Shown here: positions 1-54,255 of the stretch, piece by piece | Numbering within the stretch: the first letter of the stretch is position 1 | Layout of the letters: every line of letters starts with the position of its first letter | DNA from: Candidatus Uhrbacteria bacterium | GTDB lineage: Bacteria > Patescibacteriota > Patescibacteriia > UBA9934 > GWF2-40-263 | Reading direction: 5' to 3' | DNA length: 54,255 nt | NCBI GenBank assembly: GCA_903843045.1 | Contig: CAIMOJ010000027.1 | Span: 1-54,255 of the forward strand | The notes under the pieces: generated by a model | The model's database searches: none | Told to the model about the DNA's origin: nothing | What the model saw: only the letters and a program-made list of their open reading frames with translations | Translations under genes and position numbers: made by a program

Positions 1-1
1 C

Positions 2-571
2 TCCGACGGACTGTCCGACCTGGAAGAGACGCTCATCTACGGCACGAACCCGAAGCTTCCGGACACGGACTCCGACGGATTCCTGGACGGGAACGAGGTG
101 TATCACCGCTACAATCCGGCAGGGACGTCGCCGGGCACGCTTTATGCCGCAGGACTCGTGAAGGTATACCAGGGGCCGACCGTCGCGACGCGCGAACTTC
201 CGGGCAAGCTGTCCTACTCCCTGTTCTATCCCGCGGTCTGGTCGGTCAAGCCGGCCGTGTCGGAATCGAATGACAGCCCGGTCACGATCGTGTCGACCAC
301 CGGAGAGACCGTTACGATTGCGCTCGCGAAGGGCGGAGGAACCGTCGTCTCCGATCTTTCCGCATGGTACAAGGCCCAGGGGCTGACGGCGGCCGTCACG
401 AAGACGGTCACGAAGAACGGTTACCAGATATTCATCAGCGAGGACCAGCTGACCGGCTATGTCCTTGGGGCCGATTTCGTCATGACGATCAAGATGACCA
501 CGGCTGCCAAGGCGACCGTCGACTATCTGCAGACATTCAAGATGATGATCAATAGCGTGACCTGGCTGTGA
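2..571 (+). CDS. 5'-truncated secreted/surface protein with bacterial thrombospondin type-3-like (DxDxDGLxD) Ca-binding repeats
   Basis: Frame open from base 2: SDGLSDLEETLIYGTNPKLPDTDSDGFLDGNEVYHRYNP, continuing into the 98..571 ORF; start lies outside the window. Confidence 0.7.
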   Translation, partial: SDGLSDLEETLIYGTNPKLPDTDSDGFLDGNEVYHRYNPAGTSPGTLYAAGLVKVYQGPTVATRELPGKLSYSLFYPAVWSVKPAVSESNDSPVTIVSTTGETVTIALAKGGGTVVSDLSAWYKAQGLTAAVTKTVTKNGYQIFISEDQLTGYVLGADFVMTIKMTTAAKATVDYLQTFKMMINSVTWL

Positions 572-990
572 TTTCCTTCGAGATAAATCAGTCGAAGCTG
601 CGAGGGGGCCAGTGCCTGCCGCATGCTTTGGTTGCCAGGGCGCTGGCGGCCTGCGACGCGGAGCTGAAGCCGCGGAAGGACGTCGAACTTTCGATCGCAT
701 TCGTCGGCGAGCGCGAGATGCGGGCTTTGAACAAGAAGTGGCGCGGGCATGACTATGTGACCGACGTGCTTTCCTTTGAGACGTCGAACGAGATCCTGCT
801 CTGCTACCCGCAGGCCGTCCGGCAGGCGAAGGAGATGAAACACTCGACGCGCGACGAGCTGGTTTTTCTGATCGTCCATGGCGTCCTGCACACGTTCGGT
901 TTCGACCATATCGACCCGAAGGACGCGAAGAAGATGTTCCCGCGGCAGACCAGAATCCTAACCGCGCTTGGCGTGGATCCTCGCATATGA
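568..990 (+). CDS. ybeY: rRNA maturation endoribonuclease YbeY
   Basis: NKKWRGHDYVTDVLSF and HGVLHTFGFDH metal-binding motif; GTG start overlaps upstream stop. Confidence 0.93.
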   Translation: MISFEINQSKLRGGQCLPHALVARALAACDAELKPRKDVELSIAFVGEREMRALNKKWRGHDYVTDVLSFETSNEILLCYPQAVRQAKEMKHSTRDELVFLIVHGVLHTFGFDHIDPKDAKKMFPRQTRILTALGVDPRI

Positions 991-1355
991 TTCGCGTACA
1001 AGATTTGTGTTCAAGCGTCCGTCACGCGCTGCGAGGGGTGTCCGTCGTGTTCAAGGCCGAACAATCTTTTCGCATCCAGGCCTGCGGCGCGGTCGCGGCA
1101 ATCGTCCTCGCGGCGATCTATCGAATCTCCACCAACCAGTTTCTCATTATTCTCCTGCTGATCGGCGCCGTCCTTACGCTGGAGATCGTCAACACCATTT
1201 TCGAACGGCTCGTCGACAGCTTCCAGCCTCGCATTCATCCGATCGTCCGCGACATCAAGGACATCATGGCCGGGGCCGTCCTCATCGCCTCGATCGTGTC
1301 CCTCGTCGCGGGAATCGTCATCTTCTGGCCGTACTTGGCCGAGACTGTGCTATAA
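987..1355 (+). CDS. dgkA: Diacylglycerol/undecaprenol kinase family (DgkA)
   Basis: EQSFRIQ, LEIVNTIFERLVD, KDIMAGAVL motifs; three hydrophobic segments; ATGA overlap with ybeY. Confidence 0.88.
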   Translation: MIRVQDLCSSVRHALRGVSVVFKAEQSFRIQACGAVAAIVLAAIYRISTNQFLIILLLIGAVLTLEIVNTIFERLVDSFQPRIHPIVRDIKDIMAGAVLIASIVSLVAGIVIFWPYLAETVL

Positions 1356-1356
1356 T
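1348..1356 (+). promoter_or_regulatory. Extended -10 promoter of ftsA (TGcTATAAT), 9 nt before ATG
   Basis: Perfect TGnTATAAT; the dgkA stop TAA lies inside the hexamer; no SD. Confidence 0.65.
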
Positions 1357-1365
1357 CCCATCACT

Positions 1366-2628
1366 ATGGCCGAAGATATCTACGTTGGTCTCGACATCGG
1401 GTCGCACGCCATCCGCGTCGCGGTTGGAAAGGGCGTTCCGTCCGCGGCCGATGGAAAATCACAGGTGCATGTCATCGGAGCCGTCGAGGTGCCGAGTATG
1501 GGCGTGAACCGCGGGACGATCACCGGGATCGAGGACGCGGTGTCTTCGGTATCCAAGGCGCTCGAACAGGCGGAACGGCTGACCGGCCTCCCACTTGCGT
1601 CGGCCTGGGTCGCTATCTCGGGAAGCCATATCATCTCGCAGGAAAGCCGCGGCGTCGTGGGCGTGTCGCGTTCGGACGGCGAGATCCGGGAGGAGGACGT
1701 GGAGCGGGCCATCGAGGCGGCACGCACCGTCGCGACCCCGACCAACTACGAGATCCTGCACGTGATCCCGAAGACGTTCATCGTCGACGGCCAGCGCGGC
1801 ATCAAGGACGCGATCGGCATGAATGGGATCCGCTTGGAAGTGGACGCGCTGATCATCCAGGGACTCTCGTCGCAGATCAAGAATCTGACCAAGTGCGTAT
1901 ACCGGACCGGGCTCGACATCGAGGACCTCGTGTACTCGGTGCTGGCCACGGCCGAGGCGGTCGTGACGAATCGCCAGAAGGAACTCGGGGTCTGCGTCGT
2001 GAACATCGGCGCGTCGACCACCAGCGTCGCCGTGTACGAGGAGGGCGAGGTGCTGCACACGGCCGTCCTTCCCGTCGGCGGCGCGCACGTCACGAACGAT
2101 ATCGCGCTCGGGCTTCGGACGTCGCTCGAGGTTGCGGAACAGGTGAAGCTGCACTGCGCGACCTGCCGTCCCGACGAAGTCTCGAAGAAGGACGAGATTG
2201 ACCTGGCCGACTTCGGCGCGACGGAATCCGAGGCCGTCGGACGCCGATTCGTCGCCGACATTACCGAGGCGAGGATCGAGGAAATTTTTCAGATGGTCGA
2301 CCGCGAGCTGAAGAAGGTCGAGCGCTCCGGGATGCTTCCGGCAGGCATGGTGCTGACCGGCGGCTGCGCGAAGCTGTGCGGGATCCTCGAGATCGCGAAG
2401 GACGTGCTGCGTCTCCCCGTTTCGCTCGGGACGCCGATCGGGATTTCCTCCGTCATCGAGCGTGCCCACGACCCGGCCATGTCCACGGCGATCGGACTGG
2501 TGCTTTGGGGACAAAACGTGAAGACGGCGGGCGACGGCGGTCGGTTCGGGAACATCCTCGCCAAGTTCAAGGGTGTGGATAAGTGGACGAGCGGATTCAA
2601 GAAAATGCTGAAGTCGTTGAAACCGTAG
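1366..2628 (+). CDS. ftsA: Cell division protein FtsA
   Basis: VGLDIGS, NIGASTT, PVGGAHVTNDIA, VLTGGCAKL actin-like ATPase motifs; directly upstream of ftsZ. Confidence 0.96.
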   Translation: MAEDIYVGLDIGSHAIRVAVGKGVPSAADGKSQVHVIGAVEVPSMGVNRGTITGIEDAVSSVSKALEQAERLTGLPLASAWVAISGSHIISQESRGVVGVSRSDGEIREEDVERAIEAARTVATPTNYEILHVIPKTFIVDGQRGIKDAIGMNGIRLEVDALIIQGLSSQIKNLTKCVYRTGLDIEDLVYSVLATAEAVVTNRQKELGVCVVNIGASTTSVAVYEEGEVLHTAVLPVGGAHVTNDIALGLRTSLEVAEQVKLHCATCRPDEVSKKDEIDLADFGATESEAVGRRFVADITEARIEEIFQMVDRELKKVERSGMLPAGMVLTGGCAKLCGILEIAKDVLRLPVSLGTPIGISSVIERAHDPAMSTAIGLVLWGQNVKTAGDGGRFGNILAKFKGVDKWTSGFKKMLKSLKP

Positions 2629-2630
2629 GC

Positions 2631-2666
2631 AAAGAGCACCTGACATCCCGTCCGGTGCTCTTTTTT
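2631..2666 (+). terminator. Intrinsic terminator after ftsA
   Basis: AAAGAGCACC ... GGTGCTCTTT stem followed by T run. Confidence 0.75.
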
Positions 2667-2670
2667 CGCC

Positions 2671-2699
2671 TTGACATCGGCCCCCTAAAAACCTAAAGT
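2671..2699 (+). promoter_or_regulatory. Sigma70 promoter of ftsZ
   Basis: TTGACA-N17-TAAAGT. Confidence 0.75.
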
Positions 2700-2778
2700 A
2701 TCCTCATAATCCGAGTGTTCAACTCACAACCTGACGAACAAAATTCTTGCTCACCTTGAACACGCTGATCCCACCCTT

Positions 2779-4125
2779 ATGGCCGAAGTGAAACCCGACA
2801 TTGAGACGTTCGCCAAGATCAAGGTGGTTGGCATTGGTGGGGGCGGAGGCGCGGCGGTGAACCGCATGATCTCGGACAAGATCAAGGGCGTCGAGTTTAT
2901 CGTCGTGAACACGGACGTGCAGGCGCTCCATCAGAATCTCGCGCCGAACAAGATTCCGATCGGAAAGACGGTAACGCGCGGCCTTGGCGCCGGCATGAAC
3001 CCGGAAGTCGGCCGACACGCGGCAGAGGAAAGCGTGAACGAGATTCGCACGGTGCTCAACGGCGCGGACATGGTGTTCGTGACGTGCGGGCTCGGAGGCG
3101 GAACCGGAACGGGGGCAACGCCGGAGGTGGCGAAGGTCGCGAAGGAAATCGGCGCGCTTACCATCGCCGTGGTCACGAAGCCATTCTCGTTCGAGGGCGC
3201 CCAGCGCCGACGCATCGCCGAGGAAGGGTATCAGCAGCTTCTCCAGTACGTGGACACGATCATCACCATCCCGAACGACCGCGTGCTCCAGATCATCGAC
3301 AAGAAGACGTCGCTCCTCGACGCGTTCAAGGTGGTGGACGACGTGCTTCGCCAGGGCGTGCAGGGAATCTCCGAGCTCATCACCATCCCGGGCCTCATCA
3401 ACGTCGACTTCGCCGACGTGAAGGCCATCATGCAGAACTCCGGCTCGGCGCTCATGGGCATCGGCCGCGCCACCGGCGAGAACCGCGCCGTGGAGGCTGC
3501 CAAGCAGGCGATCGCTTCGCCGCTCCTCGAGGTTGCCATCGACGGCGCCAAGGGGATCCTGTTCACGATCACGGGAGGAACCGACCTCGGCATGCACGAG
3601 GTCGCGGAAGCCGCCAAGATCATCACGGGCTCGGCCGACGAGGACGCGCGCGTCATCTTCGGCGCCAACATCGACGAGAGCATGGGCGAGGAGGTGCGCA
3701 TTACCGTCGTCGCGACCGGCTTCGACAGCCGTGACCGACGGATGGCCGCCCCCGGAGTGGTTGAGATCCCGGCCCAGAACACCTGGACCCCGGCCCCGCT
3801 CCGCGTCCGCGAGGACGACCAGGCCCGCCGTCAGCAGAAGGCCCCGGTGAGCTATCCGCAGCCACAGCCGACCCCGATGCGCCCGATGATGCCGCCGCCG
3901 ATGCCGGTCCAGCAGCCACAGCCGGCATACGTCCAGCCGTCGTACGCGCTGCCGACCATGAGCAGCCCGATCCAGCAGGGCAGCGCCCCGAGCTTCCAGG
4001 CGCGCCCGGCCCCGACGAGCTCCCAGTACATGCCGCCTCCGCCGCAGCCGATGGCGCAGCAGAAGCAGCAGACCGAGGAAGAGGAGATCGAGATCCCGGC
4101 GTTTATCCGAAAGAAGATGATGTAG
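2779..4125 (+). CDS. ftsZ: Cell division GTPase FtsZ with long Pro/Gln-rich C-terminal linker
   Basis: GGGTGTG tubulin signature, NVDFADV T7 loop, C-terminal EIPAFIRKK peptide. Confidence 0.98.
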
Positions 4126-4133
4126 TGTATAAT

Positions 4134-4167
4134 AGGGCTTACAGGGGATGACCCTCTAAGCCCTTTT
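4134..4167 (+). terminator. Hairpin (probable ftsZ terminator) just upstream of nrdR
   Basis: AGGGCTTA / TAAGCCCT inverted repeat with inner AGGG/CCCT, then TTT; TATAAT at 4128-4133. Confidence 0.5.
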
Positions 4168-4172
4168 CTGAT

Positions 4173-4649
4173 ATGCGCTGTCCTGTCTGCAACAATTCCG
4201 ATACCAAGGTCGTCGACTCCCGGTTATCCACCGACGGGATGAACATTCGGCGTCGTCGCGAGTGCGAGAAGTGCGAGTTTCGGTTTTCGACGCTCGAGGA
4301 AATGGAATTGCTCGACCTGACCGTGGTGAAGCGCGACGGCCGGCGGGAGAGCTATTCGCGCGATAAGCTGATCAAGGGGTTGGAGAAGTCTCTGGAGAAG
4401 CGGCCGTACACGGAGGCCGATTTGCGGCAGATCGTGCACAAGATCGAGCGTGACATCCAGAAGAAGCGGCGCGGGGAACTGACGGCGAAGGACATCGGCG
4501 AGCTTCTGATGAAGCAGCTGAAGGCGTTCGACAAGGTGGCGTACATACGGTTCGCGTCGGTGTACCAGTCGTTTGACGACGTCAAGACGTTCGAGGAGCT
4601 GCTGCGCTCGCTCATCGCCGCCCCGAAGGCGGGAAAAAAGAAAAAATAG
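4173..4649 (+). CDS. nrdR: Transcriptional repressor NrdR
   Basis: MRCPVC...TKVVDSR...RRRRECEKC zinc ribbon, ATP-cone, DKVAYIRFASVY. Confidence 0.97.
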   Translation: MRCPVCNNSDTKVVDSRLSTDGMNIRRRRECEKCEFRFSTLEEMELLDLTVVKRDGRRESYSRDKLIKGLEKSLEKRPYTEADLRQIVHKIERDIQKKRRGELTAKDIGELLMKQLKAFDKVAYIRFASVYQSFDDVKTFEELLRSLIAAPKAGKKKK

Positions 4650-4651
4650 AT

Positions 4652-5911
4652 ATGGATGCAAAGCGACCATCGGGAATTCATCAGACGATCCTCGTCGTCG
4701 CCGTCGCGCTTGCCGCCGTGATCGGCTCGGTTTCCGGCGCGATCGGGGCCGTTCTTATGACGGGCGCCATCAACGGGTCGGACATCATGGCGCGAATGTC
4801 CGGAACCTCAAGGGCTTCCGTTGCGACCGACCGGCGCATCGTCCAGATGATCGAGGAGGAGAGCGCGAGTATCTCCGTGGTGGATACCGTGGCCCCGTCG
4901 GTGGTCAGCGTCATCATTAAGAAGCCGTGGGGCGCGGTACGGGCCGATGAGGCGAACCAGTCAAACTCCGGTTTTTTCGACCCGCTCAACGCGCCGCCCC
5001 TTCCGGACATCCCCCCAAACCAGGATCCGAACGAGCTCGTCGAGATCGGCGGCGGCTCCGGGTTCTTCATGTCCTCCGACGGCTACATCGTTACGAACCG
5101 GCACGTGGTGAGCGATGACGGCGCAACGTACACGGTCGTGACGAACGATGGCGTCGAGCTTCCCGCGACGGTCGTGGCGCGGGACGCGTTCCTTGATATC
5201 GCCGTGCTCGACGTGGCGGGAGACGGATATCCGGTTGCGACGCTTGGCGATTCCGACAAGATTCGCATCGGCTCGACGGTGATCGCCATCGGCAACACCC
5301 TTTCCGAGTATCGCAATACCGTCACGAAGGGCGTCATCTCCGGAATCAACCGCAGCGTGACCGCCGGCGACGACTACGGCTCCGACGAGGTGATCGACCG
5401 CGCGATCCAGACCGACGCGGCGATCAACCCGGGCAACTCGGGCGGGCCGCTCATCGACCTGCTCGGCGAGGTCATCGGCATCAACTCGGCCGTCAGCTAC
5501 GACGGCCAGTCCATCGGGTTCGCGATCCCGATCAACGACGTCAAGAAGATCGTGGACGACATCGGGAAGTTCGGACGCATCGTTCGCCCGTGGCTCGGCG
5601 TGCGCTATCTCGAGGTCGACAAGCAGCTGGCGTCGGACGAGAGCCTGTCCGTGGACTATGGCGTCTACGTCACGTATGGAAACGATCCGACCACCGAGCC
5701 GGCCGTCTCTCCGGGTTCTCCGGCGGAAAAGGCGGGTATCAGGGAGGGGGACGTGATCCTGTCCGTGAACGGTCAGAAGCTTACCGACCATCAGACGCTC
5801 GGCTCCGTCATCAGCCAGTACAATCCCGGAGACACGGTTTCGCTGAAGGTTGCGCGGGGCGAGGAGGCATTCGACCTGAGCGTGGCGCTTGAAGAATTAA
5901 AGGCACAATAG
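4652..5911 (+). CDS. htrA: HtrA/DegP-like S1C serine protease with PDZ domain
   Basis: Intact triad context [27 protein letters not shown]; N-terminal TM; C-terminal PDZ. Confidence 0.93.
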
Positions 5912-5912
5912 T

Positions 5913-7292
5913 ATGAAGCGCACAAAGATCGTCTGCACCATCGGCCCGGCGTCCGACGCCCCCGCGACATTGTCCGCGATGATCAAGTCCGGGATGAACG
6001 TCGCGCGGCTCAATTTTTCGCACGGGACGCACGCCGGGCACGCGAAGCTCGTGCGGACGATTCGCGCGACGGCGAAGAAAGCGGGCGAAACGGTCGCGAT
6101 CCTCGGCGACCTGCAGGGACCGAAGATTCGGATCGGGGTCGTGCCGGATGCCGGAGTCGTTCTGAGGAACGGCGAGACGGTTACGCTTCCGGTGACGTAC
6201 GCGGCGCTGCACAAGGACGTGAAGAGGGGCGACCGAGTTATGATCGACGACGGGATCATCGAGGTGTCGTACGTGAGCGGGAAGGCCGGGTTCATGACGG
6301 CCAAGGTCGTGAACGGCGGGACGGTCACGTCGCACAAGGGGATGAACTTTCCGGATTCGACCCTTCGCGTTTCCTCGCTGACCGCGAAGGACAAGGAGGA
6401 TATTATTTTTGGTGTTCAACAGGGGGTGGACTGGATGGCACTGTCGTTTGTCACTTCCGCGAAGGACGTGAAGACGTTGCGGAGGTTGATTCGGGAGGCG
6501 AGGAGGGTCGGAGGGTCGGAGGGTCGAAGGTTCGAAGAGCCTCGGATTATTGTCAAAATTGAAAAGCACGAGGCGCTCGACAACTTTGACGAGATTCTGG
6601 CCGCGACGGACGCGGTGATGGTGGCGCGCGGCGACCTTGGGGTGGAGACGCCGGCCGAGGACGTTCCGCTGCGACAGAAGGAGATCGTTGAGAAGTGCCG
6701 CCTCGCGGGAAAGCCCGTCGTCGTCGCGACGCAGATGCTCGACTCGATGATGCGCAACCCGCGCCCGACGCGCGCCGAGGTTTCCGACGTGGCGAACGCG
6801 GTGATTGATCACGCGGACGCGGTGATGCTCTCGGGGGAGTCCGCAAGCGGAAAGTATCCGAGGCAGGCGGTTGCCATGATGGCGAAGATCGTCGTGGAGA
6901 CCGAGGCGTCGAAGTTCGACGACGTGGCCGCCGAGGAGATCGCGGGGTCCGGAGTCGGCGCGCTCAGCGAGACGCTGAAGGCATTCGTGGCGGGAGATCT
7001 CATCTCGGGAATCGTCGCGTCGCATTCGTCCGCCCCCTGGGCGGAGAGGCTCATGATCGCGCGGCCCGAGGTTCCGCTGTTCCTTGCCTGCGCCACGGAA
7101 GCCGAGGCGCGCCAGGTCAGCATCCGCTGGGGCGTGCGTGCATTCGTGCTGAAGTCGAAGTCGTCCGTCGGGTTCGCCGAGAAGGCGATCGCCGAGCTGC
7201 GGGCCCGCAAGTGGGTCAAGAAGGGCGCGCACCTCGCGGTCGTCACGGGGGATGAGAAGGGCGCCGGGTTCGACGTGGCGGTGGCAAGATAA
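5913..7292 (+). CDS. pyk: Pyruvate kinase (carries an in-frame repeat insertion)
   Basis: [61 protein letters not shown]. Confidence 0.97.
6503..6545 (+). repeat. Octamer-unit repeat, solo arm in frame within pyk
   Basis: GAGGGTCG x3, AAGGTTCG, AAGAGCCT, CGG; 6517-6541 is identical to 8381-8405. Confidence 0.85.
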
Positions 7293-7317
7293 AAAAAGGC
7301 CGTGCAAGCAGCACGGC
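7291..7317 (-). terminator. Intrinsic terminator between convergent pyk and the 7345-7716 gene
   Basis: A7 run then GCCGTGC-aagca-GCACGGC. Confidence 0.7.
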
Positions 7318-7344
7318 GGGGAGAGACGTTCGTCCGGGGATCCG

Positions 7345-7716
7345 CTAGTGGGCGGGTCCCTTTGCGTTCGCGGCGGCGGCAGTGCGCGCCTCGAGCTCGG
7401 GCAGGACGAAGTTGAGGAGGTGGTGGATGGGGACGCTCGGCCAGGACAGCGCCTCTTCGTTCAGGCCGAGCGCGTCGGCGAGGACGAAGGCGCGGTGGAC
7501 CATGGCGTTGGCTTCGGAGCCCAGGTCTCCGATCCAGGCGCCGAGTTCGCGGAGCATGTCCGTCCGGGTCTTCGGGTTGAGACCATCGACTCCGTCGAGG
7601 ATCCGCTTGAACTGAAGGACGATCGGGAGCCGGCTTTCGCGGCGAATGTCCTCGAAGGACTTGGCTGGGCCGGCGTGGTGGACGGGGGTGGTGGGTAGGA
7701 CGGCGGGCTGAGGCAT
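7345..7716 (-). CDS. Hypothetical protein (123 aa)
   Basis: Fills the intergenic gap; own TTGACA-N17-TATTCT promoter and downstream terminator; no recognised domain. Confidence 0.6.
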   Translation of the reverse strand: MPQPAVLPTTPVHHAGPAKSFEDIRRESRLPIVLQFKRILDGVDGLNPKTRTDMLRELGAWIGDLGSEANAMVHRAFVLADALGLNEEALSWPSVPIHHLLNFVLPELEARTAAAANAKGPAH

Positions 7717-7783
7717 TGAGTCTCACTGATTGAGCGGGGGTTGTCTGCGCTGATGTCCAAGGCACGATGCTCTGAACACCGAC

Positions 7784-7812
7784 AGAATAGGCCGAGCCGG
7801 GCAGAATGTCAA
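7784..7812 (-). promoter_or_regulatory. Sigma70 promoter of the 7345-7716 gene
   Basis: TTGACA-N17-TATTCT; the -35 contains the TGA stop of the upstream gene. Confidence 0.7.
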
Positions 7813-9073
7813 TGGACAATTGATTTTCCTACCAGATGCCCGGCCGCCCATGACGCCTGGAGGTTGAAGCCGCCGGTGAACCCGTCCACGTCCAAAATCT
7901 CTCCGGCGAAGTACAGTCCGGGACAAATGCGCGATTCCATGGTCGTCGGGTCCACTTCGGAAAGGTCGACCCCGCCCGCGGTCACGAACTCGTCGCCGGC
8001 GCCGCGCTGGATGACGTGGAGCGGGATCGCCTTGAGCCACGCGGCCGTCCGGGCCATGTCCTTTTTGGCGACCTGGTTCGCGCTCTTTGTTTTGGAAATG
8101 CCAAGGTGGTCGACGACGATGTCGGCCAGGGACTTGGGGACGAGGAGGCCGAGGACGTTGTCGAACCGCTTGTTCGGGTTTGCCGTCGCGACCGTCTCGA
8201 CGCGGGCGCGGAGGGCGTCGAGCGTCTCGTCGGGGAACAGGTCGATAGCGATTTCAAGCGGATTGGCCGCGTCGTACGGCTCGAACGCGACGATGGAAGA
8301 GAGCGCGAACACCGCCGGGCCGCTGACGCCCTTGTGGGTGAAGAGGAACGGGCCGGTGAAGGAGGGGAGGGTCGAAGGGGCGGAGGGTCGAAGGTTCGAA
8401 GAGCCGCGGTTAGAAGAGATTGTGGCGCGCTCGAACGAGAGACCCGAGATTTCCTTTGGCCAGGTCTCGGACGTGAAGAATGCATTGAGGCTCGGAGCAA
8501 GCGCGGTGATCGTGTGTCCAAGCGCCGTGGCAAACGCATACCCGTCGCCGGTCGAACCCGTGTGTCGGTACGCCTGGCCGCCCGTCGTGAGGACGAGTTT
8601 GTCGGCGACGATCGGCTCGGGTGACTCCTTCGTAAAGATAAAAAATTCATCGCCGCGCTTTTCGACGCGGGTCGCGGAAGTTTTCAAAAGGATGCGGACG
8701 TTTGACAGCGCGAACAGTTCCTCGAACGCGCGGACGATGTCGTGGCCGTCGTCGGAGACGGGGAACACGCGGAGGTCGGCCTGCGTCTTGAGCGGGACGC
8801 CGTGCGACTCGAACCAGGCCTCGACCGCCTCGGGCGGGAAGGCGTACATGGCGGAGGTGAGAAACTTTCCCCCGCGCGGATATCTCGCGAGGACGGTCTT
8901 CACGTCGCGGATCCCGGTCGTGACGTTGCAGCGGCCGCCGCCGGAGATGATGACCTTCTTTCCGAGCCCGTCGTTGCGTTCGATCAAAAAGATTTCGATG
9001 GACGGATCGTCCTCGTGCAACGTCGCGGCGGCCATCAGCCCGGCCGCGCCCCCTCCGATGATCGCGACTCGCA

Positions 9074-9077
<4 letters not shown>
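7809..9077 (-). CDS. NAD(P)/FAD-dependent oxidoreductase, HI0933/YhiN/BaiN family (carries an in-frame repeat insertion)
   Basis: IIGGGAAG, GKKVIISGGGRCNVT, LFTHKGVSGP, VTAGGV, GEILDVDGFTGGFNLQ; ATGA overlap with ABC-F stop. Confidence 0.92.
8367..8409 (+). repeat. Octamer-unit repeat, solo arm in frame (antisense reading) within the HI0933 gene
   Basis: GAGGGTCG-AAGGGGCG-GAGGGTCG-AAGGTTCG-AAGAGCCG-CGG. Confidence 0.85.
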
Positions 9078-10825
<1,748 letters not shown>

Positions 10826-10834
10826 ATCGCGGGC

Positions 10835-10901
10835 ATGTTACAGGGAATCCGTGCGTTTTTCAATGATTTGGCTTGTCTGCCGATGAAAAAGTCGGTATAA
10901 T
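10835..10901. promoter_or_regulatory. Back-to-back sigma70 promoters, each 9 nt from its ATG
   Basis: Minus: TTGAAA(10863-58)-N17-TAACAT(10840-35)-N9-ATG. Plus: TTGTCT(10873-78)-N17-TATAAT(10896-901)-N9-ATG. Confidence 0.7.
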
Positions 10902-10910
10902 TGCGCCGAT

Positions 10911-12701
10911 ATGATCAAACGCTCCCGCATCGTTCTTCTCGTCGTTCTTCTTTTGGTCGCCGGCGCGATCGGGTACTTCGTCACGCGTTCCGCGCCGATT
11001 CCCGTGGCGGTGACGGCGCGCGTCGAGAAGGGGTCGCTCGCGCAGACCGTGGAGGTGACCGGGACCGCGGAGACGATCAACGACGTGAGCCTGGCGTTCA
11101 ACGCGTCCGGAACCGTCGACTCTGTCGCCGTCGCGATCGGCGACACGGTGGTCGCGGGGGAGACGCTTGCCTCGCTGAACGCGGACGACCTGTCGGCGGC
11201 GGTGGCGCAGGCGCGGGATTCGGTGACCAGGGCGCAGGCGGAGCTCGACGCGAAGCTTGCCGGGGTTTCGTCCGAGCAGGTCGCGGTGGCCCAGGCCGAC
11301 GTGGCGGTGGCCCAGGCCGCGCTTTCCGCGGCCCAGGCGGACGAGCTTCAGACGACGGCCGTCCAGGACGCGGCCGTGACGAGCGCGGAACAGTCGTTGG
11401 CTCAGGCGAAGACGGACACGGCGCGGACGCTTTCGTCGTCTCGGGAGGATCTCGTCGAGTCCGCACGGTCGACCGTCGCGGAGGTTCGCCACGCGCTGGC
11501 GGACGCGGATACCGTCCTTGGGATTGAGAACACGCTCTATAATCAGACGTTCGAGGACATGCTTGGAAACGAGGGGTCGCAGACCGTGCTCGACGCGACG
11601 AACGCGTTCGCCGTCGCCGCGCGGAGCCGTGACGCGGCGGAGACGGCCTTCCTCGCGATGGACGCGTCGAGCGACACTTCCGTCTCGTCCGTCGTCGCTC
11701 TCGTCGAGCAGTCGTACCGCGACGCGTCCGAGACCCTGCTGCAGACGGCGCGCGTGCTCGACGCGACCGTCTCGGACTCGGCCGACCTTTCCCTCGACGA
11801 CACCAAGGCATACAAGACGACGATCGCCGCGTCGCTCTCCGCGCTGATTTCCGACGGGACCGCGCTGACGAACGCGAAGCAATCCTTCGCCGACGCGCAA
11901 GCCGCTCTTACCGACGACGTCGCCGCCTCGACGAACGCGCTCGCCACGGCCAGGGCCACGCGCGACCGCGCCGAGGCAACCGCCGCCTCCGTCGCCGCGT
12001 CCCGCTCCGCCGACCTCGTCCGCGCCAACGCCTCGCTTGCCAGCCTCATCGTCGCCCCCCGCAACGTGGACGTCGCCTCGCTTCGCGCCTCCATCGCCGC
12101 GGCGCAGGCCGACCTTGCCGGCGCGGTCGCCCGCCTTCAGAAGACGCAGATCGTCGCGCCCATCGACGGGATCGTCACCGCGATCGCGGTCGACCCGGGG
12201 GAATCCGCGTCCGCGGGCCAGACGGCGATGACCGTCCTATCGAGCGGCACCGCGTACGAGGTGTCCATGGACGTTCCGGAATCCGACGTGTCCAAGATTT
12301 CCATCGGCGATCCGGCATCGGCCACGTTCGACGCGCTCGGCGACGCGCGCACGTTCGAGGGGGCGGTCGCGAAGATCGATCCGGCGCAGAAACGGATCGA
12401 GGGCGTCGTGTATTACGCGGCCAAGATCACGCTTTCGAGCGGTCAGGACCTTTCGCTCGTTCGCCCGGGGATGTCGTCGAACGTGACGGTTCGCACCGCG
12501 GAATACGCGGACGCCCTGTCCGTTCCGTCGCGCTCGGTTCTTGTCAGGGACGGTTCCAAGTACGTCCGGCTTCAGGCTGCGGACGGATCGATCGAGGAGC
12601 GCGCGGTACAGGCGGGACTGCACGCCGATGGCGGCAGGACCCAGATCCTGAGCGGATTGGAGGAGGGCGAGACGGTGGTTGTCTCGTTGTCGAAGCCCTA
12701 G
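10911..12701 (+). CDS. Efflux membrane-fusion/adaptor subunit (HlyD/MacA-like) with very long coiled coil
   Basis: N-terminal TM, IVAPIDGIVT lipoyl half, VPESDVSKI and LRPGMS-type barrel motifs, Ala-rich helical insert. Confidence 0.85.
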   Translation: MIKRSRIVLLVVLLLVAGAIGYFVTRSAPIPVAVTARVEKGSLAQTVEVTGTAETINDVSLAFNASGTVDSVAVAIGDTVVAGETLASLNADDLSAAVAQARDSVTRAQAELDAKLAGVSSEQVAVAQADVAVAQAALSAAQADELQTTAVQDAAVTSAEQSLAQAKTDTARTLSSSREDLVESARSTVAEVRHALADADTVLGIENTLYNQTFEDMLGNEGSQTVLDATNAFAVAARSRDAAETAFLAMDASSDTSVSSVVALVEQSYRDASETLLQTARVLDATVSDSADLSLDDTKAYKTTIAASLSALISDGTALTNAKQSFADAQAALTDDVAASTNALATARATRDRAEATAASVAASRSADLVRANASLASLIVAPRNVDVASLRASIAAAQADLAGAVARLQKTQIVAPIDGIVTAIAVDPGESASAGQTAMTVLSSGTAYEVSMDVPESDVSKISIGDPASATFDALGDARTFEGAVAKIDPAQKRIEGVVYYAAKITLSSGQDLSLVRPGMSSNVTVRTAEYADALSVPSRSVLVRDGSKYVRLQAADGSIEERAVQAGLHADGGRTQILSGLEEGETVVVSLSKP

Positions 12702-12702
12702 T

Positions 12703-13377
12703 ATGCCTCTTCCAAAAGTCGAACTCCGCGGCATCACGAAGACGTACGTGAACGGCGACGTGGAAACGCCCGTTCTTCATGGCGTCGACCTGGTGGTGAA
12801 CGCGGGCGAGTTCGTGTCGCTTATGGGTCCGAGCGGATCGGGAAAGTCGACCCTCATGCACATCGTCAGCCTGCTCGACCGGCCGACCTCCGGGACATAC
12901 CTGTTCGACGGGATCGACGTGACGAAGCGCACCGACGTGGAGTGCGCGAAGCTGCGGCTCGAGAAGATCGGCTTCGTATTCCAGGCGTTCCACCTGCTTC
13001 CGCGCCTGACCGCCGTCGAGAACGTCATGCTTCCGCTTTTATATACGACGGACAAGCCGTCGAGCCGTCTTTCCCGGGCCAAGGCCGTCCTTGCCGACGT
13101 CGGACTTTCCGACCGCGAGGATTTCCTTCCGTCCCAGTTGTCGGGAGGCCAAAAGCAGCGCGTGGCCATCGCGAGGGCGCTCGTGAACAATCCGACGGTG
13201 TTGTTCGCGGACGAGCCGACCGGAAACCTCGACTCGAAGTCGAGCGAGCAGGTGCTGAACATCCTCCGCGACCTGTGCAAGAAGGACGGACGTACCGTGA
13301 TGATGGTCACCCACGAGGAAGAGGCCGCCGCATTCAGCGACCGGGTGATTCGAATCCGGGACGGAAAAATTTTATAG
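12703..13377 (+). CDS. ABC transporter ATP-binding protein (LolD/MacB-type)
   Basis: GPSGSGKST, LSGGQKQRVAIARAL, FADEPTGNLDS; ATG one base after upstream TAG. Confidence 0.93.
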   Translation: MPLPKVELRGITKTYVNGDVETPVLHGVDLVVNAGEFVSLMGPSGSGKSTLMHIVSLLDRPTSGTYLFDGIDVTKRTDVECAKLRLEKIGFVFQAFHLLPRLTAVENVMLPLLYTTDKPSSRLSRAKAVLADVGLSDREDFLPSQLSGGQKQRVAIARALVNNPTVLFADEPTGNLDSKSSEQVLNILRDLCKKDGRTVMMVTHEEEAAAFSDRVIRIRDGKIL

Positions 13378-13378
13378 T

Positions 13379-14611
13379 ATGCGCCTGATCGACCTCACGA
13401 CAACCGCGTACGAGTCATTGCGCCGGAACGTGTCCCGCTCGCTTCTGACCGTCCTTGGCATCGTCATCGGGATCGCGGCCGTCATTTTGATGCTGTCGCT
13501 CGGGCAGGGGGCGCAGGCATACGTGCTCAACCAGGTGTCGGCGCTGGGTTCGGACGTCATGTTCGTGGAGGCGGGCAGCGGCAGCAGCGAGGGAGGGCCG
13601 CCGTCGCCGTTTACCGACCAGTCGCTCCGGCTCGAGGACGCGGAGGCGCTCGTGGCGCAGGGTCCGTTCGAGTATGCCTCGTCGGTGGTTATTACGAGCA
13701 CGGCGGTTTCCGCGGGCGAGAACAGCGCGTTCACCGAGATCGCCGGCGTCGACCAGCTTCAGCTCGACGTATTCCCGGCAACGATCGCCTCGGGACGGTT
13801 CGTGGAGGCCGAGGACGTGGCAGGGCATGCGCGCGTGGCCGTCCTCGGGAGCGAGATCGCCGCCGACCTGTTCGGAGACCAGGATCCGATCGGCCAGCGC
13901 GTGCTCGTGAAGCGGCTTGCCATGCGCGTGGTGGGAGTGCTCGATCCGCAGGGGAGCAAGTTCTTCCAGAACCTCGACAAGCGAATATACATCCCCGTCA
14001 CGACGGGCCAGCGCGAGCTGCTCGGGGTCGACTACGTCCATTACATCGCGGCCAAGGCGACGGGCGACATCGAACAGGCCAAGGATGACGCGCGCGCGAT
14101 TCTCCGCGACGCGCACAACATCGACAACCCGGAGCAGGACCTGTCGAAGGACGACTTCCATGTCTCAAGCCAGGCCGACGCCGTGGCCATCATCGGCGCG
14201 GTCGGATTCGCGCTCACCGCGCTCCTGTCGTCCATCGCGGCCATCTCGCTCCTGGTCGGAGGGATCGGCATTATGAACATGATGCTCGTGTCGGTCACGG
14301 AACGGACGCGCGAGATCGGCTTGCGGAAGGCGATCGGCGCCACCGAGTCCGAGGTGCTCCAACAGTTCCTTCTTGAGGCGGTGATGCTCACCCTTCTCGG
14401 CGGCGTCCTCGGCATCGCGCTCGGCATCGGCGGGTCGTTCGCGGCGTCGATCGTCATCCGACACTTCGTCCCGGTCTGGGCGTTCATCGTCCCGCCCTCT
14501 GGAGTCGCGGTCAGCGCGACGGTCGCGACGATTACCGGAATTGCCTTCGGGTACTATCCCGCAAGGCGCGCCGCCCGCCTCGACGCCATCGAGGCGCTGC
14601 GATACGAGTAA
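13379..14611 (+). CDS. ABC permease, MacB/FtsX family
   Basis: RSLLTVLGIVIGIAAV, GGIGIMNMMLVSVTERTREIGLRKAIGA, PARRAARLDAIEALRYE. Confidence 0.93.
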   Translation: MRLIDLTTTAYESLRRNVSRSLLTVLGIVIGIAAVILMLSLGQGAQAYVLNQVSALGSDVMFVEAGSGSSEGGPPSPFTDQSLRLEDAEALVAQGPFEYASSVVITSTAVSAGENSAFTEIAGVDQLQLDVFPATIASGRFVEAEDVAGHARVAVLGSEIAADLFGDQDPIGQRVLVKRLAMRVVGVLDPQGSKFFQNLDKRIYIPVTTGQRELLGVDYVHYIAAKATGDIEQAKDDARAILRDAHNIDNPEQDLSKDDFHVSSQADAVAIIGAVGFALTALLSSIAAISLLVGGIGIMNMMLVSVTERTREIGLRKAIGATESEVLQQFLLEAVMLTLLGGVLGIALGIGGSFAASIVIRHFVPVWAFIVPPSGVAVSATVATITGIAFGYYPARRAARLDAIEALRYE

Positions 14612-14615
14612 ACTT

Positions 14616-14649
14616 AAACGTCCCGATCTCGCAAGCGACCGGGACGTTT
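14616..14649. terminator. Hairpin terminator after the ABC operon
   Basis: AAACGTCCCG / CGGGACGTTT inverted repeat. Confidence 0.55.
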
Positions 14650-14690
14650 ATCGATAGCAGACCCCAATCGCGGAACCATCGCGGAAATCG

Positions 14691-14726
14691 AAACGGCCCC
14701 GCCTCTCGCGAGACGGGGCCGTTTTT
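14691..14726. terminator. Bidirectional terminator downstream of tRNA-Asp
   Basis: AAACGGCCCCG / CGGGGCCGTTT with A and T runs on both sides. Confidence 0.65.
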
Positions 14727-14739
14727 CGTAAGCAGATCC

Positions 14740-14817
14740 TGGCGGACCGGAAGGGATTCGAACCCTCGATCTTCTCCGTGACAGGGAGACATGTTAACCG
14801 GACTACACCACCGGTCC
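14740..14817 (-). tRNA. tRNA-Asp (GTC), encoded CCA
   Basis: GGACCGG acceptor pairs CCGGTCC; anticodon arm TCTCC-CTGTCAC-GGAGA; T-loop TTCGAAT; ends GCCA (78 nt). Confidence 0.96.
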
Positions 14818-14843
14818 ATCAGGATCTGCTCCCGAACGACGAA

Positions 14844-14872
14844 ATAGTATCACGGGGAGAAAAGGGTGGCAA
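14844..14872 (-). promoter_or_regulatory. Promoter of tRNA-Asp
   Basis: TTGCCA-N17-TACTAT. Confidence 0.65.
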
Positions 14873-14952
14873 GGGGGCTGGGGATAGCGGGAATGTCGCT
14901 GATTGTGGACATTTCCCAGGATCTGTGATAGAAATCCGTCCGGAGAGAAACG

Positions 14953-15183
14953 ATGTATACCCTCGCCCAGTTCCTTGTACTCGACATCAGGTCCCTCAAG
15001 CTCCCGAAGCCCGACTGCGTCATCTGCAAGAAGCCGATCCGCGGCGTTCACTCGGATGACCTCCGGATGATCCCGGCCGGTCCCGTGCATGACGACTGCT
15101 ACTTTCACGAGCTCGGCAATCTCGTCGAGGCGCATCCGCCCCGCGGCCCGAGGCATGGGCATGGTTCGGCGGGGCTCTCGTGA
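14953..15183 (+). CDS. Small putative zinc-binding protein (CxxC...HxxC)
   Basis: CVICKKPI and HDDCY motifs; upstream TGGACA-N17-TAGAAA and GGAG. Confidence 0.55.
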   Translation: MYTLAQFLVLDIRSLKLPKPDCVICKKPIRGVHSDDLRMIPAGPVHDDCYFHELGNLVEAHPPRGPRHGHGSAGLS

Positions 15184-15728
15184 GACGAATCGAAGGGATC
15201 ACCCCGCTCGTCGCGCCCATGTACCGCGACGACAACGGTCGCCTTCGTCCCGATCCTCCCGGGGTCGCGGTGCTTGGGCGGGACTATCCCAGTCCGCCCT
15301 CGGAAGAATCCCTTGAGCGAATCTCCTCGCTCGGGGGCGATTATCCGAATCTTGTGCTCCACCTGATGGAGTTCTACGAGCGCGCCGACCACGGACCCGA
15401 CTTCGACCGATGGACGCCGCGCCTCGTCATGGCACTCGCCCCGACGCTTTCGGATGAGACGCGCGGCATGATCGGAACGTTCGGTATCGACCGTGTCTGT
15501 CGCGTCACCCTGGTCGCGTCGCGGCAGCAGGCGTGGGACGTTCTCCGCGCCGCCTGCGACCTCGGCCCGTTCGCCGCCGAGCGCGCGGCCGCGTCGCTCC
15601 CGTACTTCGAGCGGAGCGTCCTTCCGGAAACGTCCGACGACCCCGCCGTCGACCTCGACCCCGCGCTTTCCACCTGGCTCGTTGGCTGGTACGCGCTGTA
15701 CGCGTTTCAGACCGGAAAGATCGGCTGA
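15180..15728 (+). CDS. Hypothetical protein (182 aa)
   Basis: GTGA overlap with the previous ORF; normal composition; no recognised domain. Confidence 0.55.
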   Translation: MRRIEGITPLVAPMYRDDNGRLRPDPPGVAVLGRDYPSPPSEESLERISSLGGDYPNLVLHLMEFYERADHGPDFDRWTPRLVMALAPTLSDETRGMIGTFGIDRVCRVTLVASRQQAWDVLRAACDLGPFAAERAAASLPYFERSVLPETSDDPAVDLDPALSTWLVGWYALYAFQTGKIG

Positions 15729-15809
15729 CCCCCTGCGTCTCGACGTTCGTCTCGGCGCTTTTTCTTTTGGGGAGAGTGTGAGAAAATGAGCAAAAGTCAT
15801 GAAAATTTT

Positions 15810-17051
15810 ATGTTGAAGAGAATCGGCCTTATCGTCGGAATTACCATGGCTCTGGCGGGATCCGGCTGCGTGACGAATCGCGTCGCGGAGCCTGTTCGTC
15901 CGGCCGTCGTCGCGCCCGCGCCAATCGTCGATGCGACGGAGACGGGATGGAAGACATACGCCAGCGATGGGTGCGGGATGACGTTTCGGTATCCGAGCGA
16001 CTGGACCGTCTCGAAGGACGCGGAGACGCGGATCGTGCTGACGAAGCCGAACGTGGACGGCGGACAGATTGCGCCTCCGGGATACGACGTCGCGCTGTTC
16101 TGCTGGGCCGACCTGAAGGAAGCGATCGCGCAGGATGCCGCGGGTCCGCTCGGGACGTCGTCGACGACGATCGCGGAGTACGTTACCGCGAATGCCGACG
16201 CGACGACCGTTGCCAGCGGTCCGAAGACCGTCGCCGGGCAGACGGTCGTCGAGCAGATCGTCGGCGGCATGGGGGTGGTCGACCAGCTTTGGATAGAACG
16301 TGACGGCGTATACATGCTTTCGTTTCCCGGAGCGAACGAATCGACCGCGCTTACGGCCGACGACCAGGCGATCCTCTCAAGCCTCGCGTTCACGGGAACG
16401 CCCGTCTCGATGTACGACGCGGACGGCTACTGGCAGCAGCCGACGCGGCTTGCCGTCGACGGCGCTTGTATTGATCGCGACGCGAACGGCGCGGTCGTCG
16501 GGGTGACGAAGGGATGCGGTGATTTCGGGGAGACACAGCTTCCTGGCGGGATGCGCGCGCGGTTTTTGCCGGACCCGACGGACAAGACCAAGGTCCAGCT
16601 GGCATTGTTTGACGGTCCGAACGAGTGGACCGCCTCGCGCCTGACGCTTTCCGGCGACGAGATGACGAATCTCGACGATCTTGCCGTAAATATCGTGGGA
16701 GTCGTCGGCGCGTGGGTCTTCGTCGAGGACCTGACAGGACACGAGTCCGGCGCCCGGGCGTTCGTTTACGGCCCGACCGGCTGGAATTCTCTCAATGTCT
16801 GGGAAACCCTGAAGGCGACCTTCCCGGATGCGATGGAGCCGCCGTTCTCGATCCGCCTCGCGACGGAAGGGAAGGGCGAGCTGCTCGTCACGGAACAGAA
16901 CGGCATCGGCGGCCCGGCATACAGCGAGTCGCCCGAGTCGCTTCGATTGGCCCGGATTGAGAACCGCATGCGGTATGTCCTCCGGATGACGGGCGATATC
17001 GGCGGCGTTCCGACGTTCGAGGTCGTTCGTTCGGAGAAGATCCCTCGATAG
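15810..17051 (+). CDS. Lipoprotein with PsbP-like N-terminal domain
   Basis: Lipobox LAGSGC; GWKTY...MTFRYPSDW motif; alternative start at 15786. Confidence 0.65.
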   Translation: MLKRIGLIVGITMALAGSGCVTNRVAEPVRPAVVAPAPIVDATETGWKTYASDGCGMTFRYPSDWTVSKDAETRIVLTKPNVDGGQIAPPGYDVALFCWADLKEAIAQDAAGPLGTSSTTIAEYVTANADATTVASGPKTVAGQTVVEQIVGGMGVVDQLWIERDGVYMLSFPGANESTALTADDQAILSSLAFTGTPVSMYDADGYWQQPTRLAVDGACIDRDANGAVVGVTKGCGDFGETQLPGGMRARFLPDPTDKTKVQLALFDGPNEWTASRLTLSGDEMTNLDDLAVNIVGVVGAWVFVEDLTGHESGARAFVYGPTGWNSLNVWETLKATFPDAMEPPFSIRLATEGKGELLVTEQNGIGGPAYSESPESLRLARIENRMRYVLRMTGDIGGVPTFEVVRSEKIPR

Positions 17052-17052
17052 T

Positions 17053-17865
17053 ATGCACGATATTCTTTCAATCTCGTCCGTGGCAACGCTTAACTCCGGC
17101 ACGGCCATGCCGCTCCTCGGCCTCGGCGTCTACCAGATCCCAAGCGGACAACCGACCATTCAAGCCGTCCTTTGGGCGCTCGAAGCCGGATACCGTCACA
17201 TCGACACCGCGTCCTTCTACGGAAACGAGGCGGACGTGGGCGTTGCGATCCGGCAGTCGGGAATCTCGCGATCGGAGATCTTCGTGACCACCAAGCTTTG
17301 GCCCACGGACTATTTTCGGGCCGAGGCGGCGTGTCGCGACAGCCTATCGAAACTCGGGCTCGACTATCTCGATCTTTACCTTCTCCATTGGCCGGCCCCG
17401 ATTGGCAAGAAGCAGGCGTGGTCGGCGCTTGAGAAATTGCATCGCGACGGAATATGCCGCGCGATCGGGGTGAGCAACTTTACGTCCGCGCAGATTGCTG
17501 CGCTTGGAAAATCGTCGACGATCGTCCCGGCCGTGAACCAGGTGGAGTTCAGCCCGTTCCGTTTTCAGAAAACGCTTCTCGCCGACAGCCAATCGAAGGG
17601 AATCCAGCTTGAAGCCTACAGCCCGCTCACCCGCGGCAAGCGTCTCCTCGACCCGCGCATCACGGCAATCGCCGAGTCGCACGGCAAGAGTAACGCCCAG
17701 GTTCTCATCCGCTGGTCGCTCCAGCACGGCCTCGTCGTGATCCCGAAGTCATCGTCGCTGAAGCGCATCGTCGAGAACGCGAACGTCTTCGACTTCGTCC
17801 TCTCCGCCGAGGACATGGCCAAGCTCGACGCGCTCGATGAGAATTATCGCGCGCTGTTCAAGTGA
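17053..17865 (+). CDS. Aldo/keto reductase (2,5-DKG-reductase-like)
   Basis: GYRHIDTASFYGNE, FVTTKLW, YLDLYLLHWP, IGVSNF, IPKSSS. Confidence 0.93.
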   Translation: MHDILSISSVATLNSGTAMPLLGLGVYQIPSGQPTIQAVLWALEAGYRHIDTASFYGNEADVGVAIRQSGISRSEIFVTTKLWPTDYFRAEAACRDSLSKLGLDYLDLYLLHWPAPIGKKQAWSALEKLHRDGICRAIGVSNFTSAQIAALGKSSTIVPAVNQVEFSPFRFQKTLLADSQSKGIQLEAYSPLTRGKRLLDPRITAIAESHGKSNAQVLIRWSLQHGLVVIPKSSSLKRIVENANVFDFVLSAEDMAKLDALDENYRALFK

Positions 17866-17889
17866 CCGTGTCTAAAGATATCAAAAGCA

Positions 17890-17921
17890 AAAGAGCCGCG
17901 ACCCAAGCGTCGCGGCTCTTT
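17890..17921. terminator. Bidirectional terminator
   Basis: AAAGAGCCGCGAC / GTCGCGGCTCTTT perfect 13-bp stem between convergent genes. Confidence 0.8.
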
Positions 17922-17932
17922 GCGTAGAAAGC

Positions 17933-20900
17933 TTACTCGTGAATCACGAGGTTGGCACGTTTCTTCATTGTCGATAGGCTGACCATCGACGAGTCGGAAG
18001 CCGTCATGTCATCGCCGCGGACGTACCAGTGGAATGCCGTCGGCGGGAGGTCGAGGACGTAGTCGCTCCAGGACGCTCCGAAGAGGGCCGAGGCCGTGTC
18101 CTCGCTCGGGACCCAGTGCGTCGTGTGCTGGGCGAAGACGGACGGCGCCGTGCTGAGGAACGTCTCCGGGGTGGAGGCGACCTTCACGAGCGTGACGCCG
18201 GCCTTCGGGAGCATCAGGGCGTCGACCGGCAGGAAGGGAAGCGTGGCGTCGGTCACGACGCGGACGCTGGCGAACGAGTCCTGGTACGTGGCGAAGGTGG
18301 CCTCGTTCAGGAACGGCCGGCGGTGGAAGTCCTCGGTGACGAAGTACACCGTCGAATAGGACGCGCCGCGAATGTAGTCGCCCGGGGCCACCGTGTCCAC
18401 GGGTTCCGTCTCGCCGTCGTATGGGGAGGGGGCGGTGGCGGAGGCAGGAGTGCCCGGCGGAAGGGTCTCGCCCGTTTCCGTCACGAGGGCCGCGTCGTCG
18501 GTCGTGTCGCCGGACACGGTCGAACCGTCCGTCGTTTCGGGATCCGGTTCGGTCACCGCCGTCGATCCGCCGCCGGAGGACGATGAGCCGCACGAATCCG
18601 TCCGGAACGTCATGTCGTCTCCGTAGGACGTGTCGACCTCGTTCACGGCGTATCCGCGGTAGTGATAGGTGGTGTGACAGGAGAGTGATTCTATTCCGAG
18701 CGAGAACTGGACGGCGGTGTACTCGGACTCGTTGGATACCGATCCCGTGTAGTCCTCGGTCAGTCCGTATTGGAATCCGACCTCCGAAACGTTGGCTGAG
18801 CCGACGTCCATGATCTCGGCGTTCAGCATCGCGTCGCGTTTGTTGACGGAGGTCGCGGCGTAGGTCTCGACGGATGGGACGCGATCCGAAAGCGCAAAGA
18901 TCGCCGTCGGAGAAAGGGCGACGTCATAGGCGCGCACCTCGTCGATCTGGCCCGAAAAGTTGTTTCCCTCCGGGTCCCATACGGACGCGCCTATGTTGAA
19001 GGCGTCGTCCGGCGAATCGCCGTAGTCGCCACTGGCGTGGTCGAAGACGGTCCTGACCGCCTCGCCGTCTACGTACAGGCGAACGGACTCCCCGTTTCCG
19101 ACGCAGGCCACGTGGTGCCATTCGCTCAGCGGGAAAAGGTCCTCGTCAAAGTGCCAGGACGCGCTTCCTCCGTTCTGCGTGACGCAGGTCATGAAGTTCC
19201 CGCCCTCGTTTTGCTCGAATCCGAACTCGATCGTATCGTTCTGCCCGAAGAACGCGATTCGGTCGCCATCGGCCGTCGGACGAATCCATCCGGCAAGGGT
19301 AAACGCCGTCATGTCGCCGAACGAGAGGTCTGTGCTCACCTGGTCGTCCGTACCGTCAAAGTCCATCGAGAACGGGTTGGATACGCTCAGGTCGCGCACG
19401 TTTTCGCTCCAGACGGCCGTTTCGTTGGCTCCGTCCGGTCCGCTCCAGGTTCCGTGATGCTCGCTCACGGAATCGCAGGCATCCGCCTCGCCGTCGCAGG
19501 TTCCCGGCTCGCCCTCGTTGAATTTCCAGTAACCGAGCATATCGGAACCCTCGGCGTCCGATGTGGCATTCCGCTGCCAGAAAAAGTACGGATATCCGCC
19601 GTTGGTCTCGGGGTCGATCGTCCAATAGTCGTCGGTGGACGCGTCGTCATTCTGCACCCCACTAAAATCCCATGGGGCGTCCAATCCGACAGTCTCCAGA
19701 CTCGTGAAGGTGGAAGCGTCCGTCATTTCCAGTGTGGTCTTCATCGTTCCCACGCCGTTGTCTCCCTCGTCCGTCGTCTCTCCGTCATAAAAGGAGTTCG
19801 TCACGTCTCCGCCGTTGGATCCAACGAGTCCGCCGATGCCGTCGCCCCCATCCGCGAAGGTCACGTGTCCGACGGCGTATGACCTGTCGACGGACCCGGA
19901 GTTGTTTCCGACGAGTCCGCCGACAGAAAACGTGCCGTTCACGTCGCCCGTCGCGTAGTCGTTCACGATGTTTCCGCCGCCATAGTTGTTTCCGACGAGC
20001 CCACCGACGTTGCTGAATCCGGAAATCGTCGCGGAGGAGTAGGAGCGCTGGATGGTATCCGATCCGTTGTGGCCTCCCACCAGCCCGCCGACGTCACAGT
20101 ATCCCGAGACGGATCCGGTCGAATAGACGTTCGTGATCGTTCCGTCGTTGCGGCCGGCGATCGCGCCGACGTCGCACTCGTCGTTGTCGTTTATGTCGAC
20201 GTCCTCCATTCCAAAATTCTGGACGTTCGCGCCTTCGTCCACGTAGGAAAACAGGCCGAGCGTGTACGCGTTGCGGTCCATGTACAGGCCGGTGATCACG
20301 AAGCCCTGGCCGTCGAATGTTCCCGTGAAGCGTTCCTCGTAATTTCCGATCGGGTCGAAGCCCGCGCCGTCGTTGTACAGCGCCGCGTCAAAATTCGGAT
20401 CCTCCCCGTCGGAGATCCCCGTAGCGGAGCAGTCGATGTTTGATTTCAAGCGAAATGTCGCGTCAAGGTACTCGTCGACGCGCTGAAGATCTTCGCAGGT
20501 CGCGACGACGTACGGGCTGTCCGTCGTTCCGTCTCCGGCCAGCGGGTAGGGCGGGGTGGCACCATAGGAAAAATAGATCAGCGCGCCCCCTCCATTTTCA
20601 TAATACTCGACTTTGATGTCGTGGTCTCCCGCGGAAACGGCGACGTCCGTCGTAAACGTCTCGCCGCCGCCCTGGTCGAACCACTCGTCCAGGATCAGTT
20701 CGTCATCAAGATAGACTCGCGCCCCGTCGTCCGAACGCACGCTGAACGTGTACGTTCCCTCGTCAAAGGCGGCCGTCTTCGTCCAGCGGGCGGCGAAGTG
20801 GTCGGAATTGATCGATCCGCTCGGGGAACCGTCATCCCAGTTGAAGTTCACGTCCGCGCCCAGGCTTGTCACGTCCGGCTCGCCGACCGGGAATGCCGGT

Positions 20901-21055
20901 TCCGCGCCGCTGTCCCCGGGCAGGTTCCAGAATTCGCCGGCGTACTCGCCGTCGGCGAGCGCCGCATGGCCGAGGAAGCTGCTGCCGAGAAGGAGGACTG
21001 CCATCAGCAGTCCTCCAAACGCAAGATCGCGGCCCGAACGCTGTCGTGTCTTCAT
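17933..21055 (-). CDS. Large secreted mosaic surface protein: PA14, GLUG repeats, LamG, Fn3-like and Parcubacteria-type C-terminal domain
   Basis: Signal peptide; FSVRSDDGARVYLD (PA14); repeated VGGLVG (GLUG); GYWKFNE/WHHVA/GQIDEVR (LamG); IRGASYSTVYFV...RRPFLNEATF tail. Confidence 0.8.
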   Translation of the reverse strand: MKTRQRSGRDLAFGGLLMAVLLLGSSFLGHAALADGEYAGEFWNLPGDSGAEPAFPVGEPDVTSLGADVNFNWDDGSPSGSINSDHFAARWTKTAAFDEGTYTFSVRSDDGARVYLDDELILDEWFDQGGGETFTTDVAVSAGDHDIKVEYYENGGGALIYFSYGATPPYPLAGDGTTDSPYVVATCEDLQRVDEYLDATFRLKSNIDCSATGISDGEDPNFDAALYNDGAGFDPIGNYEERFTGTFDGQGFVITGLYMDRNAYTLGLFSYVDEGANVQNFGMEDVDINDNDECDVGAIAGRNDGTITNVYSTGSVSGYCDVGGLVGGHNGSDTIQRSYSSATISGFSNVGGLVGNNYGGGNIVNDYATGDVNGTFSVGGLVGNNSGSVDRSYAVGHVTFADGGDGIGGLVGSNGGDVTNSFYDGETTDEGDNGVGTMKTTLEMTDASTFTSLETVGLDAPWDFSGVQNDDASTDDYWTIDPETNGGYPYFFWQRNATSDAEGSDMLGYWKFNEGEPGTCDGEADACDSVSEHHGTWSGPDGANETAVWSENVRDLSVSNPFSMDFDGTDDQVSTDLSFGDMTAFTLAGWIRPTADGDRIAFFGQNDTIEFGFEQNEGGNFMTCVTQNGGSASWHFDEDLFPLSEWHHVACVGNGESVRLYVDGEAVRTVFDHASGDYGDSPDDAFNIGASVWDPEGNNFSGQIDEVRAYDVALSPTAIFALSDRVPSVETYAATSVNKRDAMLNAEIMDVGSANVSEVGFQYGLTEDYTGSVSNESEYTAVQFSLGIESLSCHTTYHYRGYAVNEVDTSYGDDMTFRTDSCGSSSSGGGSTAVTEPDPETTDGSTVSGDTTDDAALVTETGETLPPGTPASATAPSPYDGETEPVDTVAPGDYIRGASYSTVYFVTEDFHRRPFLNEATFATYQDSFASVRVVTDATLPFLPVDALMLPKAGVTLVKVASTPETFLSTAPSVFAQHTTHWVPSEDTASALFGASWSDYVLDLPPTAFHWYVRGDDMTASDSSMVSLSTMKKRANLVIHE

Positions 21056-21121
21056 AGGTTGTAATCATGAATGATAATGCGTTCATTGTATCATAAAAAT
21101 CCACCGATCACTCGGTGGATT

Positions 21122-21814
21122 TTAGTCTCGCTTCAACGCCTTTATCTCGTCGTCCGTCAGCTCGCGCGTCTTTCCGAGCTGGAGCAATCCGAGGCGGACC
21201 GTTCCGACGCGGACGCGGGTGAGCTTCTGGACGGTGTAGCCGAACGCGTCGCACATGCGGCGGATGCGCTTGTTGTCGCCCTCGTTCTGGATGAGGGTGA
21301 ATCCGCGCTGGCTTTGGCGTCGGATGATCGCGGGCGGGGTTTTCTCGCCGTTGACGTCAACTCCCTCGGCCAGGCGCTGCAGGTGCGCGTCGGAAACGGC
21401 CTTGTCGAGCACAACCTCGTACTCGTGGTCGTTGGCATAGCGGGGATGCGTGAGCTTGAGGGCGAGGTCACCGTCGTTCGTAAACAGGAGGAGTCCGGCC
21501 GTATTGACGTCGAGACGTCCGATCGGAAACAGGCGGTCCTTCTTCGGTACGAGTTCCATCACGGACTTTTCCTTCAGCCTCCAGTCGGTGGTTACCTTTG
21601 CGCCGATAGGCTTGTTCATCATCAGATAGATCTTCTTCGGCGCGACGCGCTTGGCCTGGCCCACGATGCGCACGCGGTCGGTCTCCTCGGCCTTGTCGCC
21701 AAGTTCCGCGCGCTTTCCGTTAATAAAAACGGAGCCGGCGATAATGAGGGCATCCGCCTCGCGTCGGGAGCAATAGCCGTGGTCGGCAAGGTATTTGTTG
21801 ATGCGCGTTGCCAT
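21122..21814 (-). CDS. S4-domain rRNA pseudouridine synthase (RsuA/RluB/RluF family)
   Basis: RINKYLA...CSRREAD S4 domain, MNKPIG, PIGRLDVNTAGLLLFTNDG with catalytic Asp. Confidence 0.92.
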   Translation of the reverse strand: MATRINKYLADHGYCSRREADALIIAGSVFINGKRAELGDKAEETDRVRIVGQAKRVAPKKIYLMMNKPIGAKVTTDWRLKEKSVMELVPKKDRLFPIGRLDVNTAGLLLFTNDGDLALKLTHPRYANDHEYEVVLDKAVSDAHLQRLAEGVDVNGEKTPPAIIRRQSQRGFTLIQNEGDNKRIRRMCDAFGYTVQKLTRVRVGTVRLGLLQLGKTRELTDDEIKALKRD

Positions 21815-21840
21815 GAGGGGGAGGATAGCAGAGATCCGAC

Positions 21841-21875
21841 AAAAAAGCCACCCCTCGACGTTCGAGCTGGGTGGC
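21841..21875 (-). terminator. Intrinsic terminator of the Pro-rich gene
   Basis: A6 then GCCACCC...GGGTGGC with inner CTCGA/TCGAG. Confidence 0.7.
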
Positions 21876-21881
21876 AGGGGG

Positions 21882-23183
21882 TCAGTTGGCAGAGACGCCA
21901 GTGACCGTATAGCAGTACTTCTGCGGGCCGTCCGCGATCTTGGCCAGGGTGGTCACCGCGTAGGTGACGTCGCCGCAGGTGACCGCGTGGGTGCCGTTCG
22001 CGACCATCGGGAGACCGGTCGTCGGACTCACGTTGCCCCAGGCGCACTCGGCCTTGCAGGCGGGCTTCGGGCCCATCGACGAGACGACGAGCGAGTCGGG
22101 AAGCTTTGCCTTCTGGGGCGCGGGAGGCGCAGCGGCTGCGACGACCTTTGCCGCGACGACGGGCTTGGCGACCGCGGCCGGGGGCGCGGCGGACTTGGGA
22201 GCCGGGACGGTCGCGGCGACGGGGATCGGCTTGGCGACGGGGGCTGCGACGGTCGCGGCGGGCTTGGCAACCGTCGCGATCGGCGGCTCGTCGGCCTCGT
22301 AGCCGGTCGTCGGGTTCGGGTTGACCCGATCGACCGCGGAAGCCTTGGTCGGTTCCGGTGCGACGGGCAGGATCGGTCCGGTGACCGATTCCTGATCGAG
22401 CGCGTCCGCATCGTCTCCGGGTTCGTCCGGCGCGGTCGGCTTGGACAGCGCGACGATCTCGGCCGGAACGGGCGGCGGCTCGGCCGCGCGAACCTCGGCG
22501 GTAGTGACCTGCTGGATGTCATGGTCGGCCGTCGGCCTGTGCAGGCCAACAACGAGTAGGACGACCGCGACGCCGGCGATGCCCGCCAGGGCGAGGAGGG
22601 CGGGAACGAGCCGGGAGTTGTCCTCCGGCTTCGGGGGTACGGGGGAACTCGGGTTCGGGCTGGTCATGTTGATCTCCTTGGGTGCTGGGCCGCTTGGGCC
22701 GGCCAGGTCATTGTAGAGGGTCGTGTGTTTGCCTTGCGGCTGGGTTGGGGGAGGAATGATCGGCGTCTCCTCGGTCTCTTCGACCGGCTCGACCGCTGTC
22801 GGAACCTGGTCGTCATCCAGGGTCGGTCCGGGAAGAAGCCCTCGGATCTCATCGATCCCGTCGTCCTCGCCATCGTCCTGATCGACGGGCACGGGGACGA
22901 GGTAGTCGTATCCCGTGAACGTGAGATGGGTGGACGTCTCGACCGTCCCGGCGGACGGAAGGGCCGACGATCCGATCTGGTCCGCCGTGAACGTCGCCTT
23001 CCCAGGATCGGTCGGCGGATCGTCGTCGCTCTCCTCTGGCGGCGGGTCAGGGACGGCGACGAATTCCGGTTCCATCGGCGGAGGGTCCGGGAGCGTGATC
23101 GACCGTTCCGGGACAACGGGTTCTGTCACCGGCGGAGCGGGAGCGGCGTCCACTCGACGTTTCCCACGTGGTTTCTTGGCCAT
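21882..23183 (-). CDS. Pro/acidic-rich single-pass membrane protein with small Cys-containing C-terminal domain
   Basis: AAGGAGG SD 3 nt before ATG; central TM (ALLALAGIAGVAVVLLVVGL); TTGACG-N17-TATTGT promoter at 23266-23238. Confidence 0.7.
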   Translation of the reverse strand: MAKKPRGKRRVDAAPAPPVTEPVVPERSITLPDPPPMEPEFVAVPDPPPEESDDDPPTDPGKATFTADQIGSSALPSAGTVETSTHLTFTGYDYLVPVPVDQDDGEDDGIDEIRGLLPGPTLDDDQVPTAVEPVEETEETPIIPPPTQPQGKHTTLYNDLAGPSGPAPKEINMTSPNPSSPVPPKPEDNSRLVPALLALAGIAGVAVVLLVVGLHRPTADHDIQQVTTAEVRAAEPPPVPAEIVALSKPTAPDEPGDDADALDQESVTGPILPVAPEPTKASAVDRVNPNPTTGYEADEPPIATVAKPAATVAAPVAKPIPVAATVPAPKSAAPPAAVAKPVVAAKVVAAAAPPAPQKAKLPDSLVVSSMGPKPACKAECAWGNVSPTTGLPMVANGTHAVTCGDVTYAVTTLAKIADGPQKYCYTVTGVSAN

Positions 23184-23247
23184 TGGCCTCCTTTTGGTAA
23201 ATTTCCACCGGATGCGACAGGCATCCAGCGGATGTGGACAATACAAC

Positions 23248-23286
23248 AAAAAAGCCAGTTCGTCAAGCGACGGACCGGCTTTTTTG
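23248..23286. terminator. rplT terminator overlapping the -35/spacer of the next promoter
   Basis: AAAAAAGCC...CGTC-aagc-GACG...GGCTTTTTT. Confidence 0.65.
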
Positions 23287-23287
23287 T

Positions 23288-23635
23288 TTATTTCTTGACC
23301 TGGGCGACGATGGCCTCAAAGACGGCGGGGTGATCCTTGGCAATCGTCGAGAGGATCTTGCGATCGACTTCGACTCCGGCCTTGTGGACCGCGTCCATGA
23401 AACGGCTGTAGCTGAGGCCGAGCGGGCGTACCGCGGCGTTCAGCCGGACCTGCCAGAGCGAGCGCATCACGCGCTTCTTGGCGCGACGGTCGCGGAAGGC
23501 ATAGGCGCCGGCCTTGAGCTCGGCGGTACGGGCAAGCTTGATCTTGGATTTGCGACCCCACATCATGCCCTTCGTCTTCTTCAGAAGACTCTTGCGGCGC
23601 TTGTTGTGTTGTACGCCTCGTTTGACACGTGGCAT
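23288..23635 (-). CDS. rplT: 50S ribosomal protein L20
   Basis: MPRVKRG, AYAFRDRRAKKR, RSLWQVRLNAA, SYSRFM, DRKILS. Confidence 0.98.
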   Translation of the reverse strand: MPRVKRGVQHNKRRKSLLKKTKGMMWGRKSKIKLARTAELKAGAYAFRDRRAKKRVMRSLWQVRLNAAVRPLGLSYSRFMDAVHKAGVEVDRKILSTIAKDHPAVFEAIVAQVKK

Positions 23636-23642
23636 AGAATTC

Positions 23643-23843
23643 TTATTTAGTGCCCGGAATCAGGGTCTTAATGGCGCGGGTGTGGGCCGGGGAAAGCGAC
23701 TGGTCACGGCGCTTCTTGCGCGTGATCTTTCCCGAGACGCGGCTGTTGTAGTGGTTCTGGCCGCTGCGGCGCTTCAAAACCTTTCCCGTGGGACTGATCT
23801 TGACGCGCTTGGTGAGGGCCTTGTGAGGCTTGAGTTTGGGCAT
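23643..23843 (-). CDS. rpmI: 50S ribosomal protein L35
   Basis: MPKLKPHKALTKRVKISPTGK; between infC and rplT. Confidence 0.95.
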   Translation of the reverse strand: MPKLKPHKALTKRVKISPTGKVLKRRSGQNHYNSRVSGKITRKKRRDQSLSPAHTRAIKTLIPGTK

Positions 23844-23866
23844 ATTCGAAAATTTCTATCCGCCGG

Positions 23867-23895
23867 AGTGTACATTTTTCGTTAAATCCTGTCAA
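23867..23895 (-). promoter_or_regulatory. Internal promoter for rpmI-rplT
   Basis: TTGACA-N17-TACACT; the -35 contains the infC TGA stop. Confidence 0.65.
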
Positions 23896-24443
23896 CCTCG
23901 GGCCAGAACCATGGTAATCGTGCCTCCCATGACCTGGAGCGGAGCCTCGATTCGAATCGGGAAGTCGGCCTTCATCATCTCCACGAACTTGTTGACCACG
24001 GCCTTTGCCAGGTCCACATGGGCCTTTTCGCGGCCACGGAGGCGAAGCTCGATCTTGATCTTGTCGCCTCGCTCGAAGAATTTCTTGGCCTGCTGGCGTC
24101 GAATCTCCAAGTCACCGACCCCGATGCGCAGGGAAAGCCGAATTCCCTTGATTTCAACCTCGTGCGACTGAGCCTTCTGTTTGCGAACCTCCTTCTCCTT
24201 CTGGTACTTGAAGTGCCCGAAGTCCAGAATCTTGCACACAGGCGGCTCCGCCTTCGGTGAAACCTCCACCAAGTCGAGCTCGCGCGAGCGCGCCAGTTCC
24301 ATGGCCTGCGACGTAGGAATGACCCCAAGCTGCACGTCCTTGTCGTCGATCACCCGAATTTCCGGGTTGTCGATCTGCTCGTTGATCCGGAAGGTCGGAA
24401 TGTTGAGCTTCGGCTTCTGATGGCGGTGGCGATGAATGCGCAT
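23892..24443 (-). CDS. infC: Translation initiation factor IF-3
   Basis: RINEQI, LDLVEVSPKAEPPVCKILDFGHFKY, GDKIKI; ATG start with TTGCCT-N17-TACTAT just upstream. Confidence 0.96.
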   Translation of the reverse strand: MRIHRHRHQKPKLNIPTFRINEQIDNPEIRVIDDKDVQLGVIPTSQAMELARSRELDLVEVSPKAEPPVCKILDFGHFKYQKEKEVRKQKAQSHEVEIKGIRLSLRIGVGDLEIRRQQAKKFFERGDKIKIELRLRGREKAHVDLAKAVVNKFVEMMKADFPIRIEAPLQVMGGTITMVLARG

Positions 24444-24494
24444 AGTCAAGCAGGATAGTAGCGGACTTGGGCGGAAAAGGCAAGGGAAGGGGAC

Positions 24495-24528
24495 AAAAAT
24501 TCCCGCCGTTCCTAAGGGAAGGCGGGAA
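24495..24528 (-). terminator. Terminator of the 24532-25638 gene
   Basis: A5 then TTCCCGCC / GGCGGGAA stem. Confidence 0.6.
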
Positions 24529-24531
24529 GGG

Positions 24532-25638
24532 TCAGGGAAGCTCGGTTTCCCAGAGGCGGACCGGAGTGGCGACCATGTGGTCGTCGGACATTCCGTAGGA
24601 GGGGTCCTTCGGATCGACCGCCATCCAATTGACGAATTCTCCGCGGTTGCAGGTGCAAAGAATCGGCACTGCCGTATGCCAGGTGTCCGAGCGTCGGTGA
24701 CGTACCCATTGGGGACAGTCGACGTTCCGCCTGTCCTCGTCATCCGGTCGCGATCCGTAGATGAGCGAACGGAATCCACGGATCAGCTGGAGGGGAATGT
24801 GCGTTGTGCTGCCTCGGAGTCGCTCCCGGCCCGATTCGTCCTTGGGAGCCGATCCCATTTCGGCGACGCACAGAGTGGACTTCGGATATTGCGCCAAGGC
24901 GCACAGGACGCCGGCGTGGGCGAACATCGGGTCGGCTGGGACCAGGTTCGGCTCATAGCGGCCGGTGAATCGTCCCGTGGGCGCGATGTAGCGCGCGTCC
25001 GCGTACGCCCCGAAGTCGATCACCTCGATGCGCAGCTCTCCGTAGCGCGGGACGACCCCGCCCGAGTATCCGAATTGGAACACGGGGTTTTCGCTGTCGA
25101 GGATCTTCTCGGATTGGTCGCGCTCGAACCGATCGAACGCGCTCGCGTGCAGCGACGCTCTTCCGAGCTTCCGCGCATGCACGGGCGCGAGGTGCGGCTC
25201 GGTCACGGACGCGAGGCGCTTCGCGTGTTCGCTCTCGATGCGCGCGGCGGCGTAACGGGCGGTGTCGAGCGCCGTGTGGGCGTACGGGACGACCACGAGG
25301 CGCATGTTCCGGTTGTCCTCGCGCTCGTGCTCGAATCGCGCGACGCGGTCGCGAGCGTTGAGGAGCGCGAGGTCGAACGCCTTCGCGCCATCGACGATCT
25401 CGAGGATGTCGGGCCACGCGCGGACCATCTCCATGAGATCGACCAGCGGGTGTGTCCGCTCGACCGCGGCTTCCTGCGCCCAGGCGGATCGGCGCTGGTG
25501 TCGGACCGCGGCCTGGGAAATCTCGCGCAGAAACGCGGGGTCACTGAGTGACGCGCGCGCGATGGCGCCGTCGGCGTCGAGCTCGCGGGTCATATTCCAG
25601 AAATCGCTTCGTTCCTGCTCGGTTGCTTGCTTGGGCAT
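24532..25638 (-). CDS. Hypothetical protein (368 aa)
   Basis: GGAG SD, TTGACA(25712-07)-N17-TAGGAT(25689-84) promoter and own terminator; no domain recognised. Confidence 0.6.
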   Translation of the reverse strand: MPKQATEQERSDFWNMTRELDADGAIARASLSDPAFLREISQAAVRHQRRSAWAQEAAVERTHPLVDLMEMVRAWPDILEIVDGAKAFDLALLNARDRVARFEHEREDNRNMRLVVVPYAHTALDTARYAAARIESEHAKRLASVTEPHLAPVHARKLGRASLHASAFDRFERDQSEKILDSENPVFQFGYSGGVVPRYGELRIEVIDFGAYADARYIAPTGRFTGRYEPNLVPADPMFAHAGVLCALAQYPKSTLCVAEMGSAPKDESGRERLRGSTTHIPLQLIRGFRSLIYGSRPDDEDRRNVDCPQWVRHRRSDTWHTAVPILCTCNRGEFVNWMAVDPKDPSYGMSDDHMVATPVRLWETELP

Positions 25639-25780
25639 CTGCGTTCTCCAAAAAGGTCATTCGGCATGATTGCCGAAGTTCCGATCCTACGCCAAAATAG
25701 CCGAAATGTCAACCGTTGTGCGCGATGGTTTGTTTTCAAGCCAAACTCCCGAATTTCTTTGGATATGTTTGCCAGATCGC

Positions 25781-25809
25781 TTGACAAAAACCGAATTTCC
25801 TGATAGAAA
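25781..25809 (+). promoter_or_regulatory. Promoter of the dehydrogenase gene
   Basis: TTGACA-N17-TAGAAA with upstream TG. Confidence 0.55.
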
Positions 25810-25851
25810 CCCGGCATCGCGGACATTCTTTTCCCGCGATGGGAGATCTGC

Positions 25852-26883
25852 ATGCACCGTATCGTTTGTTTGCCCGGCGACGGGATCGGGCCGGAAGTGA
25901 TCGATCAGATGAAGCGCGTCGTCGCGGCGCTGGGCGTCACGGTCGAGTGGATCGACATGCCGGCGGGCGAGTCGGCGGTTGCGACGCACGGCCGTCCGCT
26001 CCCGCAGGAGACGCTCGACGCGATCCGCGAGTACAAGGTCGCGATCAAGGGGCCTACCACCACGCCGGGCGGCGGCGGGTTCAAGAGCGTGAACGTCACG
26101 CTGCGGCAGGCGCTCGACCTGTACTGCGGATTCCGCCCGGTGCGGTCGCTCCCGATCCCCGGGACGACGCAGGGCGTGGACCTGGTGATCTTTCGTCAGA
26201 ACACGGAGGGACTGTATCTCTGCGAAGAGACCATCAGCGGCGAGATCGGCTCGCGGAAGGTCGTGCTCACGGCGCACTTCAGCGAGGAGGCAATGCTGCA
26301 GCTTGCGGGACGCGCGTTCCGCTTCGCCAACGCGACCGGGCGCAACCACGTCACCGTCGTGAACAAGGAGAACATCCACAAGCTGTGGGGAAAAATGTAC
26401 CATGACGCGTTCAACGCGATCGCGGCCGACTACCCGGGCATTCTCGCCGACCACATGCTGGGCGACGCGATGGGGATGCGGCTGGTGATGACCCCGTCGT
26501 CGTACCAGGTGATGGCCATCGAGAACATGTTCGGCGATTTCATGTCCGACGTCTGCGCGGGGCTCATCGGCGGGCTCGGGGTCGCGGCCGGGGCGAACTA
26601 CGGTGATCACTTCGCGCTGTTCGAGGCCGTGCACGGCTCCGCTCCCGACATCGCGGGCAAGGGGATCGCGAACCCGACGGCGATCCTGCTCTCGAGTGCG
26701 CTCATGCTCGAGCACATCGGAAAGAACGCCGAGGCGAAGCGCCTGCGCGACGCGATCGACGCGATCTACTCCAAGGGCGAGTTCATCACCGGCGATCTCG
26801 CCAGGCGCTACCCGGGCATCACCCCGGTCGGCACGGAGGCGTTCACGGACGCCCTGATCCGCGAGATCCACTTCGCATCCTGA
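25852..26883 (+). CDS. Isocitrate/isopropylmalate dehydrogenase family, isocitrate-like
   Basis: PGDGIGPEV, IKGPTTTP, SVNVTLRQ, FRP, NTEGLY, NMFGDFMSD, FEAVHGSAPDIAGKGIANP. Confidence 0.9.
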   Translation: MHRIVCLPGDGIGPEVIDQMKRVVAALGVTVEWIDMPAGESAVATHGRPLPQETLDAIREYKVAIKGPTTTPGGGGFKSVNVTLRQALDLYCGFRPVRSLPIPGTTQGVDLVIFRQNTEGLYLCEETISGEIGSRKVVLTAHFSEEAMLQLAGRAFRFANATGRNHVTVVNKENIHKLWGKMYHDAFNAIAADYPGILADHMLGDAMGMRLVMTPSSYQVMAIENMFGDFMSDVCAGLIGGLGVAAGANYGDHFALFEAVHGSAPDIAGKGIANPTAILLSSALMLEHIGKNAEAKRLRDAIDAIYSKGEFITGDLARRYPGITPVGTEAFTDALIREIHFAS

Positions 26884-26908
26884 ACCCATCGCGGGTTCTC
26901 TTTTTTTT
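26882..26908 (+). terminator. Terminator of the dehydrogenase gene
   Basis: GAACCC / GGGTTC stem then T run. Confidence 0.7.
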
Positions 26909-26922
26909 GTCGAATGAGCAAT

Positions 26923-27006
26923 GGGTCACCGAGTGACCCCCTTGAAGACGCCCAGACGTTCTAAATATATTCGCCACGTTGTCATGTCCGGGTCTCTCGG
27001 TGACCC
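26923..27006. ncRNA. Candidate structured RNA between two terminators
   Basis: GGGTCACCGAG-t-GACCC pairs with GGGTC-t-CTCGGTGACCC; internal bubble and AT-rich loop; no family recognised. Confidence 0.35.
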
Positions 27007-27019
27007 TTTTGGGGCGGAC

Positions 27020-27047
27020 AAAAAAAGAACGCCGAGGCAAGGCGTTC
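27020..27047 (-). terminator. Terminator of the 27046-27498 gene
   Basis: A7 then GAACGCC / GGCGTTC. Confidence 0.7.
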
Positions 27048-27498
27048 AGGTCGGAAGGCGTCCGATGACGTGGAGGACAAGGCGTTCGCGGTCGCAGCCC
27101 ATGGAGACAATGTTTGGCGGGACGTCGCGCATCCAGGCGCCGAGGTCGTCGACGTCCGCGTCGAGAATCTCGAACAGGATCTTGCCGATCTCGAGTGCGC
27201 GGCCCGGAGGGGTGCGAAATCCGAGGAGCGCTGAGGCGAGCGACGCGAGGGACCCTTTGAGTTCTCCGTGCCCGCCGATCACATCGATCTGTCCCGTAAG
27301 AATTTTCATGCGAACGTTGGCGCGCTTGATCCCGGACCACGCACCGATTTCACGTCGCGCGGCCGCGACGAACAGGGTCGGGTCCGCGTGTCCGAACCCG
27401 GAGGCGATTGCCCCGAGCAGCGCGTCCTGTCCCTCGACGGACGCGACGAATGAGCGAATGCGGTCGGTATCGAATTCCGCTGGGGTCGTAAATGGCAT
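27046..27498 (-). CDS. Hypothetical protein (150 aa)
   Basis: Start chosen downstream of TTGACA(27548-43)-N17-TATCTT(27525-20); own terminator. Confidence 0.6.
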   Translation of the reverse strand: MPFTTPAEFDTDRIRSFVASVEGQDALLGAIASGFGHADPTLFVAAARREIGAWSGIKRANVRMKILTGQIDVIGGHGELKGSLASLASALLGFRTPPGRALEIGKILFEILDADVDDLGAWMRDVPPNIVSMGCDRERLVLHVIGRLPT

Positions 27499-27568
27499 TG
27501 AAAGAATCTCCGTGCGCGAAAGATAGTCGCGATCTGGCCGTTTGTCAACGCGGCTCACGCGACGATCG

Positions 27569-28636
27569 CTACGGCATCAGCTTGAGGACCAGCGGCGAGT
27601 TGAGCGCGGTCATCTGCTCGGGATGCGCCGCGACGTACGCGACCGCGTCCTCGTAGCGTTGCCACTGCTCGGCTTGCTCCACGTCGTTCTTCGGCTTCGT
27701 GGCGGAGCGGTCGTTCGCCAGCGAAAGATTGAACGGGGGAGACATGGGCTTGGTCCGGTCCGTGCCGTCGTAGTACACGGCGTCCCACGGTGTGCCGGTC
27801 GTATAGAAGTTGTCCTCGTGCCACTTGAGGTTCATAAACCTGAGGCCGGTGGTCGGGAGCTGCGCGATCGCGTCGTTGATCAGGTCCGCGCCGGCGTAGT
27901 GGCCCTTCTTCTCGTATGCCTTCACCTCAAGCGTCTCGGGACGCAGCCACAGGCCGCCTTCCTTCTCCCCGAGCTTGGTCTCGCGTCCGTGCAGCAGCGT
28001 CATCTGCGCGCCCATCCCCATGTAAATTTTTTCGACCGTCGCGGCCACGCCCGCGTTGCCGCCGATCGCTCCGGCCACCGTATACGGGGCGTATCCGATC
28101 CTGTCCTTGAGGAATTGGTATCCTCCCGGCGCGGAGGTCGGGGCGCCGGTCGTCAGGTCGATCGCGTGCGTCTCGTAGCTGGTCAGCAGCGCCGCGAGGT
28201 CGGTCGGCGACATCGCGTCCAATCCGCGCCAGTCGAACCCGAAGTAGTAGGGATAGGGCGGGCGGAGGTGGTAGGATACCGCGACGTCCTTCGAGGACGC
28301 GAGACGCTTGATCAGCTCGGGGGCCTTGGTCGCGTAAACCTGGACGACGGGGTCGTCGAGATAGACGTCGACGGGAACGTGGTACTTCTCATGGATGTCG
28401 ATCACTCGGCCGACGGTCGCGATGCTCTTGTCCGGGCTTGTCCAGTCGTGCACGTTCAGGATGAACGAGACGTACAGCGCGTCCTTGGGAACCGAGGGAG
28501 TCGGGGTTGTCGAGGGGGTCGAAGGGGTCGTCGGGGCGGATGCCTGGGGTTGCGGAGCGTGGCGCGCCGGCGTCGACGAGGCGCATCCGAAGCCGAGAAG
28601 GGCAATGGCGGCGAGAGACAGAATGAGTTTGCGCAT
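27569..28636 (-). CDS. Lipoprotein with polysaccharide-deacetylase-like (NodB-type) barrel
   Basis: Lipobox LLGFGC, P/T/S linker, LNVHDW...DIHEKYHVP...SYH pattern; family call is from motif resemblance only. Confidence 0.55.
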   Translation of the reverse strand: MRKLILSLAAIALLGFGCASSTPARHAPQPQASAPTTPSTPSTTPTPSVPKDALYVSFILNVHDWTSPDKSIATVGRVIDIHEKYHVPVDVYLDDPVVQVYATKAPELIKRLASSKDVAVSYHLRPPYPYYFGFDWRGLDAMSPTDLAALLTSYETHAIDLTTGAPTSAPGGYQFLKDRIGYAPYTVAGAIGGNAGVAATVEKIYMGMGAQMTLLHGRETKLGEKEGGLWLRPETLEVKAYEKKGHYAGADLINDAIAQLPTTGLRFMNLKWHEDNFYTTGTPWDAVYYDGTDRTKPMSPPFNLSLANDRSATKPKNDVEQAEQWQRYEDAVAYVAAHPEQMTALNSPLVLKLMP

Positions 28637-28691
28637 ACGATAATTTGATTCACCCATCGTATCAGCCCCCGACGTTTCGCCGAAGCCCCGT

Positions 28692-28720
28692 TTGTCAATG
28701 CGTCTCCGCGGATATATGAT
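28692..28720 (+). promoter_or_regulatory. smpB promoter, 9 nt before ATG
   Basis: TTGTCA-N17-TATGAT-N9-ATG. Confidence 0.7.
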
Positions 28721-28729
28721 GCGTCCGTT

Positions 28730-29173
28730 ATGCCAACCCTCGCCACCAACAAGCGCGCCGCGTTCGACTACGAGTTTTTGGAAAAGCTCGAGGGCGGTTT
28801 GAAATTGACCGGGCCGGAGGTAAAGAGCGTGAAGGCGGGGCACATCCAGCTGCAGGGATCGTTCCTCCACATCTATCGCAACGAGCTGTGGCTGAAGGGC
28901 GCGACGATCTCCAAGTACGGCCCGGCCGGCGAGCAGCCGGGATACGATCCGATCCGCGAGCGCAAGATCCTCATCCACAAGCGCGAGCTCCAGCGCCTCA
29001 TCGGCAAGACCCACGAGAACGGCCTCACCCTCGTCCCCATCACCGTGTTCACCAAGCAGGCCCTCATCAAGCTCGAGTTCGCGCTGGCGAAAGGGAAGAA
29101 GCAGTACGAGAAGCGCGAGGTTCTGAAGAAGCGCGACGTGGAGCGCGACATCCGGGCACGGATGAAGGAGTAA
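28730..29173 (+). CDS. smpB: SsrA-binding protein SmpB
   Basis: NKRAAFDY, GLKLTGPEVKSVK, RKILIHKREL, GLTLVP, AKGKKQYEKRE. Confidence 0.97.
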   Translation: MPTLATNKRAAFDYEFLEKLEGGLKLTGPEVKSVKAGHIQLQGSFLHIYRNELWLKGATISKYGPAGEQPGYDPIRERKILIHKRELQRLIGKTHENGLTLVPITVFTKQALIKLEFALAKGKKQYEKREVLKKRDVERDIRARMKE

Positions 29174-29174
29174 C

Positions 29175-29205
29175 AAAAAACATCCAGCGTCGCTGGATGT
29201 TTTTT
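29175..29205. terminator. Bidirectional terminator shared by smpB and ssrA
   Basis: AAAAAACATCCAGC-gtc-GCTGGATGTTTTTT. Confidence 0.85.
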
Positions 29206-29602
29206 GGTGGAGCTGGGGAGAATCGAACTCCCGTGTAAGGACGCTCAGCCGGATGTTTCTTCAAGCTCAGTCCCGCCTGGATACGTTCGCATGATGTGAG
29301 CGGGACAAAACCCATGCGAACGGTCCCGCCTGCCTCCTCGGTGATGCTGGACGGAAACGGCATCACCCAGCCCGATGCTTATAACACCCGGATCCCGCTA
29401 TCGGACGTCAGGGGACGGATGGGCTGTTGCTATTAGGCGACAACCAGAGAGAAGGTCGGAACGGAGAACGCCGAAGCGATCATGTTCTTGGCCTTCGCGA
29501 AGACGTTGGCAATTGTCTTTTTGCAGGAAGGATTTACGAGGATCCCTACAACCTCGGCTTGCTCATCTGGCCTCCTGTCCCTAGCGAACCCCGGACAGCC
29601 CC
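29205..29602 (-). ncRNA. ssrA: tmRNA, one-piece, tag reading frame ANVFAKAKNMIASAFSVPTFSLVVA
   Basis: 5' GGGGCUG pairs 3' CAGCUCC-ACCA with G3-U70; T-arm GGGAGTTCGATTCTCCC; tag ORF 29510-29433 ends in tandem TAA TAG; adjacent to smpB. Confidence 0.93.
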
Positions 29603-29604
29603 CC

Positions 29605-29733
29605 TTCAGAAACCCTTGAAACTGGCGATCTGTCCTCGATCGGCTCCGGTCCTCCTACGGCGTATGTCTCTACACGCCTCCGTCCGGTCCTCGCCGATCG
29701 ACGACATCTCATCCATTTTCAAGGGTTCCTGAA
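29605..29733. ncRNA. Long imperfect hairpin directly 5' of tmRNA (candidate ncRNA or leader)
   Basis: 17-bp closing stem with 1 mismatch (29605-21/29717-33), 9-bp stem (29636-44/29693-701), symmetric internal loop, apical stem. Confidence 0.45.
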
Positions 29734-29804
29734 ATGCGTCTCGGAAACAAAGTATCTCAGAAAAATCGTCGCGCGTCAATCGATTGTGCTATAATCTTCT
29801 CGTT

Positions 29805-30824
29805 ATGCCCTCGCCCATCATTCCTCAGGACCACACCATCAACGTCTCCACGCTCACCTTCGTCAAGGTCGTGCTCATTGGCATTTCCGCGTGGTTCCTC
29901 TGGTTCATACGGGACATCGTGGCGATGCTGTTCGTAGCGCTGCTCCTGGCCGCGCTCATCGACCCGCTGGCGGACTGGTTCGCGCGGAACAAGGTTCCTC
30001 GCGCGGTGGCGGTGGTCATCGTGTACCTGGCGCTCGGGCTGGTCGCGTCCATCGTGACGGTGCTCATCGTGCCGGTCATCATCGACCAGGTAACGCAGCT
30101 GTTCGGATCCGGGCCGTTCGCGACGGTACTGCAGGAGGGGGTTTTGAAGGTGCGGACGCTGTTTGACGTGCAGAACTTTCTCGCGTCGCTTCTCTCCGGG
30201 CAGTCGACGTCCGTGACGTCGGTGTTCTCGCAGGTCGCGGGGTTTCTCTCGGGGTTTGTCGCGCTGTTCGTGGTGCTGGTGCTCGCGTTCTACATGATCG
30301 TGGAGGAGGACGCCGCCCGGAAGCTGTTCCGAAGCTTCGCGCCGGTCGAGTACCAGCCGTTCATCGCGCAGATGATCGCGAAGATGCAGACGAAGATTGG
30401 CGCGTGGCTGCGGGGGCAGCTGCTGCTTGGGCTGATCGTGGGCGTCTGCCTGTTCGTGGGGCTCGTGATCCTCAACGTGAAGTACGCGCTGCTGCTCGCG
30501 GTGCTTGCCGGGCTGTTCGAGATCATCCCATACGTGGGACCGACCCTGTCGCTCATCCCGGCCGTGATCATCGGGTTCGTGCAGTCGCCGGTCAAGGGTC
30601 TCGCCGTGCTGATCCTCTACCTGGTCGTTCAGCAGCTTGAGAACCACATCCTCGTCCCGAAGATCATGCAGAAGGTGACGGGGCTGAACCCGATCGTGTC
30701 CATCGTCGCTCTCATGGTTGGCGTGAAGCTGGCCGGGCTCGTTGGGGCGATCCTGTCGATTCCCGTCGCGACCATGGTCGCCGTCGTTCTCGAGGACCTG
30801 TTTCGAACCGGAGATAAAACATAA
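29805..30824 (+). CDS. AI-2E (PerM/TqsA) family transporter
   Basis: KIGAWLRGQLLLGLIVG, LFEIIPYVGP, QQLENHILVPKIM, LAGLVGAILSIP; TGcTATAAT-N9-ATG. Confidence 0.92.
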   Translation: MPSPIIPQDHTINVSTLTFVKVVLIGISAWFLWFIRDIVAMLFVALLLAALIDPLADWFARNKVPRAVAVVIVYLALGLVASIVTVLIVPVIIDQVTQLFGSGPFATVLQEGVLKVRTLFDVQNFLASLLSGQSTSVTSVFSQVAGFLSGFVALFVVLVLAFYMIVEEDAARKLFRSFAPVEYQPFIAQMIAKMQTKIGAWLRGQLLLGLIVGVCLFVGLVILNVKYALLLAVLAGLFEIIPYVGPTLSLIPAVIIGFVQSPVKGLAVLILYLVVQQLENHILVPKIMQKVTGLNPIVSIVALMVGVKLAGLVGAILSIPVATMVAVVLEDLFRTGDKT

Positions 30825-30827
30825 CCT

Positions 30828-31271
30828 ATGCTATTTCACAAGCGCCGCTCGTTCTATCCGCTCGCCATCGCTCTTTTGACGCTCGCCCTCGGGTCCTTGA
30901 TGTTTTACACCCTCGACACTCGCCTCCCTCTCCTTCAAAAGGAGAGGGCCGGGGTGAGGTCTACGGACGCGTCGACGACTCCCGCCGTGACCGATGCCGA
31001 CTATCGAACGAACTCACACGCCGTGATTGCCCCTTTTCTGGCGTCGTACGGCGCCGCGACCAACGACGCGATCAAGCTCGCCGCCGTCGAAGACGCGCTC
31101 GCCGCGCTCATACCGGTTACCGTCCCCGCCTCCTACAAGGACGTCCATCTTGGCCTCGCGGTCTCGTTATCCCTGATGCGCGACGGATTGCGCGGGGAAG
31201 ACGGATCGCTCGATGCCGGATACGCCAAGCTGACGAAGATCGTCGCGACCGAACCGTGGCTCGCGCCGTAA
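30828..31271 (+). CDS. Hypothetical membrane-anchored protein
   Basis: N-terminal TM then helical domain; in operon context. Confidence 0.65.
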   Translation: MLFHKRRSFYPLAIALLTLALGSLMFYTLDTRLPLLQKERAGVRSTDASTTPAVTDADYRTNSHAVIAPFLASYGAATNDAIKLAAVEDALAALIPVTVPASYKDVHLGLAVSLSLMRDGLRGEDGSLDAGYAKLTKIVATEPWLAP

Positions 31272-31277
31272 TCCCGC

Positions 31278-31904
31278 ATGGCCCGCGTTGAGAAAAACCA
31301 ACCGATGGCGGAGGAGATGTCGCAGATGAAGGGCGATATCTTGAAGGCCGTGCACAAGGGCAAATCGAAGCGCCCGTGGTTTCGGTCGTGCGCCATTCTG
31401 CTTTTCGTCGCGATCCTTTGCGCGGGCGGGTTCGTCGCCTGGACCCTTGCCGCGACGGGACTCGCAAGCGTTCCCGTCCTCTCGTCCTGGGCGTACAAGG
31501 CGCCATCCCCGCAAAGGAAGGTCGCCCCCGGCCTTTCGCTGGAGGCATACCTGAAGAGCGGGTCGTTCAAGGGAAACGTCGCGGATATCCCGGAAACGAC
31601 CATGACCGCGCTTGTCCAGGACGTGCTTTCCACCGACGGGCAGACCTGGTTTGACGAGCATGCGTCGCAGGCAACAAAAAACGACGACGGGGAGGGGGTT
31701 GAACTGTACCTCCCTTTGCGCGACAATGCGCAGAAGAGCGCCATCAGGGCGCGTCTCGACGTCTCGTTCGACAAGGGAAAGGTCGCCGTATCCGTCTCGG
31801 ACGTGACGCTTGGCTCCTGGAAGCTTTCCCCTTGGCTCGTTTCGTCCGTGATCGCTCCGGCCATCGCGCCTACCGTCAGTTCGATAAACGCGTCTCTCCC
31901 ATGA
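31278..31904 (+). CDS. Hypothetical membrane-anchored protein
   Basis: Single TM near N-terminus; operon spacing of 6 nt. Confidence 0.65.
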   Translation: MARVEKNQPMAEEMSQMKGDILKAVHKGKSKRPWFRSCAILLFVAILCAGGFVAWTLAATGLASVPVLSSWAYKAPSPQRKVAPGLSLEAYLKSGSFKGNVADIPETTMTALVQDVLSTDGQTWFDEHASQATKNDDGEGVELYLPLRDNAQKSAIRARLDVSFDKGKVAVSVSDVTLGSWKLSPWLVSSVIAPAIAPTVSSINASLP

Positions 31905-32671
31905 TCCTGATCCACCGCGTCACCCCGTTTCTCATCGGTCTCGCGACGGCCCTCGGGTTTGCCGCGCTCTTGAACTTCCAACGGAACCCGCTTGGCGCGA
32001 TGGCGGTCACCTTGCTCGTCGTCGCGGCGCTCTACGTTCGCCTGGTTGGATTTTCCCCGCGATCGTTCCAATTCTGGATGTTGGTCGGTACGCCGCTCCT
32101 GTTTCTCGGATCCAGCTTCGGCCTCATGCTTTTTCTTGAGAATCCAAACGCCGAGTTCGCGCTTGCGGTCGTCGTGTCGCTGTTCGTCTTCTTCTTCGCG
32201 GAACACGTCTTCTCCTACGTCCATCTTCCGGCGAACTACGAGACCTACGCCATCGAGCACCTGTCGCTCGTGCTCAACGTGGCGAGCGTGTTCTTCGTAA
32301 GCGTCGTCGCCTTCGGCATGCGGATCTTCCTGACCATCTACGCCCCGATCTGGCTGCTTTCCGCGCTGTTCTTCGTCGTCTCGCTGTTCGTCATCTTCGG
32401 CACGCTGTGGGCAAGCAAGGTGGACGTGAGCCATGCAAGGCTGTACGCGATCTGCGGAGCCCTGCTCGTGACCGAAATCTTCCTCACCGTGACCTATCTT
32501 CCAACCGGCTTCTATACGAACGCCGCGCTCATCGCGCTCACGGCCTACCTCTTCCTGGGCTTGACGCGAGCCAGATTCGTTGAGAGCCTGTCGAAATCGA
32601 CCGTTCGAAGGTACTTGGTGACCGGCGTCGTTCTGCTGGTGATGATCCTCGGATCGGCGCGGTGGACATAA
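31901..32671 (+). CDS. Polytopic membrane protein (DUF5656-like, tentative)
   Basis: About 8 hydrophobic helices; ATGA overlap; TYLPTGFYTNA motif; family recalled from CPR context only. Confidence 0.6.
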   Translation: MILIHRVTPFLIGLATALGFAALLNFQRNPLGAMAVTLLVVAALYVRLVGFSPRSFQFWMLVGTPLLFLGSSFGLMLFLENPNAEFALAVVVSLFVFFFAEHVFSYVHLPANYETYAIEHLSLVLNVASVFFVSVVAFGMRIFLTIYAPIWLLSALFFVVSLFVIFGTLWASKVDVSHARLYAICGALLVTEIFLTVTYLPTGFYTNAALIALTAYLFLGLTRARFVESLSKSTVRRYLVTGVVLLVMILGSARWT

Positions 32672-32712
32672 ATTAGCTTCGTACTTCGTAACCACAGAGC
32701 CCTCACGGCCTT

Positions 32713-33777
32713 ATGAAATATTCCAATACGCACGCGATCAAAACCACCTTCCTCGCCCTCCTCCTCGGTCTTGGCGGGGGAACGATCTCGGCGGCGCTGA
32801 CCACGAACTACCTGAACGACTACGCGGTATCGCTCGGGCAGGCCTCGACGCCACCGCGATTGTCGGAGGAGCGGCCGCGAACGACTCCTATGACGTACGC
32901 CGATGCCGTGCATGCGGTGACAGAGGGCGTCCTTCCGGGGGTCGCGCAGATTTACGCGGTCGGATCGTTCGCGAAGCCGATCGCGTCCGGGGCGGTACTT
33001 ACGTCGGACGGATGGATGGTCACGCTTGTCGATCGATTGCCGGGCATGTCCGGCCTGTCCGTCGTCGTTGGCGGACACGTGCATTCGATCGTGAAGGAAG
33101 TTGCGGACCCGTCGACCGGCGCGACGTTTTTGAAGCTCGACGCGACGAACCTTCCGGTGTTCGCGTTCGGGAGCGGGTTCGACCTGCTGCCAGGCGACCA
33201 GCTGTTCGCGGCAGCTTCTCCGTCGGCGCTGTTTTCGGAATCGCTCGTCGAATCCCATATTCCGGCAGGACCGCTTTCGGCGGACGCCCTGGCACGACGA
33301 CTGTCCGTGGCAGACCCGCTCATCGGATCGTTTCCGGGCACGCCGGTCGTGAACGCGCGCGGGGAGCTCGTCGGGCTTGTGGAGGGCGGGGCGTTTGGCT
33401 TCTCGACGATTTTGCCGACGGACGGTCTGCTCGTGGCGTTCAACGGCCTGTTGCGCGAGGGGGTCATTGCGAACCCGTCCCTTGGCGTTTTGGCGACGGA
33501 CCTGTCGCACACGATCGGGCTGAGCGAGAAGGACACGGGCGGATTGTCGCAGGGCGCGCTGTTGCTCGGGCCATCGTCGATCAAGAAGGGGGGCGCGGCG
33601 GCAGTGGCGGGATTGCTCGCGGGAGACGTGATTCTTTCCGCGGACGGAACCGCCATCGACGCGCATCGGTCGCTCGACGAGCTCGTTGCGACCCACGCGG
33701 TCGGCGACACGCTGACGCTGCGCGTCTCGCGGGACGGCAAGGAGATCGAGATCAAGGTCACGCTCGGCGCGATGTGA
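32713..33777 (+). CDS. HtrA-like S1C/PDZ protein with degenerate catalytic triad
   Basis: GAVLTSDGWMVT and GTPVVNARGELVG fold motifs plus PDZ, but TLVDR replaces TNxH and GSFPG replaces GNSGG. Confidence 0.8.
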   Translation: MKYSNTHAIKTTFLALLLGLGGGTISAALTTNYLNDYAVSLGQASTPPRLSEERPRTTPMTYADAVHAVTEGVLPGVAQIYAVGSFAKPIASGAVLTSDGWMVTLVDRLPGMSGLSVVVGGHVHSIVKEVADPSTGATFLKLDATNLPVFAFGSGFDLLPGDQLFAAASPSALFSESLVESHIPAGPLSADALARRLSVADPLIGSFPGTPVVNARGELVGLVEGGAFGFSTILPTDGLLVAFNGLLREGVIANPSLGVLATDLSHTIGLSEKDTGGLSQGALLLGPSSIKKGGAAAVAGLLAGDVILSADGTAIDAHRSLDELVATHAVGDTLTLRVSRDGKEIEIKVTLGAM

Positions 33778-33791
33778 TATACTGAGGGCAT

Positions 33792-34442
33792 ATGGCAACC
33801 ATCAACTATACCTCCATTCTTTTCGACCGGGCCAGGACCATCGGCGCGTTCTGCGTCGTCGGGCTCGTCGTCGCGCTGCTCGTCTGCTTCGTGCAGCCGC
33901 TCAAGTATTCGTCCACCGTCCGGCTCCTCGTGATGCAGGACCTCGGCTCGGCCACCGACGCGTACACGGCCAGCCGTTCCGAGGAGCGCATCGCCGAGAA
34001 CCTGTCGACGATCGTGTATACGACGACCTTCTTCGACGAGGTGATGAAGGCCGGCTTTTCCATTCAGGAGCGATACTTCCCAACCAAGGATTACAAGAAG
34101 CGCCAGGAGTGGGCGAAGACCGTCGACGCCACGATCGCGCGCGGGTCGGGACTCATGACCATCACGGCCTACCACCAGGACGTCTCGCAGGCCGAGCAGA
34201 TTGCCCGCGCCGTGGCGTCCGTGCTCACCGCGAAGGCGAGCGAGTACACGTCGGGCGGGGGAGTGCAGGTAAAGCTCATCGACGCGCCGTTGAACTCGCG
34301 GTATCCCGTGAAGCCGAATATTCTGGCAAACGCGGTATCCGGGGTTGTCCTGGGCGGACTGGTCGGAATCGGATTCGTGCTCATGCAATATGAGAAAATC
34401 CGCCGGCGCCACCAATTCGTACATGAGGATAACATTGCTTGA
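33792..34442 (+). CDS. Wzz/YveK-like polysaccharide chain-length determinant
   Basis: Two terminal TM helices, PLKYSSTVRLLV, PVKPNILANAVSGVVLGGLVGI; TGaTATACT-N8-ATG. Confidence 0.75.
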   Translation: MATINYTSILFDRARTIGAFCVVGLVVALLVCFVQPLKYSSTVRLLVMQDLGSATDAYTASRSEERIAENLSTIVYTTTFFDEVMKAGFSIQERYFPTKDYKKRQEWAKTVDATIARGSGLMTITAYHQDVSQAEQIARAVASVLTAKASEYTSGGGVQVKLIDAPLNSRYPVKPNILANAVSGVVLGGLVGIGFVLMQYEKIRRRHQFVHEDNIA

Positions 34443-34467
34443 CGAAAACAGGCGTAAATGTTAGCAT
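34439..34467 (+). promoter_or_regulatory. Promoter firing into the 34476-34564 hairpin
   Basis: TTGACG-N17-TAGCAT with TG extension; the -35 contains the Wzz TGA stop. Confidence 0.6.
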
Positions 34468-34475
34468 AATGGCAC

Positions 34476-34564
34476 AAAAAGCCCATTCAGAGGGTCGGGA
34501 CCAGCGTTCGTGATGACTCCTCCTTATCGCGCTCGCAAGGCCCGGCTCTCTGAGTGGGCTTTTT
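34476..34564 (+). ncRNA. Candidate ~90-nt sRNA with anti-SD-like loop
   Basis: Promoter upstream; 17-bp plus 7-bp stem; loop contains CTCCTCCTTA; ends in T5. Confidence 0.5.
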
Positions 34565-34585
34565 GCGTTATTTCACCCAAACCCC

Positions 34586-34614
34586 TTGACACTTTCCTCC
34601 AAATGTGATATTCT
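34586..34614 (+). promoter_or_regulatory. Promoter of MopE-motif gene 1
   Basis: TTGACA-N17-TATTCT with TG extension; about 220-nt structured leader follows. Confidence 0.75.
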
Positions 34615-34838
34615 CCGACCTTGCTAATCGTTCTTTCCCGTTGCCTCGATTGGCCCGACGTCTCCCTGGCACACCTCCTCCTTGTGCCAGGATCGGACGC
34701 CGGACCAATCGACGCCGCGGGGAATCCTCTTCCGCACGTCAACAAACCCCGGTAACACGGGGTGCAGCGACGCGCGGGGATGGTCCTCGCACGTCAAACA
34801 CCCCGGTGCAAGCCGGAACCCCAGCCAGGAGATCAACC

Positions 34839-36233
34839 ATGACCCAGACCCTCAAGACCAACGGAGGCTCCATGAGCCAGATTTCTTTCCTCGCCCTCGT
34901 GGGCGTTCTCGTCAGCACCCCGGCGTTCGCCGTCACCCCCTGCGCCCCGGTCGCGCCCTGCAAGTCGGCCCCGGTCGTCGAGCCCCTCAAGGACTGCGGG
35001 GCCGCGAACGACGAGCTCTGCACCGAGGCGACGGACGTCGACAAGGACGCCTACTACAGCGACAGCAAGTCGCGCCTCGACTGCGACGACACCAAGGCGA
35101 CCGTCCACCCGACCGCGACCAGCGTGATCGGCGACGGCCTCGACAACGACTGCAGCGGCGACACCGACGACGAGGAGCTCGCCGCGGCGCTCATCGCGGC
35201 CGGCGGCGAAACCAGCCCCGCGGGCATCGCGCTCGCGAAGGACATCGACTCGTGCTGGAACAGCACGGTCGTCGGCGCGGAGGACGCGTACTGGTCCAAG
35301 GGGTCCAAGAAGCCCTGGACCTGCAACGGCCTGGCCGACGGCCTCTCGTTCGAGCGTGGAAAGGGTGTCCTGACCGAGACCCAGACCCACGACCTCGAGT
35401 CCGCCCGGCGCATCGCCGGCGACCGCGCGGTGGCCGCCAAGGCGAAGGCCGAGGCCGAAGCCGTGATCGCGGACGCGAAGGCGACGATGAAGGCCGACGT
35501 GGACGCCGACAAGGCGTACTTCGCGGAGCTGATCTCGCAGAGCGAGGCGACCGTTGTCGAGCTCAGCGCGAAGATCGACGCGTACGATGCCCGGCTCGCC
35601 CAGTTCGAGCTCGACGCGAAGCACGCGGCCTCCCTCCAGAAGGGGATCGACGCGCGGCAGAACGATGCCATCGGCGCGAACACCGCCGACATCGGCGACC
35701 TGCAGCGGCGTGGCGTCATCTTCGAGATCGGCGCCGGCGCCGGTTTCCTCGCCCAGCGCTCGCTGGTCGATGCGGACGGCACGGTCTACCGCAGCGGGAT
35801 GGTCGGCTTCGGCAACGTCGTCGCCAGCATCGGGTACGGGATCCCGAACGCCAGCCTCACCCTCGACCTGAGCTTCGGCGAAGGGTCGACGGGGAGCCTC
35901 GGCGGGACGGTCCCCGACACGGTCGCCTCGGCGGCGGTGGTCGGCCAGTACCGGCACGGCGACATGGCCATCGGTCCGATGCTCACGCTCAGCAGCAGCG
36001 CCACCGGCAACCCGCTGGACTCGGGCGTGAGCGGCTGGGGCCCGGGCATCGGTGCCGCGGCCTCCTGGTTCGCCCCGAACGAGAAGGGGCTGCGGATCGA
36101 GGTCAAGACCCACCTCACGGTCGGTCTCGAGAACTTCGGCACGGACACCAGCCTGACCACCAAGTACTGGGACTCCGGTCTCATGGGCGAGGGCGGCGTC
36201 ACCGTTCTCGTCGGTGGCGGTCCCCGCAAGTAG
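34839..36233 (+). CDS. Secreted protein: one MopE-type metal-binding motif, coiled coil, C-terminal beta-barrel-like domain
   Basis: DCDDTKATVHPTATSVIGDGLDNDCSG; signal peptide ending TPAFA; two in-frame SD-ATG starts (34839, 34872). Confidence 0.75.
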   Translation: MTQTLKTNGGSMSQISFLALVGVLVSTPAFAVTPCAPVAPCKSAPVVEPLKDCGAANDELCTEATDVDKDAYYSDSKSRLDCDDTKATVHPTATSVIGDGLDNDCSGDTDDEELAAALIAAGGETSPAGIALAKDIDSCWNSTVVGAEDAYWSKGSKKPWTCNGLADGLSFERGKGVLTETQTHDLESARRIAGDRAVAAKAKAEAEAVIADAKATMKADVDADKAYFAELISQSEATVVELSAKIDAYDARLAQFELDAKHAASLQKGIDARQNDAIGANTADIGDLQRRGVIFEIGAGAGFLAQRSLVDADGTVYRSGMVGFGNVVASIGYGIPNASLTLDLSFGEGSTGSLGGTVPDTVASAAVVGQYRHGDMAIGPMLTLSSSATGNPLDSGVSGWGPGIGAAASWFAPNEKGLRIEVKTHLTVGLENFGTDTSLTTKYWDSGLMGEGGVTVLVGGGPRK

Positions 36234-36262
36234 GCTCTCCGTGGGTACCCACTCCCACACCT

Positions 36263-36296
36263 CCCCGGCAGTTCATACTGTCGGGGATTTTTCTTT
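36263..36296 (+). terminator. Terminator of MopE-motif gene 1
   Basis: CCCCGGCAG-ttcata-CTGTCGGGG then T-rich run. Confidence 0.7.
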
Positions 36297-36312
36297 CGGG
36301 CTACGGCCCGAA

Positions 36313-36441
36313 GGCTGCGAATAACGTATGAGCTACATATCACACAAATTGTTACGTATTCCTACAAACCAGTGTAATATCAGCATCCGCTGCGATTCGT
36401 AGCAATACGTAGGATGTGCAGCTCATACGTTATTCGCAGCC
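36313..36441. repeat. AT-rich 129-bp element with perfect 22-bp terminal inverted repeats
   Basis: GGCTGCGAATAACGTATGAGCT (36313-34) is the exact reverse complement of 36420-41. Confidence 0.9.
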
Positions 36442-36450
36442 CGTTTTCCC

Positions 36451-36479
36451 TTGACAAATCTCACTATTCCTGCTACAGT
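36451..36479 (+). promoter_or_regulatory. Promoter of MopE-motif gene 2
   Basis: TTGACA-N17-TACAGT with TG extension. Confidence 0.75.
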
Positions 36480-36648
36480 ACGACCTTGCCAGAAATGACG
36501 CGCGAGACACTTGTCGAAAGGACATCAAACCTTTCGCCAGATGCCTCCCGCTTCTCGACGCAATCCCGCGTCTGAAAGTGGGTCCAGTCCGGCTTCCCAC
36601 AAGGGCCGGTTCCCAGCCCTGTGGGGCAACATCACCAAGGAGTCTCGA

Positions 36649-37389
36649 ATGCGCACACTGATCCTTTCCCCCCTGGTCCTCGCGGCCGTCGGCTGCAACC
36701 CTTCCGTCGTCGGCATCAAGCTCGATGACACCGGCTGCACCGGCTGCTCCGGCGACACCGACGCGGATACCGACACCGACACGGACACTGACGCCGACAG
36801 CGACGCGGACACCGACACGGGCACGGCGGACCCGAACGACGTCGACAACGACGGCGACGGTTACACCGAGAACGGCGGCGACTGCAACGACGCGGACGCC
36901 TCCGTCTGTCCCGGCGCGACCGACACCGCGGGTGACGGCATCGACCAGGACTGCAGCGGGGCCGACGCGTCCAGCTCGGATCCGTACGCGGACTACACCT
37001 GGGTCGACGGCGACAGCCTCTGCTTCTCCACGGACGGGTTCAACTTCCCGTACGACGAGGCCGCGGCCTACGCGGTCGGCTACGGCACCGGCATGGACTG
37101 GACCCTCAAGGCCAGCCACGCGGTCTCCCCGGTCGACAGCAGCGACTGCGTCGACACGAGCGCGTGGGAGTACGACACGTACACCATCACCCTGATCTCC
37201 TCGCTGCAGAGCGACGGGTCCCTCACGACCAGCTACGCCGACACCGGCGACTGGTGGGACAACTTCGACTTCTGCACGTCGGGCTTCCCGACGGCGCTGA
37301 GCTTCTGCACCGAGATGGAGGATGGCAACTACCTCGTCTCCGTCTCGAAGACGACGGAGGGCCTCGTCCCCGCGGGCGACGGCTCCTAG
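36649..37389 (+). CDS. Lipoprotein with DT/DA repeats and one MopE-type motif
   Basis: AAGGAG SD; lipobox LAAVGC; DTDADTDTDTDTDAD tract; DCNDADASVCPGATDTAGDGIDQDCSG. Confidence 0.8.
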   Translation: MRTLILSPLVLAAVGCNPSVVGIKLDDTGCTGCSGDTDADTDTDTDTDADSDADTDTGTADPNDVDNDGDGYTENGGDCNDADASVCPGATDTAGDGIDQDCSGADASSSDPYADYTWVDGDSLCFSTDGFNFPYDEAAAYAVGYGTGMDWTLKASHAVSPVDSSDCVDTSAWEYDTYTITLISSLQSDGSLTTSYADTGDWWDNFDFCTSGFPTALSFCTEMEDGNYLVSVSKTTEGLVPAGDGS

Positions 37390-37505
37390 TCGTCGCGGTT
37401 CACGGCGTTGAGCGCTAGGTAACAGGGACAACCGAACAACCGGCCCATCGGCATTCCGCCGATCCTCTCCAGCTCCCGGTGTGGGACGAAGGACTGCTTC
37501 CTAGC

Positions 37506-37540
37506 GCTCCTCGCCCACCGCGGGAGCTCTTTTTTATTTT
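37506..37540 (+). terminator. Terminator of MopE-motif gene 2
   Basis: GCTCC...GGAGC stem then T-rich run. Confidence 0.6.
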
Positions 37541-37553
37541 GCTACGGCAAAAT

Positions 37554-37721
37554 TTGCGAATAACGAATTAGTTACTTATTACACATATGCAACGTATTGG
37601 AACGAATGGGTACAAATTCGTCCGTTCGTTTTTTCGTTCTCGCGTCTTTCCCGTTCGAATACGTAGCATCTGTAGCAATACGTTGCATATGTGTAATAAG
37701 TAACTAATTCGTTATTCGCAA
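37554..37721. repeat. AT-rich 168-bp element with perfect 46-bp terminal inverted repeats
   Basis: 37554-37599 is the exact reverse complement of 37676-37721; 76-bp spacer. Confidence 0.93.
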
Positions 37722-37778
37722 CCCCGCCCCCTCCAACCCCTATCTTTTCTCCCCCCAACATGCTATCCTCCCCCAGTT

Positions 37779-40403
37779 ATGCCTCTCTTCCCCCCACAAC
37801 TCCTCCGAGAAATCGCAACCCCTGAGTCTTTTCGACGTGGGAAGACGTACGTGGAGGATGGCGCGGTTGAGAACGTGGAACTGTCGCGGACGGCTTCGGG
37901 GAAGATCAAGATCACGGGGACCGTCTACGGCAGCGTCTCGTATCACACGAGCATGATCGTGGACGGCGACGCGTTCGAGGTGGAGTCGTACGACTGCGAC
38001 TGCCCGTATTCGCAGGGCGGGGCGTGCAAGCACGTGGTCGCGCTCGGGCTCGTGGCTGCCCGTCGGTCCGTCGTGCCCGAGAAGGCGCCGCCGACGCGAA
38101 CGTCGAAACTGTCCGCGGCTGATGCCGATCTCCTTGAGACGCTCCGTGCCCACGCGGCAAAGCGAGGGGTCGTGCTCGACGACGTGAGCGCGGCGAAGGC
38201 GGCGAAGCACCTTGAGAAATTGCTGGTGACCCATGGGTCCGGAAACGTCTCGGCTTCGCGGAAGCCACCGCAGGAATACGTGCTCGGACGCATCGAGCTC
38301 TCGTTTTCGTATAACCGCGTGAAGGACCTGATCCTCGCAAAGGCCACGGCGGCATACGGTCCGCTTGTCTATCCGGTGGAGACCGGATGGCCGGTGGAGG
38401 GAGAAGAGGACGGAAGGCACGTGGCGCTGCGCGACTGGCACGAGGAACGGTCGGCACGCGTGGCGCTTGAGAACGAGGGATTTTTCTCGATGGGGAAGGG
38501 GACGTTCGAGCTGCCGGCCGAGGAGGCATTTGAGTTTTTGCGCGACGGGATGTCGCGGCTTTCGGAGACGTACGCGATTCTGGTCGACGAGGCATTCCAG
38601 TCATTGTCGACGATCCGCACGGCCGAGGTTACTTCGGACTGGGACTTTGGCGAGTCGTCGGGGACGGACTGGCTTTCGTTCTCCGTCGATTGGAAGTGCG
38701 GCGACCGTCCGCTGACCCCCGTCGAAATTTCCGGACTCGCTTCGGGCTACGGGAAATTCATCCGCGCGGCCGACGGGTCGTTCGTGGAAATTTCGAACCA
38801 GGATCTCATCCGCCGCATGGCCGAGGTGGCGGACGTCACTGGCCGCCAGACGATCACGCGCGCGCGGGCGATCGAGCTCGCGCTGCTTGCGGGCGAGACG
38901 TCCGGGATTCGAATGCGCGAGACGACCGAATCGATCGCGTCGTTCCTTCGCGATGCGAAGGAAGGGAAGCTGATCGGGGATCCGGAGATTCCAAAGGCGA
39001 TCGGCACGGTTCTTCGGCCGTACCAGCGCGATTCCGTCGCATGGGCATTGTTTTTGAGGAAGTATCGCTTCGGAGGGGTTCTGGCCGATGACATGGGCCT
39101 TGGAAAGACGCTTCAGGCACTTGCGATCATCTCGACGGAACGCGTGGCCGGGACGCCGCCGTCGCTTGTCATTTGTCCGAAGACGCTGATCTCGACATGG
39201 GTCGCGGAGTCCAAGCGGTTTACGCCGGACCTCAGGGTCGTCGCGGTCGAAGGAAATGCAAGGGAGCGCAAGGCCGTTCTCGAGCGCGCGGCGTCGACCG
39301 ACCTGTTTGTCACGTCGTACTCGCTTTTCCAGCGCGACGCGAAGCTGTATCAGAAGATCCCGATGCACTACGCGATTCTCGACGAGGCGCAGTATGTGAA
39401 GAACTCGAAGACCGCGACCGCGCTTGCCGTCAAGACACTGAAGGCAAGCCACCGGCTGGCGCTGACCGGAACCCCTCTGGAGAATGGCGTTCACGAGCTG
39501 TGGTCGCTCTTCGATTTCCTGATGCCGGGACTGCTTGGTGATCAGAAAATGTTCAAGACGACGTTCGAGCGGCCGATCAAGGAGTTCGGCGACAATGAGA
39601 GGCTTCAGACGTTGAAGCGTCGCGTGAAGCCGTTCCTCCTGCGTCGCACGAAGGAATCCGTGGCGCCCGAGCTGCCGCCGCGCATCGAGCAGAACGACTG
39701 GTGCGAGCTGACGGAGGTTCAGGCGTCGCTGTACGCGGAGGTGCTGGCTTCGACGCGACGCGACGTGTTCGAGGCGGTCGAGAAGAAGGGGTTCAACCGG
39801 TCGCGCATCGAAATTCTGGCCGCGCTGACGAGGCTTCGACAGGTGTGCAACCATCCGGCTCTGGTCGACAAGCGTTTGTCGAAGGGGGAGGACGTTTCGG
39901 GAAAATTGGCGTACGCGCTCGAGCTGCTTCGCGAGGCGGCCGACGGAGGCCACAAGGTCCTGTTGTTCAGCCAGTTCACGAGCATGCTCGACCTGATTCG
40001 TCCGGAACTCGACAAGATGGGAATCGGCCACGTGACGATCGAGGGAAAGACCAAGGATCGCGCCGGAGTCGTCGATCAATTTCGTAACGACCCGACCAAG
40101 CACGTTTTTCTTCTGTCTCTCCGCGCCGCCGGAACGGGCCTGACCCTCACCGAGGCCGATACCGTCGTCCTCTACGATCCTTGGTGGAACCCGATGGTCG
40201 AACGCCAGGCCATGGATCGCGCGCACCGCATCGGCCAGACCAAGTCCGTGAACGTCCACAAGCTGGTGACGAAGGGAACGATCGAGGAAAAGGTCCTTGC
40301 GCTCCAGGAAAAGAAGAAGGCGATCTTCGATGCGGTCGTTTCGGATTCCGCCGAGGGGTTGAAGGGTTTGACCTGGGAGGACGTGCAAGTACTTTTCGCT
40401 TAA
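37779..40403 (+). CDS. SWIM zinc finger plus SNF2-family helicase/ATPase
   Basis: CDCPYSQGGACKH (SWIM), LADDMGLGKT, ILDEAQYVKN, ALTGTPLEN, LFSQFT, AAGTGLTLT, QAMDRAHRIGQ; TGcTATCCT-N9-ATG. Confidence 0.93.
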   Translation: MPLFPPQLLREIATPESFRRGKTYVEDGAVENVELSRTASGKIKITGTVYGSVSYHTSMIVDGDAFEVESYDCDCPYSQGGACKHVVALGLVAARRSVVPEKAPPTRTSKLSAADADLLETLRAHAAKRGVVLDDVSAAKAAKHLEKLLVTHGSGNVSASRKPPQEYVLGRIELSFSYNRVKDLILAKATAAYGPLVYPVETGWPVEGEEDGRHVALRDWHEERSARVALENEGFFSMGKGTFELPAEEAFEFLRDGMSRLSETYAILVDEAFQSLSTIRTAEVTSDWDFGESSGTDWLSFSVDWKCGDRPLTPVEISGLASGYGKFIRAADGSFVEISNQDLIRRMAEVADVTGRQTITRARAIELALLAGETSGIRMRETTESIASFLRDAKEGKLIGDPEIPKAIGTVLRPYQRDSVAWALFLRKYRFGGVLADDMGLGKTLQALAIISTERVAGTPPSLVICPKTLISTWVAESKRFTPDLRVVAVEGNARERKAVLERAASTDLFVTSYSLFQRDAKLYQKIPMHYAILDEAQYVKNSKTATALAVKTLKASHRLALTGTPLENGVHELWSLFDFLMPGLLGDQKMFKTTFERPIKEFGDNERLQTLKRRVKPFLLRRTKESVAPELPPRIEQNDWCELTEVQASLYAEVLASTRRDVFEAVEKKGFNRSRIEILAALTRLRQVCNHPALVDKRLSKGEDVSGKLAYALELLREAADGGHKVLLFSQFTSMLDLIRPELDKMGIGHVTIEGKTKDRAGVVDQFRNDPTKHVFLLSLRAAGTGLTLTEADTVVLYDPWWNPMVERQAMDRAHRIGQTKSVNVHKLVTKGTIEEKVLALQEKKKAIFDAVVSDSAEGLKGLTWEDVQVLFA

Positions 40404-40429
40404 GTTAGCCATTTAATAAGGCGCGGGGA

Positions 40430-40458
40430 TTGACAAACCCGCGTTTTTATGATATCTT
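40430..40458 (+). promoter_or_regulatory. Promoter of MopE-motif gene 3
   Basis: TTGACA-N17-TATCTT with TG extension. Confidence 0.75.
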
Positions 40459-40596
40459 TGTCCACTAACCTGTTGCCGGGCTTGGGATCCAAACCATGGA
40501 TCTTATGCCTGGCCACATGGTGTGGTCAGCTGTGATTTTGTCAGAAACAAACGGTCTTTCGACCACCACGCCTGGAAACAGGCAAAGGAGCTAACC

Positions 40597-41982
40597 ATGC
40601 TCATCCTCCTCGCCCTTCTGGGCTGCGCCCCCTCCGTCATGCCCTCCAACAACGTCGTCGACACCGGGTCCGTCCCGAGTGACACCGGCACGGACACGGG
40701 CGCGACGAACGACAGTGACAACGACACCGGTTCCGACACGGCGACCGACAGCGGTACCGACTCCGCCGACAGCGGCGCCGGCACGGACACCGGCGCGGCG
40801 GACACCGACACGACCGACAGCGGCGGAACGGACAGCGGGTCCGACACCGGCGCGGCGGACACGGACACCGGCGTCGCCGACACGGACACCGGCACGGCGG
40901 ACACGGACAGCGGCGGAACGGACAGCGGGTCCGACACCGGCACGGTCGACACCGGCGTGGACTGCGGGACGTACGTCTCGAGCTGCGACGGGACCGTCGT
41001 GAGCTGGTGCGAGGGATCCGCGGTCCTCACGTACGACTGCGCGGACGCCGGCAGCTACGAGTGCAGCGATGCCTCGGGCACTGCCGAGTGCGTCTACGTC
41101 GAGACCGACGCGGACCTCGACGGCGTCACCGTCGAGGAAGGCGACTGCGACGACGCGGACGCCACGGTCTACCCCGGCGCCCCAGAGATCGCCGACGACG
41201 GCGTCGACCAGGACTGCTCGGGCGCCGACGAGGTCACGCTCGAGGACGACGTCGACGGCGACGGGTACGGCGTGTCCGAGGACTGCGACGACACGAACCC
41301 CTCGGTCAATCCGGGCGCCGTCGAGACCTGCAACGGGATCGACGACGACTGCGACGCGAGCATCGACGAGGGCCTCACCGGCACCTGGTATGCGGACGCC
41401 GACGGCGACGCGTTCGGAGATGCGGACACGTTCGTGACCGGGGCCTGCTCGGCGGCGAGCGGCTACGTCGCGGACAGCTCCGATTGCGACGACTCCGAGA
41501 TCGACGTCCACCCGGGCGCGGCCGAGATCCCGGACGACGGGATCGACCAGGACTGCGACGGCAGCGACGCCACCATGGCCGAGCTGCAGGACGTTGCGGT
41601 CTGCTCGTCCGGCCAGGAAGCCTGCTTCCGGGACGTCGATGGGAACGGGTCGTACGAGACCCTGCTGATGGACGAGGCCCAGATCTACGGGATGCCGGCG
41701 ACCGCCGAAGTCTACGAGAACGGGTCGGGCACCGGGTGCGGGCTCAGCGGCGACAGCGTCGGCAGCAATGCCGCCGGCTACTACGTCGTCTCGTTCGAAG
41801 GGCTCTCGAGCTGCACCTCCCAGGTGTCGGTCGTGAGCACCAGCGGGTCCTCGACCTACTGGTGGCAGAACTACACGTTCTGTACCGACGGTAGCGACTC
41901 CCAGGGGATCTGCGTGGCCACGGGCACGTTCGACTTCCTGATCGAGATCGACTACCGGAGCTCGACGGGCCTGCGGTTCTAG
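40597..41982 (+). CDS. Lipoprotein with DTG/DSG tract and three MopE-type motifs
   Basis: AAGGAG SD; MLILLALLGC lipobox; three DCDD-x-PGA-E-x-DG-D-DC units. Confidence 0.82.
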   Translation: MLILLALLGCAPSVMPSNNVVDTGSVPSDTGTDTGATNDSDNDTGSDTATDSGTDSADSGAGTDTGAADTDTTDSGGTDSGSDTGAADTDTGVADTDTGTADTDSGGTDSGSDTGTVDTGVDCGTYVSSCDGTVVSWCEGSAVLTYDCADAGSYECSDASGTAECVYVETDADLDGVTVEEGDCDDADATVYPGAPEIADDGVDQDCSGADEVTLEDDVDGDGYGVSEDCDDTNPSVNPGAVETCNGIDDDCDASIDEGLTGTWYADADGDAFGDADTFVTGACSAASGYVADSSDCDDSEIDVHPGAAEIPDDGIDQDCDGSDATMAELQDVAVCSSGQEACFRDVDGNGSYETLLMDEAQIYGMPATAEVYENGSGTGCGLSGDSVGSNAAGYYVVSFEGLSSCTSQVSVVSTSGSSTYWWQNYTFCTDGSDSQGICVATGTFDFLIEIDYRSSTGLRF

Positions 41983-42049
41983 CCCGCACGAAAGGCGTCC
42001 GCATGATGGGACGCAGCGAAGGCAGGCTAAGGAGAGGACAACCACTCTG

Positions 42050-42111
42050 CGCTCCCGACAGGGAAGAGCCGCTCGCTGCGCTCCCGTCCTGTCGGGAGCG
42101 TCTTTCTTTTT
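42050..42111 (+). terminator. Terminator of MopE-motif gene 3
   Basis: CGCTCCCGACAGG / CCTGTCGGGAGCG 13-bp stem then T-rich run. Confidence 0.7.
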
Positions 42112-42124
42112 CCTGGCGTTTCTA

Positions 42125-42153
42125 TTGACAAAGTTCCAGGATCATGATATTAA
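42125..42153 (+). promoter_or_regulatory. Promoter of MopE-motif gene 4
   Basis: TTGACA-N17-TATTAA with TG extension. Confidence 0.65.
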
Positions 42154-42271
42154 TACCACTCGTTTTGGCTGGGAAACCGTGCCAAACGCGAGAAATCAGG
42201 CCCGTTCTTCGGACAATATCACCGGCTGCGGGCCTGACCGTAGCTTCTTCACCCCCCTCACGGAGGATCCA

Positions 42272-43960
42272 ATGCGGATCTATTTCTTGGCTCAGCGTTG
42301 TTTCGCCCTGCTCGTACTCCTGTTGTTTTCCGGCTGCTACTTCATCGGAAATCCCGACGGCGACACGCTGTCCGGGCTGGCCGACTGCAACCCGAACTCG
42401 GACGTTGCGTGCGACAAGGTCGACACCGACGCGGACACCGACGCCGACGCGGACACCGACGCCGATTCCGACGCGGACACCGACACCGACACCAACGTCG
42501 AGACCGGCGACACCGGGGAGACCGGCGACACGGACACGGGCGTTCCGTGCGAGACGTCGACCTGGCATCCGGACTCGGACGGCGACGGCTACGGCGACCC
42601 CGCGACCAGCGCGGAGGCCTGCGACCAACCCGACGGCTACGTGGCCGACGGCACGGACTGCGACGACGCCAGCGCCGACACCTACCCCGGCGCGGCCGAG
42701 CGGTGCGACCTGCAGGACAACGACTGCGACGGCCTGGCCGACGAGAACCTCTCGGAGTCCTGGTACTCCGACTCGGACAACGACGGGTTCGGCGACGAGT
42801 TCGCGAACGTCGACGTGGCCTGCGACGGAACGACCGGCGACCTCGTGGCCGCGCGTGACAGCGACGGCGACGGCGCGGCCGACTTCGACTGCGACGACAG
42901 CAACGCCACGGTCAACCCGCTCGCCGAAGAGGTGTGCGACGAGGCCGACAACGACTGCGACGGCTCGATCGACGAGTCCGGCGCGTTCGGCGAGACGACC
43001 TGGTACGCGGACGCCGACGGCGACGGCTACGGAGCCGGGGCCATGGTGGCCGAGGCCTGCGACGGCGCCTACACGCGCCCCGCCAACGTGTCGAGCCTCG
43101 ACACGGACTGCGACGACGCGCTGAGCGCGACCAACCCGGGCGCGGCTGAGATCTGCGATGGCGCCGACAACGACTGCGACGGCGCGGTGCCGAGCGACGA
43201 GGCGGACCTCGATGGCGACGGCTACAACGTCTGCGCCGGCCTGGACTGCGACGATACATCCGCGGACGCCTACCCGGGCGCCCACGAGAGCTGCGACGGC
43301 GCCGACAACGACTGCGACGGCACCGTCGACGAGAGCGACGCGAGCGACGTGGCCACCTGGTACGTCGACGTCGACGGCGACGGCTACGGCGACGCGGGCA
43401 CGAGCTTCGTCTCGTGCGACGCGCCGATCGGCTACGTGGCCGACGCCAGCGACTGCGATGACTCGGACGCCGCGGTCAACCCCGGTGCGCACGAGGTCTG
43501 CAACGAGATCGACGACGACTGCGACGGCGACGTCGACGTCGCGGCCGAGGATGCCACGGTGTGGTCCACGGACCTCGACGGCGACGGCTACGGTGACGAC
43601 ACCTACGCCAGCTGGCTTGCCTCGTGCGAACAGCCCGACGGCTACGTGGCCGACTTCTCGGACTGCGACGACTCGGACGCGGCGGTCAGCCCGAACGCGG
43701 CCGAGGTGTACGCCAACCTCGTGGACGACGACTGCAACGGGATCGTCGACGACAGCGGGCTCACCTGCTTCCCGGATGCCGACAACGACACGTACGGCGC
43801 CCCGACCGGCGGGATCTACGAGCCCACCGGCGTGTGCGGTACCGCGGGCTACGTCCCTCGGGACAGCGACTGCGACGACACCAACGCCACCACGAACCCC
43901 TCCCGCGCGGAGGTCTACGGCGACGGCGTCGACAACAACTGCGACGGCAGCACGACCTAA
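42272..43960 (+). CDS. Lipoprotein with seven MopE-type motifs and WYxDxDGDGYG units
   Basis: GGAGG SD; lipobox LFSGC; DTDADTDAD tract; seven DCDD...DC(D/N)G units. Confidence 0.85.
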   Translation: MRIYFLAQRCFALLVLLLFSGCYFIGNPDGDTLSGLADCNPNSDVACDKVDTDADTDADADTDADSDADTDTDTNVETGDTGETGDTDTGVPCETSTWHPDSDGDGYGDPATSAEACDQPDGYVADGTDCDDASADTYPGAAERCDLQDNDCDGLADENLSESWYSDSDNDGFGDEFANVDVACDGTTGDLVAARDSDGDGAADFDCDDSNATVNPLAEEVCDEADNDCDGSIDESGAFGETTWYADADGDGYGAGAMVAEACDGAYTRPANVSSLDTDCDDALSATNPGAAEICDGADNDCDGAVPSDEADLDGDGYNVCAGLDCDDTSADAYPGAHESCDGADNDCDGTVDESDASDVATWYVDVDGDGYGDAGTSFVSCDAPIGYVADASDCDDSDAAVNPGAHEVCNEIDDDCDGDVDVAAEDATVWSTDLDGDGYGDDTYASWLASCEQPDGYVADFSDCDDSDAAVSPNAAEVYANLVDDDCNGIVDDSGLTCFPDADNDTYGAPTGGIYEPTGVCGTAGYVPRDSDCDDTNATTNPSRAEVYGDGVDNNCDGSTT

Positions 43961-43973
43961 GCGGTCACTCCCT

Positions 43974-44005
43974 CCGATCGGCACCCTGCCGGTCGGTTTT
44001 TCTTT
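43974..44005 (+). terminator. Terminator of MopE-motif gene 4
   Basis: CCGATCGGCA / TGCCGGTCGG then T run. Confidence 0.7.
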
Positions 44006-44020
44006 GGCCCGGTCGATCGC

Positions 44021-44049
44021 TTGACACGAATTCAATCCTGTGGCATCAT
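44021..44049 (+). promoter_or_regulatory. Promoter of MopE-motif gene 5
   Basis: TTGACA-N17-CATCAT. Confidence 0.55.
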
Positions 44050-44126
44050 TCCCGCTCCTTCACGTGACTGCCCGGATAAGCCGGCTTTTGCGCGTCGGAG
44101 ACCACCAGACAAAAGGCAAAGACAAA

Positions 44127-45683
44127 ATGCTCAAGACGCTCCTCCTTCCGCTGACCATCGCGCTCGCGCTCACCGGTTGCAACGCCTCGGTCGCCCCCGC
44201 CTCCAGCGACGACAACATCGTGCCCGTCTCCGGCGACATGGGCCCCGACGTCGACGGCGACGGCTACGGCTCGGTCGTCGACTGCAACGACGACGACGTC
44301 AACGTCAACCCCGGCGAGCGGGAGACCATCGGCAACGGGATCGACGACGACTGCGACGGCGACGTCGACTGCGACGACAGCGAGGTGCCGATGACCGACT
44401 ACGGTCTCGACGCCGACCGCGACGGGTACTTCGACGACTTCGACGGCGACGGCGCCGTGGACGTGGTCAAGATGTGCGACGACACGGACGAGAACGCGGC
44501 GAAGATCTCCGCGATGACCGGCGGTTCCGGCGACGTCGAGAGCTTCGACCCGATCGTCTACAGCGGCGACCCCTTCACGGGCTACGTGCTCCCCGACGCC
44601 GACTGCGACGACGCGGACGCCGCCGTCAACCCGATGGCCTCCGAGGTCTGCAACGGGATCGACGACGACTGCGACGGCTCGATCGACGACGGCGCGGACC
44701 TGTCCACCTACTACTGGGACGGGGACATGGACGGCTTCGGCAACGCGAGCATCAGCGCGGACGCCTGCGAGCCGGGCGAAGGCTGGGTGCTCGACAGCAC
44801 CGACTGCGACGACGCGGACGCGACGGTCTACCCCGAGGCCCCCGAGCTCTGCGACGAGCAGGCCAACGACTGCCTGACGGCCGACACCTGGATGCCCGCC
44901 GACGAGACGGATCTCATGGGCACCTGGTACGCCGACGGCGACACCGACGGCTACGGCGACGCGAGCATGCCGACCTCGGCCTGCGCGCAGCCCGAGGGCA
45001 CCGTGGCCGGCGACACCGACTGCGACGACGCCGAATGGGCCATCAACCCCGGCGCCGACGAGCTCTGCGACACGATCGACAACAACTGCGACGGATCGAT
45101 CGACGGCACGGACTCGGTTGACCAGGTCACCCGGTACCGCGACCACGACGGTGACCTGTACGGCGATGAGACCTTCACCGCCACGAGCTGCAACGCGCCG
45201 CTCGGCTACATCGACACGAACGGCGACTGCGACGACAACGCGGCCACCACCTACCCGGGCGCTCCCGAGCTCATGAACGGCATCGACGACAACTGCAACA
45301 CGACCATCGACGATGGCGCGACCTGCAGCATCGAGATCGAGCTGTTCACCGGCGACGCGGGCACCGCGACCATCGACGGCACGGTCAGCAACAACACGGC
45401 CCTCGACGGCAACTGGCAGCCGATGGGCGTCGACGGGGTCAGCGTGTCGAGCACCTCGCTCGGCGGCGACGACTGGTACTACGACGTCATGCTCTCCGAC
45501 TGCCTCGGCTCCGGCGACGACATCCGCGTCGACGCCGCGTTCTCCGACGGCACCTGGGGCTGCGACAGCGTCGGCACCCCGTCCGGCAGCCTCCGCGGCT
45601 GGCAGGACGGCTCGCCCCTCAGCGTCGCCTACTCGGCCGACGACGCCGACGGACACTGCGTCCTCGTCGTGACGAACCCCTAG
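44127..45683 (+). CDS. Lipoprotein with five MopE-type motifs and a C-terminal beta-sandwich-like domain
   Basis: Lipobox ALTGC; five DC(D/N)D...DC units; followed by CCGGCC/GGCCGG-T6 terminator at 45699-45736. Confidence 0.82.
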   Translation: MLKTLLLPLTIALALTGCNASVAPASSDDNIVPVSGDMGPDVDGDGYGSVVDCNDDDVNVNPGERETIGNGIDDDCDGDVDCDDSEVPMTDYGLDADRDGYFDDFDGDGAVDVVKMCDDTDENAAKISAMTGGSGDVESFDPIVYSGDPFTGYVLPDADCDDADAAVNPMASEVCNGIDDDCDGSIDDGADLSTYYWDGDMDGFGNASISADACEPGEGWVLDSTDCDDADATVYPEAPELCDEQANDCLTADTWMPADETDLMGTWYADGDTDGYGDASMPTSACAQPEGTVAGDTDCDDAEWAINPGADELCDTIDNNCDGSIDGTDSVDQVTRYRDHDGDLYGDETFTATSCNAPLGYIDTNGDCDDNAATTYPGAPELMNGIDDNCNTTIDDGATCSIEIELFTGDAGTATIDGTVSNNTALDGNWQPMGVDGVSVSSTSLGGDDWYYDVMLSDCLGSGDDIRVDAAFSDGTWGCDSVGTPSGSLRGWQDGSPLSVAYSADDADGHCVLVVTNP

Positions 45684-45752
45684 TCCCTCGGGACTCCTCC
45701 GGCCCCTGCGCCCACCAGCGCATCGGCCGGTTTTTTGTTATACTGTCTCCGT

Positions 45753-47231
45753 ATGCTCGTGCTTTTTCTCATCGCCGCCCTCGGCTTCCTCATCCTCACC
45801 TTTTTTCGCCCCCTCACCACCCTCGCGATCCTCGCCCTCTACCTCCCGTTCGAATCCGTCCTCCTCAAGCTCGCGCCCGACGAGATCTACGTCTACGCGC
45901 GCTTTTTCTCCGAGGGTCTCATCTACGTCCTCGCCGCGGTCGTCATCTGGCGCGCCCTGACGGGCACCATTCGCCTCCGCTCGACGCAGGCCGACCTTCC
46001 GTTCATCCTGTTTCTCGTCATCCTCCTCGCCTCCGTCGCCATCAACGCCGTCTCGCCGACGATCGCGATTCTTGGCACGCGCCAGATCATCCGGTTCATC
46101 CTCGTGTTTTTTATCGCCGTCCAGCTGAAGCCGACCCGCGACTACGTCCGCAATCTCACGCTTGCCCTGTTCGCGGTCGTCGGCCTCGAGTCTGTCCTCG
46201 GCATCGTCCAGTCGCTCTCCGGCGGATCGCTCGACCCGCTGCTCCTTCCGTCCGACGCGCATTCGCTCGGCGAGGTGACGCTGACCGGCGGCGTCGACGA
46301 GTTCTGGGAGCCGGGGTCGCGAGTGTTCGCGACGCTTGGGCGATATGATCGGCTTGGGAATTTCCTCTATTTCTTTTTGGCATTGGCGGTCGGATTTGCG
46401 TACGAGTTCTTTTTTATGCGTCGAGGGTCCGCGCCAATCTTGGAGAGAGGATCTTCCTGGCGCGCGGAGATCATCGCGCTGTTCGCCGTCGCCATCCCGA
46501 CGCTCATCCTCACCTACTCCCGCGCCTCGTGGTTCGCGTTCCTCCTTGCGTTCCTTTTCGTCGCCATCTGGATCAAGCGCGACCGCCGCGTGATGCTCGC
46601 CGTCGTGACCGTCATCGTCGGGGTTGTCGCCTACGTCGGAATCACAGGCCTGAACGTCCGCTACATCACCGAGGCGCCCGGACAGACGCTCGTGGAGCGA
46701 TTCTATGAGACGTTCAGCTACGCCCGCTGGCGCGGCGAATACTACGGCCTTGGACGCGTCTACTGGATGGTCCAGACCCCGCTCACCGTCGTGGCCGCGT
46801 CGCCGCTCTTCGGCTTCGGTCCCGGCCAGTTCGGCGGGGGAGCGGTCGTGGCGCTTGGCAACACGAAGGTGTACGAGCAGCTCGGCCTTCCGTTCGGCGT
46901 CTTCGGCACCGACGGGATCATCGACAACAACTGGTTCTCGCTCTGGGGCGAGACAGGCTGCCTCGGGATCTTCTTCTTCCTATGGATGTACCTCGGCCTG
47001 ATCGTCCACTGCGTCCGCGTATACCGACAAAGCAACGATCCGTTCGTCCGCGCCCTCTCGATCGGCGTCGCCGCCGCAATGCTCGGCGTCGCCATGAACG
47101 CGTTTTTGTCCACGGTGTTTGAGATCAGAACGCTCGCGTTCTACGTATGGATGTACGCGGGGTTCGTGGTGGTGCTGGGGGAAGGGGAGAATAGGGTTCC
47201 GAGGGGCGAAGGTTCGAAGAGCCTCGGGTAA
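45753..47231 (+). CDS. O-antigen ligase/Wzy_C family membrane protein
   Basis: RVFATLG, LTYSRASW, PLFGFGPGQF, IDNNWFSLWGETGCLG; many TMs; TGtTATACT-N8-ATG; last ~10 codons derive from the repeat arm. Confidence 0.82.
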   Translation: MLVLFLIAALGFLILTFFRPLTTLAILALYLPFESVLLKLAPDEIYVYARFFSEGLIYVLAAVVIWRALTGTIRLRSTQADLPFILFLVILLASVAINAVSPTIAILGTRQIIRFILVFFIAVQLKPTRDYVRNLTLALFAVVGLESVLGIVQSLSGGSLDPLLLPSDAHSLGEVTLTGGVDEFWEPGSRVFATLGRYDRLGNFLYFFLALAVGFAYEFFFMRRGSAPILERGSSWRAEIIALFAVAIPTLILTYSRASWFAFLLAFLFVAIWIKRDRRVMLAVVTVIVGVVAYVGITGLNVRYITEAPGQTLVERFYETFSYARWRGEYYGLGRVYWMVQTPLTVVAASPLFGFGPGQFGGGAVVALGNTKVYEQLGLPFGVFGTDGIIDNNWFSLWGETGCLGIFFFLWMYLGLIVHCVRVYRQSNDPFVRALSIGVAAAMLGVAMNAFLSTVFEIRTLAFYVWMYAGFVVVLGEGENRVPRGEGSKSLG

Positions 47232-47644
47232 CGATATGCTGTTTACCTATAAGGATCTGACTGTTTGGAACAAGGCCGTGGAGTTGGCTGATATTGTCTA
47301 TAAACTGACGAGGTCTTTTCCAACGGAGGAGAAGTGCGGGCTTGTTTCTCAAATGCGAAGATCCGCCGTCTCAATTCCGTCGAATATTGCCGAGGGGCGT
47401 CTGCGAGGCTCCGACAAGTCTTGTCGAAATTTTCTTCTCATTAGCTTCGGTTCCGCAGGAGAACTCGATACGCAGATCCAAATCGCAAAACGGATTCAGG
47501 AAACAGCGAGCCTTGACTTTCGTGTCGCCGAATCTCTCTTGGATGAAATTCTTCGAATGCTCAACCGCATGATCGAACAGTTGTCTGCGGCAGAGCACAC
47601 AAACCAATAAGCCCTCTTCTTGGCTCTTCGAACCTTCGCCCCTC
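47201..47644. mobile_element. IVS-like element: four-helix-bundle gene enclosed by perfect 23-bp inverted repeats
   Basis: GAGGGGCGAAGGTTCGAAGAGCC (47201-23) and its exact reverse complement (47622-44); mobility is inferred, no recombinase present. Confidence 0.65.
47236..47610 (+). CDS. Four helix bundle protein (23S rRNA IVS protein / TIGR02436-like, Avd-related)
   Basis: YKDLTVWNKA, FPTEEK, LVSQMRRSAVSIPSNIAEG, SAGELDTQI; visibly more AT-rich than its neighbours. Confidence 0.92.
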   Translation: MLFTYKDLTVWNKAVELADIVYKLTRSFPTEEKCGLVSQMRRSAVSIPSNIAEGRLRGSDKSCRNFLLISFGSAGELDTQIQIAKRIQETASLDFRVAESLLDEILRMLNRMIEQLSAAEHTNQ

Positions 47645-47670
47645 ATCACCCCTCCGAACCCTTTGCTCGT

Positions 47671-48918
47671 ATGCGCATCATCCAAGCCAACAAATTCTAC
47701 TTTATGAAGGGCGGGGCCGAGCGGTATATGCTCGACCTTTCCGCGTGGCTCGCATCGCAGGGCCATGAGATTCTTCCGTTCGCGATGCAACACCCGCAGA
47801 ATCTTCCCGCGACAACCTCGCCGTTCTTTCCCTCGTTCGTCGCGACCGAGAATGTCCGTCTCAACCTTGCGGGCGCGAAGACGTTCCTTCGCATGTTCTT
47901 CTCGTCGGAGGCATGGCAGAAGATGGCGCAGCTCGTCGACGCGAAACGGCCCGACGTCGCGCACGTCCATAACATCTATACCCAGCTGTCCCCGTCGATC
48001 CTCGACGCGCTCAAGTCCCGCCGCGTCCCCGTCGTGATGACCGTGCACGATCACCACCTGATTTCCCCTCAGTACAACGTCTGGGCCGCCGGCTGCGGCC
48101 CCGACGCGTCCGTTCCGAGCGTTGGCATGTCGACGGGAATCATCGCGGGCACGCTCTCCCGCTTCCACAAGAATTCCTACGCCGCATCGTTCGCGCAGGT
48201 TGCCGCCTTTAAGTTCCACTACAACCGCGGATCCTATCGCAATGCCGTCGACGTCTTCCTGTGCCCGTCCGACTACATCCGCCGGAAGATGATCGCGGCC
48301 GGGTTTCCCGAGGCGAAGCTCCGGACGAACCACTATGGGGCGGACCCGTCGTCCGTGGCGCCGTCCTACGGGCACAAGGGCTACATGCTGTACGTCGGCC
48401 GCCTCTCGGAGGAGAAGGGGGTCGAGACGGTCATCCACATTGCGCGCCAGCTGCCCGACGTCCCGTTCAAGATCGTCGGCACCGGGCCCGAGGAAGACCG
48501 GCTTCACGCGCTTGCGCACGGGTCGCCGAACATCGAGTTCGTCGGGTTCCGCTCGGGCGAGCTGCTTGCCGAGCTATACGCCGGCGCGATGGCCGTGCTC
48601 GCCCCGAGCCGCGTCCACGAGATCTTCCCGCTCATCACGCTCGAGGCGATGGTCCACGGCAAGCCGGTCATCGGCAGCAGCGTTGGCGGAATGCCCGAGG
48701 TCGTGGAGGATCGCGTCACGGGCCTCCTCGTGGCCCCGAACGACCTGCACGGCTGGGTCGAGGCGGTCATGCGACTGGCCTTCGACGAGGATTTCCGCCT
48801 CGGACTGGCGAGAAACGCCCGATTGGCGGCCGAAACGACGTTTCATGTCAAGAACCACCATGCGCGGGTTCTGAAGGCGTACGAGGACGCGCTTGCCATG
48901 CGCTCGGCGTCCGTCTAG
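47671..48918 (+). CDS. Glycosyltransferase family 4 (GT-B)
   Basis: NKFYFMKGGAERY, VMTVHD, YVGRLSEEKG, EIFPLITLEAM, GGMPEVV. Confidence 0.92.
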   Translation: MRIIQANKFYFMKGGAERYMLDLSAWLASQGHEILPFAMQHPQNLPATTSPFFPSFVATENVRLNLAGAKTFLRMFFSSEAWQKMAQLVDAKRPDVAHVHNIYTQLSPSILDALKSRRVPVVMTVHDHHLISPQYNVWAAGCGPDASVPSVGMSTGIIAGTLSRFHKNSYAASFAQVAAFKFHYNRGSYRNAVDVFLCPSDYIRRKMIAAGFPEAKLRTNHYGADPSSVAPSYGHKGYMLYVGRLSEEKGVETVIHIARQLPDVPFKIVGTGPEEDRLHALAHGSPNIEFVGFRSGELLAELYAGAMAVLAPSRVHEIFPLITLEAMVHGKPVIGSSVGGMPEVVEDRVTGLLVAPNDLHGWVEAVMRLAFDEDFRLGLARNARLAAETTFHVKNHHARVLKAYEDALAMRSASV

Positions 48919-48929
48919 GATGGATGCGT

Positions 48930-49082
48930 ATGGAACTCGACGAACCAACGGAACGTCCAAAGGAAGGTCCGGACGAGAAAGGCGAGAACAAGGAAAAGCC
49001 GTCGAAGGAATCCCGCCCAAAGCGAGACCGAGAGCCTCCGTCGGTCATGGAGAATTTTTTGGCGGGGTTTCGAAACCGATAA
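48930..49082 (+). CDS. Putative small charged protein (50 aa)
   Basis: TAGGAT-N8-ATG leaderless-type start; ends just before a strong terminator. Confidence 0.4.
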   Translation: MELDEPTERPKEGPDEKGENKEKPSKESRPKRDREPPSVMENFLAGFRNR

Positions 49083-49085
49083 GTC

Positions 49086-49117
49086 AAAGTCCCCGCCACT
49101 TCGTGGCGGGGACTTTT
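49086..49117. terminator. Bidirectional terminator
   Basis: AAAGTCCCCGCCAC-ttc-GTGGCGGGGACTTT perfect 14-bp stem. Confidence 0.85.
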
Positions 49118-49119
49118 GC

Positions 49120-50925
49120 CTATTCGACGATTGCCATTCCTCCGGCCATCGCGTCGTCCGGCAGGCTCGTCGTTATCGCGGTTCCGGACGCCGAGACGAA
49201 CGCGCCCGTCACCGCGTCGGTCGCGGTGACGCGGATATTCCTCAGCAGCGTCGGCGCGGTTCCGGCCTGGTCGGCAGTCGGCATGAGCGACACCTCGAAC
49301 GCGACGCCGACGATCCTGCTGTCCGGCGAGAGGGTCGGGGAGAGGGAATTGGCGGACCAGACGATCTGGTTGCCGGTCTCGGCGACCCCGCCGTTTATCG
49401 AGTCCGTCTGGCGTCCCGTGAACGCGACGTTTTCCCCGAGCTGGCCCTCGATGCGGACGTTCCGGAGCGCGTTCGTCGTTCCGCGGATGTTCCAGAAGAT
49501 CCAGTAGCTGGTCTCCTCGTCGACGGTCGGCGGCAGCGGGCCGCGTCCGATCTGGTCGCCACTCGGCGTCGCGTAGCGGCCGAACGAGCTGAGCACGAGC
49601 GGGGAGGTCATCACGGTCGTGATCGGACTGTCCGAGACGGTCGCCTGGCTGAGCTCGGCCATGTCGAACGTCGCCGAGGCGGTCGTCGCGAACGGGAGGT
49701 TCTCGTAGACCCTCGTCGCGCTCTGCTCGACGGACGTTCTCAGCGGAATCGAAAGCGTGATCGTCCCGGTCTGTCCCGGCTCGACCTTCGCGAGCTCGGG
49801 GTGCGATTGCTTGAAGTTGGCCTCGACGGTCTTCGTCGTCGCGAACGGGCTGTCGCTCGAGACGAAGATTCGCAGGTCCTGCACGGCAACGTCGCCGATA
49901 TTCTCGTACGTCACCGTGACGTTCGCGGAACCTCCGGGACGCACCGTGTCGGTTTCGACGCTGTGGGTAATTCGAATCGGCAGTGGCACGACCTCGGCAG
50001 CCTGCGTCAGCGTCTCCAGCTCGTAGGAATCGGTCCCGAAGGCGAACGACGGGCGGAATCGGAAGGCGAGCGGCTCGGTTGCGTTCCCGATGTTGCCGAC
50101 GAAGCGCGTCGTTCCCTCCGCCCCGGCCGTGAGCGCGGGGATGACGAACAGCCCGTCGCGCATCGGCTCGTCGGCGGAGACGAACGCGAATCCCGCCGGC
50201 CACTCCGGCGCGACGGTAACCTCCGGGTAGTCGATCGCTCCCGTGTTTTTGTACGTGAGCATCCCGTTCATCGGCTGGAACGCGAGGATTTTTTCCGGGA
50301 GGGAAAGCGACAGCTGGAGCGTCGATTTCGACGGCGAGAACGTCTGCGCGTCGGCCTTCTGTCCCGCGACGCTCTTCGCGCCGTGGACGAACGTCATGAC
50401 GCTCCGAAACGTCTGTTCGCCGCCAATCGGCCCGAACATGACCCCGCGGATCTTCACCGACCCGGTCCCGCCGACTGGGATCGTCCCGACCTCGACGACG
50501 CTCCCTTTCGCGACGACCACCCCTGACCCATCCTCCCTTTGAGGAGGGGAAACGATATCGACAGACTGCAGCAGAAAATGCGCGGGAAACTCAAAGACCA
50601 GATTCGCGTCGCGCAGTTCCTCGCCCGTCCTGTTCTCATACCGGATCACGAGCGTCGACGATGCCCCCGAGACGATCTCGCGCGGGGCGACCTCGGCGGC
50701 GAAGACGATCTTGTCCGCGAACGGGACCGGCTTGTACAGAAACAGGACGAGCGCCACGATCCCAAGGGCCGCGGCGAGCCCGATGAGCACGAGGTCGAAC
50801 GAGAACGCGAGGCGCGCGAACCGGTACCTTCCCTCGTACCGATTCTCATACCACCGAACGAGCGGCCACAGGAGAATCTTTCCCGGGTGGGAGGCGAGGG
50901 AGAGGGCTGATCGTCTGATTTGCAT
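49120..50925 (-). CDS. Membrane-anchored protein with tandem Ig-like (DUF11-like) domains
   Basis: One N-terminal TM; repeated L(T/V)YxNxG strand motifs. Confidence 0.65.
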   Translation of the reverse strand: MQIRRSALSLASHPGKILLWPLVRWYENRYEGRYRFARLAFSFDLVLIGLAAALGIVALVLFLYKPVPFADKIVFAAEVAPREIVSGASSTLVIRYENRTGEELRDANLVFEFPAHFLLQSVDIVSPPQREDGSGVVVAKGSVVEVGTIPVGGTGSVKIRGVMFGPIGGEQTFRSVMTFVHGAKSVAGQKADAQTFSPSKSTLQLSLSLPEKILAFQPMNGMLTYKNTGAIDYPEVTVAPEWPAGFAFVSADEPMRDGLFVIPALTAGAEGTTRFVGNIGNATEPLAFRFRPSFAFGTDSYELETLTQAAEVVPLPIRITHSVETDTVRPGGSANVTVTYENIGDVAVQDLRIFVSSDSPFATTKTVEANFKQSHPELAKVEPGQTGTITLSIPLRTSVEQSATRVYENLPFATTASATFDMAELSQATVSDSPITTVMTSPLVLSSFGRYATPSGDQIGRGPLPPTVDEETSYWIFWNIRGTTNALRNVRIEGQLGENVAFTGRQTDSINGGVAETGNQIVWSANSLSPTLSPDSRIVGVAFEVSLMPTADQAGTAPTLLRNIRVTATDAVTGAFVSASGTAITTSLPDDAMAGGMAIVE

Positions 50926-50926
50926 A

Positions 50927-52837
50927 TCAGTTCAATGACATCGTAAACACGTCGCTCGACAGCCCGATGATTTCCGCCCTGCCGTCCTTGTCGATGTCCG
51001 CGGCGGTAACTTCGACGCCGTTGCGCTCGCTTGCGTCCGCGGCGAAGAAGTCCGACTTCTTCTTTCCGTCGCGGTCGAACGTCCGAATTTCCGGGCTCCC
51101 TCCCTTTCCGGCCCCCGCGACGATGTCGCCGATTCCGTCTCCGTCCACGTCGCCGACCGCCACGTTCACGCCGCCCCGGAAGGCGGGATCGTAGGCGAAG
51201 AATCCCGGGTTGATGAGCCTGCCCGCCTTGTTGAAAACCCGTATCTGCGGTCCGCCTCCGACGCCGGCGCCGGCGATGATCTCGTCCACGCGGTCGCCGT
51301 TCAAATCGCCGATGGCCACGTTTACGCCGCCGCGGAACGCCGTGTCATACGCGAAGAAGCCGGGGTTGATGAGATTGCCATCCTTGTTGAAGATGCGAAT
51401 CTGCGGGCCGCCGCCGTTCTCCGTCCCCGTGACGATCTCGACGGACCCGTCGTGCTCGAGGTCGCCGATCGCGAGGTTGATGCCGAGCCTGAACGATTCC
51501 GTGTACGGCGCGAATTTGGCATGGACCGTGCCGTCGGCGTTATAGATCGTGACGTACGTGTTGTCCGCCACGACGGTCTCGTTCTTCCCGTCGCCGTCGA
51601 GGTCGTAGGAATTCACCTGCGTCCCGCCCTTCGCCCTGCGCTCGTAGGCGAAGAACCCGTTGCGCTTCGTCGCGCCGGTCGCGGAGAAGACGTGGGCGAA
51701 TGATCCGTTGAGATAGGTCGCGTCGACGATCGTCTCGAGCGGCCGGAGGAGAAGGATTCCGTCCTGCGGCGCGAGCGTGAGCTTGGAAACGATCGATCCG
51801 TTGTTCGTCGCGGGATCCTGGGTTCCGCGAAGCTTCTCGTATTCGCCGTCGAGCCTCACGGTCTGGGGGACGTTCGTCGGGTTGACGACGGTCTCGCCCT
51901 GCTCGTATTCGCGCTTCCAGACGTTCGACGTCTGTTCCGCGGATCCCTTCGGCGCGCCGAGCGACGCGGAGTACTCGTCGTACGTCCAGAGCTGCGCGTG
52001 GTTCTGCGTGCCGAAGTCGTAGCCGAAGTACCCGTCTCCAAGCAGCGTCGTGGCGAGCCCGAAGCGCATCTTCCGGTAGTTGGTCTGCGCGCCCGTGTTG
52101 TCCGTGTTCACGTTCACGGCGATGACCGCGTCGTGGCCGACCTTCGACGGGAGGGAGAGGTAGTCCTTCGTCTGCGACGTCCACGAGGAGGTCGGATCGC
52201 CGGCGGAAGGGAAGGTCTCGAACATGCGGCCGTTGACGTACGGCGTGAACGACGCCGAGGACGATCCGTTCGTGACGATCACCGCGGAGCTGCCAAGCTT
52301 CGATCGCGTCACGGCCAGGAGGTGCGCGTACCCGCTCTTCCAGTCGTCGCGGTCCTGCACCTCGTCGTAAAAGATTCCATCCCAGAGTCCCGTGCCCATC
52401 ACGTTGGTCTTCGCGAACTCGGCGAGATAATCCGACCATCCGGAGTTCAGGTCGAGCGCGGTCGTGTTCGGCCAGATGGAAACGCGCCCGCCGTTCGCGT
52501 CCTTCAGCCACCAGTCGGGACGGATCCCGCGCTTCATCTGCGCGTGGAGCGGATCGGACCAGAAGGCGTTGTTCCACGAGACGGTCGGGACGTACGCGAG
52601 GATGATGATGTCGGGGTTCAGTTTTCGCACGGCGGAAAAAAACGGCTTGTTGTATACTTGGGCCTCGGACGGGATGACGATCAGGTCGAAGGAGGACAGC
52701 GTCGCGATGGTCGCCTGGTTCTCCAGCGCGGATCCGGACATCAGGTAGTAGTTCGACGTCCGCACAAAGTCGCCGTTCGCCGCGAGCGCGGCAACGGGGA
52801 AGAGGAGGGAAGTCAGGATGATCGCGAGGTACTTCAT
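50927..52837 (-). CDS. Secreted putative glycoside hydrolase (TIM barrel, GHL15/GH114-like) fused to FG-GAP/VCBS repeats
   Basis: Signal peptide; WDGIFYDE, NGRMFETF, MRFGLATTLL; four GD(L/V)xGDG-type repeats with GGPQIRxF. Confidence 0.7.
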   Translation of the reverse strand: MKYLAIILTSLLFPVAALAANGDFVRTSNYYLMSGSALENQATIATLSSFDLIVIPSEAQVYNKPFFSAVRKLNPDIIILAYVPTVSWNNAFWSDPLHAQMKRGIRPDWWLKDANGGRVSIWPNTTALDLNSGWSDYLAEFAKTNVMGTGLWDGIFYDEVQDRDDWKSGYAHLLAVTRSKLGSSAVIVTNGSSSASFTPYVNGRMFETFPSAGDPTSSWTSQTKDYLSLPSKVGHDAVIAVNVNTDNTGAQTNYRKMRFGLATTLLGDGYFGYDFGTQNHAQLWTYDEYSASLGAPKGSAEQTSNVWKREYEQGETVVNPTNVPQTVRLDGEYEKLRGTQDPATNNGSIVSKLTLAPQDGILLLRPLETIVDATYLNGSFAHVFSATGATKRNGFFAYERRAKGGTQVNSYDLDGDGKNETVVADNTYVTIYNADGTVHAKFAPYTESFRLGINLAIGDLEHDGSVEIVTGTENGGGPQIRIFNKDGNLINPGFFAYDTAFRGGVNVAIGDLNGDRVDEIIAGAGVGGGPQIRVFNKAGRLINPGFFAYDPAFRGGVNVAVGDVDGDGIGDIVAGAGKGGSPEIRTFDRDGKKKSDFFAADASERNGVEVTAADIDKDGRAEIIGLSSDVFTMSLN

Positions 52838-53145
52838 GGGTTCCCAGGGACGTTCGTCCCGATTGTCTCGTCCTCGATCGACTTCGGATTCGGGGAGAAC
52901 AGTTTGTTCTTTATGCGCCACTGGTTCACGTACTGGCCGATCCCCGTTTTGTCGCGCTTGTTGCGGACGGTCGTGGTATCCTGTGACCACTTGAGCAGGC
53001 TCTCAAAGTTCAGCTTATACCTTCCTTGGACCACGACATAGGTAATTTGTCCATCGGCCACGGCCCGACGGATCGTCCTCTGGGACACGCCGAACATCCG
53101 GGCGGCCTCGGAAACGGAGAGACGGATGATGGAGGTGATGGGCAT
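52834..53145 (-). CDS. Small helix-turn-helix (excisionase/MerR-like) DNA-binding protein
   Basis: LSVSEAARMFGVSQRTIRRAV; ATGA overlap with the downstream gene. Confidence 0.8.
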   Translation of the reverse strand: MPITSIIRLSVSEAARMFGVSQRTIRRAVADGQITYVVVQGRYKLNFESLLKWSQDTTTVRNKRDKTGIGQYVNQWRIKNKLFSPNPKSIEDETIGTNVPGNP

Positions 53146-53150
53146 AGCGT

Positions 53151-53232
53151 GAGGAGGGTTCGTAGGGTTGAGGAGGGTCGAAGGTTCGAAGGGTCGAGGT
53201 TCTTCGAACCTGGAACCCTGGTCACCCTAACC
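53151..53232. repeat. Gene-less palindromic copy of the octamer-unit repeat
   Basis: AGGTTCGAAG (53182-91) / CTTCGAACCT (53202-11) perfect IR, flanked by AGGGTT / AACCCT units. Confidence 0.8.
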
Positions 53233-53305
53233 CAAGTTTGTCCACACCAGTGTAGCCAAAATCATCTAAAAAGTCCACTAAAACCGTGCAAACCACTCCA
53301 AACCC

Positions 53306-53334
53306 TTGATTTTTTGGCTAAAGTAAGCTATACT
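53306..53334 (+). promoter_or_regulatory. Sigma70 promoter of the ECF sigma operon
   Basis: TTGATT-N17-TATACT. Confidence 0.6.
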
Positions 53335-53374
53335 GACCTCCTTTTGTAACAAATTTCCAAACCCATCTATTCCT

Positions 53375-53920
53375 GTGCATAGCGAACGCGAAAAATTCCT
53401 TCTCTTCCGGATTCGGACGCACCAGGACCAGCGGGCATTTGCCGAACTGTTCCTGGAGTATAAGAAATCCCTGTACACGTTCTTGTGCAGCCGGCTCTCC
53501 TCGACCGAGGACGCCGACGACATGTTGAACACGGTTTTCCTGCGGGCATGGAACTTTGTTCTCACCTCGCACTCCACCGACAAGGATCACTTCTCCGGCC
53601 TGGTCTTCCACATCGCCCGCTATGCGATCAAGGACTACTGGAAGGGAAAAAAGAACGACGCGTCGCTCTCCGAGATGCAGGAATCCGGACACGACTTCGA
53701 GGACACGCAGCGGTCGTCCGGCGCCATCGAGGCGAACGCGGAACTCCGCATGATCAAGGACGCGCTTCACAAGCTGCCGGAAGATTTTCAGGAAGTGATC
53801 GCGCTCCGCGTCTTCGAACAGCTCGACTTCAACGAGATCGCCAAGCGAATGGAAAAGACGGCCGGCGCCGTGCGAGTGACCCTTCACCGGGCGCTCAAGG
53901 AACTCCGAACACACCTATGA
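53375..53920 (+). CDS. ECF-type sigma-70 family RNA polymerase sigma factor
   Basis: Region 2 (AFAELF...DADDMLNTVFLRAW...FHIAR) and region 4 (LHKLPEDFQEVIALR...EIAKRM...VRVTLHRAL); GTG start. Confidence 0.9.
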   Translation: MHSEREKFLLFRIRTHQDQRAFAELFLEYKKSLYTFLCSRLSSTEDADDMLNTVFLRAWNFVLTSHSTDKDHFSGLVFHIARYAIKDYWKGKKNDASLSEMQESGHDFEDTQRSSGAIEANAELRMIKDALHKLPEDFQEVIALRVFEQLDFNEIAKRMEKTAGAVRVTLHRALKELRTHL

Positions 53921-54255
53921 CGAATAACGAACTCATCGCGCTGCTGAAGAAGCACAAGGACGCCCCCGAACTGGGAGGCGCCGTTGGCGTTTCCCACGAC
54001 GACGCGGCGTGGGCTCGTCTGTCGTCTGAGATCGGATCGGACGCCAAGCTCGAGCGCGCGACCTACTCGATGGTCGACTATCTCCAGTACGTCAACTATC
54101 AATTCTCCCACGTCCTCCTCAAGCCGATGTCGGTCGGCTTCTCCGCGGTTATGCTCATCTTCGGAAGCTGGGTCGCCACGGTGAACGCCTCGTTCGACTC
54201 CGTGCCGGGCGACGTCCTCTATCCGGTGAAGCTCGCCACCGAGCACGCGCAGATC
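53917..54255 (+). CDS. DUF5667-domain membrane protein (probable anti-sigma partner), 3'-truncated
   Basis: ATGA overlap with the sigma gene; TM then SVPGDVLYPVKLATE; runs off the window end. Confidence 0.75.
   Translation, partial: MTNNELIALLKKHKDAPELGGAVGVSHDDAAWARLSSEIGSDAKLERATYSMVDYLQYVNYQFSHVLLKPMSVGFSAVMLIFGSWVATVNASFDSVPGDVLYPVKLATEHAQI

Follow-up and report, generated by a model that had tools for sequence, protein, structure and literature searches.

What is a tandem array of short units doing inside the reading frame of a pyruvate kinase, and by which route did it arrive there? The question is raised by a stretch of 54,255 nt from a Candidatus Uhrbacteria genome, referred to here as the window. 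The genome studied (G000) is a metagenome assembly of 76 contigs, 96% complete, and was compared with eight congeners, all the genomes compared being metagenome-assembled drafts. The gene and its array are located as follows:

5913-7292, forward strand: pyruvate kinase (pyk), 459 aa (Pfam PK, 7.2e-111; PK_C, 9.6e-8)
6502-6545, forward strand: single arm of period 8, in frame, within the loop that joins barrel helix 4 to strand 5 (nhmmer, TRF)

The layout reported for this array in a preliminary description, made from the sequence alone, is exact: positions 6503-6510, 6511-6518 and 6519-6526 each read GAGGGTCG, 6527-6534 reads AAGGTTCG and 6535-6541 reads AAGAGCC. The same holds for its in-frame readthrough, since codons 6501-6545 of the ORF at 5913-7292 give 15 residues and then IIVKIE. 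The piece comprises 43 bases, with five 8-base units and the start of a hairpin tip, and is translated as about 13 additional residues (197-209) in a surface loop of the enzyme. TRF assigned to it a period of 8, 4.1 copies and 92% matches. Positions 11-54 of the nhmmer arm profile align to 6502-6545 (E 1.8e-9), and the boundaries of this span coincide exactly with those of the segment of pyruvate kinase that is variable.

The preliminary description put the loop at about 9 residues longer than that of E. coli PykF; in phmmer alignments it has 9 additional residues relative to Geobacillus PK (2E28, the best PDB match of the protein, 1.7e-92) and 10 relative to S. aureus PK (3T05). Counted from SF(V) up to the KIE strand, the enzyme has 34 residues; among 73 diverse pyruvate kinases the mode of this count is 25 (41 of them) and only two exceed 34, and other enzymes of the Uhrbacteria type have 28. 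In orthologues that lack the DNA repeat, the loop falls short of this length. In congeners G005 and G007, which carry no repeat, RRLI is separated from the IIVKIE strand by 4-5 residues, and in other genera by about 10 (KxAxKPGQVL), without similarity to the 13-residue insert. In an AlphaFold2 model of the enzyme (mean pLDDT 88.2, pTM 0.87), the insert is predicted to extend the fourth barrel helix (residues 183-203) and to form a coil (204-210) before the strand at 211-216, its block being the least confident part of the A domain (pLDDT 68). The reading of the insert as a surface loop fits this model, and the loop would be at the side of the TIM barrel that points away from the active site.

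The dispersed repeat that dominates G000 has an eight-base period, and the pyk segment is one of its arms. When up to 3 mismatches are allowed, the 24-nt core of this repeat matches 5 sites in the window, where 100 dinucleotide-preserving shuffles gave an expectation of 0.00, and 46 in the whole genome. With up to 2 mismatches, GGTCGAAGGTTCGAAG has 72 occurrences in G000 and from 1 to 12 in each of the eight congeners. The 61 profile matches in the genome resolve into 16 abutting hairpins, one cassette and 20 single arms, and these are the three forms of the family: arms around an IVP gene, abutting hairpins of about 95 nt, and single arms. Examples of the first two in the window are:

47181-47227, forward strand: left arm of the cassette (nhmmer E 1.7e-9; inverted repeat I17, 30 nt, 90% complementary)
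47236-47610, forward strand: IVP cargo gene, encoding a 124-aa four-helix bundle of the 23S rRNA intervening-sequence family, which is that of Avd (PF05635, 1.6e-33)
47620-47667, reverse strand: right arm of the cassette, reverse-complementary to the left one (nhmmer E 5e-7)
53155-53233, no strand assigned: gene-less hairpin with abutting arms, intergenic (inverted repeat and profile match)

The 16 hairpins are near-perfect and mainly intergenic. The one at 53155-53233 reaches -40.8 kcal/mol (z -2.96), which indicates that the full element folds. The pyk arm folds locally no better than shuffled sequences (z -0.32), and the local RNA or DNA structure of the in-gene arms does not go beyond shuffles. 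In the window, Rfam detected a tmRNA and tRNA only, and no rRNA.

A second single arm of the family lies in an unrelated gene of the window:

7809-9092, reverse strand: HI0933-like FAD/NAD(P) flavoprotein, 427 aa (Pfam HI0933_like, 7.6e-76)
8367-8409, forward strand: single arm of the same family as that in pyk, with the G-rich strand on the forward strand (nhmmer E 3.9e-9)

The 25-nt identity claimed between 6517-6541 and 8381-8405 is exact and stops at both ends. As its gene runs on the reverse strand, the arm at 8367-8409 is translated from the opposite strand, as 15 residues. It is restricted to G000 and G003, with a diverged copy in the latter, and the proteins of six congeners are 10 aa shorter there.

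This second copy bears on the simplest account of the array, in which slippage of native pyk sequence produced the octamers locally and the likeness to other copies is convergence. Three perfect GAGGGTCG units are what slippage would leave, the native loop DNA of other genera (AAGCCGGGTCAAGTTCTTCCTCGC) is faintly like the unit, and unit number is known to vary in the S23p intervening sequence of Coxiella burnetii, with three to four GACAGAT units (PMC4990558). Against this, the non-periodic tip AAGAGCC is part of the 25-nt match to the HI0933 copy, the core is present 72 times across the genome, the same family forms hairpins and flanks an IVP gene, and the pyk arrays of congeners each match a family dispersed in their own genome. 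A purely local origin is highly improbable, and because the array shares a non-periodic tip with distant copies, slippage is secondary at most. The three identical GAGGGTCG units of the pyk copy are absent from the consensus arm, so some local slippage has probably acted too.

Single arms and complete elements differ in where they reside. Genes, mapped with a crude ORF/GC3 filter, contain 18 of the 20 single arms versus 2 of the 17 hairpins and cassette (Fisher p 1.7e-6), and each host gene cited here was confirmed by Pfam or NCBIfam. The hosts include the synthetases LeuRS, IleRS, ValRS, ArgRS and PheT; MurC, MurE, LigA (twice), TsaD, a UvrD-type helicase and Pol III delta'; and an RsmE-type methylase, an M16 peptidase, a GT4 and WecG/TagA. 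Complete hairpins stand in frame within the G000 genes for UvrB and a RecJ-like DHH protein. The in-gene and hairpin copies measure 35-95 nt, and orthologues without the insert are shorter at the loops that bear arms. The MurC arm is present in G000 only, the site being empty in all eight congeners, and the ArgRS and LigA arms are common to G000 and G003.

In-gene arms are translated in either orientation and in several frames, and the host frames of the roughly 20 copies all stay open. The consensus arm has zero stop codons across all six frames, and therefore any copy with a length multiple of three reads through. At least five unrelated peptides result from arm DNA (RRVEGSKG, GRRFEE, SSNLRPS, FEPSTL and LRTFDPS). 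A DNA-level, selfish nature is shown by the fact that one arm is read either way round, and in several frames, across about 20 housekeeping genes with no relation to each other. The proposal that a selfish repeat is remodelling the surface loops of enzymes is thereby supported: loops without the repeat are shorter, the boundaries match the repeat, and there are about 20 hosts.

The comparison with congeners showed that the pyk site is shared and the repeat is not. In six of the eight, a different periodic repeat of 7-8 bases occupies identical pyk junctions. Among these, G003 and G008 have units of the ATCACTCA type, G006 a complete palindrome of the GGCTGAAA type, G004 GGCCTCNC and G002 an array of the GCTACAC type. 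The sequence ATCACTCAATCACTC occurs 57 times in G003, 48 times in G008 and once in G000. The pattern of the same site with another family was also found in ArgRS, MurE, LeuRS, IleRS, PheT, TsaD and ValRS, the G002 LeuRS having a whole hairpin in frame. Since the same loops bear different repeats in related species, they appear to be repeatedly rewritten by selfish DNA. Both pyk flanks and the reading frame of G000 are collinear with G003, at 94.5% DNA identity outside the loop, and on this comparison the pyk copy is recent, as G003 bears a different repeat at the same junctions. Strong selection of a few permissive loops together with a high insertion rate could alone yield much of the same-site pattern.

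The collinearity also bears on whether a mis-join induced by the repeat could have put the arm in pyk, an idea to which a metagenome assembly in 76 contigs lends some plausibility. A repeat of 43 nt is shorter than a normal read, the frame and flanks follow those of G003, exactly this position is occupied by a repeat or a clean short loop in eight independent assemblies, and about 20 further in-frame copies keep their host frames open. An assembly artefact is accordingly extremely improbable.

For the pair G003 and G008, third-position identity in pyk is 0.35, which indicates synonymous saturation, and the loop arrays are identical at 38 of 45 positions with the same junctions; this synonymous-site signal comes from that one pair, with the per-codon breakdown of the array counted by hand. 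Such conservation at synonymous positions is a DNA-level signal and speaks against selection of the insert as a peptide, be it as a loop, charged and flexible, that adjusts the regulation of pyruvate kinase or that binds a partner. That the insert is in frame, hydrophilic and in a loop would suit a selected peptide, as would the long life of some copies, such as the ArgRS and LigA arms common to G000 and G003. Yet the peptides that one DNA encodes in different genes are unrelated, as are those of the pyk loop between sister species, and G005 and G007 manage without an insert. An adaptive peptide is thus very unlikely, and the translated pyk arm, a hydrophilic extension rich in Gly, Arg and Glu, would be a passenger and not an adaptation.

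The cassette of the window links the family to a protein gene. Its left arm (47181-47227) provides the final codons and the stop of an O-antigen-ligase-like gene at 45735-47231, and its right arm (47620-47667) stops just short of the ATG of a GT4 gene at 47674, so that the cassette stands between protein genes and not in helix 25 or 45 of 23S rRNA. There are four IVP genes in G000, each with its own periodic inverted arms, and the genus has 33 PF05635 matches; about 22 of 27 IVP genes of the genus are flanked by such arms, and sister IVPs bear related ones. A control search for IVP genes also matched Bacteroides thetaiotaomicron. For four congeners, G003, G008, G004 and G006, the pyk insert corresponds to an arm family found at IVP cassettes. 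In G006 no IVP gene was detected, though arms are present in genes, and the cassette type of G000 is absent from the sister species at the shared site.

We consider it probable that the repeat arms of G000, which are IVS-like and linked to cassettes, were copied into tolerant loops and are re-written there as passengers. A copy-in or overwrite process would write arms into loops through template switching with, or conversion by, the numerous copies in the genome, with short matches to the unit seeding the copying and no cut-and-paste transposition. Selection would purge copies except in tolerant surface loops, and the family active in a genome would re-write or replace resident arrays. The IVP protein may act as a family-specific factor. 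In LeuRS, a native GAGAGGGTCG, itself a match to the unit, is directly followed by a clean gain of 21 nt; the microhomology argument draws on a handful of junctions judged by eye. In IleRS the arm substitutes native residues, with net length unchanged, and in TsaD the replacement is partial.

These substitutions also weigh on an origin of the MITE type, in which a trans-acting transposase inserts whole hairpins of about 95 nt or cassettes and, in genes, one arm is later deleted, leaving a footprint. Whole hairpins do exist in frame, in UvrB and the RecJ-like gene of G000, pyk of G006 and LeuRS of G002, and about half of the single arms retain the tip-proximal end (profile positions at or beyond 50). 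On the other side, native sequence in IleRS and TsaD was replaced and not inserted into, and no target-site duplication was found at the filled and empty junctions compared. Decay should leave single arms between genes as well, and just 2 of 20 are intergenic. The cargo of the cassette is the IVP and not a transposase. A search for PF01797 (Y1/RAYT) gave no match in G000, 96% complete and the genome with the largest family, and weak matches in the eight congeners. A transposase-driven origin therefore seems rather unlikely, and we retain the copying of arms into tolerant loops as the preferred explanation.

A route through a DGR-like reverse transcriptase was rejected as a general mechanism, as G004, G005 and G007 are without one, yet G004 is rich in in-gene arms. 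The sole reverse transcriptase of G000 (C9:22231-22839) does not adjoin an IVP gene.

A further possibility, which we hold only tentatively, is that IVP cassettes and periodic arms constitute a system that writes and overwrites short arrays at fixed positions, the tips of surface loops of essential proteins and certain gene junctions, targeted by the site or DNA structure and not by sequence. The IVP-arm family active in each genome would then convert the arrays already in loops. Such a system would explain the presence of arrays 84% identical at identical pyk junctions of two species despite the synonymous saturation of their pyk genes, and of an unrelated array at the same junctions in a sister species 94.5% identical. 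It would likewise explain why rRNA intervening sequences, unrelated in sequence, are always in helices 25 and 45.

These results extend to the Candidate Phyla Radiation (CPR) the Rickettsia paradigm of selfish DNA translated within essential proteins, and tie it to a long-unexplained family, that of 23S rRNA intervening sequences and Avd-like four-helix-bundle proteins. About 20 natural loop insertions, in pyruvate kinase, aminoacyl-tRNA synthetases, Mur ligases and LigA among others, flag permissive sites for protein engineering. For annotation, caution is advised, as repeat DNA, and not adaptation, can be the source of additional residues in the loops of CPR proteins. The combination of same-site, different-family arrays with conservation at synonymous sites offers a testable handle on the spread of the repeats and the role of the IVP.

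Among known systems, the heptamer repeats (STRR) and small dispersed repeats of cyanobacteria, reportedly described by Elhai and coworkers in 2008, are said to form 7-8-nt arrays with replacement of the unit type at the same locus. They serve here as a lead only; the periodicity of 7-8 nt and the very small, mobile-looking units are the points of likeness. STRR are not known to be linked to IVP genes, nor to loops read in frame in essential enzymes.

The REP/REPIN-RAYT systems, for which intragenic REPs are also described (PMC3116915), resemble the present family in that short hairpins are amplified in one genome and are species-specific, and in that the repeats co-vary with a linked protein gene, here the IVP clades and their arms. 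They differ in having a single GC-rich stem, in contrast to the periodic arrays found here, and in their Y1 transposase, which was not detected in G000; unlike RAYT, the linked protein is here a four-helix bundle without known catalytic activity.

The likeness to the 23S rRNA intervening sequences of Leptospira and Coxiella burnetii (PMC4990558) includes a PF05635 gene within inverted repeats that form a long stem, arms of short tandem units of 7-8 nt, gene-less hairpin versions, and one tolerated site occupied by different elements in different lineages. Those elements reside in rRNA helices 25 and 45, whereas the present ones lie between protein genes, or as arms and hairpins in coding sequence. 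Excision by RNase III cannot rescue a protein gene, and therefore only in-frame, stop-free copies survive. In the literature searched, we found no description of IVS-type arms translated within proteins, nor of such repeats in Patescibacteria.

The analogy drawn at the outset with Rickettsia palindromic elements (RPEs) stands for how the repeat works and fails for membership. RPEs are about 100-150 bp long with one conserved peptide each (Ogata et al. 2000; PMC10969869, PMC1779305). As with RPEs, the genome is small and a dispersed family lies in frame in a large set of unrelated housekeeping genes, where it is translated as additional loop residues without destroying the proteins, and whole in-frame palindromes are present here too (UvrB, RecJ-like). 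Unlike RPEs as described, the copies are mostly single arms of about 35-45 nt with period 8, in several frames and both orientations, and the pyk copy is not itself a foldable palindrome; the link to an IVP cargo gene and the different families in one loop of sister species are further differences. What G000 and its congeners add to the RPE-type picture is the arms of IVS-like cassettes, their presence in genes mainly as single arms, and the occupation of the same loops by different families in sister species.

Within the pyruvate kinase (Pyk) gene, three GAGGGTCG units occupy positions 6503-6526, followed by AAGGTTCG at 6527-6534 and AAGAGCC at 6535-6541, and the ORF translates this stretch as a 15-residue peptide located directly ahead of IIVKIE. 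The units, positions and in-frame reading reported in the preliminary description are exact to the base in the sequence and the ORF translation, and the 25-bp identity with an unrelated gene was also recovered: 6517-6541 equals 8381-8405 base for base, the match ending at both edges. A 24-nt core presented five matches in the window with at most 3 mismatches, while none is expected from shuffles.

5913-7292, plus strand: pyruvate kinase ORF (Pfam PK, 7.2e-111)
8381-8405, minus-strand gene: second copy, in a HI0933-type flavoprotein gene (Pfam)

As the second copy lies in a minus-strand gene, the opposite strand of the repeat is translated there, giving another 15-residue peptide. The lengthening of the Pyk loop noticed earlier holds against solved structures, with 9 extra residues over 2E28 and 10 over 3T05. 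Counted from SF(V) as far as the KIE strand, this Pyk has 34 residues, against 28 in other Uhrbacteria-type Pyks and most commonly 25 among 73 diverse Pyks. The insert could be mapped on an AlphaFold2 model (mean pLDDT 88.2, pTM 0.87), where it makes up the last part of barrel helix 4 (183-203) together with the coil 204-210, ahead of strand 5 (211-216), and is the least confident part of the A domain (68). In TIM barrels, loops ahead of the barrel strands lie on the side of the barrel away from the catalytic face. In-gene arms folded locally no better than shuffled sequences (z -0.32 and -1.23), and a role for them in local structure is unsupported.

In the source genome (G000; 1.28 Mb, 61% G+C, 76 contigs, the window being contig C27), the core search found 46 copies and a 54-nt arm profile 61 matches. 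Each arm, which is one half of the dispersed inverted repeat, is composed of about five degenerate 8-base units, and the consensus arm, read from the sequence, is free of stop codons in each of the six frames. The family presents three forms: 16 abutting inverted pairs, one spaced pair and 20 single arms. The abutting pairs form hairpins that are near-perfect, about 95 nt long and closed by a 4-nt tip (AGGGTTCGnAGGGnTGAGAGGGTCGAAGGTTCGAAGAGCC GCGG TTCTTCGAACC...), and the hairpins mostly adjoin gene starts and ends. Loose core matches number 72 in G000 versus 1-12 per genome in the eight other species of the genus (congeners, G001-G008); the family is genome-specific in abundance. A known RNA family for the repeat was unsupported, the Rfam matches in the window being only a tmRNA and a tRNA.

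53155-53233: complete hairpin, folding at -40.8 kcal/mol (z -2.96)
29205-29602, minus strand: tmRNA gene (Rfam, 139 bits)
14743-14817, minus strand: tRNA gene (Rfam)

Single arms were found within long ORFs of coding-type base composition in 18 of 20 cases, versus 2 of the 17 paired elements (hairpins and cassette) in genes (Fisher p 1.7e-6); thus single arms are mostly in genes and hairpins mostly outside. The gene map of G000 is crude, and all named host genes were verified against NCBIfam or Pfam.

Host genes of the repeat in G000 (single-arm hosts by NCBIfam/Pfam)
Single arm: Pyk, HI0933 flavoprotein
Single arm: LeuRS, IleRS, ValRS, ArgRS, PheT
Single arm: MurC, MurE, LigA (two sites), TsaD
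Single arm: UvrD-type helicase, Pol III delta', RsmE-type methyltransferase
Single arm: M16 peptidase, GT4 glycosyltransferase, WecG/TagA enzyme
C7:11109-11199 and C39:14427-14516: complete hairpins of about 90 nt read in frame

The in-frame hairpins lengthen UvrB by 31 residues and a RecJ-like DHH protein by 30. The coding strand is G-rich in 10 in-gene arms and the orientation is opposite in 8, and the peptides depend on the frame (RRVEGSKG, GRRFEE, SSNLRPS, FEPSTL, LRTFDPS), which shows that one and the same arm DNA is translated in many frames across the genes of G000.

Pyk was searched in 40 relatives and the proteins were aligned. Outside the genus the loop reads KxAxKPGQVL-PR, with a median of 8 aligned residues, while lengths in the genus were 14, 13, 23, 2, 12, 13 and 2. 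Only this loop and the linker between the A and C domains are hypervariable in the Pyk of the genus; the linker, at about residue 342 (window about 6940), has 8-9 additional residues in G002 and G008 and 5 in G006. The repeat-free orthologues of G005 and G007 have a very short loop rather than an equally long one, and the other congeners each carry a different periodic repeat at the same pyk junctions.

Repeats in the pyk loop of congeners (Pyk identity to G000)
G003 (94%): CATCACTC AATCACTC CATCACTC AGTCACTC
G008 (68%): TCAATCAC x4
G006 (89%): full palindrome, GGCTGAAA-type units
G004 (78%): GGCCTCNC x4
G002 (70%): GCTACAC-type units

These comparisons show that the segment in pyk copies a dispersed repeat specific to this genome, and that the loop, short in repeat-free orthologues, acquired it recently as a lineage-specific gain. 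Together with the translation in many frames, this therefore supports the earlier proposal of a selfish repeat that remodels enzyme loops.

The ATCACTCA unit is a genome-wide family in G003 (57 matches) and G008 (48), with a single match in G000. Outside the loop, the pyk DNA of G000 and G003 is 94.5% identical, but the two arrays bear no relation to each other. Between the pyk genes of G003 and G008, synonymous sites have reached saturation (third-position identity 0.35), yet the two arrays are identical at 38 of 45 positions with shared junctions; by hand count, the third base is identical in 9 of the first 10 same-amino-acid codons, which has a probability of about 5e-4 against 0.35 (hand binomial). 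These pyk comparisons, one measured and one made by eye, argue for an ongoing process at the DNA level.

For the other host genes, a ten-segment chimeric query found orthologues in nine genomes, all of them draft metagenome assemblies, and 71 regions were compared. The MurC arm occurs only in G000, all eight congeners being 8 residues shorter; the HI0933 arm occurs only in G000 and G003, with six congeners 10 residues shorter; and the arm at LigA site 1 is in G000 and G003. In ArgRS, the arms of G000, G001 and G003 are of the GGGTCGAA type; G004 has the GGGCGCAT type, G002 the GGTTCGTA type, G008 the CTACCAAC type and G006 another hairpin. The G002 arm in ArgRS ends GGTTCAGAGAGCCTAGG, resembling the cassette arm of that genome (GGTTCTGAGAGCCTTAAGG), and the G000 arm ends GGTTCGAAGGGCCGCG, resembling the G000 consensus. 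MurE arms are of the GGGTCGAA type in both G000 and G006, of the GGCTGAAA type in G003 and of the GGCGCAT type in G004, while three genomes are empty at this site. LeuRS, IleRS, PheT, TsaD and ValRS presented similar patterns, including a whole hairpin in frame in G002 LeuRS and CCACCACT x4 in G006 IleRS. As judged from these sequence alignments, the same loop with a different repeat is the general rule across host genes. A partial alternative is selection alone, sifting randomly placed insertions so that they persist in a few permissive loops; this would account in part for the same-site pattern but leaves the synonymous-site conservation unexplained.

The DNA-level process was considered at filled and empty sites, aligned in a few cases and read by eye, so that the reading, including microhomology, is qualitative. 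In LeuRS, a clean gain of 21 nt follows immediately on a native GAGAGGGTCG that is identical to the beginning of a unit, and unit-like native sequence is present in MurC, MurE and ValRS (AAGATCGAAGGGGC, GTGGCCGAAGGGGC and GAGAAGGGGAAGG). In IleRS native residues are replaced by the arm with length unchanged, and in TsaD 16 residues stand in place of 12 native ones. No target-site duplication was seen at the aligned sites. At these few junctions, seeded copying or an overwrite seems more likely than cut-and-paste. As to mechanism and ALTERNATIVES, templated copying from the numerous copies in the genome would bring arms in or write them over existing sequence, the family active in each genome would rewrite the resident arrays, and IVP proteins (PF05635 four-helix bundles of the 23S rRNA intervening-sequence, IVS, family) may take part. 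A RAYT-type transposase is unsupported, as none occurs in G000, and so is a reverse-transcriptase (RT) route, as three genomes, the arm-rich G004 among them, lack RT. The sole RT gene of G000 is near a contig end (C9:22231-22839; PF00078, 2.4e-23; frame of about 365 aa). In G003, an RT at C26:6482-7087 adjoins a weak Avd-like match at C26:7356-7637, and this pair is probably a diversity-generating retroelement.

IVP genes occur in cassettes, between inverted arms:

47181-47227 and 47620-47667: cassette arm pair, 393 nt apart
C51:11820-12110: fourth, divergent IVP gene of G000, with one in-frame TGA and 43-nt AAGTTCG-type heptamer arms

The arms at 47181-47667 enclose only one gene, for a 124-aa PF05635 23S rRNA intervening-sequence protein (1.6e-33). 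The four PF05635 genes of G000 each lie between inverted arms whose periodic unit differs from gene to gene (GGGTCGAA-type, GGGCGCAT, GGGCTGAA and AAGTTCGA), and AACTTCG heptamer arrays (10) are as common genome-wide as octamer arrays. Across the genus, about 22 of 27 IVP genes are bracketed in this way. In the maximum-likelihood tree sister IVPs have related arms: G000/G002 with GGTTCGrA arms (support 100/99), G000/G003 with GGGCGCAT arms, and four IVPs grouping in one clade (100/98) with GAGTGAT/GAGTCGT arms. The ATCACTCA pyk inserts of G003 and G008 are the reverse complement of GAGTGAT, the GGCCTCNC insert of G004 is that of GAGGCCGCG, and the GGCTGAAA insert of G006 also matches an IVP-cassette arm family. 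These matches demonstrate, at the sequence level, that in-frame loop inserts and cassette arms are linked.

Between the O-antigen-ligase-like and GT4 genes, G000 and G002 have a GGTTCGrA-armed IVP cassette, G003 and G004 a GGCTTAAG/GGCCGCGA-armed one, and G005 and G007 nothing. In L146 (G001:C65) and L147 (G006:C25), the loci upstream of the GT4 orthologue, precisely this junction is occupied by a DUF559/Vsr-like nuclease gene between unrelated inverted repeats CTCCCCTCTCCTTTAAAAGGAGAGGGACAGGGTGAGGTCTAAGG. Whole cassettes therefore also turn over at the same site, and this turnover departs from species relationships. Hairpins of the DUF559-nuclease repeat type are also in frame in LeuRS, IleRS, LigA and TsaD loops of congeners.

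Other repeats were observed in the window. Two AT-rich long hairpins, at 36313-36441 and 37554-37721 against the 61% G+C background, have sequence in common (GGCTGCGAATAACG...) and flank a segment of about 1.1 kb; the arms of one are 47 nt and 83% complementary, those of the other 55 nt and 93%, and they may represent another mobile hairpin family. The region 40500-45700 has very large genes of Asp/Cys-rich repeats of about 69-72 codons (CDDxxxxxxPGAxExCNGxDDDCDG-like) and (DT)n-type hexamer runs, resulting in dozens of direct-repeat families. At 51074-51541, a 156-nt unit in three tandem copies (72-75% identity) is inside a long minus-strand ORF.

In the literature searched, neither translation of IVS-type arms within proteins nor repeats of this kind in Patescibacteria were described. 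The present analysis contributes the tie of cassette arms to inserts in loops, comparative evidence that arms are gained, overwrite native sequence and replace one another at the same site, and the synonymous-site argument. The Rickettsia palindromic elements, the analogy first drawn for the insert, are the closest case functionally, and that likeness stands; however, two of their defining features, a foldable unit of about 100-150 bp and one peptide, are absent from the pyk insert family. ORF-bearing IVS elements are the structural home of the repeat family, but they sit in rRNA, while the repeats described here do not. Since the family lacks defining features of both systems, we keep it outside the Rickettsia palindromic elements and the IVS. 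Among the latter, a Coxiella member has tandem heptamers with variable unit number (PMC4990558).

Follow-up and report, generated by a model that had tools for sequence, protein, structure and literature searches.

A probable truncated copy of a palindromic octamer repeat, whose gene-bearing form is an IVS-like PF05635 cassette, inside a flavoprotein gene of Candidatus Uhrbacteria

A gene for an HI0933-like flavoprotein in a Candidatus Uhrbacteria genome contains a run of tandem octamers, which raises the question of whether the run belongs to the protein or is a dispersed DNA element that is translated along with it. The window is the whole stretch of 54,255 nucleotides that was analysed, contig C27 of a 76-contig MAG (G000; 1.28 Mb, 61% GC, 96% complete). 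The plus strand at 8361-8411 reads GGAGGGGA GGGTCGAA GGGGCGGA GGGTCGAA GGTTCGAA GAGCCGCGGTT, a run of 51 bases that terminates in GGTTCGAAGAGCCGCGG. The five octamers that the preliminary description placed at 8367-8409 (GAGGGTCG AAGGGGCG GAGGGTCG AAGGTTCG AAGAGCCG CGG) are present. Tandem Repeats Finder gives a period of 8 at 8368-8401 and of 16 at 8358-8394, and nhmmer aligns 8375-8411 to positions 10-46 of the repeat model (E 8e-07). The same DNA occurs on the same strand at 6502-6547, in a loop of the pyruvate kinase gene pyk, as three units of GGAGGGTC followed by GAAGGTTCGAAGAGCCTCGG. With up to two mismatches allowed, GGAGGGTCGAAGG has 11 matches in the window against 3.6 expected, and 11 was reached in 0 of 100 shuffles. 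The reading preferred here, at a probability of about 0.85, treats 8361-8411 as a truncated copy that comprises a single arm and the apical loop. The parent element is a palindromic repeat specific to the genus, and its ORF-bearing form is an IVS-like cassette. Spread at the DNA level, as opposed to protein selection, is supported by the evidence below. The features in the window are listed in Table 1.

Table 1. Coordinates of repeat copies, cassette parts and the flavoprotein gene in the window
Feature	Position	Strand	Evidence and remarks
Single-arm copy (G-rich arm and loop GAGCCGCGG) of the octamer-array hairpin repeat	8361..8411	+	Read antisense, in frame; nhmmer, empty-site alignment
HI0933-like FAD flavoprotein gene, intact, 427 aa	7809..9092	-	PF03486 E 7.6e-76; PF22780 E 6.9e-24
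Sister single-arm copy in hypervariable pyk loop	6502..6547	+	Read sense; nhmmer; gene 5913..7292 (+)
Full-length intergenic hairpin copy	53156..53232	.	nhmmer E 5.6e-17, model positions 3-80
Left (G-rich) cassette arm	47190..47228	+	nhmmer; gives last codons and stop of O-antigen-ligase-like ORF 45735..47231
PF05635/TIGR02436 four-helix-bundle gene, 124 codons	47236..47610	+	Pfam E 1.6e-33; TIGR02436 E 4.9e-32
Right cassette arm, inverted copy of left arm	47620..47658	-	nhmmer; ends 26 nt before ATG of GT4 gene

The flavoprotein gene is the sole ORF with a coding signature that spans the repeat segment. Its product has the PF03486 Rossmann domain, the PF22780 barrel/H2TH domain, GxGxxG and LFTHxGxSGP, as expected of the HI0933-like family, and its relatives in the PDB are 2i0z (E 3.8e-60), 4cnj, 3v76 and 2gqf. 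Translation of the minus strand puts the repeat segment immediately ahead of LFTHKGVSGP, in agreement with the preliminary description. Residues L250, F251, T252, H253, G255, S257, G258 and P259 are invariant across 22 orthologues. An AlphaFold model built with the orthologue alignment as input has a mean pLDDT of 85.8 and places the insert in the loop that joins strands 219-227 and 244-251; over residues 233-240 the pLDDT falls under 50. This loop is longer than that of 4cnj by 13 residues, of congeners by 10 and of 2i0z by 7. The earlier estimate, about 13 residues more than E. coli YhiN, is roughly right for short members of the family, in a comparison that covered 4cnj, 2i0z and the congeners. 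The template strand also contains a G-quadruplex motif, GGGGAGGGTCGAAGGGGCGGAGGG, which is noted as a sequence motif only.

The history of the insert was followed in an alignment of 22 HI0933 orthologues from the genus, family and order. Extra residues at the site are found only in G000 and its closest congener G003 (94% identity) and are missing in 20 of the 22. Congeners G001 (91%) and G006 (89%), together with 18 other orthologues, have a short turn, TA.R....P.F, at the insert position. The empty sites of G001, G006 and G005 read GAAC-TTCGGGCGGCC-GTCGCG. G000 has 42 nt where the empty sites have about 12 nt, a net gain of 30 nt or 10 residues. The alignment shows that the HI0933 copy entered as DNA, no earlier than the last ancestor that this species shares with G003, and that it sits at the tip of a beta-hairpin as 10 added disordered Ser/Pro-rich residues. 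The copy in G003 is a related 9-mer variant (GGGGTCAAG / GGGGTCGAA) that encodes a different peptide, RRPNNLTPSTPLTPLNPS, PNNLTPSTPLTPLNP. The variant is dispersed in G003 and flanks a PF05635 gene at G003:C14. The preliminary description had held that a peptide conserved in relatives with diverged DNA would speak against spread as nucleic acid. In G003 the repeat has diverged and the peptide is different; therefore, there is no protein-level conservation beyond the relatedness of the DNA.

A loop gained by selection on the flavoprotein is very unlikely. By this account the flexible Ser/Pro-rich segment would be the selected feature and the similarity to pyk DNA would be secondary, and it is consistent with an intact ORF in which the insert is in frame and has been kept in two species. 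However, the insert is missing from nearly all orthologues, the peptides of the two carriers differ and the loop is predicted to be disordered. Moreover, the identical DNA is found in intergenic hairpins and, in both orientations, within about 25 genes unrelated to one another, and the identity extends to the non-repetitive loop GAAGAGCCGCGG. The earlier argument that identical DNA with unrelated peptides indicates spread of nucleic acid is borne out, at the level of DNA, by these genes. A repeat-induced chimera is even less credible and can be given next to no weight. The genome is a MAG of many contigs, and repeats can mislead assemblers; however, the reading frame is kept, both flanks are collinear with the orthologues, the independently assembled G003 has an insert at the exact same site and the other in-frame copies, about 25 in number, also keep their ORFs open.

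Two further proteins help to date insertions. The full hairpin in UvrB is found only in G000 and is missing in G003 (97% identical), G006, G001 and G005. It is therefore a very recent gain. Insert 1 of LigA (ERVEGSKG) is a single arm common to G000 and G003 and missing in G006, and the HI0933 insert is likewise a single arm common to G000 and, in variant form, G003. The HI0933 copy of G000 is identical to the present consensus at 28 of 28 positions, despite a site that is shared with G003. A single old insertion accounts for such identity less well than conversion or re-insertion at a later time.

The complete element is a palindrome of about 80 nt, AGGGTTCGTAGGGGTGAGA GGGTCGAAGGTTCGAAGAGCCGCGGTTCTTCGAACCTTCGACCC ... 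CCCTACGAACCCT, as judged from 14 aligned full copies. Its arms consist of tandem 8-nt units, GGGTCGAA / GGTTCGAA, and its loop is GAAGAGCCGCGGTTCTTC. A profile search of the genome with nhmmer found 16 full copies, at model positions of about 2-81, and about 25 partial copies confined to model positions of about 5-46; the single-arm copies in the genome number about 28. A partial copy is one G-rich arm that mostly extends into the loop GAGCC(G/T)CGG. Arms of the cassette in Table 1 are dispersed to about 40 places in the genome, with 2 to 5 tandem units per copy. The element has the MITE-like traits of terminal inverted repeats, small size and a palindrome without an ORF. TA or TAA borders only some of the 14 aligned copies, and no consistent target-site duplication was seen in that alignment. 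The intergenic copy at 53156-53232 folds as RNA at -40.8 kcal/mol (z -3.2; equally stable shuffles 0 of 200). The in-gene arms of HI0933 and pyk have no significant RNA fold (z -1.3 and -1.7). An Rfam scan of the window found no family that covers the hairpin element; the sole hits above the gathering score are tmRNA and one tRNA. The repeat is specific to the genus to a large degree. GGKTCGRAGGKTCGRAG has 50 matches in G000 against 0 for the reversed control, and among the 41 genomes searched there are 2-10 matches in each of five congeners, one match in one genus outside and 0 in 27 of the 28 other genera.

Under a model of local replication slippage, each gene would have lengthened its own native run of G-rich codons, and nothing would have passed from one locus to another. 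In favour of this model, the units are arranged in tandem and vary in number between copies, and slippage probably changes the copy number. As the origin of the copies it is highly improbable, however, because they have a common non-periodic end of 17-28 nt, GGTTCGAAGAGCC(G/T)CGG, which is identical to the loop of the intergenic hairpins, and because the empty sites of congeners have no seed repeat.

The coding context differs between full and truncated copies when reading frames are assigned from GC3/GC2 composition. Fourteen of the 16 full copies lie between ORFs and two are in frame, in UvrB and RecJ, whereas approximately 24 of 28 single-arm copies lie in frame within ORFs (Fisher p 2e-6; about 0.88 of the genome is coding-like). 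In-frame copies total about 26 in 1.28 Mb. About 15 in-gene copies are read sense and 10 antisense, with no significant bias (p 0.42). A genome-wide count of this kind and an orthologue alignment had been proposed with the initial observation, and both results favour it. Sense copies are translated to EGRRFEE among others and antisense copies to ..FEPSNLRPS.., and all three frames are used because the 8-nt unit shifts the frame. Direct inspection of the inner units GGGTCGAA and GGTTCGAA finds zero stop codons in six frames; therefore, they are readable in either orientation. The full copy in UvrB carries GIQGDRGFGGSKSLDSSNLRPSEPSAP.

The genes that carry copies are housekeeping genes. Besides UvrB and RecJ they include two Mur ligases of MurE/F type, LigA, PheT, IleRS, ValRS, ArgRS, LeuRS, GatA, TsaD, MiaA, RsmE and RlmH. 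The other hosts are WecG-type and GT4 transferases, a UvrD-like helicase-nuclease, an M16 peptidase, HolB, ClpB, pyk and HI0933. A rule that full hairpins cannot sit in genes, hence the half copies, was considered and is too absolute. UvrB and RecJ have full copies in frame, and pyk of G006 has a full palindrome of another family. A second LigA site (C39 7973-8005) was rejected as an insertion since the length of the gene is unchanged there. Therefore, a few weak "copies" may be chance matches or short conversion tracts.

The window also contains the ORF-bearing relative of the repeat. The gene between the arms at 47190-47658 belongs to the PF05635 family of 23S rRNA IVS proteins and is Avd-like. 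Its GC content is 48% compared to 61% for the genome, and it occupies the exact place of the loop CCGCGG in the ORF-less copies. Since inverted arms enclose the gene, the palindromic repeat is the cassette minus its gene. The neighbours of the cassette are an O-antigen-ligase-like gene and a GT4 gene; it is thus placed outside 23S rRNA, where an IVS would occupy helix 25 or 45, and Rfam finds no rRNA within the window. Two other PF05635 genes of G000 also lie between inverted arrays, with the units GGCGCATN (GGCGCAT) and AGGGCTGA. These units have 0-1 extra copies in the genome and no spread; therefore, the expansion is family-specific.

Inverted arms are common at PF05635 loci elsewhere. In relatives across the order, 18 of 18 loci examined have them, 24-45 nt long and about 370-400 nt apart, and each arm repeats its own unit in tandem. 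A survey of many phyla (CPR, Bacteroidota, Proteobacteria, Clostridia, Actinobacteria, Planctomycetota, Chloroflexota and others) gave 69 usable loci out of 80, with arms scored against shuffled controls. Arms exceed the controls at 46 of the 69 loci. The period is 7 in 31 of these 46 and 8 in 6, and at 32 of them the upstream arm has stops in all three frames of the gene strand. Periodicity and stops were scored on the aligned arms; a fixed 60-nt window around the 69 loci was uninformative.

The same sites are occupied by different repeat families in different congeners. The pyk loop is flanked by LRRLI..A and P(R/K)IIVKIEKHE, and its content varies. It holds a GGGTCGGA arm in G000, AATCACTC-type arms in G003 and G008, a GCTACACG-type arm in G002, a full palindrome of AGGCTGAA type in G006 and no insert in G005 and G007. 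The inserts were compared by score to the sequences that border 30 PF05635 genes in 17 genomes. The best cassette match comes from the same genome for G000 (L047), G002 (L025) and G008 (L048), and the insert of G003 is tied between its own L043 and L048 of G008. G003, G008 and G011 have dispersed copies of the GAGTGRYN family, which is absent in G000. The UvrB and LigA loops of G004, G007 and G002 hold another family (SHFSGV.RDG..). At the intergenic site of the cassette, G002 has a homologous cassette, G003 and G004 have PF05635 cassettes, and G001 and G006 have a DUF559 gene whose arms are of the BoxC/triplex type; the site is empty in G005. The arms in G003 are unrelated to those of G000, although the flanks are 91% identical. 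A small set of positions is thus refilled, either because few permissive places survive selection or because they are overwritten from resident masters.

Overwriting is a possible, if unlikely, alternative to insertion. Short coding patches would be rewritten from a hairpin or cassette master through ectopic gene conversion, copy-choice, or cDNA made by a DGR-like reverse transcriptase (RT) with an Avd-like partner. This predicts that sites are re-used and that copies are held near the current consensus of their genome. The pyk loop agrees, with its different families in G000, G003, G008, G002 and G006 that match cassette arms of their own genomes, and so does the cassette site, whose content changes from congener to congener between various PF05635 cassettes, a DUF559 cassette and no insert. 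Overwriting would also fit the HI0933 site, which has an 8-mer in G000 and a 9-mer in G003 between flanks that are 91-94% identical, the perfect consensus match of the G000 copy there, and the repeat-like second site of LigA with its unchanged length. The genome encodes an RT that has the motifs LGNLTSQ and YADD and is adjacent to an Avd-like ORF (C9:22033-23399, at the end of contig C9), and PF05635 resembles the Avd protein of DGRs (PMC10053308). However, a few permissive loops that filter random insertions explain the re-use of sites equally well. Inspection of the copies by eye finds no clear adenine-specific mutation pattern of the DGR type. The RT is single-copy and unlinked to any cassette, and the Avd match is beneath the curated cut-off (47 vs 80 bits). 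Nothing shows that cDNA is involved or ties the RT to the repeat.

Under the preferred reading, insertion of a truncated repeat copy, the insert would not be a protein motif; it would have no effect or do slight harm, and would persist only where a surface loop tolerates it. The newly inserted form may be the full hairpin, and in-gene copies may afterwards lose one arm or be selected to do so. Loss of an arm after insertion would explain why the copies shared with the closest congener are single arms. Only three sites could be dated to support this order of events: UvrB, LigA insert 1 and HI0933. Copying would probably be templated from resident hairpin or cassette copies. The hairpin could be mobilised in trans and then lose an arm, or template switching could abort at the tip of the hairpin. 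No mobilising enzyme was found in a search that covered Y1/RAYT (PF01797).

A broader proposal is more speculative, and on balance it is doubtful. PF05635 cassettes could be the autonomous form of a bacterial repeat system, in which arms made of heptamer or octamer arrays are copied in trans to new sites and the pentameric Avd-like four-helix-bundle protein reads the sequence of its own arrays as their partner, perhaps together with a reverse transcriptase. If true, the system would account for ORF-less hairpins, for the heptamer arrays of Xanthomonas and cyanobacteria and for in-frame loops of housekeeping proteins. The present genome would then show the process under way, given the species-specific UvrB insertion and the match of pyk loops to the cassette arms of their own genomes.

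The repeat can be compared to several known systems. One is the Rickettsia palindromic elements (RPE; Ogata et al. 2000, as reviewed in PMC10969869). As in RPE, dispersed palindromes are found here between genes and unusually often in frame in unrelated housekeeping genes, at fold-compatible sites, in a reduced genome and with no encoded transposase. RPE are about 100-150 bp long and are described as encoding a conserved peptide. The element here, in contrast, is about 80 nt and consists of 8-nt units in tandem; it is translated from either strand and in every frame, most of its in-gene copies are single arms and its host belongs to the Patescibacteria/CPR. Its arms are also tied to a PF05635 cassette, a tie that the RPE passage of PMC10969869 does not mention. 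The likeness is an analogy only, since length, unit structure and host phylum differ in a comparison made by description.

The cassette itself is similar to the intervening sequences (IVS) of 23S rRNA. The IVS of Coxiella burnetii is 428-444 nt with a 28-bp stem, and those of Coxiella and Leptospira have a stem, an S23p ORF, excision by RNase III and a lower GC content (PMC4990558). At about 470 nt, the cassette has terminal inverted repeats that form a long stem, a loop that contains an S23p/PF05635 ORF, and a GC content below that of its host. Unlike an IVS, it lies between protein-coding genes, and further copies of its arms occur both as hairpins without an ORF and as inserts read in frame within genes.

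Dispersed arrays of G-rich heptamers have been described as GGGAATC in Xanthomonas and GGGGA(T/C)T in Nostoc (Rehm et al. 2015, PMC4692102), and the same paper cites three tandem heptanucleotides of Calothrix PCC7601. The Xanthomonas and Nostoc arrays are often inverted pairs, and PMC4692102 names no gene family, S23p or IVS in connection with them. The arrays here are also lineage-specific, mostly intergenic, composed of tandem G-rich units of 7-9 nt and often arranged as convergent inverted pairs, with a length that varies between close relatives and no known function. They differ in the 8-nt unit, the link to PF05635 cassettes and the frequent location inside ORFs. One PF05635 cassette of a relative (L044) has GGGAATC arms. 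REP/REPIN sequences, too, are short hairpin repeats that increase in number inside one genome and now and then lie in genes; the arms here, unlike those of REPIN-RAYT systems, are arrays of tandem units and not a single imperfect palindrome with a GTAG head. RAYT (PF01797) has 0 matches in the 96%-complete G000 and matches in 6 of 14 control genomes. In comparison to MITEs, the sole ORF-bearing relative of the repeat carries a four-helix-bundle gene and not a known transposase.

To our knowledge, selfish repeats that are read in frame are textbook material only for Rickettsia. The genome described here adds a second, unrelated reduced-genome lineage, the CPR, in which such repeats occur at a higher density than in Rickettsia, and the arms of a PF05635 "rRNA-IVS protein" cassette can be named as the source of the repeat. 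What is new relative to RPE-type systems is that the repeats are octamer-array arms of an IVS-like four-helix-bundle cassette, that in-gene copies are mostly single arms in either reading direction, and that sister species re-use the same protein loops and intergenic junctions with different arm families. Direct comparative evidence that cassette arms move and multiply, which earlier work on such cassettes lacked, is provided by a species-specific full-length insertion and by filled, empty and swapped sites within one genus. The repeat is a possible source for part of the hypervariable loops in CPR proteins, and odd low-complexity loops in CPR enzymes may be scars of repeats instead of functional insertions.

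The source genome (G000) carries complete copies of the octamer hairpin within two further coding sequences, those of UvrB and RecJ. Each copy adds 27 residues to its host protein, and the UvrB copy is missing in a congener that is 97% identical. The single-arm copy within the HI0933-like flavoprotein gene contains GGGGAGGGTCGAAGGGGCGGAGGG (8364-8387, plus strand), which matches the canonical G-quadruplex motif of four tracts of at least three G with loops of 1-5 nt. The motif is on the template strand of the gene. G-quadruplex formation in vitro is known for related heptamer arrays (PMC4692102).

Features of the repeat, cassette and reverse transcriptase loci
Feature	Location	Description
UvrB	G000 C7:11115-11194	full 80-nt hairpin copy, in frame
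RecJ	G000 C39:14430-14510	full 80-nt hairpin copy, in frame
Pyruvate kinase	window 6490-6550	hypervariable loop
IVS-like cassette	window 47190-47658	PF05635 four-helix-bundle gene between inverted arms
Reverse transcriptase	G000 C9:22033-23399, contig end	365 aa, DGR-type LGNLTSQ and YADD motifs

The pyruvate kinase loop holds a tandem-unit repeat that differs in each of five congeners, and two congeners have none. For the inserts scored in G000, G002 and G008, the top match of each was an arm of a cassette encoding PF05635 (the 23S rRNA IVS protein family) from the same genome; the G003 insert matched an arm of its own genome and a G008 arm equally well. A separate in-frame repeat family, with the peptide SHFSGV(R/E)xDG, recurs in G002, G004 and G007 in loops of three unrelated proteins: HI0933 (around columns 146-150 of alignment A1), LigA and UvrB. 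The window also has an array of 9-nt period at 28493-28530, CGAGGGGGT x4, which includes GGGGTCGAAGGGGTC and belongs to a variant family expanded in G003, the closest congener.

The PF05635 gene of the window's cassette has a GC content of 48% and is flanked by octamer-repeat arms in inverted orientation, the left of which supplies the stop codon and the C-terminal 13 residues of an O-antigen-ligase-like gene. Comparison across the genus finds other PF05635 cassettes at this junction in G002, G003 and G004. In G001 and G006 the junction is occupied by a DUF559 cassette whose arms are of the BoxC type, and in G005 it is empty. The reverse transcriptase adjoins a divergently oriented Avd-like ORF (NF033474 match with E 2e-12, below the cut-off), and the contig terminates within this locus.

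An alignment of the full copies places a start codon (CAT or ATG) within about 12 nt of the element end at roughly half of the intergenic hairpins of G000, and several full copies are flanked by TA or TAA. Such surroundings may point to preferred target sites or to a function in the 5' leader.

Among PF05635 loci drawn from many phyla (L110-L189), the upstream arm typically consists of arrayed 7-nt units that include TAG. As a result, 32 of 46 upstream arms have stops in each of the three reading frames on the strand of the gene. The inner units of the G000 octamer family have lost these stops, which may be the reason that the family is tolerated within ORFs in either orientation.

Follow-up and report, generated by a model that had tools for sequence, protein, structure and literature searches.

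A putative small RNA of the Uhrbacteria order with an invariant anti-Shine-Dalgarno-like loop

A Candidatus Uhrbacteria genome contains, between the genes for a Wzz-like and a MopE-motif protein, a small RNA (sRNA) gene whose predicted long hairpin ends in an unpaired and invariant loop resembling the anti-Shine-Dalgarno tail of 16S rRNA. It is well supported that positions 34474-34564 of the window (the whole stretch of 54,255 nt that was analyzed) represent a real and separately transcribed RNA gene, its expression being predicted from sequence features. We assign about an even chance to our preferred reading of its function, namely that it is a stand-alone regulatory sRNA of the Uhrbacteria order, the loop of which pairs with Shine-Dalgarno (SD) sequences and thereby lowers translation. 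An earlier note on this DNA had proposed an sRNA displaying an anti-SD loop, but had missed that the element is order-wide and has an older paralogue in the neighboring leader.

The small RNA gene and its conservation

The promoter, the hairpin and the T5 tail were all found where the earlier note had placed them (Table 1). The -35 box TTGACG (34439-34444) and the -10 box TAGCAT (34462-34467) are separated by 17 nt. For the hairpin (34475-34565), folding yielded a minimum free energy (MFE) of -63.1 kcal/mol, compared to -28.9 ± 3.0 kcal/mol for shuffled sequences (n = 200; z = -11.3), and the MFE fold accounts for 80% of the ensemble. The fold consists of 25 basal pairs, five of them A-U pairs between an A-run and a U-run, followed by a bulged A, two short helices of 2 and 3 bp and an apical stem of 8 bp, so the hairpin described previously exists, whereas the 17-bp and 7-bp stems attributed to it are approximate counts only. 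CUCCUCC (34517-34523) forms exactly the 7-nt apical loop of the MFE structure and is complementary to (A)AGGAGGAG, which agrees with the claim of an SD-complementary sequence in the center of the hairpin. CTCCTCCTT occurs three times in the window, compared to an expectation of 0.35. The G+C-rich stem is directly followed by T5, as in an intrinsic terminator, and the hairpin additionally has the shape of a bidirectional terminator. This terminator of its own does not account for the conserved loop of the sRNA. With a promoter on the sense side, its own terminator and no coding potential, the locus has the composition of a stand-alone sRNA gene. A 31-codon ATG frame across the loop is lost in other genera, where variation tracks base-pairing and not codons, and a small ORF was therefore rejected.

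Table 1. Features of the sRNA locus and its surroundings (positions in the window)
Feature	Position	Strand	Basis
Wzz/GNVR-like chain-length-determinant protein, upstream neighbor	33792..34442	+	ORF list; Pfam
sRNA promoter, TTGACG-N17-TAGCAT, TG before -10	34439..34467	+	promoter scan
Small RNA (putative), ~91 nt, long covarying hairpin ending in U5	34474..34564	+	fold, covariance model R1
Apical loop ACUCCUCCUU	34516..34525	+	unpaired in MFE and consensus fold
T5 run, terminator tail	34560..34564	+	sequence; T-run 3' of hairpin in nearly all homologues
Second promoter, TTGACA-N17-TATTCT, extended -10, predicted driver of the MopE-gene mRNA	34586..34614	+	promoter scan, 10/12 matches
Structured 5' leader of MopE-motif gene, ~225 nt	34615..34838	+	fold
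Hairpin 2, leader hairpin and sRNA paralogue	34644..34718	+	fold, alignment, model R2
Shine-Dalgarno AGGAG, 7 nt before ATG at 34839	34827..34831	+	sequence
MopE-motif secreted protein, downstream neighbor	34839..36233	+	Pfam PF11617, 35.6 bits

A search for relatives with a covariance model of the sRNA (R1) demonstrated that the element is conserved. R1 scores 108.7 bits at the window locus and matches one copy per genome in 94 of the 162 genomes of the order, representing 37 of 55 genera; within the family, 50 of 73 genomes contain one copy each, and outside the order R1 matches are essentially absent. In an alignment of 26 sequences from many genera, compensatory changes occur in 22 of the 33 base pairs, and 95% of the cells at paired positions of the consensus are paired. 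The covariation score of 0.592, compared to 0.243 in shuffles, was reached by none of 500 shuffles and fell to 0.09-0.14 when the alignment was slid by one to three columns. CUCCUCCU is invariant and unpaired in all 26 aligned homologues, and the CU-rich segment is single-stranded in both the single-sequence and the consensus folds. Neither of the two computable outcomes by which the earlier note would have seen its proposal refuted, a paired segment or its loss in homologues, was thus observed. While the loop consensus nCUCCUCCU is fixed, the adjoining apical stem changes completely. The internal-loop nucleotides CAGCG ... GCCAG are likewise invariant.

The strand could be assigned from the same alignment and from the promoters. 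G-U cells are more frequent than A-C cells (91 versus 13), favoring the annotated strand, on which 95.0% of the cells can pair versus 85.9% in antisense. In 27 of the 29 loci, a sigma-70-type promoter occurs no more than 130 nt ahead of the CUCCUCC strand, and none of the 29 has one on the antisense side; the background rate is 0.043 per 130 nt. Together with the covariation, these promoters lend good support, as far as sequence can, to the earlier proposal of an independently transcribed sRNA that presents an unpaired anti-SD-like loop.

A related hairpin in the leader of the MopE-motif gene

Downstream of the sRNA, a second promoter is predicted to drive the mRNA of the MopE-motif gene. Its elements CTTGACA and TGnTAnnnT are kept in all eight genomes of the genus and also occur in other genera. 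The leader that would result, with an approximate 5' limit because the transcription start was deduced from the -10 box, folds with -106.8 kcal/mol (z = -5.8), and the leaders of other genera are longer (350-450 nt) and contain further conserved hairpins. Hairpin 2 within this leader has the loop CCUCCUCCU at 34674-34682, and its CACCUCCU (34671-34678) exactly reproduces the 16S 3' tail. Among 19 aligned sequences, 14 of 22 pairs of hairpin 2 are compensatory. The corresponding covariance model (R2) scores 76.5 bits at hairpin 2, matches 38 of the 301 class genomes and cross-matches R1 loci in other families, indicating paralogy of the sRNA and the leader hairpin. A loop-and-stem scan and the models R1 and R2 detected only these two hairpins in the genome. 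Elsewhere in the class, in other families, a T-run comes directly after the R2-type hairpins, which would therefore be free RNAs there. From these sequence relationships, we propose that the sRNA arose as a paralogue of an older, class-wide leader module with the same loop at the 5' end of envelope-protein mRNAs. Hairpin 2 would represent this older module in the present genome, and in some lineages the module may itself be a terminated small RNA.

A start of the orthologous MopE-type gene could be called in 13 loci from other genomes; 12 of them have AGGAG or GGAGG at a distance of 5-12 nt upstream of it, and the remaining one has GGAGA. As the loop of the sRNA is already present in cis in the MopE mRNA, a trans-acting copy that only represses looks redundant; the cis copy fits a competition for a common partner equally well.

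Shine-Dalgarno use, proposed action and alternative readings

The 16S rRNA of this genome ends with GGAUCACCUCCUUUCU and has thus kept CCUCC, a point that the earlier note had raised. Of 1198 ORF calls in the genome, 233 show GGAGG or AGGAG ahead of an in-frame start, compared to 76 and 33 in the two out-of-frame controls, and a strong SD is carried by only about 15% of the genes, MopE genes among them. The earlier view that accessory genes have SDs and core genes do not is roughly right for the window, where FtsA, the HtrA-like protease, pyruvate kinase, HlyD and MacB are without a 5-mer SD, whereas the MopE-motif genes and the PA14 surface protein have one. Of the MopE-type genes, four out of six possess an SD, in addition to the neighbor of the sRNA.

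According to our preferred reading, the sRNA would be transcribed from its own sigma-70-type promoter and end at its own hairpin and U5. The long stem, free to vary while pairing holds, would serve to present the invariant 8-9-nt loop nCUCCUCCU, which resembles the 16S anti-SD tail and is complementary to strong SDs (AGGAGGAG, GGAGG, AGGAG). Pairing of the loop is predicted with the ribosome-binding sites of the SD-led minority (~15% of genes), including the adjacent MopE-motif surface-protein genes, and would compete with binding of the 30S subunit, resulting in less translation of SD-led mRNAs. The previous suggestion of a global regulator with selective silencing of SD-led accessory genes is a conjecture built on such pairing. 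The loop offers only 5-8 bp with ordinary SDs, and an 8-nt loop alone cannot distinguish SD-led mRNAs from each other. Duplex prediction for 14 orthologous MopE leaders yielded no consistent extended target site, the SD region being a top site in about four of them. Perfect complements of the loop (AAGGAGGAG) are mostly located within coding sequence of this genome, where they represent Lys-Glu-Glu codons, and a wider search for exact complements (AAGGAGGAG, AGGAGGAG, GGAGGAG) returned mostly coding sites or a palindromic repeat and no clear regulon. Neither Hfq nor CsrA was found in the genome by tblastn with E. coli queries.

Instead of pairing with mRNAs, the mimic of the 16S tail could act as a protein decoy, the main rival of our reading, which we regard as possible but tentative. 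The sRNA would then titrate a protein that binds the 16S tail or CU loops off the MopE leader hairpin, similar to CsrB with CsrA. Candidates are bS21, bS1, the KH domain of Era or a KhpA/B-type protein, with the invariant internal loop perhaps being part of the site. The occurrence of the same loop on two scaffolds side by side, one free and one in a leader, corresponds to the layout of a sponge and a competitor site, and the identity of CACCUCCU in hairpin 2 with the 16S tail points in the same direction. Moreover, pairing of the apical loop as a seed leaves the invariant CAGCG ... GCCAG unexplained, which hints at protein contact. A precedent is bS21, which binds an SD-ASD mimic within OLE RNA (PMC12054373), and the genome encodes both bS1 and bS21 (C28, behind the long SD-like stretch GAAAGGAAGGUGA). 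However, the bS21 site in OLE is a duplex mimic and not a single-stranded loop, nothing ties bS21 to the sRNA, and neither a protein partner nor a gene for an RNA-binding protein linked to the locus was found among its neighbors. Proteins with RRM-like N-termini encoded behind R2 in one other family were rejected as well: they are collagen-repeat membrane proteins and have no homologue in this genome.

More speculative, and in our estimate rather improbable, is a class-wide role of both hairpins. Hairpins displaying the 16S-tail sequence, either in envelope-mRNA leaders or as free sRNAs, may constitute a free-standing 'anti-SD module', in which leader copies and released copies form a competition circuit for SDs or for a 16S-tail-binding protein (e.g. 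bS21) and determine when surface proteins may be translated from SD-led mRNAs. The setting of such a module would be a Candidate Phyla Radiation class without SRP, Hfq and CsrA and with SD use by a minority of genes.

The neighboring genes are relevant for the question whether the sRNA acts only locally. The upstream protein matches Pfam PF02706 (Wzz, 25.9 bits) and PF13807 (GNVR), and the TGA stop of its gene (34440-34442) coincides with part of the sRNA -35 box. The downstream protein is composed of a signal peptide, one Cu-binding_MopE motif, a coiled coil and a Gly-rich tail. The orientation of the sRNA relative to these kept neighbors flips between genera: in most other genera, it is located on the strand opposite to the MopE-type gene, and most genera have it in convergent orientation to the Wzz-like gene. 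A regulator dedicated to this locus would act on the SD of the MopE mRNA, competing with or reinforcing the cis hairpin, or on the 3' end of the Wzz-like mRNA, to which it is complementary in most genera. Linkage is kept despite the inversion of the sRNA (Wzz-like gene in 21 of 27 loci, MopE-type orthologues in 14 loci), the sRNA and MopE promoters are back to back in the inverted arrangement, and the MopE-type gene has kept its AGGAG or GGAGG in nearly all linked loci. We nevertheless consider an exclusively local action unlikely: complementarity to the MopE leader stops at the SD, five loci from one group of genera (L020, L023, L024, L026, L027) have different flanking genes, and the overlap with the Wzz 3' end exists in just one of the two arrangements.

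The flipping orientation excludes a plain terminator, and it is very improbable that the element is nothing but a long bidirectional intrinsic terminator between the Wzz-like and the next gene, with an incidental loop. The A5 ... T5 symmetry and the position right after the Wzz stop codon would suit such a function, as would the convergent arrangement in most genera, in which the element could terminate the Wzz-like transcript, and the R1 match of the reverse strand (52 versus 108.7 bits). However, termination alone requires neither a constant 8-nt loop and constant internal loops nor 33 pairs that covary across 37 genera. Moreover, the dedicated promoter goes with the CUCCUCC strand, which is also the one favored by the G-U versus A-C counts, in 27 out of 29 loci regardless of neighbor orientation.

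The two remaining readings have almost no probability left: an attenuator or leader of the downstream gene, which the earlier note had offered as its alternative and which would fit the location of the hairpin in this genus, on the strand of the MopE gene and 275 nt ahead of its ATG, was rejected because the conserved promoter at 34586-34614 intervenes and the sRNA is on the opposite strand in most genera, and a divergent SRP (4.5S) RNA, suggested by a single-copy hairpin RNA of ~93 nt where Rfam SRP models give 0 of 73 family genomes above the cut-off, was rejected because the GNRA tetraloop and the domain IV loops as well as Ffh and FtsY are absent. In this genome, RF00169 and RF01854 had no match at E ≤ 1, no Ffh M domain was detected and tblastn with E. 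coli Ffh was negative; an SRP54-type GTPase was found in none of the 73 family genomes, and no convincing one in the 301 class genomes. Absence of SRP in Parcubacteria has already been published (PMC4508563).

Known RNA families and biological meaning

An Rfam scan of the window at gathering scores detected only tmRNA and one tRNA, and Rfam 15 contains neither R1 nor R2. In permissive scans, the sRNA gave noise of the microRNA type and hairpin 2 matched mraW below the threshold, and 12 loci from other genera gave no Rfam match at E ≤ 0.01. With respect to carriage by phages or plasmids, a 15-base core pattern was present in 77 viral contigs, none of which matches R1, and the hairpin-2 pattern in none; the 77 pattern matches are due to chance.

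The working part of the cuckoo RNAs is likewise formed by CU-rich anti-SD loops on variable stems (PMC4615179, PMC10746234). Members of this alphaproteobacterial family are alpha-r14 (NfeR1/SmelC397, RF02344 ar14) and CcsR1-4/RSs0680 (RF02791), which consist of two to four adjacent hairpins, each with the loop CCUCCUCCC (PMC4615179). They share with the Uhrbacteria sRNA an ultraconserved CU-rich loop (CCUCCUCCC there, CUCCUCCU here), compensatory stems, sigma-70 promoters of their own and pairing with translation-initiation regions as proposed or shown action (PMC4615179, PMC10746234). In contrast to the several short hairpins of the multicopy, Hfq-bound cuckoo RNAs, which are restricted to Alphaproteobacteria, the Uhrbacteria sRNA is one long hairpin (~33 bp) that is present once per genome in a Candidate Phyla Radiation host without Hfq, and its loop nCUCCUCCU is without the terminal CCC. 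The models ar14 (15.2 bits) and CcsR1 (11.2 bits) aligned with hairpin 2 only and remained below their gathering scores of 58.8 (RF02344) and 65.3 (RF02791). The likeness to cuckoo RNAs is analogy and not homology.

In Firmicutes, unpaired C/U-rich loops of RsaE/RoxS, a widely conserved single-copy sRNA, and of the RNAIII hairpins H7, H13 and H14 pair with G-rich SD regions. These RNAs differ by their motif UCCC/CCCC and another architecture, and no sequence or model match to them was obtained in the Rfam scans. Yfr1 of cyanobacteria has a conserved unpaired ACUCCUCACAC and targets porin mRNAs, hence mRNAs of envelope proteins like those proposed here. It is also short, single-copy and near-universal in one lineage, with an unpaired CUCCUC-type motif as the only invariant part, but the motif is located between two stem-loops instead of in an apical loop, and the two RNAs are unrelated by sequence.

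It is hairpin 2 instead of the sRNA that aligns with the complete model of the mraW motif (RF01746), a candidate cis-regulator of Actinomycetales, scoring 30.4 bits (E = 7e-5 in a search of 161 nt) at a gathering score of 50. Both are long hairpins in 5' leaders with an apical stem CCUGGCnC and a C/U-rich loop. However, 12 orthologous hairpin-2 loci from other genera gave no match at E ≤ 0.01 and the downstream gene encodes a MopE-motif protein and not mraW/rsmH, so the resemblance is probably convergent. OLE RNA is similar as well, in that it reproduces the anti-SD region of 16S rRNA outside the ribosome, and its SD-ASD mimic, bound by bS21, is a precedent for a protein-binding site instead of a pairing seed (PMC12054373). 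OLE is an RNP RNA of Bacillota with ~600 nt and a duplex mimic, whereas the mimic described here is the single-stranded loop of a 91-nt hairpin.

The covariance models define two RNA families, the sRNA R1 of the order and the leader or small-RNA module R2 of the class, both of which are characterized by strong covariation, a defined strand and promoter, a fixed 8-nt motif and a fixed SD-led surface-protein gene as genomic partner. The Candidate Phyla Radiation represents a large share of bacterial diversity, the usual RNA chaperones are absent from it, and the Uhrbacteria are tiny and uncultured. To our knowledge, nothing experimental is known about RNA-based regulation in this radiation. If the loop acts by anti-SD pairing, these genomes would provide a simple natural system in which imitation of the recognition sequence of the ribosome gates a small set of SD-dependent genes, probably for envelope proteins. 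If it binds a protein, it would be the second example, after OLE and bS21, of mimicry of the 16S tail outside the ribosome. If, finally, the two hairpins belong to a class-wide anti-SD module, this would constitute a layer of translation control that operates by mimicry of the ribosomal mRNA-recognition element.

The hairpin gene and its functional strand

The contig analyzed here belongs to a 1.28-Mb genome that is 96% complete. A single long hairpin, predicted to form a small RNA (sRNA) with an apical loop resembling an anti-Shine-Dalgarno (anti-SD) sequence, follows the Wzz/GNVR-like gene. It folds at –63.1 kcal/mol (80% of the ensemble adopts this fold), compared to –28.9 ± 3.0 kcal/mol for shuffles of the sequence (z = –11.3). 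The promoter, hairpin, loop and T-run described in the earlier note were thus recovered, whereas its count of stems was approximate.

Predicted features of the sRNA locus and the adjacent MopE-motif gene
Feature	Position	Strand	Basis
sRNA promoter TTGACG-N17-TAGCAT, TG before –10	34439-34467	+	promoter scan, sequence
sRNA, single long hairpin	about 34474-34564	+	fold
Apical loop, 7 nt, exactly CUCCUCC	34517-34523	+	fold
T5 at hairpin end	34560-34564	+	sequence
Second promoter TTGACA-N17-TATTCT, starts 21 bases past T-run	34586-34614		sequence
Leader hairpin (hairpin 2), 9-nt loop CCUCCUCCU	34644-34718	+	fold
SD AGGAG of MopE-motif gene	34827-34831		
ATG of MopE-motif gene	34839		MopE motif of the encoded protein, Pfam PF11617

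The –35 box of the sRNA promoter overlaps the stop codon of the Wzz/GNVR-like gene, with the TGA (34440-34442) lying inside the hexamer (34439-34444). Read-through from this gene would likewise stop at the hairpin, so that a 3'-UTR-derived form of the sRNA is possible.

By BLAST, the element was recovered from seven of the eight other genomes of the genus. Searches with a covariance model of the sRNA (R1) were run with strict filters and therefore give lower bounds: at least 50 of 73 genomes of the family carry it, at one copy per genome (22/29 genera), as do at least 94 of 162 genomes of the order (37/55 genera, five families). Beyond the order, R1 produced only two weak matches in about 290 genomes of the class, both to the leader-type hairpin. 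Across 26 aligned sequences, drawn from many genera, compensatory changes occurred in 22 of 33 pairs, with 95% of the cells paired and a covariation score of 0.592 compared to 0.243 in shuffles; none of 500 shuffles reached the observed score, and sliding the structure by 1-3 columns left only 0.09-0.14. The apical stem is rewritten in nearly every genus; the nCUCCUCCU loop is invariant, and C-A-G-C-G and G-C-C-A-G at the internal loop are invariant or nearly so. The sRNA is a conserved gene rather than a chance hairpin.

The order of neighbors (PDZ protein, Wzz-like gene, sRNA, MopE-motif secreted-protein gene) is kept, with the Wzz-like gene present in 21 of 27 loci, and the orientation of the sRNA varies by genus. 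Within this genus the sRNA shares the direction of its flanking genes; most other genera have it turned around, so that it converges on the Wzz-like gene and diverges from the MopE gene. In 27/29 loci, covering both arrangements, the 130 nt upstream of the CUCCUCC strand contain a TTGAC[GCA]-N16-18-TAnnnT promoter, compared to 0/29 on the other side (background 0.043 per 130 nt). The alignment contains 91 G-U pairs vs 13 A-C oppositions, and the sense strand is 95.0% paired vs 85.9% for the antisense strand. Jointly, promoter side, orientation flips, pair counts and strand pairing show that the functional RNA corresponds to the CUCCUCC strand, the transcription of which is predicted. Orientation, promoter and strand results together exclude both a mere terminator and the attenuator of the downstream gene that the earlier note had offered as an alternative.

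The leader hairpin of the MopE-motif gene

The second promoter is predicted to drive the mRNA of the MopE-motif gene, the leader of which comprises about 225 nt, is strongly structured (fold z = –5.8) and contains hairpin 2. Its stretch CACCUCCU is identical to the 16S rRNA tail, and in an alignment of 19 sequences 14 of 22 pairs showed compensatory changes. The corresponding covariance model (R2) detected single copies in 38 of 301 evenly sampled genomes of the class, with about 15 families outside the order, and a consensus extended –10 promoter was present upstream in every case. At four loci (L075, L077, L082, L088) a T-run follows immediately, indicating that the R2-type hairpin is a predicted free small RNA in those lineages; in others it heads leaders of secreted or membrane proteins. 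As R2 also matches R1 loci in other families, the order-specific sRNA is best interpreted as a paralogue that derives from an older module spread across the class. Assignment of hairpin 2 to the actinobacterial mraW motif was rejected, since its score of 30.4 bits lies below the gathering score of 50 and its orthologues gave no match.

In other genera (L019, L022, L030, L032, L033, L036, L039), MopE-gene leaders reach 350-450 nt (compare window 34615-34838) and carry further conserved hairpins besides hairpin 2, e.g. CATGGTCG...CGACCATG, GCTGA-(GUUCUAUACAA loop)-TCAGCC followed by TAGGTCAAAAAG, and CCCCGnnGGGG-type stems; these large, structured 5' UTRs have no match in Rfam. In G005, a genome of the same genus, the MopE promoter is separated from hairpin 2 by an inserted segment of about 150 nt (L007:1640-1810), which holds GTATACGGATATAC and then GAAGGAGGAC, and resembles a GTATACGGATATACGCC-GGAGGAGGAC stretch on contig C59 of the source genome (about 3150-3200). 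In another family of the class (L078-L081, L085), the R2-type hairpin lies 60-90 nt upstream of genes whose products combine an RRM-like N-terminus and collagen-like Gly-X-Y repeats with a transmembrane segment and, at the C-terminus, a coiled coil; no homologue of these proteins was found in the source genome.

Shine-Dalgarno use and putative action of the sRNA

The 16S rRNA of the source genome ends in GGAUCACCUCCUUUCU, so that the anti-SD is kept, which answers the earlier note's question about CCUCC. Only a minority of the genes in this genome have strong SD sites: GGAGG or AGGAG precedes an in-frame start in 233 of 1198 ORF calls, compared to 76 and 33 in out-of-frame controls. Among the window genes, a 5-mer SD is absent from those for FtsA, an HtrA-like protease, pyruvate kinase, HlyD and MacB, and present before the MopE-motif genes and the gene of a PA14/laminin-G surface protein. 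Besides the neighbor of the sRNA, four of six MopE-type ORFs of the genome have an SD, and in other genomes the sRNA-adjacent MopE-type gene carries AGGAG or GGAGG in 12 of the 13 loci with a callable start (GGAGA in the remaining one). Hfq and CsrA were not found in the source genome by tblastn; bS1 and bS21 are present.

The bS21 gene rpsU (C28:100-340) has a consensus promoter (TTGACA-N17-TATCCT), and its GTG start lies behind an SD-like stretch of unusual length, GAAAGGAAGGTGA; the arrangement is reminiscent of Bacteroidia, in which an SD-dependent autoregulation of bS21 has been described. Some genes (window 1366, 10911, 37779) are seemingly leaderless: a TATAAT-like box lies 6-8 nt ahead of the ATG, for example tgctataatcccatcactATG before ftsA; genome-wide, a full promoter ends 4-10 nt before the in-frame start of 23 ORFs, compared to 2 and 0 out of frame. 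Outside the window, an intergenic repeat of about 45 nt, CGTTTCCCCTCCTCATAGGGAGGAGGGGTCAGGGGTGGTCGTCGCG, is dispersed in at least nine copies (about C1 60-110, C2 14640, C4 10250, C39 9830, C51 1700 and 5280, C64 17630, C70 1260); with its palindromic arms CCCCTCCTC and GAGGAGGGG, it holds the sRNA loop sequence plus its complement. The intergenic palindrome TCTCCTCCTTTTCAAGGAGGAG (C38, about 4885-4915), which lies 61 nt upstream of an ORF of 1414 aa, pairs the anti-SD-like sequence with its own complement as a short hairpin that can be read from either strand.

A rigid, freely covarying stem presents the invariant CU-rich loop, which is complementary to SD sequences. We infer, with about even chances of being right, that this loop pairs with SDs: on the minority of mRNAs that are SD-led, pairing would compete with the 30S subunit, and the adjacent MopE mRNA would be the likeliest partner to be conserved. 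Ordinary SDs can form only 5-8 bp with the loop, and predicted duplexes on 14 orthologous MopE leaders revealed no extended site that recurred consistently. The main rival explanation, which we consider rather unlikely, is that the sRNA mimics the 16S tail and binds a putative protein, with the leader copy as regulated site and the free RNA as sponge. The identical loop in cis and in trans, side by side, and the invariant internal loop speak for such a mimic, and the SD-ASD mimic bound by bS21 in OLE RNA provides a precedent (PMC12054373). A divergent SRP RNA was rejected because Ffh and FtsY are missing as well: neither SRP RNA (RF00169, RF01854) nor an Ffh M domain or SRP54-type GTPase (Ffh or FtsY) was detected in the source genome or any of the 73 family genomes, and no convincing SRP component was found in 301 class genomes, single-contig genomes included. 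The result is not new, as it confirms an absence of SRP already published for Parcubacteria (PMC4508563).

The sRNA matches none of the families in Rfam 15, no copies were found in viral contigs, and the literature searched yielded no description of small RNAs in Uhrbacteria. RsaE/RoxS, RNAIII and Yfr1 are anti-SD sRNAs of the same build. The known anti-SD sRNAs of the cuckoo/alpha-r14 type likewise share the anatomy of a covarying stem and a CU-rich, SD-complementary loop (PMC4615179, PMC10746234). Judged from sequence comparison, the sRNA represents a genuine small-RNA family that had not been catalogued before and that has a paralogous leader element; functionally the family is of a known kind, with a putative target and a putative mode of action.

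Follow-up and report, generated by a model that had tools for sequence, protein, structure and literature searches.

A covarying hairpin with an anti-Shine-Dalgarno-like loop in the predicted 5′ leader of a secreted-protein gene of Candidatus Uhrbacteria

Candidatus Uhrbacteria are tiny uncultured bacteria of the Candidate Phyla Radiation (CPR), whose regulatory RNAs are, to our knowledge, almost unknown. The window analyzed here is a stretch of 54,255 nucleotides from one such genome. The features described below lie upstream of and within a gene for a secreted protein:

34439..34570, + strand: small RNA (sRNA) gene H0, with promoter P1, a hairpin at 34474-34569 whose loop includes CUCCUCCUU, and a terminator
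34586..34614, + strand: promoter P2, TTGACA, 17-nt spacer and TATTCT with a TG extension (10/12 consensus positions)
34638..34720, + strand: H1, a long imperfect hairpin (predicted fold and covariance models R1 and R3)
34711..34740, + strand: copy 1 hairpin, GACG..GGAA / UUCC..CGUC, overlapping on its 5′ side with the 3′ strand at the base of H1
34746..34763, + strand: hairpin A, ACCCCG / CGGGGU with loop GUAACA, kept in 10/10 genus-level sequences
34769..34795, + strand: hairpin B, GACG.GCGGGGA-UGG-UCCUCGC.CGUC, which forms the core of copy 2 and is included in the minimum-energy fold of 10/10 genus sequences
34799..34816, + strand: segment CACCCCG and hairpin C (CCGGU-GCAA-GCCGG, 34803-34816)
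34827..34841, + strand: Shine-Dalgarno site SD1, AGGAG (34827-34831), and ATG1 (34839)
34863..34878, + strand: SD2, GGAGG (34863-34867), and ATG2 (34872), partly within a local hairpin (34866-34878)
34839..36233, + strand: secreted-protein gene, 464 aa, with an N-terminal signal peptide (N-terminus judged by eye) and a Cu-binding_MopE motif (PF11617, E = 1.1e-8)

The region between approximately 34621, the transcript start predicted from P2, and ATG 34839 or 34872 is most likely the ~220-250-nt 5′ leader of the mRNA for the secreted MopE-motif protein. No terminator-like site was found between 34621 and 34838, which argues against a transcription attenuator. The 263-nt leader folded with a predicted energy of -112.3 kcal/mol (z = -5.06), and 0 of 200 dinucleotide shuffles were as stable.

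A long hairpin at 34646-34712 had been proposed in the initial annotation. It is present, and its helix is in fact longer, extending from 34638 to 34720. The apical arms, CCTGGCACA (34665-34673) and TGTGCCAGG (34683-34691), form a perfect 9-bp stem that encloses a 9-nt loop, CCTCCTCCT (34674-34682). As RNA this loop reads CCUCCUCCU, which is anti-SD-like, with CUCCUCCU as the constant anti-SD-like sequence at the tip; the 3′ end of the 16S rRNA of the same genome reads GAUCACCUCCUUUCU. The predicted unpaired probability of the loop is 1.0 in this genome (G000). Invariant positions of H1 are G34652, UCCU at 34676-34679, C34706 and the unpaired A34707. In the order-wide alignment, compensatory changes were observed in 25 of 28 base pairs, 93.8% of the alignment cells were able to pair (31-43% in slid controls), and the observed covariation values were reached by 0 of 500 shuffles. 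The loop core, (Y)CUCCUCC, was retained in 34 of the 38 aligned sequences, and the apical stem varied freely. Judged by this order-wide covariation, H1 is a genuine folded RNA, far beyond chance. Both G-U pairs and model scores (98 bits on the + strand vs 46 bits on the - strand) assign it to the + strand.

Covariance-model searches identified H1 in 51 of the 73 genomes of the family, representing 23 of 29 genera, with one copy per genome, as well as in other families of the same order. Across the class the distribution was patchy, with R3 matching 20 genomes that belong to other orders. The present genome contains a single copy of H1, and a whole-genome look for further anti-SD hairpins detected none comparable to it. 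A pattern scan of genome contigs was unspecific (at least 119 matches, mostly unrelated), and a metagenome scan for H1 variants yielded two new ones only. When the whole window was compared with Rfam 15, no family reached its gathering score, and an Infernal scan that included homologous loci likewise stayed below the gathering score for every Rfam 15 family. H1 is a structured RNA family absent from Rfam 15. A literature search for CPR anti-SD RNAs found nothing relevant.

The surroundings of H1 were compared in 38 aligned loci of the order. In all 38, a promoter of the form TTGAC(A/G/T)-N16-18-TAnnn(T/A) was located upstream of H1, mostly at a distance of 16-50 nt. H1 had the same orientation as the downstream gene in every locus and was never inverted; this gene started with a signal-peptide-like segment in 38/38 loci (N-termini judged by eye), and a terminator-like hairpin with a U5 run was detected in 0/38 leaders. 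H1 was positioned 54-360 nt ahead of the start or SD of the signal-peptide gene, a distance varied by large inserts. The series of promoter, H1, and then SD and ATG, with the SD read by eye, is found in most of the 38 loci on a predicted, terminator-free transcript. Together with the lack of an Rfam family, the co-oriented gene and the terminator-free leader bear out the proposal that this is an undescribed cis-regulatory RNA. The genes downstream of H1 belong to differing families, all of which encode secreted proteins; one orthologue matches OMP_b-brl, and the order's other families have downstream genes that lack the metal motif.

The two in-frame SD-ATG starts reported earlier are present, with ATG2 located 33 nt downstream of ATG1 in the same frame (ORF 34839..36233). 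ATG2 aligns with the single start of other genus members. An in-frame upstream start with its own SD was also observed in G003, G001 (GTG), G008, G002, L163 and L166 and was absent from most genomes; two in-frame starts recur in three clades. The predicted unpaired probability is 0.07 for SD2 and 0.43 for SD1. A clear SD was seen by eye before the start of the signal-peptide gene in most of the 38 loci, whose start codons were picked with an SD filter, so that the SD association rests on N-termini read by eye; doubtful loci include L160, in which GAGGAG lies ~15 nt upstream, and L174, with an ambiguous start. In a crude SD census of this genome, uncalibrated on a reference genome, GGAG or GAGG occurred at -15..-5 in 137 of 958 first-ATG starts (~14%), compared to 58 in a control window, and signal peptides were not enriched among the SD-led genes of this census.

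The leader had also been described as carrying a duplicated module. The sequence repeat (34711-34753 and 34769-34807) does exist in this genome: CGCGGGGA occurs at 34716 and 34773, the stretch beginning with CGCACGTCAA follows collinearly at 34733 and 34788, and ACCCCGGT is found twice (34746-34753 and 34800-34807). In G003 and G001, the closest relatives, this collinear repeat is degraded, and other genomes lack it. Copy 2, which consists of hairpin B and the ACCCCGG segment, is the only copy conserved in the genus; outside this genome, the copy 1 sequence persists in G003 and, in part, in G001 but in no other relative, and the idea of a tandem RNA is therefore not supported. The position of copy 1 is occupied in G007, G005, G008, G002, G004, L148 and L151 by a stem of 10-14 bp with inserts of 0 to ~200 nt; compared with these genomes, copy 1 is a shrunken remnant of a variable stem, V. 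In sister species, the variable stem holds repeat-like inserts.

Hairpins A, B and C form a separate domain between H1 and the start codons. An alignment of this domain by MAFFT/RNAalifold was poor, and per-sequence folds and loop tables were therefore used. The loops of hairpin A were variable across the genus, often of the GNRA type, and a C-run/G-run hairpin was present at the matching place in other genera. Hairpin B showed compensation in both its outer stem (GACG/CGUC vs UGGC/GCUG) and its inner stem (GCGGGGA/UCCUCGC vs GCAGGGA/UCCCUGC), and the linkers and junctions of the domain were poorly conserved. In an alternative fold, the domain is a single long helix with hairpin B as its cap, in which CGGGGUG of hairpin A (34758-34764) is paired to CACCCCG (34799-34805). 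This nested fold has a predicted energy of -40.7 kcal/mol in this genome vs -38.6 kcal/mol for the three-hairpin fold and was the minimum-energy structure in 10/10 genus sequences. In other genera, the loops of the two C-run/G-run hairpins were reverse-complementary in 10 of 18 genomes, corresponding to 7 of 15 loop types vs 12% in mismatched controls. In some genera (L170, L173, L166, L182 and L184), the final hairpin of the C-run/G-run type and the SD overlap.

In other genera, the sRNA gene H0 has an inverted orientation and a promoter of its own. Models of the two hairpins cross-match (53.6 bits for R2 on the H1 of L166 and 30.1 bits for R3 on the H0 of G028), suggesting that H0 is probably a paralogue of H1. 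SRP RNA, Ffh and FtsY were not detected in these genomes. The possibility that H0 or H1 is a divergent SRP RNA was considered and rejected: neither resembles SRP models, Ffh and FtsY were undetected as well, and H1 occurs in part of the class only. No relevant publication on a loss of SRP in CPR came up in a literature search.

Several known systems resemble H1 in part. Cuckoo RNAs of Alphaproteobacteria are free-standing sRNAs with 2-4 adjacent hairpins of 24-50 nt and CCUCCUCCC loops, which have been suggested to pair with ribosome-binding sites (PMC4615179). Like H1, these RNAs (alpha-r14/NfeR1 and CcsR1-4/RSs0680; RF02344, RF02791) expose an anti-SD-like CCUCCUCC loop on stems that vary freely, and H1 also has an adjoining sibling copy, H0. 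In contrast to them, H1 is one hairpin of ~85 nt with the loop CCUCCUCCU inside a CPR mRNA leader, and scores for the cuckoo models were far below gathering (ar14, 15.2 bits vs 58.8; CcsR1, 11.2 vs 65.3). RsaE/RoxS and Staphylococcus aureus RNAIII (UCCC loops) of Firmicutes also have C-rich apical loops proposed as SD-pairing seeds, and RNAIII, like the H1 leader, belongs to a coding transcript (in part after PMC4615179); H1 differs in its phylum and in carrying a full anti-SD motif, and it has no sequence or model similarity to these RNAs. The mraW motif (RF01746) shares with H1 of this genome a long GC-rich hairpin, an apical stem CCUGGCnC and a pyrimidine-rich loop, but is an element of Actinobacteria located upstream of mraW. 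This was the one notable Rfam match, but H1 was rejected as a candidate mraW RNA: its score of 30.4 bits (E = 2e-4 when 501 nt were searched) is below the gathering score of 50, and seven homologous loci gave no mraW match up to E = 5. Long stabilizing structured 5′ UTRs precede ompA and S-layer genes; they resemble the H1 leader in having a hairpin near the 5′ end, a strong promoter and a secreted-protein gene, but are not known to carry a conserved anti-SD loop. In cis anti-SD leaders and translational riboregulators, the ribosome-binding site base-pairs with a segment located further upstream. As in the H1 leader, anti-SD and SD are on one transcript and the intervening domain has alternative folds; however, the anti-SD of H1 is in a hairpin loop 54-360 nt from the SD instead of sharing a stem with it, and its putative contact with the SD would be a long-range loop-to-strand pairing.

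We favor, with a probability of roughly 45%, a leader in which such a contact regulates 30S loading, combined with the A/B/C domain, and regard this tentative reading as the best explanation. H1 would hold CUCCUCCU, a mimic of the anti-SD tail of 16S rRNA, in an open apical loop; the loop would base-pair with the strong SD site or sites of its own mRNA in a long-range contact; this contact would hold back or tune 30S loading on one SD-led gene of an SD-poor genome; and the A/B/C domain, as three hairpins or one long helix, might set the accessibility of the start region. The constant ribosome-like sequence of the tip suggests that H1 probably controls ribosome loading, and the loop most likely pairs with SD sequences in cis, possibly also in trans. 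Predicted loop-SD duplex energies across genomes range from approximately -7 to -16 kcal/mol, and in ~22 of 38 leaders the loop was predicted to pair best with the SD region. In sequences of the genus, the G-runs of hairpins A and B equaled the SD as predicted loop partners. Sequestration of either SD by the loop, the idea put forward in the initial annotation, is thus physically possible according to these duplex predictions. Because both partners are invariant, the pairing is beyond the reach of covariation, and the cis reading is weakened by the generic nature of loop-SD complementarity and by the variable distance between H1 and the SD. If the pairing is true, changing the loop from CUCCUCCU to GAGGAGGA would alter translation of the downstream ORF.

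Trans action is a live rival given that related hairpins are free-standing with terminators and that H0, probably a paralogue, is a gene in its own right. In this scenario H1, whether processed from the leader or still attached to it, would act mainly as an anti-SD sRNA on the SDs of other messages, and co-transcription would merely couple expression. Free-standing, terminated H1-type hairpins in other orders (L195, L204 and L199), the cross-matching models, and the same loop in H0, a gene with a promoter and a terminator of its own whose orientation flips between genera, are in line with this scenario, and cuckoo/alpha-r14/CcsR RNAs, with CCUCCUCCC loops and a suggested role as RBS-pairing translational repressors (PMC4615179), offer a precedent. 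However, the arrangement in 38/38 loci, with H1 on the same strand and terminator-free upstream of a signal-peptide gene, would be needless for a purely trans-acting RNA, and no processing site or target was identified; we consider it a serious possibility, although an unlikely one. Somewhat less probable still is that the leader of an envelope protein expressed at very high levels chiefly provides a 5′ structure that stabilizes the mRNA or binds a protein. The loop and the bulged A would then be a recognition site for a protein (e.g., the product itself, RNase III, or a protein of the KH-domain or S1 type) and not a pairing seed. A near-consensus promoter, the stability of H1 and its location close to the 5′ end, its conserved internal loops and invariant unpaired A34707, and downstream families that differ yet are all secreted, including the OMP_b-brl match, would suit such a structure. 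It leaves unexplained why an invariant 8-nt loop equals the anti-SD and why the same loop is present on a separate sRNA gene, and no candidate binding protein was identified.

Sensing of a ligand (a metal ion or cyclic dinucleotide) by a riboswitch, possibly tandem, appears very improbable. Some riboswitches use loop-loop contacts, and the complementary loops in flanking hairpins, the near-isoenergetic A/B/C folds and the putative metal-binding motif of the downstream protein could be viewed in this light. Nevertheless, Rfam riboswitch models gave no match even at E up to 10 (34400-34900 and homologous loci), linkers, junctions and the tandem copy are not well conserved or not conserved at all, and the metal motif is not order-wide; metal or cyclic-dinucleotide sensing, a check for which had been suggested for this leader, is therefore unsupported. 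The 63% G+C content of the genome and the repeat-like inserts in the variable stem of the sister species might raise the suspicion of chance products of GC-rich intergenic DNA or of a mobile REP-like hairpin, an explanation that we regard as negligible: for H1 it is refuted by a single-copy element that is syntenic across the order, with 25 of 28 pairs compensated.

Physically, H1 is linked to the SD-led gene of a secreted protein, and SDs appear to be rare in this genome. The H1 family shows unusually clean covariation and is already fit for submission to an RNA database. On a more speculative and rather doubtful view, H1, H0 and other anti-SD-loop RNAs of Patescibacteria could be parts of one lineage-wide system that, in genomes with SD sites at a minority of genes, gates a few SD-led messages, here those for surface or secreted proteins, with the leader-embedded anti-SD hairpin and the two-state A/B/C domain acting as a self-contained lock on its own SD that is opened by a signal. 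A weaker variant of this view, prompted by the failure to detect SRP components in these genomes, is that the leader might time translation of the main exported protein. If the loop does pair with SDs, these bacteria would possess a dedicated RNA layer that controls SD-dependent translation.

The predicted 5′ leader of the secreted-protein gene 34839..36233 contains a long hairpin, H1, and a small RNA gene, H0, lies next to it. The sequence features listed in the initial annotation are all where it placed them, including 9-bp arms (34665-34673 and 34683-34691) around the loop CCTCCTCCT (34674-34682). The hairpin itself was recognized, but its assigned extent of 34646-34712 was too short, as the helix spans 34638-34720. 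The 263-nt leader has a folding energy of -112.3 kcal/mol (z = -5.06, with dinucleotide shuffles as reference). The region is arranged as follows:

Wzz-like gene, 5′ of the H0/H1 region
P1, promoter-like site, 3′ of the Wzz-like gene and followed by H0
34439..34570 (+), H0, small RNA gene
34474-34569, H0 hairpin, with loop CUCCUCCUU and a terminator-like site as its 3′ end
34586-34614, P2, near-consensus promoter, 3′ of H0 and 5′ of H1
34638-34720 (+), H1
34746-34763, hairpin A, C-run/G-run, flanking B
34769-34795, hairpin B, copy 2 of a repeated module, with stem covariation within the genus
34803-34816, hairpin C, C-run/G-run, flanking B
34827-34831, AGGAG (SD1), with ATG1 at 34839
34863-34867, GGAGG (SD2), with ATG2 at 34872

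The whole arrangement was recovered by BLAST in seven of the eight other genomes of the genus, and a metagenome scan added two further variants. A covariance model of H1 built on 10 sequences had matches in 51 of the 73 genomes of the family (23 of 29 genera), with a single forward-strand match per genome; in other families of the order, 3/5 (f5), 3/4 (f7) and 5/64 (f4) genomes matched. With a second model based on 38 sequences, 24 of 151 genomes in the class sample had a match, 20 of them from other orders. Standard pairs occupied 93.8% of cells in these 38 sequences, compared with 31-43% when the 3′ partners were slid, and both-sided changes were seen in 25 of 28 pairs versus 14.8 +/- 1.7 in shuffles. 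None of 500 shuffles equalled any covariation measure, although this significance is overstated given that the sequences share kinship. The structure is unambiguously supported by the slid controls and by the diversity of its pair types. G-U pairs and a two-fold score difference between strands place H1 on the forward strand. The apical stem varies freely, while the loop core (Y)CUCCUCC is retained in 34 of 38 sequences and unpaired A34707 is invariant. As the 16S rRNA of this genome (1.28 Mb, 63% G+C, estimated completeness 96%) terminates in GAUCACCUCCUUUCU, the loops of H0 and H1 mimic the anti-SD tail.

Throughout the 38 loci aligned from the order, H1 is preceded by the promoter pattern TTGAC(A/G/T)-N16-18-TAnnn(T/A), lies 54-360 nt 5′ of the start codon and is followed by the gene for a product whose N-terminus resembles a signal peptide. 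None of the 38 leaders has a terminator-like hairpin with a U5 run between H1 and the start codon. A clear SD, read by eye, precedes most of these starts (doubtful in L160, with GAGGAG about 15 nt 5′ of the start, and in L174, where the start is ambiguous); since the start-codon picker demanded an SD, this association depends on the by-eye N-termini and SDs. In one relative, G005, P2 and H1 are separated by about 135 nt of extra sequence, including a GAAGGAGGAC stretch (L013 ~1655-1800), compared to 16-50 nt elsewhere.

The gene product here has 464 residues, an N-terminus resembling a signal peptide, and a Cu-binding_MopE motif. The downstream protein family varies by lineage: within this family the protein bears the MopE motif, and coiled-coil or proline-rich proteins occur elsewhere. 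One orthologue matches OMP_b-brl: the C-terminal 100 residues of L161:1791-3032 barely exceed the cut-off of PF13505, an outer-membrane beta-barrel domain (29.1 versus 28.7 bits). The next MopE-motif gene also has a P2-type promoter (36451-36487; TTGACA-N17-TACAGT, then ACGACCTTG), with no H1-like hairpin after it.

SRP components were searched for with control genomes, which yielded matches. RF00169 had no match in this genome, 41 genomes of the order or a 121-genome phylum sample, and RF01854 had none in this genome. The SRP54 GTPase domain (PF00448) was likewise without a match here and over the cut-off in 0/41 order genomes, while the class sample (151 genomes) had four marginal matches and the phylum sample (121 genomes) one. 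In this genome, matches to PF02978, TIGR00959 and TIGR00064 were absent or insignificant, and a motif scan of its six-frame translation found no SRP-type GTPase; SecY was found (334 bits). This absence reflects either genuine loss or genes missed by the assemblies or the first-look filter.

The two proposed SD-ATG starts are borne out; they are separated by 33 nt and both lie in the frame of the ORF. The single start of most relatives aligns to ATG2, and an SD-equipped upstream in-frame start occurs in three clades (G000, this genome, with G003 and G001, where it is GTG; G008/G002; and L163/L166). The internal SD is retained over differing codons (GGA GGC versus AAG GAG), suggesting that the SD itself is under selection. 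Folding predictions for this genome leave SD1 half open (unpaired probability 0.43) and place most of SD2 within a local hairpin (0.07).

The initial annotation also described a tandem duplicated module. This genome does have a collinear repeat (CGCGGGGA at 34716 and 34773, CGCACGTCAA.. at 34733 and 34788, ACCCCGGT at 34746 and 34800), but only copy 2 is conserved among relatives. ACCCCGG is present twice because A and C are both made of C-runs and G-runs. Copy 1 (34711-34740) overlaps the basal part of H1 on its 3′ strand. At its position, sister species carry a 10-14-bp stem around a 0-200 nt unrelated, partly repeat-like insert, then a small hairpin; both are mostly lost in G000, G003 and G001. 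Copy 1 is thus a remnant of this variable stem, and as its likeness to copy 2 has already faded in G003 and G001, the closest relatives, the leader is modular rather than tandem. The variable stems contain AT-rich inverted repeats of TACGAAA/TTTCGTA-like words (L012 ~1065-1200 (-), L014 ~1075-1240 (-), L148 ~3600-3690), resembling hairpin repeats at 36306-36440 of the window; these repeats seem to enter the tip of the stem and leave its base intact. Leaders outside the G000 subclade (L162, L164, L165, L167, L169, L175, L176 and others) have an extra conserved small hairpin with loop ..GUUCUCUACAA.., then AGGUCAAAA (GGUUCAAAA in the genus), of which G000, G003 and G001 keep just a UCAACAA remnant (34738-34744 in G000).

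Hairpins A and C are mutually complementary, and the domain can therefore adopt either of two predicted folds: three hairpins, at -38.6 kcal/mol, or a single long helix with B as its cap, at -40.7 kcal/mol. The single helix is the minimum-energy fold in 10 of 10 genus sequences. In other genera, loops of the C-run/G-run hairpins were mutually reverse-complementary in 10 of 18 genomes and 7 of 15 loop types (e.g., UGUC/GACA, UC/GA, UCC/GGA, AGUCA/UGAC), compared with 12% in mismatched controls. Such loops support a genuine A-C contact, either as a kissing complex or through extension of the helix.

No Rfam 15 family reached its gathering score in the H1 leader; in the whole window only tmRNA and tRNA did, elsewhere. 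A permissive scan matched H1 to the mraW motif at 30.4 bits (gathering score 50); this match was not repeated in seven homologous loci, and H1 is therefore not a member. Resemblance to the anti-SD sRNAs ar14 and CcsR1 was faint. As initially proposed, H1 is undescribed in Rfam and in the literature searched.

H0 is an independent gene. In many other genera (L160-L181) it is inverted between the same flanking genes, carrying its own promoter (TTGACG-N17-TAnnnT) in the inverted orientation, and it behaves as an independent cassette. Models of H0 and H1 cross-match in some genomes (53.6 and 30.1 bits), suggesting that the two are probably paralogues.

The exposed, invariant anti-SD sequence suggests that the H1 loop base-pairs with SD sites. 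We put pairing in cis at roughly 45%; it is favored because H1 strictly shares its orientation with an SD-led gene and no terminator separates the two. H1-type hairpins from other orders precede signal-peptide genes (L190, L191, L196, L201, L206) in some cases and stand free with a terminator in others (L195, L204, L199). Given these free-standing relatives, action in trans is a rival explanation, judged somewhat unlikely. Duplex energies were non-discriminating, with the SD ranking first among predicted partners of the loop in about 22 of 38 leaders. That the leader is instead a stabilizing or protein-binding structure appears improbable, and a ligand-sensing riboswitch would be quite surprising.

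SD-led genes look like a minority in this genome: in crude, uncalibrated counts, 137 of 958 coding-like ORFs had GGAG/GAGG within -15..-5 relative to their first ATG, versus 58 in a control window, and 165 of 989 ORFs had GGAGG/AGGAG close to any candidate start, versus 114 for the control. By logic, the closest known RNAs include the cuckoo/alpha-r14/CcsR RNAs (PMC4615179) and the C-rich-loop sRNAs of Firmicutes, from which H1 differs in architecture, taxon and model scores. H1 can be described as an anti-SD display hairpin that forms part of an mRNA leader.

Follow-up and report, generated by a model that had tools for sequence, protein, structure and literature searches.

The window analysed here, a contig of 54,255 nucleotides, carries five genes whose products contain the motif that Pfam lists as PF11617 (Cu-binding_MopE), and the question raised by this locus is where such proteins come from and what they do. 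A preliminary description had taken them for horizontally acquired or host-mimicking Ca/Cu-binding adhesins, hinting at a myxobacterial host or prey. Its assignment of the genome to the CPR holds: the source is a 76-contig MAG of 1.28 Mb, 96% complete, and Candidatus Uhrbacteria is the name borne by the nearest homologues and by a syntenic contig. The GC content of the contig agrees with that of the rest of the genome.

Architecture of the five proteins

The five genes lie on the + strand and are flanked by envelope genes, Wzz on one side and Wzy_C and GT4 on the other. The first, g1 (34839-36233; translation, Pfam and signal reading), encodes a secreted protein of 464 aa in which a Sec signal is followed by a Cys-rich N-terminus with one PF11617 motif (35079-35171), an Ala/Lys/Glu-rich, coiled-coil-like middle and a Gly-rich, beta-type C-terminal region. 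The remaining four encode lipoproteins. In g2 (36649-37389, 246 aa; Pfam, lipobox pattern and AF2) the lipobox AAVGC is followed by a DT/DA tract, one motif (36880-36966) and a C-terminal 'WWDN' beta-sandwich domain (36970-37386). The g3 protein (40597-41982, 461 aa; Pfam and six-frame search) has the sequence LLGC, a D/T/G/S-rich linker of about 130 aa, three motifs (41143-41568) and a C-terminal domain; g4 (42272-43960, 562 aa; Pfam and six-frame search) has LFSGC, a DT/DA tract and seven motifs (42656-43954), without a C-terminal domain; and g5 (44127-45683, 518 aa; Pfam, six-frame search and AF2) has ALTGC, five motifs (44280-45314) and a C-terminal domain of 118 aa. The DT/DA tracts first ascribed to the whole cluster are present in g2, g3 and g4 and missing from g1 and g5. 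All products are acidic (pI about 4.0-4.5), with an Asp plus Glu content of 20-27% in g2-g5 and 13% in g1. The cluster is split by a SNF2/SWIM helicase gene (37779-40403, + strand; Pfam), which is outside the PF11617 family and served as a yardstick of native composition.

PF11617 scores above its gathering threshold (27 bits) in all five proteins, at 31.2-193 bits and with 1, 1, 3, 7 and 5 stretches, the very counts first reported. A six-frame search placed 17 motifs between 35079 and 45314, and since the motif had no match in 14 control genomes, the set is far beyond chance. The consensus of the repeat unit, about 66 residues long, contains four conserved Cys and DxDGDG, and its D, C, D, P, E, D and C columns are invariant in 12 units of the cluster and 65 homologues. 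In the AF2 model of g5 the repeats consist of short hairpins plus loops (pLDDT > 90), while the C-domain has pLDDT < 50; Foldseek found no solved structure matching the repeat modules. Judging from these conserved residues, the four Cys are likely to form two disulfides per module, and the modules probably bind Ca2+ through their acidic loops. Our literature search found no PF11617 repeat protein with a tested function.

The same 30-residue core, DCDD...PGA.E.C.G.DDDC.G, characterizes the 'putative metal-binding motif' or 'MopE-related' proteins of Myxococcota and others, likewise secreted tandem arrays of units of about 66 residues with four Cys and a DxDGDGYG loop. Many of those from other lineages reach 600-900 aa, with lectin C, fibrinogen C or another domain attached in some cases, whereas the proteins described here come from a CPR bacterium with one membrane and a 1.3-Mb genome, are small (246-562 aa) and mostly lipoproteins, and add DT/DA linkers and Uhrbacteria-restricted C-terminal domains. 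Single copies occur in eukaryotes. When structures were searched by sequence with the unit profile, the sole match besides MopE* was mammalian AOAH (PDB 5W78, 5W7A-F), a lipase in which RGYHWRGRDCNDSD..YPG....D..QDSNCNG, at the N-terminus of the large subunit, is matched with E ~1e-3. The core of the teneurin cysteine-rich domain, C.DG.DND.DG..DC.D.DC, has been aligned to the PF11617 consensus (PMC3278476); this cell-adhesion receptor was not matched in PDB sequence or fold searches with the repeat modules.

That the products are surface proteins, exported and mostly lipid-anchored, is well supported by their predicted signal peptides and lipoboxes. Lipoboxes had been claimed for four genes, and indeed g2, g4 and g5 fit a pattern of the PROSITE PS51257 type, with g3 added on the basis of its LLGC; g1 has a Sec-type signal (AFA/V) and no lipobox. 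In g3 merely 9 residues precede the Cys when translation starts at the Shine-Dalgarno-backed ATG at 40597, an atypically short signal peptide; an alternative GTG start lies upstream at 40522. The genome encodes Lgt (PF01790 at C39, E 5e-52), LspA (PF01252 at C62, E 1e-20), VKOR and, as read by eye, a DsbA-like ORF with a CPFC motif (C62 229-726). No match to Omp85/BamA (PF01103) was found in this 96%-complete genome, hence the cell is taken to have a single membrane. An outer-membrane beta-barrel reading of the g1 C-terminal region would require this same machinery, absent from the genome.

The non-repeat domains have relatives in Uhrbacteria only. The g2 C-domain, predicted by AF2 as a beta-sandwich with pLDDT > 90, is confined to its own family among the genomes compared; a profile search retrieved just 36 clusters among 1.84 billion representatives, the named ones all from Ca. 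Uhrbacteria, and a Pfam search gave no match even at E = 10. The C-terminal domain of g3 is a distant relative of it, and the non-repeat part of g1 is limited to its own genus plus one weak match in the family. The best Foldseek matches of the g2 C-domain are beta-sandwiches of CBM48/CBM20 type, such as the AMPK beta glycogen-binding domain and a feruloyl-esterase CBM48; with probability 0.7-0.82, non-significant E values of 0.15-0.4, 7-9% identity and TM 0.6-0.67 on 80-residue targets, they provide a lead and not membership. Another protein of the genome (C40) unites Peptidase_M23, the PF11617 motif and a g2-type C-domain, an arrangement that hints at cell-wall or glycan binding by this domain.

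Expression signals, composition and divergence

Each gene appears to have a TTGACA-N17 promoter of its own, as initially suggested. A promoter scan found TTGACA-N17 with a TG-extended -10 at 34586, 36451, 40430 and 44021 (5 sites against 0.9 expected), all on the + strand. The g1 promoter, TTGACA-N17-TGATATTCT, precedes a structured leader of about 225 nt (34586-34838; folding z = -5.5); that of g2, TTGACA-N17-TGCTACAGT, precedes a leader with the Shine-Dalgarno sequence AAGGAG (36451-36648) and is kept in the sister species; g3 has TTGACA-N17-TGATATCTT and a leader (40430-40596); and g5 has TTGACA-N17-TGGCATCAT, a short leader and a weak Shine-Dalgarno (44021-44126). The promoter of g4, TTGACA-N17-TATTAA, followed by a leader with GGAGGA (42125-42271, + strand), was read by eye, having escaped the automatic scan because its -10 hexamer ends in A. 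The clear Shine-Dalgarno sequences claimed for four genes are the AGGAG-type ones of g1-g4. The claim of one terminator per gene stands in part: strong intrinsic terminators follow g1 (36262-36297, an 11-bp stem and then a T-run), g3 (42078-42111) and g4 (43974-44006), all on the + strand, that of g2 is weak (37510), and the scan found none downstream of g5, whose transcription may continue into the Wzy_C gene by read-through. Compared with the sister species, promoters and leaders are better conserved than coding sequences: the wzz-g1 intergenic region (34443-34838) is 97% identical where the coding sequence of g1 reaches 82%, and the snf2-g3 intergenic region (40404-40596) is 100% identical.

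The composition of the cluster had been proposed as a check of its origin, and its extremeness is real. The genes have GC of 0.68-0.70, above the genome mean, a GC3 of 0.94-0.97 that ranks in the top 1% of the genome, and a tetranucleotide distance in the top 2-5% of windows. Yet the same C-ending, high-GC3 bias is found in native genes that by eye start like EF-Tu, L6 and RpoC, which are highly expressed proteins, and like L10 and Ndk, and it extends over the lineage-specific domains; other top-GC3 genes start like RpoC, RecA, trigger factor and L1 (by eye). The RSCU of the five genes correlates with that of one Myxococcota MAG at r = 0.93, against r = 0.89 with native high-GC3 genes, and the codon make-up of motif genes follows the host genome in each case. 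From this codon bias, the five genes are probably highly expressed.

The proteins diverge rapidly. At the amino acid level g1, g2 and g5 share 66-85% identity with their counterparts in the sister species, against 94-99% for the neighbours; since g3 is 96% conserved, fast evolution is not uniform. For g4 the value is 73% if the best BLAST segment is taken and 92% when all aligned columns are counted, with indels in 52 columns, and its orthologs have 522, 554 and 568 aa. The dN/dS of the cluster genes is 0.27-0.67, reaching 0.79 in the g2 C-domain, against 0.02-0.08 in housekeeping neighbours; the helicase gene has 98.6% identity and a dN/dS of 0.04. Cys residues are largely kept. Raised but below 1, these ratios fit diversifying selection and relaxed constraint alike.

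Origin of the cluster and competing explanations

The motif was found in 144 of 162 genomes of the order, representing 54 of its 55 genera, and 39 out of 41 close relatives have it. Assemblies of the order that comprise 1-4 contigs bear 21-36 motifs, and in the genome studied here four further contigs carry it, always in lipoproteins. The gene order Wzz-g1-g2-SNF2-g3-g4-g5-WzyC-GT4 is identical in the sister species in three independent assemblies (NCBI, ENA and JGI). Within the population, the cluster recurs in at least 18 independently assembled contigs, drawn from several samples, with 99.9-100% identity over 15-20 kb. Eight of the nine genomes of the genus have g1, adjoining motif genes; g2 occurs throughout the genus and proteins of g2 type throughout the family. 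Taking these data together, we consider it probable that the five genes, with the mechanism presented in the last section, are a native, vertically inherited part of an order-wide Uhrbacteria expansion of secreted acidic Cys/Asp-repeat proteins.

An earlier origin elsewhere may be envisaged, in which a single transfer from a motif-rich lineage, Myxococcota for instance, brought the module into the order's ancestor, with vertical inheritance, expansion and fusion to lineage-specific domains thereafter; we hold this to be a reasonable possibility, although not the probable course of events, and it is compatible with the native reading for everything after the transfer. The motif is patchy in the phylum, occurring in 28 of 301 sampled genomes (9%) against 89% in the order, the RSCU correlation with the Myxococcota MAG is high, and a tree of the units interleaves Uhrbacteria with Myxococcota, Bacteroidota and Pseudomonadota (54 label changes against 63 +/- 5 when shuffled). 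However, units of 66 residues yield neither direction nor donor, codon make-up follows each host genome, other classes of the phylum also hold the motif, and it is found as well in Bacteroidota, Pseudomonadota, other Patescibacteria and the eukaryotic AOAH and teneurins.

As for function, the proteins could mainly provide the envelope with a general polyanionic layer, which buffers cations, keeps the surface hydrated or acts as an S-layer-like scaffold, instead of serving as specific adhesins. Their low pI and high Asp and Glu content, their predicted high expression and their position among Wzz, Wzy_C and GT4 genes would agree with such a coat, but a bulk layer needs neither distinct, fast-evolving C-terminal domains nor gene-specific architectures, and the domain in common with the M23 peptidase points to a specific ligand, so that we find this explanation rather improbable.

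Much less credit can be given to capture of copper or another metal in the manner of the methanotroph proteins MopE and CorA. It is suggested by the Pfam family name, and an acidic Cys-rich make-up could bind cations; MopE and CorA are also surface-associated or secreted. Nevertheless, the motif, present in one copy at the N-terminus of MopE*, aligns only with residues 6-44 (13-44 with the profile), a stretch that is disordered in the crystal (PDB 2VOV), which starts at Gly47, and the Cu(I) ion is held elsewhere, by His132, His203 and kynurenine-130 (Trp130). The copper site and beta-core, the Cu/Ca core common to CorA, are wholly unmatched in g1-g5. The "Cu-binding" label is, by this alignment, a misnomer, and the copper binding attributed to the five proteins loses its basis.

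Recent acquisition from, or mimicry of, a myxobacterial host or prey is close to refuted, the findings being essentially those that the preliminary description had itself named as counting against it. Besides the extreme composition of the genes, the abundance of the motif in Myxococcota-type genomes speaks for it and is confirmed here, since three MAGs of 5-8 Mb, labelled Myxococcota, Deltaproteobacteria or proteobacterium, gave 635-760 first-look candidates (150 scored per genome). Against it, close relatives do not lack the cluster at the same site, as a recent island would require; the native SNF2 gene interrupts it; a high-GC3, C-ending codon bias like its own is seen in native genes and covers the lineage-specific domains too; no mobility genes or insertion scars were found at its borders; and the non-repeat domains were found in Uhrbacteria only. 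Two palindromic elements that flank g2 are, on comparison with the sister species, later insertions, being absent there although g2 is kept. With the motif family in nearly every genus of the lineage, the genes are therefore very probably not recent borrowings from myxobacteria and give no pointer to a host of that kind.

Finally, a chimeric join or foreign contig in the bin, which a 76-contig MAG and poorly assembling repeats (a 100-N gap inside g4 in two assemblies) might suggest, is of negligible probability, as both joins recur in the contigs and assemblies mentioned above, the contig GC agrees with the genome, motif genes lie on four other contigs and the order's most contiguous genomes are rich in motifs.

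A model for the surface proteins

In the native reading, which we favour, a near-consensus sigma-70-type promoter would drive each gene and Sec would export the products. In four of them Lgt would acylate the lipobox Cys and LspA would make the cut, which would leave these proteins anchored at the outside of the single membrane. The staphylococcal Ser-Asp repeat adhesins (Clf/Sdr) project a binding domain on an acidic dipeptide-repeat stalk; by functional analogy, the DT/DA low-complexity tracts may serve as flexible, wall-spanning spacers. The repeat here is DT/DA and not SD, the anchor is a lipid and not an LPXTG sortase motif, and there is no sequence homology. In the tandem modules, disulfides presumably made by the encoded DsbA-like/VKOR pair and DxDxDG-type loops most likely occupied by Ca2+ would give a stiff stalk presenting variable C-terminal domains, of which that of g2, and distantly that of g3, is the Uhrbacteria-restricted beta-sandwich. 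Since a g2-type domain also forms the C-terminus of an M23 peptidoglycan peptidase encoded at another locus, its ligand is probably cell wall or glycan. The fast divergence would fit surface exposure under either of the selective regimes considered, and the proteins could, for example, fasten the cell to a matrix, a host or a partner, or help it to escape phage or grazers.

More tentatively, and with less confidence than in the native origin, the cluster might be a hypervariable attachment kit of Uhrbacteria made of Ca2+-stiffened, disulfide-locked stalks, its 'WWDN' beta-sandwich being a new wall or glycan recognition module that also targets a surface M23 peptidase opening the partner's wall. 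If so, the range of hosts or partners would be mirrored in how these domains vary from species to species, and the cluster would for the first time give sequence-based access to host recognition in these uncultured bacteria.

Organization of the g1-g5 cluster

The five plus-strand genes g1 to g5, coding for secreted Cys/Asp-rich proteins, lie in an envelope-biogenesis neighbourhood (Wzz, Wzy_C and GT4 genes) on the window, which is the whole contig C27 of a genome of 1.28 Mb and about 62% GC, distributed in 76 contigs and 96% complete. Its assignment to the CPR is borne out by the closest homologues of g5 (85%) and g1 (77%) and by the syntenic reference contig of isolate ELA555, all annotated as Candidatus Uhrbacteria bacterium, a name filed by NCBI under the Patescibacteria/Parcubacteria group. 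Gene g1 (34839-36233) carries one PF11617 stretch and a Sec signal, and g2 (36649-37389) one stretch and a canonical lipobox; a SNF2/SWIM helicase gene (37779-40403) separates them from g3 (40597-41982), with three stretches and the sequence LLGC, and from g4 (42272-43960) and g5 (44127-45683), with seven and five stretches, respectively, and canonical lipoboxes. All five are above the PF11617 cut-off in a Pfam scan, which reproduces exactly the motif counts of the preliminary description. Its four lipobox-bearing proteins also stand if the LLGC of g3 is included; there the signal peptide is very short unless the start is the upstream GTG at 40522. No PF11617-motif match was found in 14 control genomes, and none of the five proteins matched NCBIfam. 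Of the five genes, three have the DT/DA tracts formerly ascribed to the cluster and two lack them.

Each gene has a TTGACA-N17 promoter, as had been proposed: four, with a TG-extended −10 element, were located at cluster genes by a scan (5 sites against 0.9 expected), and that of g4, TTGACA-N17-TATTAA at 42125, was read directly from the sequence. The clear Shine-Dalgarno sequences noted for four genes are of AGGAG type and precede g1 to g4, that of g5 being weak. The claim of one terminator per gene stands for g1, g3 and g4, where good ones are present; the terminator 3′ of g2 is weak and none was found 3′ of g5. The 5′ leader of g1 (34615-34845) folds as an extended system of hairpins of high stability (−102 kcal/mol, z = −5.5) and has no second copy in the genome. 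In Rfam it resembles mraW RNA below threshold (E = 0.005; 30.4 bits, the gathering score being 50).

Two AT-rich palindromic elements, at 36313-36441 and 37554-37721, bracket g2. A mobile cassette formed by g2 between them was rejected, since the sister species, a close relative with a syntenic cluster, keeps g2 and its promoter and has neither element. Dozens of full or partial copies of the 37554-37721 element are found on at least 15 other contigs (C26, C45, C40, C76 and others), and both palindromes look like MITE-like insertions and not a cassette system. The g4 repeat region has an apparent copy number of seven in the window, with which the loci L022 and L025 agree; a 216-bp difference in two other assemblies of this population was rejected as a repeat-number variant, being a 100-N scaffold gap within the g4 repeats (L023:9283-9382, same place in L024). 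Between Wzy_C and GT4, at 47119-47610, lies a gene for a small four-helix bundle of the 23S rRNA IVP type, called in one sister-species assembly (L008) and not in another (L007), through either presence/absence or gene-calling variation.

Distribution, divergence and origin

PF11617 motifs are present in 39 of 41 close relatives and, throughout the order, in 144 of the 162 genomes, representing 54 of 55 genera, some of the genomes being assembled in 1-4 contigs, with a load that is typically 15-45 motifs per roughly 1-Mb genome; sampling across the phylum gave 28 positive genomes out of 301. Four further motif genes, all for lipoproteins, map on other contigs of the genome studied here. The sister species displays the order Wzz-g1-g2-SNF2-g3-g4-g5-WzyC-GT4 unchanged in three independent assemblies (ENA, NCBI and JGI), and at least 18 contigs, assembled independently and coming from several samples, encode the exact g5 protein between unchanged flanks; for those with DNA, identity to the window is 99.9-100% across 15-20 kb. 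These independent assemblies served here in place of read coverage. The non-repeat part of g1 is found, adjoining other motif genes, in 8 of the 9 genomes of the genus, and a search with its region 120-464 gave no match outside its Uhrbacteria ortholog. The g2 C-domain, the so-called WWDN domain, is confined to its own family (23 of 151 genomes of the order); its profile retrieved 36 clusters among 1.84 billion representatives, in which it is always C-terminal and all named members are Ca. Uhrbacteria. Homology of the non-repeat domains, suggested at the outset as a check on ancestry, thus leads only to relatives named as Uhrbacteria. Given an order-wide motif, a syntenic sister species and Uhrbacteria-only non-repeat domains, the recent horizontal transfer or host mimicry put forward in the preliminary description is very unlikely. 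The accompanying hint at a myxobacterial host or prey, though tempting, is not supported, and it is replaced here by a documented lineage trait of Uhrbacteria.

The module may have entered once, anciently, at the base of the Uhrbacteria order. This reading gains nothing from a tree of 179 repeat units in four labelled groups, which required 54 label changes against 63 ± 5 in shuffles and showed almost no clustering by phylum, the units being too short and too constrained to retain a signal. The full-length g5 search is also uninformative on origin, because repeat-driven matches of 35-49% identity, from many phyla, prevail in it. A single-protein scan of genome contigs, with poorly conserved query peptides, gave 10 loci only, and the Myxococcota sample is a biased one of three genomes reached via matches. 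A PF11617-repeat protein with 39% identity to g5 over the repeats was also seen on a contig labelled uncultured Methanomicrobiales archaeon MAG (CAZKEV010000014.1), either because a bacterial contig was misbinned or because the motif also exists in an archaeon.

Codon and tetranucleotide composition was another check suggested initially, and g1 to g5 are indeed outlying: their GC3 values (0.94-0.97) exceed both the mean of the genome (0.81) and its 99th percentile (0.925), the genome-wide range being 0.70 to 0.97, and their tetranucleotide profiles are outliers. Native genes nevertheless lean in this direction too. Besides g1 to g5, the top of the GC3 range is rich in genes with products that start, as judged by eye, like RpoC, RecA, trigger factor, GyrA, L1, NusA and Frr, and the preference for C-ending codons at four-fold sites (0.60-0.70) is common to genes starting, again by eye, like EF-Tu, L6, L10 and Ndk. 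The bias extends to those parts of g1, g2 and g5 that lie outside the repeats and are lineage-specific, and the motif genes on other contigs have average composition. In relatives of lower GC the GC3 of the motif genes is correspondingly lower (0.64 to 0.88). The RSCU of g1 to g5 correlates at 0.89 with that of native high-GC3 genes and at 0.93 with that of one Myxococcota MAG, a small gap that is also expected of two GC-rich codon sets. In this CPR genome GC3 seems to follow expression, and the composition of the cluster is tentatively read as expression-linked codon bias and not as a foreign signature; g1 to g5 would then probably be among the most expressed genes of the genome.

Their products are also among its fastest-evolving proteins. 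In the comparison with the sister species, neighbouring proteins keep 94-99% identity, the housekeeping neighbours (Wzz, SNF2, Wzy and GT4) having dN/dS values of 0.02-0.08 and two adjoining minus-strand genes for putative surface proteins 0.19-0.24, whereas identity and dN/dS are 76% and 0.49 for g1, 66-68% and 0.67 for g2, 96% and 0.40 for g3, and 85% and 0.63 for g5. For g4 the dN/dS is 0.27; identity is 73% in the best BLAST segment and 92% across the aligned columns, the alignment also having 52 columns with indels. The top regional value, 0.79, corresponds to the g2 C-domain, Cys residues are mostly conserved, and within the genus the identity of g1 falls to 31-37%. Promoter and leader regions have changed less than coding sequences: identity is 97% in the wzz-g1 spacer, which holds the g1 leader, and 82% in the g1 coding sequence, with neighbour-gene synonymous sites differing by 0.2-0.45, and it reaches 100% in the snf2-g3 spacer (40404-40596). 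The mosaic of dS values (0.05 in g3, 0.21 in snf2, 0.34 in g1 and 0.53 in the 5′ part of g4) suggests recombination between related strains, and the g3 segment (40404-41982) looks as if it had been recently exchanged in this way between the two species.

The repeat unit and the terminal domains

The repeat unit spans about 66 residues, WY.D.DGDGYG...C..P.GYV....DCDD....NPGA.E.C.G.DDDCDG, with four conserved Cys. In the AlphaFold model the g5 repeats (pLDDT above 90) are short hairpins that lead into loop-rich segments, and a Foldseek search of the PDB with this model gave no solved counterpart and no match at E < 0.1. By sequence, the unit matches in the PDB only MopE* and the mammalian acyloxyacyl hydrolase (AOAH), in the latter where the large subunit begins (E about 1e-3). 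The alignment with MopE* covers residues 6-44, which belong to its flexible, disordered N-terminus, the crystal model starting at Gly47, and the Cu(I) ligands of MopE* are His132, His203 and kynurenine-130 (PMC3423442). Since the motif corresponds to the disordered part and the ligands lie elsewhere, the Pfam name is no evidence for copper binding, and the label "Cu-binding" is unfit for inferring copper chemistry. The products of g1 to g5 fall outside the MopE/CorA copper-protein family and belong to the PF11617 repeat class, labelled by NCBI in Uhrbacteria MAGs as "putative metal-binding motif-containing protein". Given their four Cys and acidic loops of DxDxDG type, the modules would most economically be read as Ca2+-stabilised and disulfide-bonded.

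The C-domain of g2 is modelled as a beta-sandwich with pLDDT above 90. Foldseek returned no match at E < 0.1 in PDB and BFVD, the likeness to CBM48-type sugar-binding domains being weak and non-significant. A distant version of the domain forms the C-terminus of g3, and a WWDN domain of g2 type (51% identity) ends a 761-aa lipoprotein encoded on another contig (C40:6977-9262, minus strand), in which a Peptidase_M23 domain is followed by a long middle region, one PF11617 motif and the WWDN domain; the protein also contains a stretch resembling a thrombospondin-type-3 repeat (DTDGDGIADDADNCP...). Orthologs of this lipoprotein exist in several Uhrbacteria genera, and the combination of M23 and C-domain is common to many of the 36 family members. 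Some orthologs consist of lipoprotein, linker and C-domain without any PF11617 motif; hence the motif would serve as a modular spacer, with the C-domain as the constant functional end. In g1, residues 301-464 (35739-36230), located after a coiled-coil-like segment, are Gly-rich with apparently alternating beta-strand character, an architecture reminiscent of anchor domains in diderm surface proteins, and have no Pfam match. An outer-membrane beta-barrel was rejected for g1, as no Omp85 was found in this 96% complete genome.

Proposed function and significance

The genome contains Lgt, LspA and VKOR genes and a DsbA-like ORF with a CPFC motif, recognised by eye, so that lipoprotein maturation and extracytoplasmic disulfide formation are encoded. 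We propose that g1 to g5 would be exported, mostly lipid-anchored, very acidic surface proteins, whose variable terminal domain would be carried clear of the membrane by a flexible DT/DA linker together with a stiff stalk of repeats. The main functional rival, a bulk polyanionic coat, may be considered for proteins that, as g2 to g5, have a pI of about 4 and 20-27% Asp plus Glu. Rapid divergence, the high expression inferred above and the connection with an M23 enzyme that cleaves cell walls would fit surface recognition of a cell-wall or glycan ligand, carried either by a partner or host cell or by the organism's own envelope.

The literature search found no paper on the PF11617 motif in CPR or Uhrbacteria and no study testing the function of the motif. 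As far as that search goes, the order-wide expansion of PF11617 in Uhrbacteria, the contrast in rate between g1 to g5 and the neighbouring genes, and the Uhrbacteria-restricted C-domain common to g2 and the M23 peptidase are new. The proteins are of an ordinary kind, lineage-specific surface proteins, documented for a group with few such data. Almost all genera of the order devote a visible share of a genome of about 1 Mb to PF11617 lipoproteins. The rare, confidently folding C-domain common to g2 and the M23 wall peptidase is a concrete target for binding assays, and the per-species divergence of g1, g2 and g5 could be used to follow how cell surfaces vary at strain level among CPR populations of groundwater and lakes.
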